A program made the position numbers and the translations under genes. From assembly GCA_964016885.1 (NCBI GenBank), contig OZ024747.1, forward strand, positions 84,568,001-84,632,000: a stretch of 64,000 nt of DNA. Reading direction: 5' to 3'. Of this stretch, positions 1 to 64,000 are shown piece by piece (the stretch's first letter is position 1; every line of letters begins with the position of its first letter). The notes beneath the pieces are model-generated. The model made no database searches. It saw only the letters and a list, made by a program, of their open reading frames with translations, and was not told the origin of the DNA. The DNA is from Eledone cirrhosa. Its lineage: Eukaryota.

Positions 1-463
1 TCTCAATCTCGTCCACCATATAACTTCTTTCACCATAGCCACCGTACAGAGGAAAACCGCCTCTCTTTCATTTTTGAAAGAGGCTGGCGGTTTGATCCTT
101 ACTATGGACTCGGCAGTCAACTGGATTTGTCCCATACGCGGCAGCAGTTGTTCTGCATAGTTCCACAGGTCGATTACGCCCAGGCAGTGTACAATTGTGT
201 GCAGGACTGTTTCAATGTCCTGCACGCATCTTGGATACGTCCTCTTGGAAAGATCCCTGCCGGGGCGTCCGTGCCTGTAGATCTTGTCACGAACCGGTAG
301 AGCTCCTCGGTAGCACTGCCAGGCCAGGGACCTCTGGAAGTTGTCCATAGGTCTTGGGCGGAAAGTCCTACCAAACAGACTGGTGAGCTCATCGTCTTCG
401 ACGCCCAGAGTCTCTCCGAGCATGTCGTCGCGCTTGTAACATACAATCCCTCTATAGAATGTC

Positions 464-466
<3 letters not shown>
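1..466 (-). mobile_element. L1/Tx1-clade LINE ORF2 C-terminal fragment (zf-RVT region), 5'-truncated, runs off window edge
   Basis: Manually translated stop-free minus-strand frame: ...MDNFQRSLAWQCYRGALPVRDKIYRHG...YPRCVQDIETVLHTIVHCLGVIDLW...EVIWWTRLR, matching the W..GALP..C..ET..H...C pattern of L1/Tx1 ORF2. CpG-rich relative to flanks. Not in ORF track because the stop lies outside the window. Confidence 0.75.
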
Positions 467-527
<61 letters not shown>

Positions 528-668
528 GAAGAGGAGGACGAGGAGGAGGAGGAGAAGGAGAAGAAGAAGAAGAAGAAGAAGAAGAAGAAGAAGAAGAAGA
601 AGAAGAAGAAGAAGAAGAAGAAGAAGAAGAAGAAGACGAAGAAGAAGAAGAAGAAGATGATGATGATG
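467..668. repeat. Compound microsatellite (GATA)n-(GAG)n-(GAA)n-(GAT)n
   Basis: Directly visible tandem repeats. Confidence 0.98.
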
Positions 669-1493
669 CTTTAAAGGAATATTAAATTCACCCCAGTACC
701 TGACTGGTATTTCATTTTATAGACACCTGGTTGTGCGAAAGGCAAAGTTAACTTCTGCTACATTTGAATGATTTGTCTACTAAATAAGTTCAAGGGACCC
801 ATTAACAATAGGTTAGAAACGACTGCTCTAACTTTTTTTTTAGGAGGAAGTAGTAGTTTGCTTAAAGAGCAAAGATCAAGTCCAGTCCATAAGTTGCTCT
901 TTAAACTCTGCTGTTGGTGATCGAACTTTGTGGAGAAGAATATCTCATGTTGATGCACAGTCTGCAACTGGCGAAGTTTAGTGTCACAAGAAGAAGAAGA
1001 AATAGTTTACTTGAAGCATTGTGTATGGTATAAAAAAATATGAAGTTTGAAGGCCACAACAATGTGAAATGAATGAACAAGAAAATAAGATGAAACAAGA
1101 TGTTATGTGTTACTTTATTTATTTATCTGTCCTGATATTTCGAGATAAAATCTCTTCTGGTTACATGTCACCAAGGGAAAGTGGGGAGGAAGTGAATGGC
1201 AGTGGATGACACTGGATCGTTTATCCCTTGCATTTCAATGGCACACTCTCAGATTTAGAAAAATTCAGTGATATGCTTATTTTGAACTCGCTTTAGATTT
1301 ATTATAAATTAAAGTGTTCACTCAGAATATTCTGGAGCTATCCTGACCACCAACATCAGGTGAAATACAGCATTTCTAAGGCATTTTAAAACCTGGCTGA
1401 GCCCATCTCCTCTCCAGGTCTGAACACAGCATATTTCTTCCAGAGAAGGATAGAAAGTGAAAGAGAGGAAGTGAGAAAGAAACATAGAAAAAG

Positions 1494-1633
1494 TATCGAC
1501 CCCAGTACTAGACTGGTACTTTTTTTATCGACTTCAAAAGGATGAAGTTAAGGTTGACCTTGGCAGAGAGCTGGAATAAATACCACAAAGCATTCTATCT
1601 GACGTTCTAACAATTCTGCCAATTCGCCGCCTT
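1494..1633 (-). mobile_element. tRNA-derived SINE, abundant octopus-type family (…ctttgcctttcatcctttcggggtcgataaaataagtaccagt…)
   Basis: Reverse complement of the dispersed repeat seen at 7290, 23937, 40773, 47350 and 56436, among many others. Confidence 0.75.
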
Positions 1634-2760
1634 ACAGTAATATTTTTATATATATTATTAGAGAACCTGACTTGGCTACTGATGCCAATGATGGTTTGAA
1701 CTGTTGAAAATATGGTCAGCTCCGACTCAGTCAAGTCCACAAACCTAGAAAAACATATTCATTTAACAAACATTGCCATTACCCTTGAGAAAGGCATGAA
1801 CATCCTATACTCTATATTTCTAAGCAATTAATCACTATATGCCAACGTGATGGAGATAATTAAGACAATAGATCATCTGACTTATAAAAGCTGGATGAAA
1901 TGTCAGAACAGTACAGCACTTATTCCATTTTCAAAACTTGACATTTTAAACCACAACCACTTGTTTCCTGAATGTAACAGACGGCCACAACAATTAACTC
2001 TCAATTGATTAGTTGACATAAATGTTTAATAAGTTCCATGAGGAAGTACAGTAGACCACTGGCAGCAGTAGTTCCATTGTAGGACAAATCTTCTGTCAGT
2101 TTTGACAATGCACATTCAGATTTTCAATCAACTGAATGTCCACTCATGAACTTACATGTAATTGTAAGCTAAATCAGCACAACACAATATGTAAGAAAGC
2201 AAGACCTTTGAATTACAAGTACAATCCATCTGATGAACTTCCACTCACAAAACTTTGATTGATCTGAGGCTATGGTAAAAAAAACTTCCCAAGATGCAAC
2301 CTCATGATTGCGAAGCAAATTTATTAACCACTCCACCCATACCTGCATCTATAGATTGACTGTATAATTAAAATATTCACTCCCATACTGCAAAGTTTTC
2401 ACAACAATCTCTCCACTAGTAAATATACTATAAACATTTGAATTAACAAATATGTTTTTCAGACATATTCTACTAAATCATTACAGGATGTTTAGAGTTA
2501 AAACACTTATTGCTCACAGTTTACAACAGGGCATTTGAAATTTAAGCATGGCACCGACAATGAAAGGTGAACTAACAACCATTTGGGTGATAGAGTAGTA
2601 CCTATTCATTTGGCTAGCTGCAGTGCTATCTTATGCTTATATCCAACCATTTCTTTATATTTAGGAGACATTCTGAATATATGAAACTTGAGTATATGCA
2701 TACCATATGTGGCATATATAGATAAAGGGCAATCAATAGGCATTTATGTATTCTATTGTG

Positions 2761-2798
<38 letters not shown>

Positions 2799-2974
2799 TT
2801 CCAGATAATTGACTTAGGTGTACTTGTTAAAAAAATCTTTTCTTCTCTATTGTTTAGTTTTTTGTTTTTTTATTTTTAACCTATACAAACTACCTTATTT
2901 TAAGTGAATACAAAGAGAAATTCTTTTGAGCCTAAAATTGATGTAAACGTCAAGATATTCCACAGTAAACTATA

Positions 2975-3180
2975 CTTAGCAGAAGACAAAATAAGTGATG
3001 GTTTGCTTCTGGTAATTCTGATGTTGTTTCAGGACCCTTCTCAAGGTGAAAATTTGATCTGTGCAACTTCAGACCTCACAAAAACTACACTGATTTGGCC
3101 ATGTGCATTGATAACATATGTATCGAAATCTTTATAGTAGATTGATCCAGCAGTGCCATCTTCAGCTTTAGGTTTGGTTC
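2975..3180 (-). mobile_element. Degenerate RTE-type LINE reverse-transcriptase fragment
   Basis: Minus strand reads QCSFCEV*SCTDQIFTLRRVLKQHQNYQKQTITYFV, matching the QxGFRxGRSCTDQIFTLR motif of non-LTR RTs. Confidence 0.65.
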
Positions 3181-3480
3181 ATCAAAGTGTATCCAAGCCA
3201 CAGGAGTTTTGCAGTTCAAACTAGAAGCCCATGGTTATGTTAAATGACACCCAATAGTGGGATCAAACCTGAGACCTCATGATTGTGACAGGAACTTCTT
3301 AACCACTTGGTCATGACTGTATCCACATACATACATATATGCATTGTAGGGTAACAGCTTGGCTGTATTGCTGTTCTTGTCAACCCTACTGAGGAAATAC
3401 CAAAACTACATGCTAGGCTCTGCAGAAGAAAGAAATGCTAATAATGTCACTTCACCTTTTTGATTGATTACCTTAAAATG

Positions 3481-3780
3481 TGTAGCGGTTGTCTCCCTTG
3501 TTGTGACTCACAACCCCAATAGATTAATAACATCTAGACAGGAAGTAGAACCCTTTCTGTAACTTCTGGCAGAGCCCTATAAAACGAATAGCCTTCGGCT
3601 CTCTCCCTCTCATTTGCGTCTCGCGTTTGCCTGGCAATCAAAACGGTAACTACTAACTTTGCTTCATTCTTTCATCTATTTCATTGACATGTCAACTATA
3701 CTGTTAGATTGTTAATTAAATATTATACACACAAACCATGTCTCTTTGTTACATTCATACACCGCTAGTTATTCGCTATA
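3481..3780 (+). mobile_element. LTR (300 bp) of a Gypsy-type retrotransposon
   Basis: Starts TGTAGCG and ends CGCTATA (6/7 inverted match). Internal TATA-like ctataaaa (~3577) and attaaa (~3715). Followed after 1 nt by a PBS. No gag/pol is detectable downstream. Confidence 0.7.
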
Positions 3781-3781
3781 T

Positions 3782-3887
3782 TGGTGACCCCGACGTGATA
3801 CGAACACGCAGCCGTTCATCACCATAAGTGGTGACCCCGACGTGATACGAACACGCAACCGTTCATTGCTATAAGTGGTCACCCCGA
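3782..3887 (+). repeat. Tandem array (47-bp period) of tRNA-Trp primer-binding sites: two 32-nt copies plus one truncated copy
   Basis: TGGTGACCCCGACGTGAT at 3782 and 3829, TGGTCACCCCGA at 3876. Complementary to the conserved eukaryotic tRNA-Trp 3' end including CCA. Confidence 0.85.
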
Positions 3888-4304
3888 AAAAAGAAAAAAA
3901 TAGCAGAATCTGGCGTTGTGTGAGTAACATTACGAATACACAGCAAATTTATTGACAAACTATGAAAATACTCAGTAAAAGAAACGAACACACCACGCAC
4001 ATGTGAAATTTTCGCACAGACAGACTTTTTCTCTCACGCATCAACTAACTGTCGCATTTCACGATATATATATATGTTTCTCGTTTCTTACAACGAACAC
4101 TTTCAAAACAAAACAAAAAAAGAAAAAGAAATTTGATATTCTTTAAAAAACATTTCAACAGGAACATTTATTTTCAATGAATCATTGCCTTTTTTTTTCA
4201 TCGTTCAAGTTTTTTTTTTTTCCAAAGTTCACACCAATAATTATGCCGAGTGAAGCCTTTCTTTTTCATCATTGTCACTTTCACACTTGCACTATCATTT
4301 TCTC

Positions 4305-5215
4305 GACCAGGTATGCAGATACTATAGCATCCAAATTCAAAGAACTTCCTGAGCAAACTGAGGATGTTGAGACTTGGTGTGGTGTTGGATAGCAGGAAAA
4401 CCCTTGGTTCAATCAACAGGTCAGATGCCATCTGAGCATAGGAGGCTTACAAAGCTTGGCTTGAAAATAAGTCCTCCTTCTTGCGCTTGCGGTACAAGCA
4501 GGCACGGAGTGTCACAGCAGAGACAGTATAGGCGTCCAAAGTTAAGACATGGGAGGACTTTGGGGTTAAGCTAGAATCAGATTTCAGATCATCAAATAAA
4601 GTGTTCTGGCAGATCATCTGCTTTGTAATAAGAAGCCCTCCTCCACACCTGCTATTAAGAACGTGTCTGGGGTTCTCCTCACTTCAGAGAGGTGCATCCT
4701 CGCGAGGCAGAGAGAATATTTTGTTGATCTCCTAAACCCAATGACAACAGCATCTTCTGATACACACGGTGTGCATCTGGGAGCGATGACTAATCTCTCA
4801 GAGGCCGAGGTCATAAGAGCCATTATAGAACTCAAATGTGGCAAGGCTGCAGAGGAGGATAAAAATCAGTCTGAGATTTTAAAAGCCTTAAATAGAGGTG
4901 TTCTCTGGCTGATTTGTGTTAGGTCTATGTTAAGTGTCTGGCAAAGAGATGTAGGGAAATTGTAGAGTCCAAGCTAGCTGAGGAACAGTGTGGTTTTCGT
5001 CATGGACGCAGCCCAGCCTACCAAATATTCACATTTCGACAGGTCTTTGAGAAATCGGGGGAGTACTGCAAAGATATGTATTCTTGCTTTTGAAGACCTC
5101 GAAAAAGCATATGACAGCAATCCAGGGGATCTGCTGTGAAAGGTACTGCAGGAGTATGGGATTGATGGTCAGCTTCTTGTTGCGCTGATGTCTTTATACA
5201 AATGCCAGAGTATGT
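4305..5215 (+). mobile_element. RTE-clade LINE ORF2 remnant with frameshifts and internal deletions
   Basis: Across frames: SGVLLTSERCILARQREYFVDLLNP; EAEVIRAIIELKCGKAAEED; EEQCGFRHGRS..YQIFTFRQVFEK; DLEKAY...KVLQEYGIDGQLL. Confidence 0.85.
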
Positions 5216-5279
5216 GTTCCGATAAATGGTATATATTTTTCTTTTGAAAAATATATAAATGTATGCAAACAAGAATATT

Positions 5280-5823
5280 TTCCACCGATGGTGGATGTAA
5301 ATATCGGCGCGAAAACAGATTAACCGGTGCTTTCGAACAAAAAGTGCCCTTATGTATCTCTTCCGCCTGGTTAGCACACGCTTCGTTGTTACATTCACCA
5401 TCGTAAATGCAATGAACGAATAAATTGGTCTACTGAAAACATGTAGTTAACAACGATATTATTTACGAAATTCTACGTAAAATAACTAAATAAAAATATG
5501 TTAGAAGGTTAATGAATCATACGAAACATTATTTCTACGTGAAAGTAAAGAAACAAAAATACACCAAGGCCTTCTGAAGATACTTCGATGAGCTAAACTA
5601 ATGATAAAGCTTGTTACTTTGGCAAACAAAATCCAACCAATCAGATTGCTCAAGAAATCGCGACAGAGTTCACGATTTCTCTAGTCAAGGGAGATAATTG
5701 TGACCTACTAATATTTTCTAAAGCTACTTTTCTCTAAATAATTTATTTCTCTCACCCAGTAACTTTCCAAATTTTTCAAATTATTTTTATTTGAAAATAC
5801 CCCCCAAAATTATTAATCCAAAG
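5280..5823 (+). promoter_or_regulatory. Probable promoter and non-coding exon 1 of the zinc-finger gene (donor after 5823)
   Basis: Local CpG enrichment, CCAAT box (ccaatcag ~5637), consensus donor AAG|gtaagt at 5823/5824. TSS not determinable. Confidence 0.5.
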
Positions 5824-6619
5824 GTAAGTTTTATGCACTTTATTATTGTGATACTATATTTCATACGTATATAATTATTGATATACGTATGTTTATTTGT
5901 GAATGTGATATTGTGTTCGATGATATTTTTGTAATTTTCTTTTTTCTGATAATTATAATTTCTAGTCAAAAATCTTCATTAGTTGTAGATGTTTTTCTTT
6001 GTTTGGGTTTCCTCTTTTGGGTTTATTTTATATATTCAATTAAAGAAATATACAGAAACCTGGGAAATAGATTTCATATGATTTATGTTTCTCTACTTAA
6101 ATGACGTCAATATTTCTGATAATAACGTCCGTTTTCTTTCCATAATAATCAATTCATATTAAATAATCGTTTTTTATTGATCTGGGACGTAATCGAATTT
6201 CAGTTTTGTTTAATATTATTAATATATCTTCTATATTTTTGTTAACTTAACATTTTCAGTATTATCTTACTTTAGTCTTTGTTTTTATGTTTAAATTCAT
6301 CAAGCAAGGATTATCTTAATCCACTTCTCTGCTTGCATATCCACTTCTCTCTTTACATATTTACGGTGCAAATTGTAATTTTGATAGTATCATAATGTTC
6401 AAGTACTTAATATTCTCTTCTCTACCCTATCTATTTATTTATATTACATTTTCTGTCTATGTATTTAATGTCATTACTTCATATTGTTAAATATTAATTA
6501 TCAACTCGTGCTTATAGAGCCATTTTCTTTATATCGTTACAATAGTTATAGGACGAAAACATTTTTGCGAAATATATGCATTAAAAGAAAGGCAGGTTTG
6601 CCTAATCTTATCTGTACTC

Positions 6620-7931
6620 AAAATTAAGATAACAGCTCAAACAGAGCTGTTCTTTTCCTCCTTTATAACTTTAAAAAAAAACTGATTCATTTCTTTAGCA
6701 AATCATAAACATTATATAATTTAACTGAAATAAAATGTGTTATTAGATAAATATAAACTGTACTACAAAAGAAAGTAACTGAACTGGTTTTCTACAAATG
6801 ACTGAAATTATGGATTATAAAACCCAGAACTTTTATTCGTTGCTTTCAGAGTCAGTACATTTTGTGTAGCCTTTTCCTCCTGTTGTTTATTAACAAAGGA
6901 GAAAAAACTGATTATATCCATAGACAGCATCGTCTATCGCAGACGTCGACTTTACCTCGTTAGTATTGGCTTCCCTTTCATTCTACCGGTGTTGATAAAA
7001 CAAGTACTAGAGTGGGTTCTATGCGATCTATCAACCTGAACCAAATCTCTCTCAAATTACACCTCCCCCCCCAAAATAAGGATATTTTGTATAATGTAAT
7101 CCTATATACACTATGTCTGGTGAAATGTTGAGATATCCATGTTCGTGGTAATATGGCTGGAACGCTTTTGATCATAGATATGCTGAATCGAGGTTGGGTT
7201 GGTATTTACAACAAATAAGTACTATTAAGATATCGTCGATTCCTTAAAAGGTTTTATGTATAATCGAAATAAATCTTTATTATTTTTTATTATGAAAGGG
7301 CGGTGGAATGGTAGAATCATTAGAGCGTTTGACAAATTTGTTCCGGCTTTTTTTCGAGGTCAATTTTGCCCTTCATCTTCCTGGGTCGATAAAATAAAGT
7401 ATCAGTTAAGAACTGAGGTTAATTTAATCGATTTTACCCTCTTTATAAATTACTGTCTCTGTGCTTAAATTAGAAACCATTATTTACGTAAGTTAACTTT
7501 GCCTTTCATCCTTACGGGGTCGATAAAATAAAGTACCAGTAATGCACTGGGATAATTGCTGGCCTTGCGCCAAACGTAGAAACAGTTATTAATTGACGAA
7601 ACTCTAAGCAAATCTTTCATAACGATTTCCAAATATTCTTGTTATTAAAACCCACATATATGGTGTTGACATTAGATAATATTACAACAATGAAATAAAA
7701 TCTCGAGACTTGGTGCTTGGAAAATATATTTCTCTGTAATGGTTTCAATCATTTGTAGAAAACCAGTTCAGTCATTTTCTTTTGTAGTACAGTTTATATT
7801 TATCTAATAACACATTTTATTTCAGTTGAATTATATAATGTTTATGATTTGCTAAAGAAATGAATCAGTTTTTTTTTTTAAGCTATAAAGGAGAAAAAGA
7901 ACAGCTCTGTTTGAGCTGTTATCTTAATTTT
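6620..7931. repeat. Long inverted repeat, arms ~6620-6807 and ~7743-7931, ~935-bp spacer
   Basis: aaaattaagataacagctcaaacagagctgttc...ttttctacaaatga is the near-exact reverse complement of tcatttgtagaaaa...gaacagctctgtttgagctgttatcttaatttt. Confidence 0.92.
7296..7592 (+). mobile_element. Two adjacent tRNA-derived SINE copies
   Basis: aagggcggtggaatggtagaatcattagagcg... head, then two ttgcc(c/t)ttcatc...gggtcgataaaataaagta bodies. Confidence 0.75.
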
Positions 7932-8879
7932 AAAATCCAAGATAGCATTATTTGGGAAGAGGGAGGGGTGGCGAGGGACTCGTGTGAAGGACTCCTACTC
8001 AATTTGGAGTTTAATTAGTTCAGAGCTTATAGTAAATTTGGTTGTTGGGTTAATTTAGTTTATATTACCACTTTAATTATATAGATAATGCCTTCAGAAA
8101 AAACATGTATACCATAACATTACATTTATTTTTACCTGTTGATCTTAGAATGTATACAAGTTGTTTATTTACAGTTGTATAAAAAGAAATATAATAATAC
8201 AATGCCTATAGAACGAAAGCACAAACAAATTACATATGTATGTCAAAAATGTAAAATCCTGAACAAAAATTATAAAGGAAAGAAAGAAGAGGGGGGGGGG
8301 GGGCAATTTACCATCAAGTGCGACAAGTGGCAACACCTCACACCTTGGGCGCTAATTGTACACTTTCAGGCTACTATGATAAATGTAAGGGTGGTGGAAT
8401 GGCAACATTGCTAGGCTGTCAGACAAAATGTTTTTGCAGCATTTAGCTACAGCTCTTTATGTTCTGAATTCAAATCTCACTGAGGTCAACTTTGCCTTTC
8501 GTCCTTCCAAGGTTGATAAATTAATGTGAGAACCCACTGATGAGGAACATATGAGTGTAGGTCTCCAGTAGGAAAGTGATATTGGTGATCATCAAGGTGA
8601 GAGCGAGATTTGAAGTGCTGGAGAAGTTTGTTAATTACCTTTAGAGATTTTGCAATTGCATGTGACAAGAAAATTATAAAATAGCACTCTGACTGCATCA
8701 CATTAAAAACGAAAGATTTTAGTTTAATACTGCAAATTTTTGTGATGTGTCTATTAATAAATATCCCAAACATATTTGAATTGACAAATTTAATTGAAAT
8801 TTAGTAATATTGATTTTTATTTCATTTCTTTCAGGGAAAAACGTGTGTATTTGTATTTCTTGCGGTATGAAACATTATT

Positions 8880-10001
8880 ATGGAAGTTGACTCAGCAAGC
8901 CACGAAGGTGGTGGCTTGATTATCTCAGATATCCGTGACACCACCCTGGAGTCCTCAGCTCTTGATTGTACCCTTAACTTACAAAAAGGAAACAATTCTG
9001 AAATGTTAATTGCTAACCAATGTCCTGATGAAGAAACAGAAACTATTATTTCATCTGATGGTGTCACTGATGAAAATACTGTAATACTAGAAGGGTGTAT
9101 GGACTTTAACCAGCCATCTGATGATGTTGTGTCCCAACAAACAGTAATTGAATCTGGTTACACAGAACTAGATACGGCTTGGCATATGCAGATGGTTGCA
9201 AATGGTGACATAGACACCACTGGTCTTGTTACTGATGTCAAAACAGAAAACATACAGACAGTGGGTGACTTGGACTTGGGAGATGAATGGCATATGCAAA
9301 TTCAACTGATTAGCTTGGTATCTGATTCTGAAGTAAAGGTTGAAAACGAAGAAACAGTGACTGCTTCTGGTGAACCTGCAGATAAAGAAAGCCTTGTTGA
9401 AGCTGTTGATAATTCTTTGAGGGTTCATGAAATGCTTAATTCCACTGAATCAAATATTATTCTTATTCAGAAGGACATTGAAACTGAAGAGAATTGCATT
9501 CCTCTAGAGGTTGTCTCAGCCGATGGCTATGGGAACACATACCTCGATGTTGGTGTACAAACTATTGGGGAAGAGTATACAGTCACCGAGGAAGTATGCA
9601 GTTCCGATGAGAAAGAAGTGGTAAAAATTGTTTCAAGTGTACCCAAAAAATATGCTGTGACTTCAGACACATGCTCGATATGTGGCATGAAGTTCCCTAA
9701 TCGGTCTGCCTGTCAACGTCATATGATTGGTGTGCACGAAGAAGCAAAACATCAATGCAGCAAGTGTAAAAAGACCTTCTTTCGGTTATACTCTCTAAAG
9801 CTGCACATTAAGAAAAAGCACAATGGTGAAGGGCTGTTTTTCTGCGACAAATGTAAATACTGTTTTATATGCAAGTACTACTTTGATCAGCACCGGAAGA
9901 GAAACTGCACGCCTGTTCATTGTAGAGAATGTGGACGAGGCTTAGGCAATCTCATACAACTACATAATCACAGGCGATGGGTTCATAAACTCAAAGTGTG
10001 A
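8880..10001 (+). CDS. C2H2 zinc-finger protein, 373 aa (long acidic N-terminus, four C-terminal fingers); whole CDS in one exon (8835-10052)
   Basis: Longest ORF. Fingers CSIC..H..H, CSKC..H..H, CDKC..H..C (C2HC variant), CREC..H..H. Acceptor tttctttcag|G at 8834/8835, donor CAG|gtaagt at 10052/10053, start context attATGG. Confidence 0.93.
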   Translation: MEVDSASHEGGGLIISDIRDTTLESSALDCTLNLQKGNNSEMLIANQCPDEETETIISSDGVTDENTVILEGCMDFNQPSDDVVSQQTVIESGYTELDTAWHMQMVANGDIDTTGLVTDVKTENIQTVGDLDLGDEWHMQIQLISLVSDSEVKVENEETVTASGEPADKESLVEAVDNSLRVHEMLNSTESNIILIQKDIETEENCIPLEVVSADGYGNTYLDVGVQTIGEEYTVTEEVCSSDEKEVVKIVSSVPKKYAVTSDTCSICGMKFPNRSACQRHMIGVHEEAKHQCSKCKKTFFRLYSLKLHIKKKHNGEGLFFCDKCKYCFICKYYFDQHRKRNCTPVHCRECGRGLGNLIQLHNHRRWVHKLKV

Positions 10002-10082
10002 TCTCAGCCATTATCAATCAGGGAATGTCAACCTGTACAAACATTTTTACAGGTAAGTGTTTTGAATAATCTCTCTATATAT

Positions 10083-10493
10083 ATATAATTGAATATAAAA
10101 GAGAGATAAACACATATAAACATACATGTGTTGAAATCGTAAGGGACCAGGTTTGCTAGGGTGAAAAAAATACTAACTATTAACAATATGGTCTTCTGAG
10201 ATACTTAGAAGTGAAGGGTTTACTAATTTTACACCCACTGATGAGCAGAGAATTGGTAATTCCCTTTGCTAAAAATTGTGAAACAGCCTACCATAAGCTG
10301 TCTGGGTGTTCTGGCAATTGCCCAATATAGGTTTGTATTTCTTTTCTTGATTCATTTATTATTTTAAATTGAGTCTGGCAAACCATATTGTTAATAGGTA
10401 GTATTTTTTTCACTCTAGCAAACCTGGTCTCTTACGATTTGAACACATATATGTTTATATCTGTGTTTATCTCTCTTTTGTATTCAATTATAT
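10083..10493. mobile_element. Penelope-like pseudo-LTR remnant with ~110-bp inverted arms (10083-10192 / 10382-10493)
   Basis: The arms are reverse complements with few mismatches and enclose a hammerhead motif. An inverted pLTR plus hammerhead is characteristic of Penelope-like elements; the family assignment is inferred. Confidence 0.65.
10231..10309 (+). ncRNA. Type I hammerhead ribozyme motif
   Basis: Stem I acaccca(10231-37)/tgggtgt(10303-09); CTGATGA 10238-44; stem II region 10245-79; GAAA 10280-83; stem III cagc/gctg; GTC cleavage triplet 10300-02. Confidence 0.82.
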
Positions 10494-11239
10494 TGCACGG
10501 CTCAGAAAAACCTCTTTCTTTGAGCTATTTAATTGTAAGAGACTATTTTGAGTTTCTAACTCAATATATACCTTTGATATATATACATATATAAATTTTT
10601 TTTTTTTTTTTTTTTAATGACCATGCCATTAAGGTTGTGAATGGCTTGTATGGTTATTAATTAACATCTTGTACCACACGAAACCACATTAGCAAGACAT
10701 TCTTGAAAAGTACAAAACACTATTACTGCATTATATTAAAAATTAAAGTATTACTATAATACTGCAATTGTTCAAATTTGAATCATCAAACCCATTAAAT
10801 ATTTTCGTTAGAAAATGTTAAGAGTCAAGAGATACTCCCTTTGGGGGTCTCAGAATATGCAATCTTTGTGCATCCATCCCATGCCTCCCAAGACAGGTTG
10901 CAGGCCCCTCTACTTAAGGCCTGAAAGCATCCCTTGTTAACCTGCATGAAGGACAATGCTTTTGTTTTTGTCCCACTCACTATATTGCAGTTTCAGTGGT
11001 CTTATTCGTGCCAGTCACCAATCTGGTACTTTGTCAATCCTGCGAAAACTAAGCTTTTTTAGAGGCAGCCTTTATTCACACTGTCATAGCCATGTCACTG
11101 GGCTGTGAGAGTTTCTTTGGGAGCTACAGGTGTCACTCATTGCTCCATCTCCGCTAGTAGTATACCACCGTTGGTCCAGGGTTGTTTGTTCATCTGGCAG
11201 TTGCCTGTTTATATCGCTGTCACCTGCAACCCGTTCTCT

Positions 11240-11345
11240 AGGAGACTTTGAAAAGGCATATGACCGCGTTCCTTGGGACCTGCTGTGGAAGGTTGTGCAG
11301 GAGTATGGGACTGATGGTCAGCTTCTTGCTGCCTTGATGTCTATT
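11240..11345 (+). mobile_element. RTE LINE RT fragment, same family as 4305-5215
   Basis: DFEKAYDRVPWDLLWKVVQEYGTDGQLLAALMS, near-identical to 5095-5195. Confidence 0.8.
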
Positions 11346-11855
11346 TGTAGTATTACGGTTTGCCTCCAGGTTAAAATCCTTGCCAAGATCAATGATATTG
11401 CAACTGCTGATGGAATGAGATATGTTGCATTCCTCATCATGCCCCACATATGTGCCAGTTGTAGTTGCTAGATGATGATGAGGAGGAACAAGTAAGGACT
11501 GGAAAGGTTAGTACATTGTCAATTAATTCACATCTTCATCATTTTTACATCCATTTTTCCATGCTCGCAAGTGCTAGTGGCTTCCTCTTCTATACAGCTT
11601 CTTAAGATGAGTTTTTACTGTCTGCTCACTTTTTAGACAGCGAATTGGCAGAGTCATTAGAACATGGATAGAATGCTTTGCAGTGTTTTTTCCAGCTCTC
11701 TACCAACAATCATCAACCATACACATTACATGCCTTGACCAACAGATCCTCACAGTTCTATAAAAGAGCCATTTCACAGTACAGCAAGAAGTTGTAGAAT
11801 TAAGTGTTAACTTGAATAACATGTTGTAGTAACTTTTTCTCTCTTATCTTTTCAG

Positions 11856-12091
11856 GTACAAGTCCCTGTTGTGCGCTGTTGAGTGCAGCAGCCATCAAAT
11901 TCGTGTCTACACATCTGGTGGTCTGAGCATACACCACTTCAAAGCCATCCACATCAGGGTTGTGAATTTGACCACCTCATACCCATACCTTCCAGGCTCT
12001 ACTGAATTTGTCACAAAGCCTCAAATCACCATGCCAAGAAGTGTTAATTATATACCTTTAATATCCTATTGACTACAGGAGAGCTATCTGG
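11856..12091 (+). other. Probable 3'-UTR exon 3 of the zinc-finger gene
   Basis: Strong acceptor tttttctctcttatcttttcag|G, non-repetitive and GC-richer than flanks, candidate donor CTG|gtgaga after 12091. Confidence 0.5.
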
Positions 12092-12714
12092 TGAGAGCAA
12101 GGACAAGAAGGGAATTATGAATTCAGCGACTAACATTTCAGGGAAATAACTGTGTGGATCTTACAATGGCACTTTACTGCAGTGTCACAACAGTTGGGCT
12201 TTAACACACTTCCTCCCTAACACCTACATTAGAAGATACTAGAAATATGGTCAATAATTAGGTTCTTTTTATTTCTTTGTTAGCATTTTTAGCCTGTGCA
12301 GTGGGTATTTTTTTACCATCAGGAGTGTCAACTTTATATATATATATCACAATATATATTCTTCATCCCTTATTAAAAGATTTCAGGAGTTAATATTATT
12401 ATGAAATAAGCATTTGTTTGTATCAAACATGCATTTATTTACATATTATACATATAGCCACATATATACTCTTAAAAATAATTACATACATTCACACACA
12501 CACACACATACTTGCATTTATATTTATGTATGTAATTATAGTGGATGTAACTTAAAGTTATATTTATGTTTAGTTCTCTTCAACATTCAAATTTGAATTT
12601 ATTATTATTATTATTTTCTTCCTTGAGTTCCACTGTATTTCATTTGTCTTTCTTTTTTAACCCCAGTCCCTTACCTCACCCCTTCAAAACTTCCTCATTA
12701 TAACAACAATGGCA

Positions 12715-12760
<46 letters not shown>

Positions 12761-12920
12761 TTGTGCTTTTCATAATTTTGGCTGGGTTTTACTGGCTGGA
12801 TACTCTTCCTATCACCAACCACTTTACAGCATGGACTGGGTGCATTGTTCATGCCACCAACACTAGAGACATTGTCTTACCAGACTTAAGAGTCCTCTCT
12901 ACCTTGTATATGTATGTATG

Positions 12921-12955
<35 letters not shown>

Positions 12956-15600
12956 TCTATTATGGCACTGGTGCTGTACTAAATGCATAATGGTATTTAG
13001 TTTCTGAGTTCAAATCTCAGCAACATTACTTTCCTTCCAGTCTCAGCAAAACAAACACCTGTACTTATATTATGCCTTCTGCCTAAGTAATAACCTATTA
13101 TTATCTGTAACTCGGTTTCCATTCCTGCTTGGAATTGCTTCATTTCATATTTATGTTGCTTATTGCTCTTAGAAACTGCACAACACTTTCCTACCTTTGA
13201 TTATTTCTGATTTCAAGCCTATCTAAGAAACCATTGTTTTTTTTATAGTATTGTGCAAAGGTTAATGAAATTCTTGGCAAACCAAGTTTGTGGCAGAGAT
13301 TTTGGGGGAAGCTGTTGTTCTGAGTTCGAATCATGCTGGGATCACTCACATTTATATTCCAATCCTCTTGGGCTGATAATGAAAGTACTAAAAGTAAGAT
13401 ACAAAGTCGGACATGATGCTCATCAAAAGAATTATTCCTGAAGGAATCCTTTACCTTTGAGAATCTCCCAGTGAACTTAAGTCCATGATTTGGTGTTGAA
13501 GCCATTTCACTTCTCTCATATCACTGATTATTCCTCAGAAGGAACAAAATGAACATCTAATTTTCCCCCTCACCTGTAAATCTGCCTTCTGGAAAGTAAT
13601 AATTATTATTGATTATATTGTGGATTATATACTGATTTTTTTTTTTTTTGCTGTAATAATGTTTTAATTACAGAAATATACCATGTAAATCATATCTCAC
13701 TTGTCATGTTGGGAAAACTTCAGCTATGTCTAAAATTATTTATTCTTACTAACAAATAACCAAAAGACTCTCTCTCTTTGTCTCCTTTTATTTTTTGCCA
13801 TGCATCTTGAGGTTTTCAGTGAATGGTCACCTCATTCTTGATGTCAACAGGTGCAGATATGTCAAAATAAAGAAAGTTAGGTCTTAAAATATTACTGAAG
13901 CAAGTAACCTGCCTGTTTATGACACACTTTGTTGGCATATCAGTCATATGATAGCAAACAGTGAACTCCACTACTGCAAACACTTTTTTGTTGTGTCACC
14001 AGCACTACCATCTTATAGAGTGCATTTGTAGCTGTCTTTTTTCATGTTATCAGTACAGGATGGATTAGGTGCTTTTGTTGTCGCCATATATATATATATA
14101 TATATATACACATAATAATAACATTACACAACATTATATCGGCTACCCCTACTACTCCTACATCTGTTTTGTATTCTTGAGGCCTCTTTGTCCATCATAG
14201 TCCATAAGCTCCTTGTGACCAGTCTACAACCACGATTCACTTTCCAGTTATATCTTACTACACTTGAAAGATATAAACATCACAGCTTCCACTTCCTTGC
14301 CTCTAAAATAAATATAATAGTTCACTTGTTAATAGATATTTCTGATTATAAAAGGTCAAGTAACTGACATTATGTCACTACTGCATGCTGCATGAGATTA
14401 ATAAATGTTATCCCTTGGCAAGTGTCTTCCATTATAGCCTTAGGCCAACCACCTTGTGAAACTGTCAAGAAGGCCATCACATATATATAAATGTGTGTAC
14501 GATAATTGCCACAAATGTCATATCAAAGCTGTTTATAGCCTGCAGCAACAATTGTTTTATGTTTCCTCATAAACAATATATTCAGCAGCATAGCAGTTCA
14601 ATAAGTGTTTAGCAGCATGTATGATAGAATAAGGTATAGGTGGACATTTTCCTTTAGAAAAATCTGCCAGATAAAGAGACCTATGCCCATTAAAAAAAAA
14701 AAAGAATATAAAAACTACATTCATATAAGGATTTAGCCTCTGTACAGCGGCCTTATGAAACATTATTTAATTTTGCAGTGCTCCTGTTCTTTACATCAGT
14801 AAATTGTAGCTATTAACAGGTAGACACACAGTCAGCCATTGAAAGTTAAATATCTTTTCCAGGGAGGATACTAATAGCTGTTTCTTTAGGCCAACAGCAG
14901 ATTGATCTACCTGTATACTAGTGTGTACCTGTAGATGTGTGTGTATATATATATATGTTATATATATACACACACATCGTCATCATCATACGTCTATTTT
15001 TCCGTGGTTACATGGGTTAAACAGGTTGTCATGTTATGAGACAAGTCAGATCGGATGACCCACGTCTTGCTCATACAGAACTGTATTTTGGGTTGGTTAC
15101 TACAGCAGGATGATTTTTATCGTGACACCAAAACAATTATTTAACAGGGTAGATATGGTGCTTTTTTGTCATGTGACCAGCACAACCAGCTTACAGGGTG
15201 GAGTGGAGGCTTTTTGTCGTGTCACCAGCACAACCACCTTACAAGCATGGAAAATGGACATTATATGATGATACATATAAACACACATACATACACACAC
15301 ACACACACATACATATATGTGTGTATAAGGTTTGCAGAGTTTTTGGAGTGTTAGATTTAATGCTTTTGCATTCATTCTGGCTCGCTGTGGTCTGAGTTCA
15401 AATCCTGCCGAGGTTAGCTTTGCGTTTTATCCATTTGGCATCGATAAATAAGCTCCCAGTTCAGGGCAATTATTAAAGATTCTGAAGAACTGATTTGGCT
15501 CTTTATATTCTGAGTTCAAATTCCATTTCCTTGTGCTAAGTGTTGCAACCAGCAGATAGTATCAGCAAATGGAAACATGATCAGCTTTCCATTTTTTTTC

Positions 15601-15672
<72 letters not shown>

Positions 15673-15673
15673 C

Positions 15674-15820
15674 AGTGAAGGCGCATGGCTTAGTGGTTAG
15701 AGCATTGGGCTTGCAATCGAAAGGTTGTGAATTCAATTCTCGGACTGGGTGATGTGTTGTTTCCTTGAGCAAGACACTTTATTTCACGTTGCTCCAGTTT
15801 ACTCAGCTGTAGAAATGAAA
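15674..15820 (+). mobile_element. tRNA-headed SINE (second family); further copies ~16404, 17242, 27340, 58490, 60700
   Basis: A-box-like tggcttagtggttag, B-box-like ttcaattc, conserved ccttgagcaagacactttatttcacgttgctccag body. Confidence 0.75.
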
Positions 15821-16046
15821 TGATAGGACTGGGGTCCCTATCTTTAAAATTACCCAAGACACCTCCAACAAGATATACCTTGGAAGAAGCCAGCTAAAAC
15901 TGCATAGGTATGAGCTGTCACACACACATGCTCACACCCATAAACATAACATCCATGTATAGTAAAGGTTTAAATACAATTAAATGGGCTTTATTTGTAT
16001 ATATTTTAGCTATTTGTTAGCTCGCAACTACTAAAGCTCATAGAAG

Positions 16047-16110
16047 TATTTCATCTGATAACTGTTTGCGACTTAACTGAAGTAGTTGTCCCACAGCTGT
16101 CTGTGGGGTG
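16047..16110 (+). ncRNA. Decayed hammerhead-like motif
   Basis: tatttcat-CTGATAA-...-GAAG-tagttg/cagctg-TC-tgtggggtg. Same layout as 10231-10309 but with core mutations. Confidence 0.4.
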
Positions 16111-17365
16111 ACTTAGAAATATTTCCAAAAATGCCTTGTACACATGTATTCTCTGCTTTCAGTAAGGAGAAACACTTAATGAATTTTTCTCAATGTAATT
16201 CTTGTAATAGAACTTCTTTGTTCTAGAATTTTATAATTTTTTATATATTTAATATGATTTATGCCAGAGAAAAAAACAATTTAATTTTTGGTATTTTTTT
16301 TCCCTCTTTTCTTTCCATACACACTGTTTTATGTTCTGTAGTTTTACTCAAAGTTCAAAAATGTAAGCAAATCTATTGTAGTGTCTCTTATACAAGACAC
16401 CTAGTGAAGGTGCATGGCCTAGTGGTTAGAGTGTTAGGCTCACAGTTGTAATATCATGAGTTTGATTCCTGTACTGGGCAGTGTTTTGTATACTTGAGCA
16501 GGACACATTGTTTCATATTGCTGGTAAAAATAGGTTGCAACTCACTGCTGCCAACCTGTATCGGCCTATGCCTTTCTCTTGACCAACATTGAATGGGTAG
16601 AGTGCAGAGACTGACATGCTAGGGCAACTGCTGGTCTTCCACAAAACATTTTGCCCAAGCTCGTGCTTTGGAGAGGAATTTTCCAGGTGCAAATCCATGG
16701 TATTAATGTCTTGTCGTGTTATGTCATACAAGACGTCTTACAGCACATGATTAAGTAGTTTGTAATAGAACACTTATCGTAAACTTTTGAAATTTGAGTA
16801 AATATCTTACATTTACAGAACTCTCCAAACATGTAAAGGTGGATAGAAAATGATTTTCTGTGTAGAACTATATATTATAAAAAAATGTTTGTCTCTGTGT
16901 AGATCAAATTTAACTGTAAAAAAATATTGAATGGCTCTTAGAATAGATTACCAGTTATATTTTAACCAAAATACATTACATACCTCTTTTGAAATCAATC
17001 CACCTGAAGCTGCCTTGGTTCTATGATAGAAAACTAGCTGTTTTTAAATTTTTATACTTATATTAAAACCTTCCAGCAAATTTTTTTTAAGAAGCCCAAA
17101 TACCAGCAAAGTTGTGAAGAAGTTAGTTGCTTCGTTAGAGATACAGTAACAAAAGTTTGTTTTTAATGCATAACTAATTACAACACAGTCACCACCCTTG
17201 AGGATTTAAAAAATTATTCATTCCTCCATATGAACCCTTTAGGTGAGGGTACATAGCCTAGTAGTAAAGGTGTTAGACTCACGATCATTAGGTCATAGGT
17301 TTGATTTGTGGACTAGGCTGTATGTTGTATTCCTGAGCAACACACTTCATTTTATGTTGCTTTTC

Positions 17366-17673
17366 ATGATATGACTAGGGCTCCTGTCATTAAAATACCT
17401 GAGAAACCTATCAGATACAACCTTGTAGGAGACCAACTAAACCTGAATAGGTGTGAGTTATAACAGCAACATAATAGGACTGAGGCCCCCATCATTAAAA
17501 CACCCAAGAAACTTGCTATAAGGTACAACCTTGTAGTAGACCAGCTACATGTGCATAGCTGTGAGTTATAATAACATGATATGACTGAGGCCCCTATCAT
17601 TAAAACACCAGACAAAGCTGTACGATACAACCTTGTAGGAGACCAGGTAAATTTGCATAGATGCGAGCTGTAA
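17366..17673 (+). repeat. Three diverged tandem copies of a 105-bp unit attached to a SINE
   Basis: Units start at 17366, 17471 and 17576 (…gactgaggcccc.atcattaaaacacc…tacaaccttgtag…). A single copy occurs at ~58580. Confidence 0.85.
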
Positions 17674-18164
17674 ATTTAAATTTTTTTATTATTATTATTA
17701 TTACATAAAAATAATAAGCTGCAACACAAGCCTTTACAGTTTTCTTTGTACCAAATCCTAACATCATTGTTGACTGCTCTTTTATTAGATGAAAATGGTT
17801 ATACTTTTGCTTCTGTCATCCATTTTTTCACTGCCACAACTCTACATTTTTATTGTTGTTGTCTGTGTTTGTTTGTTTTAGTTTTTTTTTTAATGAAAAG
17901 TTAATATCAATGAGCAGTCAGAAAAGGACAGACTTATGCTCTTCTTCCATCCACCAACTTTCCTAAATTATTAGTCATTAGAATGTTTGGTTGTGAAATA
18001 TTATTAAACATATATATATATATAGTTTATTACAGCTTTCTGTAATATGATTTGCACATGACAAAATTGAGCATAGTTTTTGTAAGGTATATACATGTAT
18101 GTATATCTCTACATATACATCTACGTATGTATGTGTATATACACACACATATATATATATATAT

Positions 18165-18290
18165 ATGATGGCTGCCCCCTCGTTATCGAGTATGGCCATT
18201 GCACGATATACCATTATTAATAATTATGAATTAATTCTATCGTGCAATGCCTGTGCGTGAAGATATTTTTTAAAGTGAGGAAAGACTAAT
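18165..18290 (-). mobile_element. Probable LINE/SINE 3'-end fragment with 12-bp perfect stem-loop
   Basis: cattgcacgata (18197-18208) / tatcgtgcaatg (18238-18249); abuts a microsatellite tail. Confidence 0.45.
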
Positions 18291-18969
18291 GTTATCAGTT
18301 CAATTCCAGGACAGACAGCTGCATTGTGTTCTTGAGCAAAACACTTTTTCACATTGCTTCAGTACACTCAGCTAAGAGTGAGTACCAGCAGTAACTGGGA
18401 AGTTAAATCCTGTGATAGACTGGTGTCCTAACCAGGGAGAGTCTTTTACTCTCAGTCGCTTAAAGCCAAAGAAACCGTGGATAATCACCAGCCTGATGAG
18501 ACTGCATCTTAGAATATATATATATATATATATAATATTAAGCATCTGTGTTTGTTGTACTTTGTTGAAACATGTTCAATTAAGTCATTAGTAACATTTT
18601 ATTTTTTATGTCTTCTTGTCGGTGTTTTACCAGTACTAATGCTAACAAACTAGCAACAAATGGCATTTATTTAATATTCAATCTTATATACATATATTTT
18701 TCCTATTTTATTGTTCAATGTTATTTTTTTTTTCCTATTTTCTTTCTTTATTTTTGTCCTATTTATAACAAAATGATTGTCCAAACTAATATTATGGTAA
18801 ATATCACCCTGAGAACAGTCATATTTCTTGTTGGTTATTTTTGTTTATTCTTTTATTGGTTTCAGTCATTATACTGCTGTCATGCTGGAACACTGCCTTG
18901 ACACAAGCATTTATTTTATCAATCTCTATTTTTGGGCCACTAAGTTACAGGAGACACAAATGATGATTG

Positions 18970-19325
18970 ATTGTGAATAGAAACAATAGAAATTAGATGC
19001 CTTTGAAGGGTCTTTGGATTAACATTACTTAATAGAGTGTGTAACTTGGATATCACGAGTCACTCCAGGTAGAGCCACTACTTCTCCACATTGAGAAATA
19101 TCAGCTCTGGTACTATGGACATGTGGTTAAAATGTCTAAGAAAAAAAATCACATGACATATAGGCAAAGCCAACCAGTAGGAGACCCAGAGGTCAACCAC
19201 AAGCAAGATGATTGAATAACATCTATAAGCTCAGTTGGTCATGGTTGATTTTCTTGGGATTCTCTGGAAAATATTTCTGAGGACTACTACAACAACCTTC
19301 TCAAGAATAAGTGGACATGAGAAAA
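18970..19325 (+). mobile_element. RTE LINE 3'-terminal ORF2 remnant
   Basis: RIETIEIRCL*RVFGLTLLNRV; SLQVEPLLLHIEKYQLWYYGHVVKM; RRPRGQP. Confidence 0.75.
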
Positions 19326-19347
19326 GAAAAAGAAGTATATATGTATA

Positions 19348-20170
19348 CGAGGGAGCTTCAAAAAGTTTGGGAAAAGGACAGTTGGAAAAAACTGTTTAAG
19401 TTGTGATGTTTATTTTTCAGCATATGCTCCATCTAGGTCAATACATTTCTGCAAGCGTTGATACCAGCCTGTAAGTCCATCTGTGTAAAACTGAGGGCAG
19501 TGTGATTTAAACCTCGTCAAAGCAGCTTTTTTTACATCTTCAACTTCATCTTTTCCACATCTAAAACGACTTATCCATTTGTAGGTTGTTGATTTTTTTG
19601 GAGGGCATTGTCCCCATAAACTTGCCTCAGGTTTTTTTTTTTTATATACTTGACAGGGCGTGAGGGTCTAGGAACTCTCTTCTTTTTCTTTTAGTATTTC
19701 GTCTAACTGTGATTAACCGGTGAGCGGTGGGAGAAGTAAGACACCTCCGCCAGTCTGAGTGTTCGCCTTGGGTAAGAATAGTATGCTCTAACCCCCCCAG
19801 TGCAGGGACACACAAAATATTATATTTAATTAACAATTGTGTACTAACATTGTTTTCTAAAGAGAGAAAAATAGGACCCGAAGTGCGCTGAGGACTGGTG
19901 TCCGAGCGGTGCTTGAACATCTACTTTATTTATAGCACATTTTAATCTACGGGATGGACACTGGGCGCGTCGCTATCGGTGTGGCCCGTGGGACCGCCCA
20001 CATAAAATATAGGGAATGGCGCCTTACTTATGCGTCAATGCTTTGGCTGCTCTTCCACCCTAGCTTCACCATGAATTTGATGGAGGCCATGTTGTTGCTT
20101 TAAGCAGGTGCTGACTTCCGACTGAAAATCCAATAGTAAACAGTCATGTAAATACTAAAGGCTTAATACG
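19348..20170 (-). mobile_element. Internally deleted mariner, Hsmar2/irritans-like, interrupted by a 400-bp insertion
   Basis: TA+CGAGGGAGCTTCAAAAAGT terminus. Minus strand encodes IKFMVKLGWKS..IDA|LRQVYGDNA..KWISRFRCGKDEVED fused to VKKAALTRFKSHCPQFYTDGLTGWYQRLQKCIDLDGAYAEK*. Right end uncertain. Confidence 0.85.
19632..20031 (-). mobile_element. Unclassified CpG-rich 400-bp insertion with terminal A-tract and no TSD
   Basis: Removing it restores the mariner frame (cctcagg|gcgtcaatg = ..IDA LRQ..). T12 at left end. Confidence 0.65.
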
Positions 20171-20390
20171 TATGAGGATCACAGACTTCCTATTTCCCTT
20201 CCCTTAGAGTTCTTGTGATTCTTGACTATATTGGGATAATATATATGGTGGAGAATTGAGTTAAATATCTTACATTATCTGTTGTATTGCTTAGGGTTTC
20301 AATGATAAGTTGTTCAAACAATGGAACAACCTGCTCATGAATTTAACATAACTGGCTGAACATTCCACATACACGTATACCAATAACGTA

Positions 20391-20553
20391 CAAGGGTCGG
20401 CTGAAAAGTTCATAGGATGACCAAATGAGGTTTATTTTTCAACATGTTACCTGGACAATGCAGTTATTAATAAGAAGAGTTGAAATTAATACATGCAAGA
20501 TTTCACAGCGTTGGCACCAACTTCATAGTCATGAACTTTTCAACCTACCCACG
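20391..20553. mobile_element. Tc1/mariner-type MITE
   Basis: TA on both sides; TIRs caagggtcggctgaaaagttcat / atgaacttttcaacctacccacg. Confidence 0.75.
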
Positions 20554-20584
20554 TAATTCTCGGAGATTTTGTTTGATACACTGA

Positions 20585-20960
20585 TAATAATAATAATGAA
20601 ATTATTGTGTACAGTGCTCAGGTGCACTACAACTCGTCAAAGGTTCATGTATAGTACTTAGAATAATGTACAAATGTCAGGGAAATAACAATGTATGAGT
20701 CATGAAATATGTGTGCGTGTGTATGGATGGGGGACATCAGATGTAGTGTTGGTGAATCTCCGGAAGTTTTAAAGGATGCAGTGTCTCGACAGCTTATAAC
20801 TGATGCAGGTAGTTTGTTCCATGCTTCAGCAACTCTGAGCGTGAAAAAATGTTTCCAAAAGTCATGGGAGCTGTGCTGTTTTCTGACTTTGTAGGCATGC
20901 CCACATGTGTTAGACACATGGAAATCCAAAAGGTGCTCAGGGTTGTTGTTGGCTGTCCCT
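20585..20960 (-). mobile_element. CR1-clade LINE 3' end with (ATT)n tail
   Basis: TCGHAYKVRKQHSSHDFWKHFFTLRVAEAWNKLPASVISCRDTASFK matches the CR1 ORF2 C-terminus (RGH..KL...FF..RV...WN.LP). Confidence 0.85.
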
Positions 20961-21466
20961 TTAATTTACTGGTACAAAAGCTTTGTATCATAGAAAAGAG
21001 AACAGTTTGTTAATAAAAGGGTTAACGATTCTTTTTATCATGAATTACATTTATTGTCCACGTGATTATTTCATCCTTTAACTATTTTAGACCTTGTGAG
21101 GTATTGCTGAGCAAGGTACATAACTCTGTATACCCCAGTTTGCTCAAATTAGGCACAGACTTCATTTAGCATTTAAAAGACATACAATATATTTATCATA
21201 CAAATTTTGAAAAAGATACCGAGCTAATACAGATAAATGTACAATAAACACTAAAAAAAATAGTATAGATTGTTTTTTGAAAAATGTTTAATAGAGAAGA
21301 CCCGCCTTACCTAAATACAAAGTAAACCTACTACAGCCAGTAGGCATCTCTAACAAAATACACCCCCCACCCCATCTACACCGCCCCTTTCAATGTAAAG
21401 TTATGTTGGTGCCACACCATCCAGGCCGAAACAAATGAGATCGTGTAGGTGTCACGACAAAAAACA

Positions 21467-21795
21467 CAGTCCACACTGTAATGTGGCCGTGTAGGCAACA
21501 TGGTAAAAACCTCCCAGCCCCACACTGTAAATGTGGTTGGTGTTAGGAAGGGCATCCTGCTGTAGAAAACCTGCCAGACAGTCCACGCTGTAATGTGGCC
21601 GTGTAGGCAACACGGTAAAAACCTCCCAGCCCCACACTGTAAATGTGGTTGGTGTTAGGAAGGGCATCCAGCTGTAGAAAACCCGCCAGACAGTCCTATG
21701 CGAGCAAGACAAACACTCTTGCCTCAAGTGGGAAAACCCCCGTCCAAACCCATGCAAGCGTGGAACACGGACGTTAAACGTTGATGATGATGATG
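21467..21795 (+). mobile_element. RTE-related SINE with internal 112-bp tandem duplication and (GAT)n tail
   Basis: Units start at 21467 and 21579. Ends ccatgcaagcgtggaacacggacgttaaacgttgatgatga, like the RTE 3' end at 22607-22670 (minus). Confidence 0.7.
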
Positions 21796-22606
21796 ATTGA
21801 AGACTTTCATACCAACCTATCTGAAACTACCCGAGGTTCTATAACACAGTTGTTTATTTGTGTCATGATTTAACCCTTTCACTACCATATTTCTAATGAA
21901 AGGCATTGCCTATCATTTTCAAATTATTTTGAAAATAATCAAGAATTTAGAATATAATTAACTTTCTCATGTTTGGAACATAACTTCACAAAGATCCTTA
22001 CATAAAATTATGATGGAAGGTTTTATATAAATATAAACATTTAAAAATAAAGTACCAGTAATGCACTGTGCGATTTAATCGACCTTCCCCTCCCTAAAAA
22101 TTGATGGCCTTGTGCCTAAATCATAATGTTGTTTTCAGTGAGATTCAGACTGACACAGAATGTGGCAAGGCTGGTCCTTTGAGTTACAACTCGTTTTTAC
22201 CAGCTGAGTGGACTGGGGCAACGGGAAATAAAGTGTTTTCTCCAAGAGCATGTGTCACCAAGAATCAAACTCATGAGCTGAATACCCTAACCACTAAGCC
22301 ATGTGTCTTCCCTACATGTGTATGTATGTATATATATATACACACACAAAACAGGCTTCTTTCGTTTCTATCTACTAAATTCATTCACAAAGCCATTAAA
22401 TAAAATACTTTGGTACAGACAACATGAGAAGGTTAAAGTAACTATTACAAAACTTTAAAAAATATAATTAACAGTAAATATGTACAAGACGGTGATGAAT
22501 TTGTAAAAGCTGAAAAAAATATTAAGCATTTTTCAAAATGGTAACTGGTTTTGCCACTCGTGCTATATTTAGCTTTTAGAATAGAAAGAACGTGTCATTT
22601 TGATGA

Positions 22607-23537
22607 CATCATCATCATCATCAACATTTTATGTCCACTTTTCCCTGCTTGCAAGGGTTGGATGGGTCCTATTCAGCACAGCATCTCTCCACTTGTCACG
22701 GTCCTTCGTCATCTCCTCGGTGAGTTTCAGCGATCTGAGGTCTGCTCTCACCACCTCCACCCATATCTTACGTGGTCCACCTCTACTGCATCTTCCTTCT
22801 ACTGGGATTTCTTGGCACTTCTTTACCCAGCGGTCATCCTCCATGCGCATCACATGTCCATACCATCTCAGCCTTCTCTCCTGCACACCACAACTTATCC
22901 CTCTTATACCCAGTTTCTTTCTCAACTCGTCTATGCTTGGTCATTCACGCACATTGACATTGCACATCCAACGGAGCATACTTGCTTCATTTCTCTCCGG
23001 CCGTTGCATATCCTCTGCAGTTGCTGCCCATGTCTCACTACCATGCAGCATCGCGCATCTCACACAGGCATCATATAACCGTCCTTTCGTACGCAGGGAG
23101 AAACCCTTCTTTGTCAACAAAGGAAGCAGCTCCCTAAACTTCTTCCAACCCATCCTTATTCTAGATACTATGGCCTTGGAACACCCCCCCCTCCCATGCT
23201 AATCTGATCACCTAGGTACTGGAAGCTATCAACCACTTCTATAGAACCCACCTGTATTGGAAAAATGTGTCTATCACAGCGATTACTACTGCCAACTTTC
23301 CCTGTACATCTACTGCATACATAGTTTTCCCTACCTGTTAGTTTGCCTGCTATCCCACTACATCTCTTGTGTACCCAAGATCTGCATTGTGTACATTTTA
23401 TGGAATTTATGCCAGTTCCTTTCCTACATATCGAACATGGCCATTTCCCTGATGGAATCAGAGTATTGTCCTCTCTTCTACTTATCAACACTTTTGTCTT
23501 AGCTATGCCCACTCTCAGTCCTCTTGATTCCAACTGC
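22607..23537 (-). mobile_element. 5'-truncated RTE-clade LINE (RT thumb with PHD-like finger through 3' end), two frameshifts
   Basis: ORFs 23168-23533, 22941-23153 and 22629-22925 join into GLRVGIAKTKV...CSIC..CTQC..WVHKRC..CSRC...VDSFQYLGD...MLHGSETW...RRLRWYGHVMRM...GGPRKIW...DRDKWR; (GAT)n tail. Confidence 0.92.
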
Positions 23538-23866
23538 TGATTGTCTTATTCAGATTCAGTAAGAACCACGCATTTTCTTCAAAATTTTGCTTGCAGATAT
23601 CTGAAATTAATCACCCAGTTTTGTAAATAGATAATATGATCTTAGATACCTCTGAAGTGATATGGCTAAAGTTGGAATTTCTTTGATCATAAATCTGCTT
23701 GATTGCAGCTGAACAACTTTTGGAAGCTTTATATCCTTACCATTGCCTGAACAGCATTAATTTTTTCATTACCAAATTTCTAATAGAAGACACTACAAAT
23801 GATTTTCAATTCATTTGTAAAATAATCAAGAATTTTGGAGATATTTAGTAATATAGCTAATTTTTT

Positions 23867-24234
23867 TATTTAAAAATATTAATGTGACCTTTTAATGATT
23901 GCTTTAACAATTTGTTCAGAACATGTAGAATATAGCAGGGCGGTGAATTGGCAGTATCGTTAGAGGATCGCACGCCATGCTTATCAGCATAGAGTTACGG
24001 CCCTTTACAGTCTGGGTTCAAATCCCGCCAATGTTAACTTTGCCTTTCATCCTTTCGGGGTTGATAAAATAAAGCACCAGTAATGTACTGGGATAATTGC
24101 TGGCCTTGTGCAAAAAGTAGAAAATTATTTACTACACTAGACAATAGCTGCAACAGAGCTACCAGCTATATTTCACATGTTCTGAACAAATTGTTAAAGC
24201 AATCATTATAAGGTCACATTAATATTTTTAAATA
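23867..24234. repeat. 70-bp inverted duplication (23867-23936 / 24165-24234) enclosing a full-length SINE (23937-24130)
   Basis: tatttaaaaatattaatgtgacctt...catgtagaatatagc vs gctatatttcacatg...aaggtcacattaatatttttaaata. Confidence 0.9.
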
Positions 24235-24874
24235 TTTTCTTCACAAATTCAATGTAAAATTTCAATAATGTTTAAAATTTATTGTGATGATTATAAATAA
24301 GTCATACATTGTTATGACATTCACATATGTTACATAATTATTGAAATGCTGGCAGTGCTGTTAGGCTACAGCTTGTATCTAGTGATATATTTTGCTAATG
24401 GACTTGTGACAGGTGTTTGTTAACTCTAACATGCACTTTTAAAAACAGGAGAGTGAGAGTGATCAAAATATTTCAATGTATCCCTTTTTATTTAAGATGA
24501 TAGGTTGTAAATTGAGGGATATTTGGCTACTATATTTAACATTCTCTGGTATAACAAAGTTAACCAGAAGTTGTTGACAGCAGTTACTCTTTCATATATG
24601 TGAATCTTGAAACAAATTTAAACATTAAATTACAGACCCTTCATGTGAAAAGATAGATATAGGTTCTATAGTCTTATTTATTCACTTTTCTAATTATTTT
24701 TAAACGTCCATATATAGCTAGGAAGCTATGACAAACTAGGAGAGTTAATTAAGAAACAAAATGAGAAAAAAGAAGCAAAAATAAGAAATATGATGAAAAA
24801 CAAGGATAGCTAAAATTTTGTTATTGAATCTTATCACAGCCTCTATGAACTGAAAGATCTTATTAATAGATAAA

Positions 24875-25135
24875 ATAATAATAATGAAATTATTGTGTAC
24901 AGTGCTCAGGTGCACTACAACTCATCAAAGGTGCATGTATAGTACATAGAATAATGTACAAATGTCAGGAAAATGAACAGTGTAGAGTCATGATATAATA
25001 ATAATAACAATAATGAAATATTGTGTACAGTGCCCAGGTGCACCACAACTCATCAAAAAAGTGCATGTACAGTACATAGGGCAATGCACAAACATCAGTA
25101 AAATGAACAGTGCACGAGTCATGATACACACATGT
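24875..25135 (-). mobile_element. Two tandem CR1 3'-UTR fragments
   Basis: Two copies of aataatgaaat..ttgtgtacagtgc.caggtgcac.acaactc.tcaaa, matching 20590-20710. Confidence 0.75.
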
Positions 25136-25904
25136 GAGAAGGTTTGACAATATATTTCACCTGCAATGTTGGTAGGTTTTTAAAGACCACATTCAAGATG
25201 TCCTCTCTCTCTCAGACTATGCACTCCACACAGTATACTGTTCGTATATTCTAAACCACACATACACACCATCTAATAGTCTGGTGAGTATTACTCAATA
25301 ACACACCACAACTCTACTTACACATCAATACACTATATCTTCTCTCTCTCTCACTCTTTCTTCTATTATTACAATAGTTTTTTTATGGCACTAAAATAAA
25401 GTACCAATAATGTACTGGGTAATTGCTGGCCTTGTGCCAAAAGTAGAAACAATTATTACAATAGTTTCTTCTTTTCTGAACTGGTAGTTTTTACAATGGA
25501 ACAAACCATAAAGTTTCTGGATAGTCCCCATAAGAACATAGAGGTGATTTTATGCAATCTGTTCTTGATAAAATATAGTTAAAAGGAATCTGGCCCATTC
25601 ATAGCCAACACATTATTTGTTTATTAATCTTATATGATAAAATTACATCAAAAGATTTTCCAAGAATAAGGAAATAATATTCAGAAACAGTATCTAAACC
25701 TTTTGAGACAGGCATGCAAAAAACTCTTGAACTGGATACCTAAAAATACTGAAACTCTTCAAAAGTTTAAAACTTTTCCTCAAAAATGTTTGTTTCACCC
25801 TTTTGCTGCTATAATTCTTCAAATAATTTTGAAAATAATCAAGAATTTGAAGGGATTTAATAAACTAAATTTCTCATTAATCTGATGTTTGGAACATAAT
25901 TTAA

Positions 25905-26111
25905 CCCTTTAGCATTTACATTTTTCTATATATACAGTAAAGGCTTTACCTCACATAATTATCTCATATAATATTGAATCTATGAGATTTTGATAGTATT
26001 TATTTTGAGAACAATACTTTAACATCAGTATGAGTAGCTGGTTACAGCCGGTTTGAACAGTAAGAGGTGAGGGGATTCTGGCCGGATATGGCCGATTTAA
26101 ATGCTAAAGGG
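25905..26111. mobile_element. piggyBac-like MITE family A (~200 bp); copies also 28752-28965, 53864-54068, 58178-58374, partial ~45885-45965
   Basis: TTAA on both sides; 14-bp TIR ccctttagcattta/taaatgctaaaggg. Confidence 0.85.
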
Positions 26112-26692
26112 TTAACAAAAATTCTTACATAAAATCATGATGGAAAATGTTTAGAAAAAAATAAACCCTTTAAATAAACAGTTTTGTAACATAGAACCAA
26201 CAGCAGATTAAGGTGGTCTGATATTAAAAGTCTTACTTTCTATCTTTGCTAAGTCATACTTGCTATCTTTAGCTTTGGCTGATCAATCTAAACTTGAGGA
26301 AATAGAGAACAAGTGGCACAAAATGTTAACACATGAGAAGAAGAAGGAGGAGGAGGAGGTGCGAGAGAATTCCAGGTTAGAATTTTGAAAAAGTGGTTTC
26401 AAGAGTAACTTCTACTAAAACTCAATTAAGAAATTGGATGAGGTTGGATCTATTTTCTTCAATTTTAAAAACTAAAAATAAAGCTAGAAGAATAAAATAT
26501 TTACTGCCATGATTTTATACTCATAGCAAAACTATTTTGAAATACATCTGTAAATATAAGAAAGAAATTAGTGAAGAAGAGAATAAAATTCCAGATGCAT
26601 TCAAATTTTAATTTTCAAAGGCTAGGATCCTATTGAATATCATATTAAATTACCAATGACGTAAATTAGAACAGACCTACAGGCAATCCTTA

Positions 26693-26885
26693 TATGTGTG
26701 TATGTATGTGTATAGTGTATGTGTGTATATATATATATATATAGATAGATAGATATATGTATATGTATATATATAGATATATATATGTATATATACATTT
26801 ATATGTATATGTATACATATATATAGATATATATATGTATATATACATATATGTATATATATTTATATGTATATGTATATATATC
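26693..26885. repeat. Imperfect (TA)n/(TATG)n microsatellite
   Basis: Directly visible. Confidence 0.95.
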
Positions 26886-27574
26886 TAATTCATTATCAAA
26901 ATTTTCATTTTTATCTACTTTCTAACACAATCTACTGTTAATTGAAAATTGTACGACTTTATCAGAACTTAATCTACCCACCCAGTAAGCATGTGCATGT
27001 GTCTGTCTGTGTGTGTGCATGTGTATGTGTGTGTGTGTGTGCTTGGTTATTAAAATTATTTTTTGTTAGAATAGACAAATATCCTTTTCTGAACTCTTAA
27101 CCCATCTGAGATTATATTATATATCAGCAATAGACTGCCTGTGTTTCAATTATTTCGAAAATAATCAAGAACTTATGACCATATTTCTAATAAAATACAC
27201 TGCATTTGAATTAATTGATGAAGAATTTAGAGGGATTAACTAAAATTATTTGATGGCATGCACTGGGAGCATTTTATTGTGATTCTGGCACTACCACTTA
27301 CAGAGTGGATTGAGTGCTTTTTGTGGTGGCACCAGCACTAGGCCTAAAGATAAGTGTGTTGGACATTCAATCATAATGATGTTGGTTCAAGTCTTGGACT
27401 GGATTGTGTTGTATTCTTGAGCAAAACACTTCATTTCATGTTGCTCCAGTATACTCAGCTGAAAATGAGTACCAGCAATAACCGGGAGTTTAACCCTGTG
27501 GCAGACTGGATACGGAAAACAGGATAAGCACTGGCCTGATGAGCCTCCAGGCTTGAGACAGACTTTAGACCAGT

Positions 27575-28570
27575 ACTACTGCCTTACAGTGCTGACTGAG
27601 TGCTTTTCATTGCCATGGCACAAACAGTACCACCTTACAAGGTGGACTGGGTGATTTTTGTGGTGACACCAGCACTACCACTTTACAGTGCTGACTGAGT
27701 GCTTTTCATTGCCATGGCACAAACAGTACCACCTTACAAGGTGGACTGGGGGATTTTTGTGGTGGCACCAGCACTACGACTTTACAGCAATGACAGTGCT
27801 TTTCATTGCCATGGCACAAACAGTACCACCTTACAAGGTGGACTGGGGGATTTTTGTGGTGACACCAGCACTACCACTTTACAGTGCTGACTGAGTGCTT
27901 TTCATTGCCATGGCACAAACAGTACCACCTTACAAGGTGGACTGGGGGATTTTTGTGGTGGCACCAGCACTACCACTTTACAGTGCTGACTGAGTGCTTT
28001 TCATTGCCATGGCACAAACAGTACCACCTTACAAGGTGGACTGGGGGATTTTTGTGGTGGCACCAGCACTACCACTTTACAGTGCTGACTGAGTGCTTTT
28101 CATTGCCATGGCACAAACAGTACCACCTTACAAGGTGGACTGGGGGATTTTTGTGGTGGCACCAGCACTACCACTTTACAGCAATGATAGTGCTTTTCAT
28201 TGCCATGGCACAAACAGTACCACCTTACAAGGTGGACTGGGTGATTTTTGTGGTGGCACCAGCACTACCACTTTACAGTGCTGACTGAGTGCTTTTCATT
28301 GCCATGGCACAAACAGTACCACCTTACAAGGTGGACTGGGTGATTTTTGTGGTGGTACCAACACTATCACTTTACAGCAATGATAGTGCTTTTCATTGCC
28401 ATGGCACAAACAGTACCACCTTACAAGGTGGACTGGGTGATTTTTGTGGTGGTACCAACACTATCACTTTACAGTGCTGACTGGGTGCTTTTCGTAATCA
28501 TGGCACAAGCAGTACCATCTTACAGGGTGGACTGGGTGCTTTTTATTGTAGCACTAACTTTACTTCATTA
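27575..28570 (+). repeat. Minisatellite, ~10 copies of a 99-bp unit (97-bp variant), itself a diverged ~49-bp dimer
   Basis: gctgactgag recurs at 27591, 27690, 27886, 27985, 28084 and 28280; variant units carry gcaatga(c/t)agtgc. ORF track shows 33-aa periodicity. Confidence 0.97.
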
Positions 28571-29352
28571 CAACACTTGGGTGGTCTGTGTATCAGGCTA
28601 GAAAATCATTAATGGGAGTGGAGGTAACATGAAAAAAAAAATGAGAGGAGTGCAGGCTATATGCTGCATTTCTTTTCCACAATGGGAGAGGAAGCAACAG
28701 GTCATGAAGGTCACCCTGAAGCAATGGGTGATGTCTGACATAAAGAGTTAACCCATTTAAACCAGCTATATCCGGCCAGAATTCTCTCACCTCTTTCTGT
28801 TCAAACTACCTGTAACTGGCTGCTTTTACTGATGTTAAAGTATTGTTCTTGAAATACATAATATCAAATCTCATAGATTCCACATTATTTGAGATAATTA
28901 TGTGAGGTAAAGCCTTTACCATGAAAATACTATAGTAAATATCGAGTAATGTAAATGGTAAAGGGTTAAATGAAATATAGTTGTGAAATTAGGTCCAAAT
29001 CATGGGAATCTGCTTTCTAGCCTATTATGATAAGAGACAATAAAATATATGAAATTCTCTAATATATATGTAAAGTGGTAGTGAAGGTGCCACAATGAAA
29101 AGCATCCAGTCCGCACTAAAAGGTGGTAATGCTGGTGTCATATAAAAAGACCCCTCTCCAGAATCTCAATCAAATACTCTCAGTAAATGCTGTAAAGTAG
29201 TTGGTATTAAGAAAGGCATCTAGCCATAGAATCCAAGGTCCAAAAAGGAGTTTACAAGCAAGATGTCATCACCTAACCAGTCTAGACTAAATATGTAATA
29301 ACCCATCTAATCCAGGCAAGCATGGAAAATAGACATTAAGCAGTGATGATGA

Positions 29353-29390
<38 letters not shown>

Positions 29391-30076
29391 CTTCAAAATA
29401 TTAATAAATATAGACATTCATGTGATCAAATATATTTTATTATACATATTTCAGAGGCACTGAAATATGTATAGTCATGGCAGTCTTAAATTATAACCAT
29501 CAACATAGTCAAGATATGTCAGTATTATAGTTTTTCTGTTAAAATTTGATGCTATTTTCTCACATTGCTTTAGTATACTTGCCTATTTTAATATTGCAAT
29601 GCCTGGAACAAGTATCTTTATACAGGTTCAAGGCAGAACGTGAGGTATAAATATTTAAATGCCTCACCTTGGTTCCCATGGCTGTTAATTAATGCAACAT
29701 TAGACACGAGAAGTATCAAGAGGTCAAGTCATGTTTTACCATTTTTTTCTTCATGTTGATTTGCAACTGAAATTGAAATTAAAATAATGAAGTCTCTTTC
29801 ATTACCATATTTCTAAGTAAAACACTACCTTTGGTTTCAAGTAATTTTGAAAATAATCGAAAATTTGAATGATTTAATAATATAACTTTCTCATTATTAA
29901 TCTGGTGTTTGGGGCATAACTTCACAAAGATTCTGACATAAAATTTTAATGGAAATTTTTAGATAAATATAAACACCTTAAAATAAACAGTTTTGTATTG
30001 TAGAAACACAAGTAGTTTCAATGGGTTTGGTAACAAGAGGGTTAATTATAATAAGTATATAATGATGTACACATTT

Positions 30077-30385
30077 AGGTATAGACATGGCTGTGCGGTT
30101 AAGAAGTTCACTTTATAGTAATTGTGGTTTTGAGTTCACTCTCATTGTGTGGTACCATGGGCAAGTGTTATCTATTATATCCTTAGGTTGACTAATGCCT
30201 TGTAAATGTAATTTGGTAAACAGAAACTGCAAAAGCCCAATATGTGTGTGTGTGTGTGTTTATGGCCCTTAACTTAAACACCAGATTAAAAAATAAATAC
30301 TGGGTTTGATATGATTGATTAAATCCCTTTACAGCAGTGTTCCAGCATGGCCATAGTCTAATGACTAAGACCAGTAAAAGAAGAC
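30077..30385 (+). mobile_element. tRNA-derived SINE (third family) with (TG)n, followed by a SINE 3' fragment
   Basis: catggctgtgcggttaagaagttc...gggcaagtgt...aaacagaaactgc; minus-strand copies ~2240, 3250, 46710, 50440. Confidence 0.7.
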
Positions 30386-33300
30386 ACGAAATGCATTTTC
30401 GGTTTTGTAGTTATGAGTAATTTCTTAATTCCTTTACAACTGACAAAAGCCATTAGTATTCTTTAAGAGTTTAAATTGTTATCAATAACAAATACAATTC
30501 TGTTATCTATTTTTATTTTTTTTTTTAGCAGCAATGTATTTGTTTTGCAAGGTTTTTGATATGAAATCGTGTGTTAAAGCAGATATTGTTATATTTGGAG
30601 AAGGTCATGTCCTAATATTGCCAGAAAAAAAAAAATAGTGAAACACACTCAGTTTGGTTTAGTTTTTGCTTCAGTATATTTTTTTTATTTCTATAAATAA
30701 TTGAGCTGGCAATCAATGTTTATCATTGATTGACGAACAGTTAAAAATATAAATATAAATATAGTTTCTCTAAGTTCTTTTATCACACATATCTGTGACA
30801 TCTTCAGTGATTATCAGGTTTCCCTGTTTCCTCCCGTTATGTTCTTATAATGCTTTTTATTTAATTTTTTCTTTACTGTCGCTTATTGCTCTTGTGTTTG
30901 TGTGTGTACTCTTCTGTTTGGTGTGTACTCGTGTGTATTTGTTTTCATATTTTTTATTAAAATAATAAAATGTTTGTTTTTTCATTTTGCTGGTAAAGTA
31001 ATCGATCACCTAATGTCATGATGTCATATTTCTGCAAATATTCACAGACAAATGTTTAATATTTAAACAACCTCCCACTCCCCCCATAATGTGACCACTG
31101 TCACAAATATGACTGATACCATATTAACATGTCATGAAAATTTTGTACTCAAAACCAATATTTACTATCCTTTCTTTTGCAAACCTGTATATTTGAAATA
31201 CTGTCAACATTATGATAGGAGCTTGCCAGGTAAATATAAATGGTCAAGGATTCTTTCTGTCTTATCATTGATGTCATGCTGTGTCATTAGCAAACAATAT
31301 ATACTCAATGATACAGTCTACCTAGTCAATTGTAAATAGGTACCACTGGAAAAATACTGCTCATCACTATATGTAGCAAGAAGCCAACAAGGAAGCCTCT
31401 ATACTGCCGGTCACCTGCTAGAAATAGTAACCAAATATTCTTCATATCATACCCTACAATCTTGAACAAAGAATATATTAGTCAAAATAAGCAGCAAGTC
31501 AGCAAAATTGTTAGAATGTAAGGTGATACTGCTTATGCCATGGCAATGAAAAGCACCCAATCAACACTATGAAGCAGTAGTGCTGGTCTACAGTCTGTCT
31601 CGAGTCTGGAGACTCTCCGGTTAGGGCTTATCCCAATTTCCATGGTGTGAAGTGACTGAGAGTATAAGACTCTCCCCTGGAGAGGACACCAGTCCACTAC
31701 AGGGTTACATATCACATATATACACCTTATTTTCTAAAATTGAATACTTTGCTTACTGATTCTTCTTATTTATTATATTTATCTCAATCTGATATTTTTC
31801 TTTTATTCTTAATACACTATTTTATATAATATTTTTTTAAATCACTTTATCATTTGTCTGAGATATGTTTGACCCAAAGTATATTTGATCTATGGTACTT
31901 GACATACTACATATAGTCTAAGAAGCAAGTTTTTATAGATAGCAAACTTTAAAGTTTATTTGTATATATACCTGTATGTAGGTGTGTGAAAATGAGATAA
32001 ACAGTACGTACCTTATATTAGTAGTTGCAACTAAAACATTACTATTATATGGGTTTCTAACTTTCATTTCTTTCACCTCCTTCTATGAAAAAGTTCAGTC
32101 TTCATTTTTAGCTTTTTACCAGAGTGCATCAGTTACTAGTATTATCCAAGTGTTCTATATCAAATGATTTATAACCTTAATATATAGAAAGGACAGTCGA
32201 ACACTGGACAAACTACTTTGCTGCATTTAGTTATATCCCATTACATTCCTAGTTAAATTGGCAGAGTCATTAGATCATCAGATTACATACTTGGTCATTT
32301 GTTCCAGCCCACTGAGCTCAAATCTCGTCATGGTTAGCTTTGCCATTCATCCTTTTGGGATCAATAAATAAAATAGTTGTCCAGGAGAGGTGGATTGGCA
32401 GACCTGTTACACAGGATGCTTTGCAGTATTTGATCTGCCTCTGTGCATTCTCAGCAGATAATATCAGCAATAGAAAGTTCAGTTGAAACACTTTTCTCTT
32501 GGTCTAATTTGATAATTGGCTCCTTCACTTTTTTTTCATGACATGACTTTGCTTTCCACCCTTACAGAGTCAATAAAAATAAATGTCCTGTAAAATAATG
32601 GGATCATCTTAACTGACAATATCCTTTTCTCTAAATCTGTGGCCCTGTGCTAATGTAGAAAATCAATATCAAATCTTTTGATCCCAACCTGTCTAAAACC
32701 ACCTCTAAGTTTATGAATGAAAATCACCCATTTTAAAGGTTCCAACATAATTTGATATAAGAAGAATGTTTTGTTAAAGACCATCTTAATAATTCTTTCT
32801 AGCATTGCCCCAAGACCAGCAATTTTGGGAAAAGAGAGAATCAATTATATTGCCCCAGTACTTAACTGGTACTTTATTTTATCAACCCTGGAAGGATGAA
32901 AAGCAAAGTTAACCTCAGTGGGATTTGAACTTAGAATGTAGAAAGTTCTAACTAAATACTTCAAAGCATTTTGTCCAACACTCTATCAATACTGCCAATC
33001 CACCACTCTAGACCATCTTAATAATAAAATAATTAATAATTTTAGGAAATCCATCGAAATCCTTCATTAATTAATTGAAATACTGTTTATTTCATTAGAA
33101 ATATGATCATGAAAGGGTTAATGTAGATCAATCACTCAATCAATGAAGTTCCATAATTGGTGCAATCAGTTATTTTCTAGATATTTTCACAGTCAGCAGT
33201 TGCCACCAGTCTCCATTGTCTGTCATGCACAGAAGGCTGAGAGTGTTGTGACTTGTACAGTCCTTTATGTTGTTGGACCAGTATTGACTTTGTCTGCCTC

Positions 33301-34619
33301 TTCCTTAACTGTGTCCTGGAGAATTGGTTTTGGACAGGGAGTCATGGATATATGACTGTACCTAGTATATATATATATCAATCAAGCCAAAATCAGTTCT
33401 GTATGAGCAAGACATGTCACCTGATGTGGCATTGCCCACAACAGGACAACCCGTCTGACCCATGCTAGCGTGGAAGAATGGACGTAAAACAGTGATGATG
33501 ATGATATATCTATTCAGGTGTTGTTGAAGTGTATGTCTTTTCATATATGCAACTGGTACAAATTCCACAGACCTTATTCTAATTTTCTACTTCATAAAAA
33601 TGAATGCCAAAATACCACCAACAAACGACACCACAAAATTCAACGTGGGTCATTGACAATGGAAAGAATTAACGTCACGTGATGAACCTTTCGTCTGTAC
33701 TTGTTTCTAACTGAATGGTTCCTCTACCACCAACGTCATCTAAATAACTTACACTTCTATCATCACTATCTAAATAACTTCTATCACCACCATCTATATT
33801 ATAACTTTAAATTTCCCCTCTCCCTTTACCTTCTAATATTATTTTTTCTCTCCTTTTCCCTGTTTATATCATATTTTGTCTGTCACTTTTTTCTCATTAA
33901 CTAACCATTTTTTTCTTTTCTTTTGCTAATCACCTTTTTTTCTTCTCTCTTTCGTATGTATTCTCTCTCTTGGACATTATTTTTCATTTCTCATTTTATT
34001 TCTCCACTTTCTTCCTTTTTCCTTTGCTCACTATTTTTTTCACCCTCTTTTCATTTGATTATTTTTCTTAAATCTTACTTTCTTCCCCTCTCCGCTCCCA
34101 CGCTCTTTATTTTTTTAAATTTTTGTCAAGATGGGTACTTTGTTCAATCGCCCCACTGATTTTTTTCCGTGTGCAACATTGCTGTATATGTATATACGCA
34201 CACATAAACACCCTTGGCTACTCGGTATATATATATATTCGGTATATATATATATATATTTCAAGGGCAGTGCCCCAGCATGGCCTCAGCCGGATGGCTG
34301 AAACAGCTAAAAGGGTAAAAGAGTATAAGCTGTGCTCCGCGGAAAGAATAACAAAAGAATTGTCGAAGAGAAAAGCCAGCGAAACCCGCTGCATCACCCA
34401 TCCCTAACTGATAGGGCTCCTTCAGCAGGTATGATTCAGGGCCGTATTATTCATTAGGTTGACTAGGCTGGAGATTGGGGACCCGACCATGGGTTATTAC
34501 GGCCTAAGATGTCTTCGTGTTACTTTTTTTTTAGTGGTGGGGTGTAGTCCGGAGACCAAAGACACCGGAGTTTTCGATGGCGACTGGCACAAGTAAACGA
34601 TCAAAGCCAGTTTTTTTTT

Positions 34620-35300
34620 CCTTTCTGTAGTGTTTTACTTTAACTATTTGTTTTTCTTTTTATCTTGTACTACTCTTCTCTGAATTCCTTTTTTATTTCG
34701 TTTTATTCCATATCGCCCCTCTGTCTCTACCTAGCTATAAGACAAAGAAAAAAAAAGAATATATAGTTTTTACTTTCTAGGAATCGATCTACTTTTTCTC
34801 TTGATTTATCCTTTTTCCACTATCCTTTTCTCTTTTTTTAAATTTTCTATCTTTCTTTTTCCCTTTTCACTCATTGTTATCTATCTATCTATCTATCCCT
34901 CTTTCTTTTATACCCTTTTTACTCGGTTTTATGTAAACTCCCCCTTTGTATTTGTCCCTTCTTTTTATGCCTTTATGGTAAATAAAGAAATATATCTATC
35001 CCTCTTTCTCTACCTACCCCATGGTCTCTTCTTTCTTCCCTTTTTTACTATCTATCTATCTCCAGCTACCTCATCATCCCTCTCTATCCCCCTATTACTC
35101 TGTCTTTACTAGCTACACTCTTTTCCTTCCTCCTATTACTCCGTCTTAACTATCTATCTCATCGTCTTTCTCTCTCCTCCTATTACTCCCTCTTTACTAT
35201 CTATGTTATCGTCTTTCTCGCTCACTCTCCTCCTATTACTCCCTCTTAGAATTTTACAATCCCCAACTACCTCATCGTTTCCTTCCTCCTTCCATTCATC
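34620..35300 (+). repeat. Polypyrimidine low-complexity tract with four diverged ~45-bp units (cctattactc core)
   Basis: cctattactc recurs at ~35091, 35132, 35178 and 35232. Confidence 0.75.
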
Positions 35301-35831
35301 ACACAACACAAGCACATATCCTAAGTGCTACCACCACCAACATCAGCCAGCCATTCACTGCAAAATGTTTCCTGGTATGACTACAAACTAGAATCATATG
35401 ATATGATTTTCTCTTGAATCCCTTTGCCAGTTATTTTTTTTTTAAATTTGGTGTCGTCTTGTTAAAAACCTATGGTCGTATCTTTTCGCCCTTCCGACCA
35501 TCTCCACCAATCAAACCAAACCGTCCATGTCGAATTGACGTGAAAATTGTTTCATCTTTCACTGTCTCTCTCATACGACCTCTTCCTAATAGTTTCCATT
35601 GTGACATGTTACCAATTATAGTTTCCTTTCTTATTGTTGTCGGTCGAAAACCACTATGCTCAACTACACTAATTAAAACACATCAGCTGAAAGAAGGCAC
35701 TTATTAGTTTGTATATACATAGCTGCTATATTATTTTGTATATACACATAGATATATACAGTATAAATGACTATATAAATATACATATGTATCATCATAA
35801 TATACTGGAAAACAGTCGAGTAACAGGAACT

Positions 35832-35869
35832 ATGGAGAATAACACATCTATCCGGATATACTGTAATCG
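35832..35869 (+). CDS. Gene 2 candidate first coding exon (MENNTSIRIYCN-R, ends phase 2)
   Basis: actATGG start context; donor CG|gtaggt; lies downstream of a CpG-enriched region (33.6-35.7 kb); phase matches the next exon. Confidence 0.4.
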
Positions 35870-38800
35870 GTAGGTAATATACAAAATATATTCTTTAAAT
35901 ACAATGGAATTTTGTTCTTTATAGACACAACACACACACACATATATATATATAATAATAATAATGAGTTTAACCGAATATATATATATATATGATAGGG
36001 TGTGGTTTTTGTTCATGTTAGTGTGATAATAAATACCTTGCACACCTGAGGACTAATGCATGAATGTAACGGGGTTTCAAATATTCTTGTTACAGACCTT
36101 TCTTAGTTCTTGGTAGATTTTGTTTTCAGTTTTAATATCTAGCCATGTTGCTTTACTTCCTTCATTACAATTTATTTTATTGCCTCTTACTCCCAATATT
36201 TATTTTGTTTTATTATGAATATATGTATATATGTGTGAGTGTGTGTGTCCAGAAGAAGCACTCACCGAAACTTCGAAATCAATGTTACGTTTTCTTCAGA
36301 AAATAAATCCTACACTCTGCGCACATGTATTTGGTGCTCATTCAGTTATGTTTAAACATTTTATGAACACTAATATTTAAAATACCCACTCCAGTATATA
36401 TATTTATTTGTTCATTTGATTACATAGTTTAACATTGGATTTACGTTTAATACAACAATCCGTATACAATGTCTTATGTCAGAATACTGACAAGCCTCAG
36501 CAACAACTGTATGTAATAACTTTTTTTAATCTTCTAAATCCTTCAGAATGTTTCCTCGGTTAAGTGGAGATTTTAAACCAATATCTATCTCCTACACTGT
36601 GTGACTAGATAACTACTCTTCAATACTTAGAATATTCTTCTTTTTTTTTTTTGCCTTCGTTTGTCATTCTGACCCCACGATTCTCTCTCTCTCTCTCTCC
36701 CGAACACTAATTGCAGTATTCTTATTGTTGTCGACCGAAATTATATATGTAAATTATGTTTATATGGACAAATTTTCATTACACAATTGTTTTTAATCTC
36801 GTACATGGTTGACAGATATCCTGTAAAAACAATTCGGGTCTCAACAACACTTCCTTTTTTCGTCACCACCTACACGTGTGCATCTTCATGTGTGTGTGTT
36901 AAATCTTTGGATTAGTTTTCATATGGATAAATATATATTTATAAATTTGTGATATTATTATTATCTAAAGGGCGGTGGCATAGGCGTAATGTTACTGTGA
37001 CACTATAATACATGATATATCTAGTTCGGTTGTTTACGGTTCTGATCTCAATTATCCGGCATGCAATGACTCTTCTTACTTTTCATACAAGAGCAAACCA
37101 TGTGTACTGAAGCAGGATCTGCCGAACTAAAGGTAAACTATGATACTGTTTTACAATCGAAACAAAGAAGAACAAATTGGATAAATTCATATTTCAGTAT
37201 TTTATGAATACAAATGGTTGCAGAAGGAATTAAATAAATAGAAATATAAACAACTATGTCGGCTGTTAAATCTCTCTGCACTCTGTACAGGATGGTGGTG
37301 TAGGAGCATACTTTTAGAGAAAGAATAACTCGATATTTATTTCTTCACAGCTAAATGATTGGGATCAATTTAGAATTTCACTAAGCAGATGTTGTATGAT
37401 TTGAACTTGCGATTGATAAGTTGACAGTTCAGTACCTTATTCATTTCACCGATTAGATATTATCATCCCTTGAGGGTCCGTTCATAAGTTATTACTGAGG
37501 TATTGAGGTTGATAAAATTCGGTTCATTATCTAAGAAAAAATTGGCTTTTTGCCTAATTTTAAATGAATCATGTTTTTGGCAATACACTTGTGGGATTTC
37601 CCTGTCTTTTTCAGTCATTTTTCTTTAAAATAAATCTGCTAAAATTGTTTGTTACTTTCCTTAACAGTTTGTCTTTTAATGATGCAACCTGCTGTCTACT
37701 GAAAGCCATATTGTTTTTATTCGTGGACGCTGGTCACTCATTGATTAATAATGTTCTGTAACTGGATGAAGGCCACATATTTTGGGAATGGGGTCTAGTT
37801 GATCGAAACGATTATTGGTATTTTATTTTTTTATCGGTTCCAGTGATGAAAAACAAATCGCCCTCGACAAAATGTGAATTTTGACACAAAGGGACGTAAC
37901 TAAAGGTAACTTAGTCCGGCATTTTCCCGTTTCTATCACACCACACTTATAAGGATTAACTGCTGTAAACATTAACTTGGAAGTAATTCACTAAAGCTTT
38001 TAATGCTCTTTTGGGTAAGGCATGAATGTCACTATTTTACATTTCCATTCTTTTATGAGTATGTTTTTCTTTTTAGTTTTAACATTAAAATGATTACTAT
38101 CATGGTGTCGTAGCTTTGTGTTAACCAAATACATAAATCGTTCGAATTCCGATTTTAACTTAATGGAAAATTCTTAGAAAAACGAAGGTAAAGTGTATCT
38201 TTGTAAAAATATAAATAACATCTAGGTGTTATTTTCATTATTTCTTTTTCATAAGAATTAACTTCATTGATTTCATATAACTTTAGAAATTTATTTATAA
38301 AATAACACTAAATACATAGGACTGGTTTTTCACATACGGATAAAGCTTCAAATTTATAAAGGAACTGAAACCGAGTTGCAGATTTTGTTCGCCTTACACT
38401 GTTATGTAGGAGAATCAATGATTTATTTTGTAAGAGTTGACTGATTCGACCTCTTCATCGGCCAGTATATTTATGAGAGGGTAAATCTATGTCCCCGTGG
38501 AAGTTGAGCATGAGTTTATACTGTGTTATATTTATTTGTCGATCCCGGTGGCCATTGTTATTATTGGGAGGGTCAAGTATATCACTCGCCCATTTTGTAT
38601 TTGTTTTATCTTTTTATCTTTGGTCTTTGTTAGAGACTTGAAAAAGTGTTGAAAGCCTTAATTCTCTGTACATCTACTATTATGTTTCCAATTGAGAGGA
38701 CGACCATATGTACATTTTCAGACTTTTCTAAACACGAGTAGTTGAAATTTTTCATACAATGAATTATTTCCTTTATAGGTAGGTGTAAAGCGGCATATTT

Positions 38801-39871
38801 ATGTGGTTTAAAGGAAATGAAAAGTTTTAAATTAAATTTCATGCCTCCTCTGACACACACACGTCTAAGCAGATATAACTGGGTTTCAAATTTTATAGTT
38901 GAGAGCTTGTTTCCTTCTCTTACACTATTACATGTATGTACATATGGTCATTTGCATATCCAGCATTATTTTGATTGAAGTTATGTTTTTTGGGACATTT
39001 TAATACTTCTGCCCATTTAATGATTTACTTTAATTAAACAGGCCTTTTTTAATGTTGTGTACATCCAATTAAATCGTACTGTTGGTTCTTTATGTTCTGA
39101 ATTCAAATGCTATCGAGATTAACTTTGCCTTTCATTTTTCTGGGGTCGGTGTAATCAACTCCTTTAAAAAATTGCTGGTCTTGTGCTTCATTTAGAAATC
39201 ATTATTATTATTTCATCGATTTGAACTCGGAAAATATGAACGCTTGGGACATATCGATGTTTTTGTTTATCTGCCAACATCATTTTGTTTATTGTTCACT
39301 CATTGGTATATTTTCAATATCTGACCATCTGTTTCACTATGACTGCTTTTCCACCATCAATCACTCTACAATTAATCGACTATATACCTGTTAACCAAAG
39401 ACTGTTTTGTTCGTGTTTAATCAAAATTAATTTTTCATTGGTCACTAAACAGAAATTTTGTAGTCGATTGAATGCTACTACTTATTTTATCGACCTCTGT
39501 TAATATATAAAACTACTATCGATAACTAGATGAGGTGATAGTAATCGAGGTGGTGGTATATTTTTGTGACTGTTTTAGAAGGCTTTGAACCGTCACGATA
39601 TTCTGACCATGCGGAAGGAGAATTTTGAGTGTTTGTTTTTCTTACACATCTCCCCATCCTCTTTATAATGGTAGCATTTCAATTACTTAAAGAACCATTG
39701 TGGTGGTTGTATGTGTGTGTGAAACTGCATGTTCTAAAGATAGGAAATACCACTGCTAAAATACGTAGCTAAATAACTGTAGCAATTACGTATTTTTAAG
39801 TCTTCAGGAAACTCGGTATTCTCGTATGTTTCACAATCTATACCAGTCTTACATCCTCCAAGAGAAATAAT

Positions 39872-40001
39872 TGTTTCTACTACTGGTACTTTATTTTATC
39901 GACCCCGTAAGGATGAAAGGCAAAGTTAAACTCGGCGGGATTTGAACTCAGAATGGCAAGGGCCGTAACTCTATGCGTCAAAGCATGACGTCCGATCCTC
40001 T
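39872..40001 (-). mobile_element. Young SINE copy with 12-bp TSD
   Basis: aagagaaataat at 39860-39871 and 40002-40013. Confidence 0.85.
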
Positions 40002-40697
40002 AAGAGAAATAATAGCCTTTAATTATGGCCCTTCAGCATCATTGACCTGTGTCATATCTCTATAACTGAGGCCAGCTTTACTGAATTCCCATACATATGT
40101 TCACTTCTTCTTCTTTATATATCTACTTAAAAATTCATTATATTCAGTATTTTTTATTTACCCCATCTTATTTCAAAATTGATAATTTATTCAGTAAATA
40201 GATTGCTGCTTCTATTCATTAAACATGAGTGAAGTATCATTTTTGATGTCTTTCTGAACAGCATCTCTGCTAAAGAGACTAATGCAAACATAGGTGACAA
40301 TCTACCTTTTTTTTATAGGTGGATCATGATTACACATTAGGTTTTGTTCGTAGGCAAGACACTATCTTAACAACCAAGCTGGTAGCATATGTAGTGTGTT
40401 TAGAACAGACAATTGATAATCCATGAACTACACATAAGACCAGTGTAGGCCGGGTTGATGCATAAATGTACTAATTGTGTATGTAGCTTTTATTAATCAT
40501 AGAATAAAATTCGTTTTTAATTCGTCCCACTTTCGGTAACTAACTTTTGATGTGACACCCCAGTAGTCAGTTTTGCCTTTTTTGGCCCTCTCCTCTTCCA
40601 AAACTATCAATGGGTTATTCCTGTCCTTAAAAATAGGAATAAGGTAGTAAACAATAACAATTACGAGGTTAAATGATTAGGGTTGAATTAGTCTTAA

Positions 40698-41067
40698 CCC
40701 TTTCGTTATAATATACACTGGATTTAATTAATGAAGAATTTGGAGGGACTTAACTAAAATTATTTCATTATTGGCAGTATCGGTAGAGGGTCGGACGCCA
40801 TGCTTTGACGCATAGTTACGGCCCTTTTCATTCTGAGTTCAAACCCCGCCGAGGTCAACTTTGCCTTTCATCCTTACGGGGTCGATAAAATAAAGTACCA
40901 GTAATGCACTGGGTAATTGTTGGCCTTGTGCCAAAAGTAGAAATAATTATTTAGTATTTGTAACAAACTTAAGTTTTTGTTGTTGTTTTTTTCGTATATT
41001 GGGAGGTTTTAATTAAAAATGGGTAGTTTTGTTTCATAGAACCAGAGCTGGGTTGGTAACAATACGG
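40698..41067. mobile_element. piggyBac-like MITE family B interrupted by a young SINE (40773-40951)
   Basis: TTAA-CCCTTT...CGG-TTAA. Family B also at ~21874, 29795-30040, 60086-60277, 61520-61655 and 62367-62582. Confidence 0.7.
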
Positions 41068-42090
41068 TTAACAAAACATTTGTTGAATGTATTGAGAAAA
41101 TGCTTTAGTACCGTTGGTAGTTGTCGAAAGTTCATCTCAACGGCTGAAGACCTTGGAGTCTTTCATTTGTCGTTTTTGCCATTAAATTCTTTTAAAGGTT
41201 TTAACCCTTTAAAAAAATAATTTTTTATTCTGTCTTGTTTTCCGTTGTCTTCTCTTTGTTAATTATCCTTATTTTTATGCTACGAAAATGCACCCTGTTC
41301 ACTCCTTAAGAGTGATTGACGACAGGAAGGGCGCCCCGCTGTAGAAACCATGCCTAAAAGGATTGAGAGGACCCTTTAGTTGTCAATGACATAACCTCTC
41401 TAGTGTTGGTGATCTACATGATAAATGCTCTCAATACATACTATAAAGTGGTTGGTGTTAGTAGAAAGCTTGCCAAACAAGGGGTTAGGAGGACCCTAAA
41501 GTTTGTGTTAAAAGACTAGACAATTTCTCCTCTGCACTTAATATGACCATACATAAGCGGGATACAAACCCCCCAGCTTGTCTGGGAAGTCAGTAGCCCC
41601 GCTTCAGTACTGACTTGCTTTATGTAGACCCATCCAACCCTTGCCAGCAGAGAAAGAGCACAATAATGTAAACAAAATGAGCTGAAAATATGGCTTACAT
41701 ATTAAAATAAAATATGTATACCTCTATCTTCTCTTCATCTACATACATATATATGTATATATATACCATCACCATTTAACAGCTTCTATATATAATGTTA
41801 TTAGAAGTGCAAAGAGCCAAAATAAATCACCGTACCACATTTTTCATGACACTAACAATTCTGCCTTTGTACCACCCTTAATAATTTACTAGTTTTGGCA
41901 CAAGGCCAGTAATTTGAAGGAAGAGTTGATTAAATCAACCCCTTAAGGATGAAAAGCAAAGCTAAGCTCAGAGGCATTTGAACTCAGAACGTAATGACCC
42001 CTAACTAAATACTGCAAAGCATTTTGTCCAATGCCCTAACAATTCTGCGAATCCACTGCTCTGCCACCCTTAATAATAATAACTCAAGGA

Positions 42091-42131
<41 letters not shown>

Positions 42132-42462
42132 GAAATGTGTATTGTTGGTTTAATACATATGGCTATAAGAGCAGATAAACTTATACAAAATTACATGGAT
42201 ATAAAGTTTCTATATGCTCTCAACCATTATATTATTTACTTTTTCTTATACATTCTGCTTATGTGTTATTGGATGTCTGGACACACACTTGTAGAAAATA
42301 ATTAATTCATGCCACTCCCCCACCCTCCACCCCAAAAATGTCTTCTTTGCTATTATGAGAGAAAACTCCCAGATAGCTCTCTTTAAGGTAAATAGATCTC
42401 AACAGCTTCCTTTGTGACGTCACTGAACAGCATTGTATCTGTTTTTCATTATGTATTTTAAG

Positions 42463-42529
42463 GTTGAGAGTAGCACTTGATAGTGGAGGGTGGTTGGTGA
42501 GGCGAGATATTAGCCACTTGCACCTCAAG
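42463..42529 (+). CDS. Gene 2 candidate exon 2 (LRVALDSGGWLVRRDISHLHLK; phase 2 to 0)
   Basis: Acceptor tttttcattatgtattttaag|G, donor AAG|gtaatt, 67 nt, open frame, GC-richer than flanks. Confidence 0.5.
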
Positions 42530-45500
42530 GTAATTTGAAAGCCTCTTAAAAGCCTGTATGATCTGAGAACTTTGATAGAAGCAAAGCCTGTGAGTGAATG
42601 AGTGTATATGTACTTGTATACCTGCACATGTAAGCTAGTAGGTTTATGTAAATATATATTATGTGTATATATATATATTATGTATATATATATGTGTGTG
42701 TCATGTGTATATAAGTATATTTGAATATATGTAATGTTATAATGCCTAGATTTTTGTTACAGAGAATCCTTGTAATGTTTCATTTGGTGTGTATGTGTGA
42801 GTGTAGGTACATAATATATGTTTATATATAATGCATGTGTGTGCATATATATTTACATACATGCCTACATAAACATGCACACACAGAAAAACAATTATTT
42901 AGGTGCTATTATAATGTTATAGTGAACCAAGAAATATCTGCAGTAATGATTAGATTATGCTTCACTGAGGAGGTCTAGTTAGAGTAAAATGTGTCTTGAG
43001 TGGTCACTGTACTGCCAAAGATAAGACTCATTCTCTTTTTGTGTGTATACATGTGTTCAAGCAATGTATTGGTTTCCTATGAAAGACTTCAACTAAAGAT
43101 TTATAACATTAAAAATAAGATTTCTAGGCATTTGAAGGGCTTGAAAAACGTTTCTAATGTTGGTATCAATAAATTGCACTTGGTACACTTTGTTTTTGTG
43201 ATAGACTGGTAACATTGTAGAATAGAAAACTCTTTAATTCCACCAAGGACATGGCAACTTCCTTAGTGTTGGGGGCCCACAGTAAAATGCACCCAATATA
43301 CTCGATAAGAATAATAATCTTGTGTTATTTTGCTATTACACTGAGACATAAGACATAAGTTGTCTTACTTTTTTCTCATTGCTTTATTTTATTGTAGATT
43401 AATATTTAAATTGAGAAGTGAGGAGGGTTGCAATGTGAGGCTAGCAACCTTAACTCTATTTATCAAAATTGCTACAGAAACTATGAAAGTCACCCAATAT
43501 TCCATAGGGAACAAAATCAATTAAAGAAGCAGAGTGGTTTGTGTTAGGAAGAGCATCTGGTTGTAGAAACGATGCTAAAAGAGGAATGTTTGAGCAAGAC
43601 AACTCCCAACCCATAAGGAAGGACAGTAACTCAACATAAATGCTGACCAACATGGAAAAATGAATGTAAAATAATATGGATACATGAGTTCACAACTGAG
43701 TTGATCTCCTTATGTAGATGTGGATTGTCATGAGCAAGTCAGTTCTGGTCCTATCATATATGGTGTCCACTGTTGGAATGATGACTGGCTAATATTTGCA
43801 TTGGATGTATATGGTCACATGGGTGGCCTCTTTTTGCAATGCTGTGGAAGCACTCGGTGAACACTGACAAAAGTATTAGTACATGCCTGGTGCTTAGCCA
43901 AATCTGACTCTGAAAGAATTTGAATTTATAATGTGGTCTATTTGTTTGAATATTGGACTTGTTCAATTCCTGGACTGGGTGACACTTTGTGTTCTTGTGT
44001 AAAACACTTCATTTCACATTACCTCTCATGATAGGACTTGGGCCCCTATCATCCTTTAATGATTTAGAAAATATTTTAAAATGAACTTCTTAATTCAAAT
44101 GTTTACAGTATCTTTACTAGTGGGCAGATAGTTGTGAAAATTTGCAGTATTAGAGTAAAACCTTTTAAAAAGAATTTTAATGTCATGTAGTCATAGTGTT
44201 GTATTGTATTTAAGAATGTCAGTGCAGTTTCAGGTGGTACAGTACATGAAAAGTTAAATCACACGAGGAACCTTTTTCGATATGTAAGCTTGTAGGAGGA
44301 GAGCTACACCTACATAAGTGTAAGCTGTAACTTGAATTTCAAGAAATTTTTTATAGGAAAAGGCAAAGCATGTAATGTAATTTAGTCAGGCACTGTATTA
44401 TTTCAGCCACTAATAATTTCTGTTGCTATGCTTTGGGGAAAGGCATAAATATTACACGCTTCCACTTCTCAAACATCTGTGGCTTTGTGTCTGTGAATAG
44501 TTATTACAGCCTGTGGTTCTCTTCTGGTGTGTGTAGGTATGTGTGTGTGTGCATATATATATATATACACACACATATACACTCATAAATAATTGTTAGT
44601 AATTGATTTTACAGTATAATGCCTAGCTGTTGACATTTCCATCAGATAATAAACTACTGATAACTTCAATATTTTGCTGATTTTATGTGTAGCTACTTTC
44701 AATTTTTATATTTAGATGTTATCTAACCATTAACATTTTGTCTAGCTAACGACTTTGCACTAATCAATTAGAAAATTGGATCTATTACATCCCAATAAAT
44801 TATGCATGTGGTAGTAATATTAATAATAAAACAATTAGAATAAATGATAATGATATAGATTGTATGCCTTTAAGCTTATGATTTGAGAATAGGTTACTAC
44901 TTAATATTTGGAATTAGCTACCAGATTCATTTGTTTTCTGTTTTAGTGGGTTGGATGGGTCTGCACAAGTTTATCTCCATTACTTTTTACACTACACCAT
45001 TTCAGCAGTTACTGCTAATTTTCAAAGGTCCTCTATTTTTATTTCTACTAGAATTTTGTCTACTATCAGCTGGTAGTTTTTCACTGCTCAATCCATTGAG
45101 CAATTATTGCTTATGTATTCACCAAATATTTTATTTATAAGTGATGTAGCAGAAATGTTAGAGCACTAGACTAAATATGTTACAGTATTTGTTTCTGTCC
45201 TTATATCGGTCTGGTAACAGAGCTCGATAAAATAAGCAACGATCATGTGCTGGGATTGATTCAATCAACTATATCCTCTTATAAATTTATGGTCTTATGC
45301 CAATGTAAGGTATCAGTATTGAAACTTCATGATTTTTAGCCTTCATATTTATATAAGAAACTTGTGTAGTAGCTGTCAAAAATGACAGTTTATTTCTTTA
45401 TTCTTTCAGTAGTTTTTAGCCTTTCTGTTTCAAGCCTTGCTCCATTTTTTTTTTTACTTGGGTTTCATTTTGTTGGCTAATTTGAGTGCTTGGCTGGCTA

Positions 45501-48500
45501 CAGGTTATTTCTCTCTCTTACCTATTTATTTAATTCAGCCACTGTTCTCTCCTACATTATTTTATCCTTTTACCTCTCTAGTTCCTTCCATATCTATTGT
45601 CGAGTTCTATCTTTCCACCTCTCTTTTCTTACCCATGCTATCTTTTCTTCGTTCACCCTTGCTTACCTCTCTCTTTACTTCTTTATCTATTCCCCTAACT
45701 AACCATTTCTCTCTTCCTCCTTCATACTCTATCAGTCTCCTGTCTATCTAATCCACCTCTCTTTCTCTCTCCTCCACCTTTCTCAACCACAGCTGTTGAA
45801 AAAAAAACAACAAACAAAATAAGGGACGCATTGATTATTAAATTTCAGCTTTGTCTGACTTTACTTTTCATTTCTCAATTTGATTTAAACCGGCTGTATC
45901 CGGCCAGAATTCTCTCACCTCTTTCTGTTCAAACCGACTGTAACCGGCCACTCATACTAATGTTAGATAATATCAACACACAATCTAGGATTCTAAATTA
46001 ATTTCGAAAATGATTTGGTGGGGTTTAGTAAAATAATTTAACTTTCTCATTAGCTGGTGTTTGGAAGATAACTTAACAAAGGTTCTGACATAAAATTATG
46101 ATGGAAGGTTTTTGAATAACTAACATTCTTTAAAGCAAACAGTTTTGTATTGTATAACGAGAGGTGGTTTCAGGTGAGTTATCATCAAAAGAGTTAAATA
46201 AACTTTCATAATTCCTTTTATATTTATTGTACTTCACTTCTTGATGTATATTGTTATTCACTGAAATACCTTTATCTATTAGAGTGCATCCAATTTTTTT
46301 CTTGTTTGGTGTGTACTAATATTAATGAAATATTTGATTTGTCTGCATATACTGTATCGATAGGAATTCATTCACATATATTGTACTTGGCTGCTTGCTT
46401 TGTACCAGTTTTTACTGATATTATTTGCTGCTGTTTACATGTACCACTATTCACTGTTTACCAATGTATGGCATTTCTTTTCAAGCTAAATTTAATTTAT
46501 TTTATTGTCATCATGATTACTGTAATGTAACTGTATGATTTCATTCCTGATTCCAATACATATTGTGTGTGTGTGGCTGGATGCAAACAAATGTTCTGAA
46601 TTAAGCACTGGGAGTGTTTGAAATTTGAAAATATGAGCTTCCCAAATGCAGGAAATAACTGCAACAGTTGATCATGGTTTCAAATTTTCACACCTATATA
46701 ATAGGTTTCATCTATTAAATTTCATACACAAGGCAGTGGTCAATCAAAGACTGTAGTAGAAGGCACTTAAGGTGCCACCCAGTGGGACTGAACTGAAAAC
46801 CATGTTATAAAGCAAACTCCTTAACCGTACAACCTTGCTTGTATCTGTAGCTACATCTAGGATGTTTACCTATTCAGTCTCCTGAATTAGAATGGTCAAA
46901 GATCTATGGTATATTGAAGTTTATCTGCTTTGCCAAATTACTGATATAAATAATTAATGTATTTTTATGTGATGCCTGCCTGAAAGGAAAGTAGGAGGAA
47001 ACTTGTTTGATTCTGTGTTCTTCAGTCAGTCACTTATGAGTCACCATTTTGAGATCTATCATTTGCTCTATTGAGTCATGTTTCATTCATAATTACCTAA
47101 TTACTATTATACTTAATTTATGATTATTTCAACTAAATGATATTCAAACAACTGTTATTATCCATATTCTGTTCAACTTATTTCCTATTTCTGTTGGTTG
47201 CCAAAGCTCTCTGTATCATTCTGCTAGTGTTGACTGACCAATTATCTGACTATATATTAAAATGATTACTCATAGAGCTTTGTCTCTGTGGTAATACACA
47301 TTGTAGTTTTCTAACTTTCAACATGGTTAATTTTGATATAGGTACTCCAGCAGTGGTGGGGATTGGTAGAGCTTCGTAAAGTGCTATTGCAATATTTGTT
47401 TGGGCTCTTTACATTCTGAGTTCAAATCCTGCCAATGTCAGCTTTGCCTTTCATCCTGCCGGGGTCAATAAAATATAGTACTGCGGTTCATTTAATCAAC
47501 TTTGCTCTTCCCCAAAATTGCTGGCCTTGTGCCTAAATTAGAAATAAATATATAGGCACTCCTCAAGATAACCATTTATATTTTCTATTTGCACTTTCTA
47601 TTAGCATCCATTATGCTACATTGCTGTGCTTTCTTTCTTTGTCACCTGTCACATGATGAAAAACAATTTAAGAAAACAAGCCTCCTCCATAGCCTTGTAT
47701 GATGATGGTTTCATTTTATATTCACCTTCGTTCACAAGACAAAAAAAGCATTTCCAATCTGGGCCCGCCTAAAAAAAATCAAATCCCTATTACAAAATAC
47801 TATCTATAAAATGCACTAGTGTGTTTCGTGTTATAAATTTTGTTATAATCTATATTTGTGTTGTAATATAAAAGAAAAATTTTTAAATATTGTTAAATAT
47901 GTAGAATAATGACTAAATAAATGTATTATGAGTAATGCATATAGCCACCTCTCTGGTTATATGCAGTGGTCTTCAAGTTATGTCCATATTGGCTTACAGC
48001 TGATTGGTTGGAATGAAACCTGATTATAAATTGGGCAGTACTATAATGGAAATTTTACAAATACAATATGTAAGAGGTACTTTGCTTTATTTGTTATAGA
48101 TGAGAGACAGTAAAAGTTATCTTGCCTGAATATTAAGATTTCTAGAGCAGCTGAAATCTGATATTACTTGAAATTATGCAAAAAGAGGATAGGTATATCC
48201 AAACTGTCTAGAATTATTATTTACTCGTTAGACTTTATGCTGGGGCAATGTCTTCAAGTGTTTTAGTTAATTATATTGTTTATCAAATTTTTGTTTACCT
48301 TGAGTCGCATTCCTTTTTAAGATTAAGGAATTTACGCCCGCATATGCAAACACACCTCTATGTGGTTGCTTGGAATAACAGTCAAATCACTCTCAATGGT
48401 TAATTCATATAGAGGAAAATATTTTGTGAATAGCAACTGTTATTTGTCCCTGTTTCAGTATATTTGTATACAGTAAAATTATTGAAATATTAGATTCTAC

Positions 48501-51500
48501 TAGTAACAGCATACAAGTCGATCAAGACTTGAATCTAAAGGAAATAAAAATAAAGTTTTCATCAGTAAATAATTCTATAATTCGTGTGTATTCTCATATC
48601 TCAAGTTATATGGATGCATCATGGCTGAATGTTTAAGTTCTTTTCACAATCAGAAGATTCTAGGTTTGCATCTTATACTATGGTCTTGAGTCAACCCAAA
48701 GCTCACAAGTGAAAATAGGTAGATTGAAACTTCTTAGAAACCTGTTGAATAAATTAAACCTGTGAAATGCTCAGCCACTTTCACCTTAATTTCCAATGAA
48801 GTCTGTTCCATTGACCATCCATTTATTTTTCATCTACACTTTTCTGTTTTCTTTCTAGTAGTTTTAAATTATTGATGGAAATAAATTCATTGTAGAAGTT
48901 AGTTGTAAAAAATACATTCAACTGTAAATTACATACTTCAATAAATAGTGTATTGTTACAGTTTAGCTGGCCTCCTGCAAGTTTGCATTTCATGGGAGGT
49001 TTGTCAGGTGTTTTAATGATAGGGTACCTCAGTCTTATGAAAAAGATACCGCTCTCCCTCTAGAACAGAAGTCAGACCATTGCAGAAGTTAACGCTCACT
49101 TGTGCTGGTACTCATTTTTAACCACTAGGCCATGTCCTGTCAATAATTCATATACATGAAAAATAGAGGTAAAATGATTGTCAGCCTAAATTAAACTTTC
49201 TGTGACTGTATTTCAGTTGATACATGGAGAATTTTTAGAGATTTACTAAAATTATAATTTCCTTACTAGGATAATAACTTAACATATGGTTCATATATAA
49301 AATTATATTTGGAAGATTTTAATTTAAATAGGAACCCTTTAAAATGGGTGGCTTTGTTTCATAGAACCAAAGTTGGCTTGTGGTGGGTTGGTATCAAAAG
49401 GGTTAATTTTAAAATTGCTGGATAAAACCAAGCTTAAAAACATTTCTCTAGTTAGTCACCAAATCTCTTGTTCAAGTAAATTTGAAAGATTATTTTACAT
49501 GTGTTTTCATGCTGACAAATGTTGAATTAAAAAAAAATCCAGCTGGATTCTTCTAACTCATTCTTCTAACTCATTAACCATGAAATAATGATGCTATATC
49601 TATTTTCAGCAACTTCAGGCTGAAAGCTTTATGGGTATGATAGAATATCTACAGCAATGCTTGATGCATTATATATAAACGTAACAGAACACCCCTATAT
49701 ATACCATTTGTCAGCAACTTTATAATCAGATCAGCATCCAACTAATCATGGTGTTCAACATTTGTTCCGAAAACTAATTAGTGTGTGGTTAAGCACTTTA
49801 TGTTCCTTTTGTTTCTAGCAGAATTATTTTTAGAGTAAATTTGCTGTGATGGATCGACTGACAAATTGATGGATTGTATAGATCTTCTGTTCACTCATTG
49901 ATTTTTACACATTTTCAAAACCTACTTTTTTGAATATGCATCTGAGATTGCTGATAGGCTAGAAGCATTAGAAATGAAAACTAAACACTAATGTATCTTC
50001 CATTAGACAATAAATCACAAAAGCATTCTTCTTCAGCATATTTTATTAAAATTAGCAATTGTTATGCAAAAAGCATATCAAGATTGAAAGAGTTAAAAGT
50101 TGAACATGTTTATGAAAAAAGACAGTATCAAAATTATCTGGACACAGGATCTGACCAGTAACTGTTCTTTGATGGTGGTTGAGTATGCCTCATGATCTTG
50201 AATTTGCACAAGAATTGATAAAATCACTGATATTAAACTAGCCTTCTTTTTTAATGGTCTTAGTTGTTAGACTGCAGTCATGCTGGAGCACCACCTTGAC
50301 TAGTCAATCATATCAATCTCAATACTTATTGTTACTTAGTGTATTGATCCACGTTTTTTTTTTTCTTTTTTGTTAAATCGCTAAGTTACAGGACATAAAC
50401 ACAGACACGGATGCACACATATAAATACAATTTTGCTTTCTGCAGTTACTGTCTACCAAATTGGTCAACCTGGGGCTATAGAAGACACTTGACCAAAGTG
50501 CCATGCAATGGGACAGAAATCAGACCACATGGTTGCTAAGCAGTCTCCTTAACTACACAGCTGTGCCTGCCAGTGGTGATATTTTGAGTACAAAGCCAAT
50601 GAAGATCATTATATTCCAAATATTTTCAATAGATTTTCTGGCATAGGTAGCAAATTGACTGAGTGGTTATGACATTGAATTAAATATCTTAGTATTTGTT
50701 CTGGCTCAGTTTGTTGAGTTCAAATCCTGTCAAAGTCAACTTTGCTTTTCATCTTTTCGGGGTTTATAAAGTACCAAATTCAGTGACAGTGGACAGGATG
50801 CATTGCATTATCTGATCTGGTTGTGTGTTCTGAGTTCAAATACCACCCCTTCTGCCAGTAGTTGTGACTGGCAGATAGTATCAGCAATGGAAAGACAAAT
50901 AGAAATGTCATTTCCTTGTCTGATCTGACAATTGTTAAATACATCTTTTATTCAAAAATATATTTACTTTATGCAGTATTTTCCATTAGTCGTCTCCAAA
51001 AGTATTTCGCTTATCATGCTATGCATCTGTATGAATGTAAACAAACTTTATCTAAGATTAGTTTTGAAAATTTACATTCCATTATACAAGATTTATTAAT
51101 GTTTTGTAACTATATTATTGAAATTGGTTAAAAATCAAATTTAGTATAGGACATTTTCTGTGTCTAGTGACTTGATTTTCATTATAAAAAGAATATAAAT
51201 ATCTATTGTTTTCTATGGCTATTTATCATGCTTGATTTCTCTGAATTCAGGCTATATTTTATAAACATTTAAAAAATTTAATCTAAATATTTCATCCTAG
51301 ACTGCAGTATTTAGTAAGTTTGACTTGTGTCAGTTCTAACAGGTGCATCCTCAACCTTCAACAGAAGCTCATGCATGGCAATCATTGATGTCTGATATAG
51401 CTATTGTCAGCCAGTTAGAATTCTAATGGTGGACATCATATGTGCAAGGATCAGATATTAGCATAAGATGTGATTTGATAGTGCTAATCTGTGTTTCAGC

Positions 51501-51989
51501 TATCTGCCTTGCTGTTTATGCCATTTCAGAAGGGGCTCTTGTGTGACTTGTAAGTTATGGATATGTTGAGAAACAGTAAGTAAGCCTAGTGTTTTTGATA
51601 AACAAATGGAGAAATTGATCCTGACAGGATTTTAAATTAAGTCTAAGAAGATGGAAGAAGCTATATTGCAATATAATTTTCCTCATCTCTTATTTTGACA
51701 ATTTCCAGTGTATGTGTGTATTTATACATACTCTTTTATTTTACTGGTTTCAGTCATTAGATTGCAGCCATGCTGGGGCATTGCCTTAGAGGGATATTTA
51801 GTTGATCATATTGATCTGTTTTATAGATCAGTCTTTTGTTGAACCACTAAGCAAACTCCATAACTGAACATCCAGTAAAGTAAAAACAAATGAAAATAGA
51901 GTTGACATCTCAAACAGAAATACCATCATCAATTTTATTGACACAGTAAGCAGGTTCTTTCTTTTTATCTATTTTGTGTATGTGTGTAG

Positions 51990-52131
51990 CGTCCAAACAA
52001 GTATCCTCCACCTCCAACTAACTTATCCTCGACTTCTTTCTCAGCTGACAGGATGGAGAATAGAGGGTGGCAAGGGAAATATGCTGGAACACCAACTCCA
52101 CCTGTGGGTAACCATCTCCACTCCAATAGCA
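51990..52131 (+). CDS. Gene 2 candidate exon 3 (RPNKYPPPPTNLSSTSFSADRMENRGWQGKYAGTPTPPVGNHLHSNS; phase 0 to 1); product not recognised
   Basis: Acceptor ...tgtgtag|C, donor A|gtaagc, 142 nt open, Pro/Ser-rich, in-frame ATG at 52053. Confidence 0.62.
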
Positions 52132-54134
52132 GTAAGCAGGTTCAAGGGCCAAGAATGCCAGTCTCCACATTTTACATTACAAACACAATGTTTAATTTTA
52201 ATGGTATTCTGGTATTGTCTTGTTTTTGCTTTTTATTTTGCCATTTCATTCACACTATTAAACATGCCGACACAGACATTTGTTTCTCCTGTGTTGGTCT
52301 ACCATCAAGTGTTTGGATTTTTGCCCTCTTGGATTACCTGAAGTTCCTGCACCATGGATTATACAACTGGATTACCATGTGTATCATCACCATCACCATT
52401 TATTTTCCATGCTTAAATATATATATGTGTGTGTGCAGTGAATTGGCAGTCATTAGAATGTTGGACGTTAAACAATGATGATGATTGTATTCATTCTGAC
52501 TCTCTGAACTCAAATCCCACCGAAGTCGACTTTGCCTTTAATTCTTTAGAAGTTGATAAAAAGGAAGTACGAGTCCAGTACTGGGGTCAATTCACCATAT
52601 CTCTTCAAATTGGTTGTGTTCAGAATTGCAGCGAGATCCACAAGTTATGGGTCCATATATACACACACACACACATACGGATGCTACCCACATTACATAT
52701 CCCATGTATATTGACTATTTAATGCATTCTATTTTTATGTTAATAGATATCTAAACTCCCATGAAGATAGAGGATAAAGTAATGATCTACAACTAATAGC
52801 TCTTCTGCATGAATGTCTATATATAACAATCTTAAGAGATGTATCGGATATCTTTAAAGATCTTATTGAATATCATTACACTTCTAACAAAATTAACAGA
52901 TTTACTATGAAAATCTTTCAAAGAGATTAAAATATGGAAGAATTATTTTCTTGTAGTCGGAAGCATATTTCTTAAGGGCTAAATGCCAACTTAGTTTTTC
53001 AGTAAATGTCAGTTTGAGCTTTCATTTCATAAGCACTTCAATAATTACCCTAGTAAGGAAATTGGACTGACATTCACAGAAAATTTATTTGGAATAATAA
53101 ATAACGTTGGCATTAGAAGACGGAAAATGCATATAAGTATGCTTGCTTGCATGTCTATATATACATATGTACAAACATATACACACATACACAAATATGT
53201 ACACATATGTATATATACGGGTGTGTATACATACACACACGCATAAGGGATTATTAATATTATCGTCCTCAGTTTGGTTTGCTGATATCTAATCAGCAAT
53301 CATTTGTGTAGGTTCTCTACAATTGTCTAATATCTCTTTGTCAACAGGGAAATACTGATGTTGTAACTGATAGGTTGAATGACAATGGCATTTTTCGCTT
53401 TCATTGGCACAGTGCCTCAAAGTATATATTATCGTTTTATGTCTATTTTCCATGCTTGCATTCTTTAAATGGGATATAGATATAACTTGTACTTTTCTGA
53501 TAGTTGCTAGTAAGCCAAACAAGTGAAGAGAATCCAGTTAAGAATTGAACTGACTACCTTGATTGAATGGCTAAATTGCTAAATCAGGATATTGATGTAT
53601 GATTTTTTTTTAATAAAGGTCATACTTAAATTCTCAATATGAAGAAAATAAATGCAAGGATTGGAAAGAGCATTGTAGATTTATTGTGCATATGTTAGTT
53701 ACTTAAATGGTATGATCAAGGATTATCATTTAAACATTTAGAGTAACTTTTTGAATTTTAAAATGTAGCCTAAATTCCTAGAAATCATGTATCATATAGT
53801 AATGTGTGTGTGGTGGTGTGTTAGCAGCAGAGGTTGACATGATGGTAGCACTGGTTTCTCTAACCCTTTGGTGTTTACATTACCATATATTTACTTTTGT
53901 ATTTTTGTGGTAAAGGCTTTATCTCACATAACATTGAATCTATGAGATTTTGATATTTATTTTGAGAACAATACCGTAACATCAGTATAAGTGGTTAGTT
54001 ACGGCTGGTTTGAACAGAAAGAGGTGAGAGAATTTTGGTCGGATATAGCCAGTTTAAATGTTAAAGGGTTAAACATGTAATTTTTTACATGAGAAGATAA
54101 TGGAAATTATAGTCCCATGAACAAACTGAACTCC

Positions 54135-54560
54135 TTTTTACACTGGATAAAGGCGAAGTCGATGTTCTGAAAGAGCCAGTTCATTTCGTAGTGCTCGTTC
54201 TTGCGGATAGTCGTCTCGATCCTGATGGAAATGAGTAGTCAGGCTGTTCAGGATCGTGAGATGCCAGATGTTTCTTGCACTATGACTTTGACAAGAATCC
54301 TATCAGAGTACTTTGTCACTTTGTGGTCTACAGCTTGTCTGTTGACAAAGCCTGTATCTGGCACTGAGTTCACTGGGTTGCTGCTGAAGATGGTATTGCT
54401 GCAGGTCACATCCAAGATTAGGGGCTTATCACTCCAGAATAGTTTAATCCCATCACTTCTAGCTGCATTAAAGCCATATTTAATGATACCAATGAGAGTG
54501 TTATGTCAAGGCAAGCAGCAAGTGCTGAGGTAGCATGACAGTAGGTGAAGTCTAAATACA
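54135..54560 (-). mobile_element. CRE-clade LINE remnant (C-terminal restriction-like endonuclease region)
   Basis: LHLLSC...P*HNTLIGIIK...RSDGIKLFWSDKPLILDVTCSNT...KVTKY...VQETSGI...EMNWLFQNI matches the CRE pattern H.LSC..RH..RPDG..WD.TC..K..KY..ET.G..WLFQRI. Contains stops. Confidence 0.7.
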
Positions 54561-54705
54561 TTTACTGTAGACTTGCAACATCATTTGGAGACCCAAGTTT
54601 GAGTAAAGCACCAATTCAGAGACAGTCATTATCTTGCAATGTAACCACTAAACTTCACTCATATAATTATTATTAAGCCTTAATCTTCCTCAAATTAGTA
54701 TTGAT

Positions 54706-54770
54706 TTTAGACACATTGATAGATACTTTAATAAGTGCTTTAGACACATTGATAGATACATTAATAAGTG
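54706..54770 (+). repeat. 33-bp tandem duplication
   Basis: tttagacacattgatagatac.ttaataagtg x2. Confidence 0.9.
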
Positions 54771-56435
54771 TATACATATGGATGAGTATGTTTGTGTATG
54801 TACATATGAATGAGTATATGTGTGCTTGTTATTTGTATGTCATTGTATTAGAGCATATTTGCTCAACTGCAAACTCTTATCAATACCCTGAACTGTAGTG
54901 TACAGTTTATTACCTTGTAATAATGCCAAAAATCTTCTGACTCTCTTATTTCCAGTTGCAGTAATTTGATGTAATGGTAATAAACCGCATGCCCACACAC
55001 ACACCTGCTGGTCAGCAAGGTTAGCAGTCTGGCCTCTTTAATACCTGTTTACATCATGTTATTTAATTCATGAAAAATAGTTCTTTACCTTTCTAGCTCC
55101 TTGCTACTCTCATTTTTTATTTTTTTTTTTTCTGACCCCTTCTCTCTCAAATCACTTTGAGAACATATAAGAGGAATTTTACACATCAAATGAATGGTAA
55201 ATCTGAGTTTTTTTAATGCAGAATTTGCAATTAATAGAAAGGTGTATATTATGGTTCAAACATCTAAGTTAAAATTGAATAATTTTGAGTCCATTGATTT
55301 CTACCAGTGTATCAGTTCTATTGTTCATTGGTTAAATGTTCAGTTGATGATCGTGGTGTCGACTAAAAGCTATTTCGATAAAAACATTGATTTGTAGAGG
55401 CAATGTAGGCTACATGCCGACTGCTGGGCTAAAGAGTTGTTAGTTTGGGTCCAGTTAGTGGACATCTACACAATTTTAAGCTAAGCAAGCTGAAAATCAG
55501 ATAGGGGAAAAAAAGGTGGGATTTTGTATAACTTATTAGTAAATTAACCCTCTTGTAACCAAATTTCTAATGAAATAAACTGTTTCAATTAATAAATGAA
55601 TACTTTTGAGGGATTTACTAAAATTATTTCTTCATTTCTTTCACGCTTTTATTGTTGGTATTGTTTTACTAAGCGAGTCTTTAATAGTATTTGCCTAACT
55701 GATAATGACATTTTTCTCACTTGGGTTGTTCTGCTTCAGCTACCAATAAACTTACAAAATATGTCACTGTGTCCTAACAGACTACTCACTCACCTACTTG
55801 ACTAAACTACTAAAATTAAAAAAACTACATGGGGGGGGGGGGGGGGGGGGTTTCCAGTCATTAACCATTTCATTAACCATATTTCTAATTATTGACACTA
55901 ACTATAGTTTTTTTTTCAAATAGTTTTCAAAACAATCAATCAAGAATTTAAAATTAAGTATAAACACTTCAAAATGAAAAGCCTTTTATCATAGAACCAG
56001 GGACAGTTTCAGGCAAAAAAAAAAAAAGCCTATGAAGGACAAAACATTAAGTGAAATACCTGTTAAGAGTCCATTGTACCAGCTAAACTATTTACAATAC
56101 CAACTCTGTACCAAAAGAGTTAGATAATGCCCATACATTCATCTCACTTTGTATAGTATGAGCAAGACAGTCTTAGCCTGCATGTACAAATACTAAAATG
56201 AATTAATAACAAGATGAGCAAAGACCAGAAATATTTCCAATAACAAGCGTTTTATGGCCATTTTCCCCATGCTAAAGTAGGAGTTAGCATTGTGGGCCCC
56301 ATAACAAACCTCTCTATTTTGCACGCTCTTCATCAACCCAGTAGCTTTTATTCCCCCCCCCCCCCCCTTCTTTAGCCACGTATTTCTTGGTCTTCCCTTC
56401 CCTCCTTTCTACATTCATTTCCATTATTTCTTTCA

Positions 56436-56601
56436 GTATCGGTAGAGGGTCGGACGCCATGCTTGGACGCATAGAGTTACAGTCATTCTGAGTTCAAATC
56501 CCGCCGAGGTTAACTTTGCCTTTCATCCTTACGGGGTCGATAAAATAAAGTACCAGTAATACACTGGGTAATTGCTGGCCTTGTGCCAAAAAGTAGAAAC
56601 A
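56436..56601 (+). mobile_element. Young SINE copy with 13-bp TSD
   Basis: attatttctttca at 56423-56435 and 56602-56614. Confidence 0.85.
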
Positions 56602-59600
56602 ATTATTTCTTTCACCCAGTCATTTTCATTCTTCCATGTATATCCAGTTTAGAATAGATACACCATATTTCTGCATGTTGTAAAGGGAAACTAAAAGGGT
56701 TAGCAGTGTTTTATGGTCCAGCCATAAAACATTGCCTCAAAAGGACTCCTTGATGTGTATCAGAATGTAATGAGACATGTATCTCATCATTGCTGTAAAA
56801 TGAATTTTCTCTTGACTAACACAATGGTTAGTTTTAATAAATTCTGAAGTCTGATTTGAATTCTTATACTTCAAATCACAGGTAAACATATCTAGCTAGA
56901 TCATAGCCTGTTTCTACTTTACTCTGCAATTCCCTCTTAACGAAACTCTCCATAGCTTGCAGCTTAATTGCAGACATGATTGAATCACTCTTTAAGCATT
57001 CAATTAGCTGTCACTATTGTTAAGACAAGGACAACTGTAGCTATTCAATAACTCCCACCACCTCAAATGATCTTAACTTTTGAATTCAACATTAGTTTAG
57101 AAATGCAGATGTCATTCTAAATAATCGGTGAACTTGTAAGGTTTTATTTTCAGTTATTGACTTATTTGTAGTAATAGCAAAAGCTGTGATTAAGAAACCA
57201 TAAAGAGTTGTTGAGGGTACATATAGTAATAGGTTATGCTTTATGGGTAGTAAAGGTTTAAAATAGAATAGTAGGTTTTTTTTTTTTATTTATTTATTAA
57301 TTACATTCATGATCAAAGGGTAAAAAAATAAAGCAATTTGTTTCTTTTTAATTTCTATTTTTTTTTTTTTTAACAATTTAATATTCATTTCATCTAATTA
57401 CTATCTATAAATAAATGTTTTGAAGATCAGTGTTGTTGTAGTGATTCAGCTGTGAATCTGTTTTTATTTCTCTTGAAATCTATTATTGCAAGTCAGCCTT
57501 GTGGCAAAAATGGTAGTGATGGCTGGTTTTGCAGTATTAGTTACATAATTTTGTTTTAGTTCAAATCACACTGGGGTCAACTTTGTCTTTTATTCTTTTG
57601 AAATTTATACAATATAAGTACCAGTCATGTAATTAGTTGATTAAATTGGCTACTACATTTACTCTCAAAATTGAAGGCTTTGTGCCAATGTTGTTAGGAT
57701 TCTTAGCAAGATTATCAATATTACAAGAAATATTTGTATAAACAAGCCAATAATGTGAAATATTTCCAAATTGCAGTTACACACAAGATTATAATCAAAG
57801 CAGGAATAAAACAAGACTCTTGTGTGCATGTGTGCATTTCATTATGGTCATTGATTTTTCTGATAAGAAAAAATGGTATTTAGTGGATTAAGTGCACTTT
57901 GACTGATGATGTAACATGACTTTACTGATGACCTGGTCTTGCTTGATGAATCGCAATAGAAATATTTGAAATAACCATTAAACTGAAGTATAAGGCTAGA
58001 AAAATCAATGTGAACACTGAAAACCAGTAGAGGTGATGACAGAGGAGATAGTTTAATCACAATGAACATTCGTTAGTATATTTCTAATGAAGAAATACTG
58101 GCTATGATTTTCAAATAATTTTAAAAATAAGAATTTGGAAAGATTTAGTAAAAGAAATAAAACTTTTTCATTATTAACCCTTTAGTGTTAAAACCGGCCA
58201 GAATTCTCTACCTCTTTCTGTTAAAACTGGCTGTAACTGGTCGCTCAAACTGATGTTAAGGTATTGTTCTCAAAATAAATACTTTCAAAATCTCATAGAT
58301 TCGATATTATGTGAGGTAAAGCCTTTACCTTGAAAATATAATAGTATATATAAAATAATGTGAATGCTAAAGGGTTAAGCTAGTGTTTGGAACATAAGGC
58401 TCTTACATAAAATTATGATGGAAGATTTTTTGATAAATATAAATATTTAAAAATAAACAGTTTTCTATCATAGAATCAGGAGTGTTTTGGGTGTAAGACT
58501 CATCATCATAAGGTTGTGGATTCGATTTCTGGACTAGATGGCATGTGTTCTTTAGCTGGACACTTCATTTCATGTGCTTTTCATGATATAATTAGGGGCC
58601 CTATCATTAAAACACCCAAAAATCCTATGAAGGAGGCCAGCTAAACCTACATTGGTGTGAGCTGTAAATTTCAATATTTTTTTTTCATTTCAAGAGAATT
58701 ACCATGTCTTCAGAAAGTACTTGGATAATTTGACAAACTATTGTCAGCTTCTCAGTTAACATCTATATTCCATTAGGATATTACAGTTATGACTTTCCTC
58801 AAATAGTTTACATTTTCATGTCTGTAATTAGTTCCAGCATGCTATTTCATGCATGCATGCACTCATGCACAGCGAGAGTGTGTACATGTTTATACTAGTA
58901 GTTTCATTTCTTAAACTCAATCTGACTTTAACATGTCTTATATTAAATATCTTAATTTTCATCCTTCCATTATATTCTTCAGTTGATTCAACTGTTATGT
59001 TAATACTGTACTTTCAGGCTTCATGCTTTATTCTGACATTCTTTTATGTTGTCTGCATGTTACATCAAGTTAGAAGGGAGTGTTTTCAGCTGTTTGGTTA
59101 TAATGCTAATTTCTAGTGACATATGAGCTTATTTTTCTTAGAAAGATGAGAAAAAAAAAAATGGTACACCATGTTATTGCTATCAGTCACTGAGTGAATT
59201 TTTGCCTTCTTCCTTCCTTTCCTCAATAGTAATAAATATCTTGAAAAGAGAATTTTGGAGAGAATTTGGTTCTTCATGTTTTTGATACTAACCCACCTGA
59301 AACTGCTCCTGGTTTTATGATACAGAATTGTTTATAATCTTCTCATCATAATTTTAAGAAATACTTTGAGTTGTTGGGGTCTCAAATTAATAGCCTCAGT
59401 ATTTGTTCCAGCTCACCATGCTAGATGTTCAAATACTGCCAACATCAACTTTGCCATTCATCCTTTTGAGGTCAATAAAATATCAACCCAGTACTGGGGT
59501 TGATTCTTCCTCTAGCACTCATATTCTTTCTCTGGAAGACATTGGCTATGTTATGACCTAGAGAGGTATGGGCTCTACCAGATTTAAAATGCCCAAGGCA

Positions 59601-62366
59601 CCCCTTCGATTCATCAGGAGGAGTTAAGAGTCCTTTATCTTTATTGCTTCCTACTGCAGGATTATAAAAACAATACAAAATACCTTGTATGTACTACTGA
59701 AAAGTACTGAGTAATGTTACATCCTAATTTCATTATATTTCTAATGAAATACACTGCCATTGATTTTCAATTAATTTCGAAAATATACCTTTTAAGGTTT
59801 TAGTAAAATAACTCTTTTCATTTTTAAGTTGTTTGAAATATAAGACCAAACAAAATTTTCTTATTTAAAATATGCCATAAAATGTGGATTCAGGCAGTTT
59901 GGTATCAGAAGTGTTATGACATTGGTTCTTAAATGATATTCCTCGACACACTGGTGTGCTGTGAGATGTATCAATGTGAACTGTGAAAATGTTTAAATAG
60001 TTGCAAGTTTTTCAAATGGTGACTAAACATTATAAAACTAGAAAAAATATAAAGGAAAGGCAGGAAGGTGGGGACTTTTGTTTAACCACTTTGATACCAA
60101 AACACCTTAAACTACCCATGGGTTTATGGTACAAAAGTGTTTTGTCTGTTTATCTAAAATCCTGCCATCATAATTTTATCTAAGAAAGCTTACTCCAAAC
60201 AATAAGTATTACTTATTTTCGGAATTATTTGAAAATCACTAGCAATGTATTTCATTGTAAATATAGTAACAAAAGGGTTAAATGAAGTGGTTTTAACTTG
60301 GTTCAATATTGATAATAGGTGAAGACCACATTATGTTGTTTTTTGTTTGTTTTTCTGTTTATATGTATTATTATCATCTGGTATTCTTTGAACTGTTTTC
60401 TTCTGAGAACTGTCTTTATGTAGTCAATACAAGTAAGACAAGTTATCCACTTTGTACTTGGTTCGTTTACATTCAAGTTAGGTGAGTAGAGTTGTTAGGC
60501 AGCATAATGTTTTTTCATAATCTTGTCATATACAATTGTCTTTTAAGTTTTAATATCCATTCAGCTCTTTAAAAAAGAATATATTCATACTCTTTCTTTA
60601 CTTTTCATTAATTGAGGATTACTTACTTAGATGCATATCCACCTGGATAATAGTATAGTTATTAAATATATATATATATATACATATATACCAGACTTTA
60701 ATGAAGGCATGTGGCTTAGTTGTTCAGCTCACAATCATAAATATGCAAGTTCAGTTCCCAAGCCGTGATGTTACATTGTATCTTTGAGCAAAACATTTTA
60801 TTTCATTCAACTGGAAAAAATGGATTGGGATGACACTGGTCCCAAGCTGTATTTGCCTTTCCCTTGACCAAATCAGCGACATGGAGAGAAATTGGCATAC
60901 ACATGCGAATGCTAGTTTTTCACAAAACACCTTGACTTATGCTTTGGAAATTAACTTTCTAGATGCAAACCCATCATGAGTCATGACCAAAGGGAGCTTT
61001 TTATACCATAATGTTTCTTTGTCAATACTTACTGAATACTTTTTCACACATACAAGTTTAGTACCACATGACCAGTCTAGCCCTTGCTATCAGAGAAAAC
61101 GGATATTAAATGGTGATATTTAACATTACCATCTGCATACTTTTTAGTAGCATTGTTCACTTTGCTGCAAGCATTTCGATCAGTTCTCTAGGCTAAGGAC
61201 AGGTCAGTATCTTGATGCATTACTTTCTACTGCAGCAACAACAGCAGTAGCTTGATTATAATTTTTTTATATTTATAGGTTAAATTATATAAATACAGTT
61301 TATACACAAAGTGTGCCAAAATATACTTTATTTGCATTACTGTTGGTAAAAAAATAAGATAAAATTAGGAATTATTATATTAAGGAAATAATTATAATTA
61401 AATACAATTCTAACCTATGATTTTAAAAATTTCCATTTTGAATTCAGTTTCAGGCAGAAAAAAATTTCTTTACAGTGCCAATATTTAAAATTTAATTTTC
61501 TGCCTTAACTTTTTTTTAACCCTTTTAATATTAAACCACCTGAAATCATCCCTGGTTCTATTATACTAAGCTCTTTATTTTAAAGAATTTATATTTTTCA
61601 AAAAATCCAAACAATTCTTTCTAAATTCTTTATTAGAAATGTGATAATGAAAGGTTTAAATTGGGATAGTGGAAGAAAGTATGAAAAAATGTTGTGGCTG
61701 AGGTGTTTCCTTTACAATCATATAATGTTATTCATTTATCGGGATAGAAAATGCAAAGTTGTGAGTACAAGTAACATAACAAAAAGCTCTTGTATAAAAT
61801 TGTGTTGAAAGGTTTTAAGTAAAGAACTCTTTAAAATGGGTGGTTTTGTTTCATGGAACCAGAGGCAGTTTTGGGTCAGTTAAGCTGTACACCTAATTAT
61901 ATTTGCTTCAGTTCACCATGAACAGGCACTCTCAATCTGGGATAAATTTACAAAGGTTAAATTTGTTGATTCTGGATTTGTATGTATTTGATTTCAATTA
62001 TAAATACAATCTGAAGTTGTCCTATTTTGACAGTAGTCCTATTTTGAAGTAGTCCTATTTTGTTTATCAAAATATTAATTTTTCTTTTTACCATAATATA
62101 TTTTATATTTTGTAATTACTAGTTATTATGGGCCAAGTACTGGTATTTGTTTATCATTGGTTGTTTATAAATAGATGAAATGTTTTGTGCTATTATTGTT
62201 ATTTGAACATAAAATAATAATAAAGATATTTTAAAATTTCCCCTTTGTTACTATATTATGATGATGTAAACACATTACTGAAAAAAAAACAGGGTGGTGG
62301 GTAAATTTACTTTTGAAAAGTTGCCTTGAAGTAAACAAAACCAGAAATGTTTACGGAGACCTTTAA

Positions 62367-62582
62367 CCCTTTTGAAACCAACCCACCTAAAACTGTCCCA
62401 ATTCTATGTCAATACTCTTGTTTTAAAGCATTCATATTTAATTGTAGGATATCTTTAAGTCATGTACTAAGCTCCAACTTATTAATATGGTTAAATATGT
62501 TGCTAAATCCCTTCAAATTATTTACAAAATTAATTCAAAAACATAGGTGGTGTATTTCATTGGAAATGTGGTAATGAAAGGG
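62367..62582. mobile_element. piggyBac-like MITE family B, uninterrupted copy
   Basis: TTAA-ccctttt...tgaaaggg-TTAA. Confidence 0.78.
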
Positions 62583-64000
62583 TTAAATATGTATGTATTA
62601 AACTATTTCAAATTCGAGAACAGAGTGAATAATGGGGCTATGCAACTGGAGAACTAATGGGCCATACTGTTATTTAAAAGAAAGTGTAAAAACTTGAAAA
62701 AGGGATTGAGAATAGGATGTTTGATTGGGAGTCAGTAGGGGGTGCAAAAAAATGATAGAAATAAGGAAAAGAACACAGGTAAAATGTTTACACAAATCAT
62801 TCTTTGTGGTTTTGTTTGCTTCACTTGCATGCTTGTTCTGAATAAATGTGTAGGACATTCATAAGCAAGTCAGGCGTTCTGGATGCTTTTATTTATTATT
62901 TATTATTTAAGACAAATTCCAATATTACTCATGACTTGGTGCTATAATGGTTCTTCCCTCTTCTCTTCCGTTACTGATTGCTTAGAAGTTATTTCATTGA
63001 TTCTCACTGAATACAACAAATACTGCCATTTTCTTAATGGAAACTACTAAGTCTCTTTTCATTTGCATTTAGTGTTTTGTATATATGTATATCTTCAGTC
63101 ATGTCTACATGACTAGATTGATGTGTGGAGACAGGCAGAATATTTAGCTTTTTTAAAAATCTTATTTTCTTATTTTTTATCAGTACAGTTCCTTTTTACT
63201 GGGGCCACACACATACTTGCATGAACACACAGCTACATGATGCACACACACACACTTGCAAATACTTCAGTAATGAATATGTGTGAAGACATAATTCATT
63301 TAGTAACACTGATTGATGGGAACTCTCACAAAATGTTTATTTATTTATTTTACAATTAATATTCCCCTTCCTGATGAGATGTAGTTGATAGCACTGCATA
63401 AGATATTACAGAGGTAAGCTAGTTGGACTAGGTGTAATCCAAGCATTTAGTTTAATGCTTCAGCTGTGGAATTTACTTTGCCTTTCATCTCTTCAGCTGT
63501 ATTCATAAAGTATTAGTAATAATATACTAGTGTGGAATCTATAGCTTCCTATCATAAATCAACAAAACAAAACAGCAACAAAATGTTTTCTTTTTTTCTT
63601 TTCATTCTACATTCTTAAATTATATTGTAATAATGCAGGAAATCCCTTGCAACCAAGGTAGATGTCAATCTGTGAGAGATACATCATTATCATCATCGTT
63701 TTTATGTCTGTTTTTCCATGTTGGTATGAGTTGGACAGGACTTGTTGAGGCAGTATTTTAGTAGCTTCTTATGACATACAGGGATACGGTGTACCTATTC
63801 TAAACTGGATACACATAACTATTTAACTTATTAGTTATTACAGATCACCCATTGTATAAGGCCATTTCAGAATCTGTTTAATGACAATAGGAAGATGGCT
63901 TAGACAATTGGTGCACACTACTCTTGTATTTATTCTTGATAGCTAGGTGGACTGAGGTCTGTTTGTTGTTTCTGTAACATTTTTGGTTAATGGAAGTAAG

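What the first reader, a model, noticed from the sequence alone, without database searches (positions are those of the whole stretch)
3768..3887. LTR followed by an array of over-long tRNA-Trp PBS copies that seems to record RT read-through of m1A58
Seen: 32 nt complementary to tRNA-Trp (CCA end back to about position 45) at 3782-3813 and 3829-3860, plus a stub at 3876. The 15-nt spacers (gttcatcaccataag, gttcattgctataag) resemble the LTR tip (gttattcgctata). Both copies read GTTCGTATC in tRNA sense instead of GTTCGAATC, a mismatch exactly at invariant A58. They differ at position 47 (GGCTGCG vs GGTTGCG). Known: plus-strand synthesis normally stops at m1A58 to give an 18-nt PBS, RTs misincorporate opposite m1A, and tRNA-Trp priming is typical of CsRn1-lineage Gypsy elements. 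Inference: repeated read-through and aberrant strand transfer add [LTR tip + tRNA copy] units, leaving a DNA record of modified primer tRNAs, possibly from different isodecoders. The array could also act as a multi-site target or decoy for 3' tRNA fragments.
Basis: partly seen in the sequence, partly recalled or inferred. Interest (0 to 1): 0.75.

Follow-up and report, generated by a model that had tools for sequence, protein, structure and literature searches.

The report
Inherited over-copy of primer tRNA
A gene-less jumping element carries two tandem copies of an over-long match to its primer tRNA, a unit shared by about 500 relatives that was likely copied once past the tRNA's normal stop and later duplicated, while dozens of separate over-copies elsewhere in this genome likely record where the host tRNA is chemically modified.

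Summary
The array is real and placed as stated. It lies behind the 5' LTR of a non-autonomous CsRn1-like Gypsy family (F1). The unit is inherited, not re-made: 520 F1 units carry the T58-type base, 8 the C58 type, none the correct A58 before the family spacer (one aberrant copy excepted); all end at the same base. About 10 loci have several units, best explained by recombination over tip/PBS homology. The stub is the original 12-nt PBS. The founding event is well supported: 39 one-off over-copies from 22 LTR groups run 26-50 nt into tRNA-Trp, 5 are followed by a copy of their own LTR tip, mismatches gather at positions 58 (9 of 38) and 37 (3 of 7), and the 7 longest stop just before G26. Caveat: 2 of 83 host tRNA-Trp gene copies have T58, so the window's base could come from a gene; C58/G58 cannot. 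The scan noted this family before on other DNA of this genome (e1-10321918).

The parts
3477..3480 (+). 4 bases before the LTR, candidate left target-site duplication; partner lost with the 3' end
   Evidence: 4-bp TSDs seen in 4 of 4 two-ended family copies examined
3481..3780 (+). 5' LTR of non-autonomous family F1, ends TGT...ATA
   Evidence: about 95% identical to nearest sampled relatives
3782..3813 (+). unit 1: 32-nt complement of tRNA-Trp positions 76-45, T58 type, C47 type
3814..3828 (+). spacer 1: junction bases plus LTR-tip copy, ending like the family's last spacer (2-nt gap), unlike the inner spacers of the 9 other multi-unit loci
3829..3860 (+). unit 2: same 32-nt unit, T58 type, T47 type (6 such units found in the family)
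3861..3875 (+). spacer 2: junction bases plus LTR-tip copy
3876..3887 (+). 12-nt stub: likely the element's original short PBS, one mismatch here, intact in basal copies
   Evidence: PMC2582038 section 6
3888..4305 (+). start of the F1 non-coding internal region; family similarity ends at 4305 and no 3' LTR is in the window

Best explanation
This is the 5' end of a gene-less CsRn1-like Gypsy element whose family likely gained one [32-nt tRNA-Trp copy + LTR tip] unit in a single ancestral reverse-transcription accident, and whose second unit here likely arose later by recombination between existing family copies. Steps: (1, shown) related tRNA-Trp-primed families have an 11-12-nt PBS, and fresh plus-strand tRNA copies seen on F1 LTRs end at 18 nt. 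(2, inferred from Ty1/Ty3) such tRNA-tailed plus strands are normally dead ends and the PBS is mostly inherited from the element RNA. (3, inferred, with 5 one-off parallels shown) RT sometimes runs past position 58; the tail then re-anneals on the LTR tip of the minus strand and copies tip, old PBS and interior, leaving LTR-long PBS-tip-old PBS. (4, inferred) the founder's T58 is most likely an m1A58 misreading (about 0.65; copy of a T58 gene about 0.2; later point mutation about 0.15). (5, shown) the unit is then copied as template in about 500 insertions. (6, inferred) units multiply by template switching over tip/spacer or stub/PBS homology, and by priming at a downstream site, which moves a unit into the LTR. 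No function is needed, though the long site may tolerate later over-copies.
For: Family census: T58-type 520 (515 + 5), C58-type 8, A58 and G58 types 0, transversions at 47 0; correct A58 is 29 of 38 in one-off events, so re-copying would restore it (1 of 529 with L163; p about 1e-39). 21 of 28 5' junctions in the unselected sample carry a PBS with the same two mismatches in the first unit, so even the first 18 nt are mostly not re-copied, as for Ty1/Ty3 (PMC5371799 section 2.2). Fresh 18-nt tRNA-type copies on F1 LTRs in L269, L271-L274 (a selected set). Multi-unit loci: 10 junction matches in 8 loci plus window and L002; L006's first three of four units share a private change; L043's 3' LTR carries a unit and a 4-bp TSD. 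Founding mechanism: tip re-copy after the tRNA tail in 5 of 39 one-offs against 0.6% in the control, two with an exact 4-bp TSD (L130, L140), and the same layout founding family F3. Position 58: 9 of 38 mismatched, 8 transversions, against 12 of 300 and 0 transversions at control sites; the 3 C58 transversions have no gene source (p 0.0013). Family F2 (36 copies, CHCC gag) is likewise fixed for A58 and never shows the majority C47.
Against: All 6 T47-type F1 units also have a tRNA-type PBS against 10 of the first 100 C47 units (p 5e-6) and are scattered on the LTR tree (6 rows, 6 changes, no shuffle run), which fits occasional re-copying from a T47 tRNA. In F3, 2 of 5 copies differ at 58 and 47 together, and a two-copy family has G58 and T58 types. 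One F1-interior element (L163) has A58 and a 26-nt copy. Two host gene copies have T58; one fits three T58 over-copies (L183, L195, L196) apart from CpG-type changes. Mismatches at 58 are concentrated in one LTR family (5 of 9 in groups 1 and 22). The published m1A-A signature is low in C (PMC4787781 section 27), whereas C58 is 3 of 9 here; the enzyme differs. No unit-less F1 ancestor was found, and no RNA or modification data were available.
Confidence: 0.75

Rival explanations
1. Low-rate re-recording: because F1 already has a long complementary site, later read-through products anneal in register and overwrite a unit, so unit 2 (T47) is a fresh copy of a different isodecoder with the same m1A58 misreading.
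For: 6 of 6 T47 units have a tRNA-type PBS; both window units have a tRNA-type PBS although near relatives do not; F3 co-variation at 58 and 47; one LTR family's one-offs are mostly misread at 58, so an enzyme with a T58 bias is possible.
Against: 0 of 528 pattern-matched F1 units have A58, 0 have a transversion at 47, 4 of 8 C58-type units keep the two-mismatch PBS, and F2 shows no C47 in 36 copies. T47 units also occur in basal lineages, so inheritance plus recombination suffices.
Confidence: 0.17
2. The T58 base is not a modification record: it was copied faithfully from a rare T58 tRNA-Trp gene (which would lack the stop and be read through more often) or arose as a point mutation on the family stem.
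For: 2 of 83 gene-like copies have T58; F1 has fixed other PBS changes.
Against: Neither T58 gene equals the unit (each differs at 57 or 49) and both carry further stem or loop changes; the one family-wide difference in 14 extension bases falls on 58; C58, G58 and C37 in other over-copies have no gene source.
Confidence: 0.3
3. The long site and its multiplication are selected: a giant primer over-extension sequence, a stronger tRNA anchor, or a 3'-tRF target/decoy.
For: Three families (F1, F2, F3) expanded with a long site; F1 and F2 end at the same position 45; a similar 32-nt-plus-second-PBS layout occurs in two metagenome records (L235, L246); lentiviruses keep a short over-extension sequence (PMC13191261 section 10).
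Against: Multi-unit loci are about 10 of more than 500 and never form a clade (10 rows, 10 changes); most copies carry two PBS mismatches; many families do well with 11-18-nt sites.
Confidence: 0.2

Closest known systems
CsRn1 clade of Ty3/Gypsy elements (PwRn1, AgCR1-14; PMC2582038, section 6 read whole plus passages)
   Same: tRNA-Trp PBS of about 12 nt, 4-bp TSD, LTR ends TGT...ATA or AAA; CHCC gag signature in the sister families with long PBS.
   Different: F1 has no coding region; the section read describes no PBS extended to 32-50 nt and no tandem tip-PBS units.
Dead-end plus-strand strong-stop DNA of yeast Ty1/Ty3 (PMC5371799, section 2.2 read)
   Same: Plus strand copies the primer tRNA beyond what is used, and the primer sequence is largely not inherited.
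   Different: Here such products were rescued, integrated in the germ line and in three cases founded families; copies reach tRNA position 27.
Retroviral m1A58 strong stop, read-through products and the lentiviral primer over-extension sequence (PMC13191261 section 10 read; PMC8599865 and PMC11251516 passages)
   Same: Main stop before 58, minor read-through with a further stop near 37; genome sequence next to the PBS that matches over-copied tRNA.
   Different: Those texts say long over-copies cannot complete transfer or integrate; the over-extension sequence reaches only to about position 55, against 45-37 here; no evidence here that the extension is selected.
RT misincorporation signatures used in tRNA sequencing (PMC4787781, one section and passages read)
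   Same: Arrest plus mismatch at m1A58.
   Different: Recorded in genomic DNA by a natural RT; base spectrum differs (C58 not rare).

Membership tests
CsRn1 clade (non-autonomous derivative, F1) | tRNA-Trp PBS | tested here: met
CsRn1 clade (non-autonomous derivative, F1) | 4-bp TSD | tested here: met
   4 of 4 two-ended F1 copies examined; not testable on the window's own truncated copy
CsRn1 clade (non-autonomous derivative, F1) | LTR ends TGT...AAA/ATA and a PPT before the 3' LTR | tested here: met
   PMC2582038 section 6
CsRn1 clade (non-autonomous derivative, F1) | Gag with CX2HX9CX3C (CHCC) | tested here: not met
   F1 example L012 has no ORF over 100 aa and no Pfam hit above cut-off in 8 of 11 ORFs scanned; the motif is present in F2 loci. 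F1 works like, and is likely mobilised by, a CsRn1 element but cannot be filed by its own proteins
CsRn1 clade (non-autonomous derivative, F1) | RT phylogeny within the clade | not tested
   F1 has no RT; F2 has RVT_1 and RVP but no tree with named members was built
Lentiviral-type primer over-extension sequence | Genome sequence 3' of the PBS complementary to tRNA beyond 58 | tested here: met
Lentiviral-type primer over-extension sequence | Rescues strand transfer of over-extended plus strands | tested here: inconclusive
   F1 and F2 show no restoration of majority tRNA bases; F3 and T47 units hint at it
m1A58 misincorporation record | No host gene carries the mismatched base | tested here: inconclusive
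   T58 in 2 of 83 gene-like copies, neither identical to the unit; C58 and G58 in 0 of 83
m1A58 misincorporation record | Excess mismatch and arrest at 58 in independent copies | tested here: met
m1A58 misincorporation record | Host tRNA-Trp chemically carries m1A58 (and m1G37, m2,2G26) | not testable with these tools
   modifications recalled from general tRNA knowledge; PMC13191261 states m1A58 for primer tRNA-Trp in general
3'-tRF target or decoy | Element RNA expressed and bound by tRF-Trp | not testable with these tools
   no small-RNA data could be laid

The most novel reading that the evidence does not exclude
Animal genome assemblies hold a readable germ-line map of primer-tRNA chemistry: independent over-copies made by CsRn1-type reverse transcriptases stop or err at 58, 37, 26 and perhaps 47, differ by isodecoder and enzyme, and now and then found whole families whose 32-40-nt site acts as a giant over-extension sequence that can be overwritten by new tRNA copies.
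Probability: 0.5. Interest if true: 0.72.

Novelty: new variant of a known kind. Interest (0 to 1): 0.55.

Why it matters
Read-through of the primer tRNA is described as a dead end. Here it produced integrated copies from 22 LTR groups and founded three families, one with about 500 copies. If the mismatch and stop pattern is confirmed by tRNA sequencing, tRNA modification sites and RT error spectra could be read from assemblies of species with no RNA data, and the strand-transfer route of a metazoan Gypsy clade becomes testable from fossils. The two-unit array itself adds little: it is one of about ten duplications of an inherited unit.

Tried and rejected
Rfam scan of 3300-4400: six weak matches, all below gathering score. 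ARAGORN: no tRNA gene in the window. RNA folding of 3740-3900: z -0.36, no special stability, though each unit can form a small hairpin between PBS end and spacer. Viral contigs pattern scan: 0. Sequencing runs: no RNA holder listed; laying DNA runs could not phase the array. Search for F1's autonomous partner by blastn of its interior against 16 other loci: no hit. Pfam on two ORFs at 4600-5090: nothing. Paper searches that found no description of long or tandem PBS units in LTR retrotransposons or of modification signatures in genomic PBS copies: (listings only; open-access library; supplements not read, and Additional File 1 of PMC2582038, a PBS alignment image, was not seen and may show longer sites). 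PMC44914 and PMC1170264 were not held. Rejected: stub as decayed long unit; unit as part of the normal LTR (3' and solo LTRs end at the tip in L012, L026, L030, L036, L263, L264); CpG decay as cause of the 58 change (not a CpG transition); treating F2, F3 or F1 copies as independent events (collapsed before counting).

Full report
Observation. The window holds an LTR at 3481-3780, two 32-nt complements of the tRNA-Trp 3' end (3782-3813, 3829-3860), two 15-nt spacers and a 12-nt stub at 3876-3887. The 18-mer occurs twice, never in 100 shuffles. Against host gene L073 the only differences are T58 in both units and T47 in unit 2. Family similarity ends at 4305 and no 3' LTR follows in the window.

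Host tRNA genes. A pattern ending before position 58 gave 71 matches. I read the two main clusters in full plus five single genes: 83 gene-like copies, A58 81 and T58 2; C47 74 and T47 7; G57 27 and A57 55; G37 81 and T37 2; G26 79. The two T58 copies carry further changes, and each differs from the window unit at one other position, 57 or 49. So T58 is not absent from the host, but no gene read equals the unit; C58 and G58 occur in none.

The family (F1). The element is a 1.4-2 kb two-LTR element with PPT, 4-bp TSD (4 of 4 examined) and ends TGT...ATA; one example has no ORF over 100 aa and no Pfam hit above cut-off. Nearly every 5' LTR read is followed by one unit and the stub. Genome-wide exact-pattern counts: T58 type 515 + 5, C58 type 8, A58 and G58 types 0, transversions at 47 0. 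These counts include segmental duplicates (one tandem array) and miss more diverged copies. One element with F1 interior has a 26-nt A58 copy and its own spacer (L163). In the sample not chosen by PBS, 21 of 28 junctions have the same two mismatches in the first PBS. The 8 C58-type units read as A>G changes on the element strand; A>G runs in L002 and L272 suggest RNA editing as one possible source (inference).

The arrays. Ten junction matches in 8 loci, plus the window and L002, give 10 multi-unit loci. They are scattered on an LTR tree of 65 rows (10 rows, 10 changes; quick tree, many weak branches, no shuffle). In 9 the inner spacer ends like the LTR tip; in the window it ends like the family's last spacer, which points to a switch over stub/PBS homology. 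L006's first three units share a private change. L043's 3' LTR includes a unit and is closed by a 4-bp TSD, so priming occurred at a downstream site; its 5' units match the tRNA at positions where the 3' unit does not, while 58 is unchanged, so correction covers the first 18 nt only. An independent read-through would seldom repeat both the T58 base (5 of 38) and the 32-nt end (1 of 38).

How the unit arose. Many unrelated LTR families here use tRNA-Trp (138 matches, first 100 listed). In one family read without bias after the PBS, 8 of 25 copies have an 11-nt PBS, about 6 an 18-nt form, the rest are one-off tails; PMC2582038 (section 6 read) gives a 12-nt PBS for the clade. So the stub is likely F1's original PBS. 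A search for over-long copies outside F1 gave 88 matches, all read: 36 are family F2, 5 family F3, 4 F1, two pairs, and 39 one-offs from 22 LTR groups. The pattern fixed positions 20-26 and barred G at 33, so short and gapped events are missed; some one-offs share an interior family, so 39 is an upper bound. In 5 of 39 the tail is followed by a copy of the element's own LTR tip (control 0.6%); L130 and L140 end in an exact 4-bp TSD. F3 has the same tail-plus-tip layout before its gag-like start. Others land inverted on the LTR or inside the interior. This fits the Ty1/Ty3 scheme in which the tRNA-tailed plus strand is a dead end and the PBS is not inherited (PMC5371799 section 2.2), with rare rescue by re-annealing.

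The modification signal. In 38 one-offs passing 58: correct 29, T58 5, C58 3, G58 1; controls 12 of 300 mismatched, none a transversion. Without the two most affected LTR groups 3 of 32 transversions remain (p 0.0008). Counting only bases with no gene source, 3 transversions give p 0.0013, and 4 of 38 against all control mismatches gives p 0.09. Position 37: 3 of 7 (T37 twice, which 2 genes also have; C37 once). Position 47: 3 transversions in 34. Ends: 16 of 23 reaching 38 nt stop at 38-42; all 7 reaching 43 stop at 48-50, just before G26; none goes further (ends uncertain by 1-3 nt). That 37, 26 and 47 carry m1G, m2,2G and D is recalled, not measured. Mismatches at 58 favour A57 copies (7 of 9 against 6 of 29), which the A57/T58 gene explains only in part.

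Other records. A metagenome scan gave 19 matches: 2 tRNA-Glu genes, 1 69-nt tRNA-Trp copy that passes position 26, and 16 over-copies of 28-50 nt (A58 12, G58 3, C58 1); two related records have 32 nt, a 12-nt spacer and a second PBS. Their LTR nature and host tRNA genes were not checked, so they show recurrence of the layout only.

All 6 T47 units have a tRNA-type PBS, F3 varies at 58 and 47 together, and a two-copy family differs at 58. Occasional overwriting of a long site by a new tRNA copy is therefore not excluded, but it is rare in F1 and unseen in F2 (36 of 36 A58, 0 C47).

Comparison and verdict. Retroviral texts treat long over-copies as unable to integrate and describe only a short over-extension sequence (PMC13191261 section 10 read; PMC8599865 passages). 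My searches found no paper on such units; subscription literature is not covered. I stated my reading before looking at earlier notes; e1-10321918 reached the same view on other DNA of this genome, and e1-9536341 gave the Ty3 review as a lead. These are not independent support. Verdict: real feature, new variant of known retroelement chemistry; the array is an ordinary duplication, the genome-wide record is the part worth following. Interest 0.55.

Noticed in passing
L291:9788-9859 (G000:C4, tRNA-Trp cluster): A tRNA-Trp gene copy whose four changes include positions 32, 37 and 58, all typical modification sites (recalled); chance or conversion by tRNA cDNA is untested.
   Followed up: partly
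L036, L269-L272: Fold-back products: a fresh 18-nt tRNA copy, twice on another family's LTR, lands in reverse on the F1 spacer, which is complementary to the PBS end; suggests co-packaging of F1 with other families.
   Followed up: partly
L272 and L002, around the PBS unit: Runs of A>G changes on the element strand that look like A-to-I editing of element RNA.
   Followed up: no
L259, L261 (family): An 11-nt PBS is followed twice by a short stretch resembling the complement of the tRNA T-loop; a possible over-extension acceptor.
   Followed up: no
L014: Three-LTR element in which a unit joins directly to a PPT and the next LTR.
   Followed up: partly
L273, L274: F1 LTR pairs (99.7-100% identical) enclosing unrelated captured sequence directly after an 18-nt tRNA copy.
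   Followed up: no
L277 (G000:C14:21.37-21.40 Mb): F1 copy repeated in a tandem array at about 5.7-kb spacing.
   Followed up: partly
window 4306-5200: Sequence that truncates the element looks like a decayed LINE reverse transcriptase region (recalled resemblance; no Pfam hit); part of it is repeated near 11236.
   Followed up: partly
window 8871-10001 (+): 376-aa open frame with C2H2 zinc fingers about 4.5 kb downstream (Pfam hits just below cut-off).
   Followed up: partly
G000:C4:353.39-353.49 Mb: Large tandem array of tRNA-Trp genes, mostly of the A57 type.
   Followed up: partly
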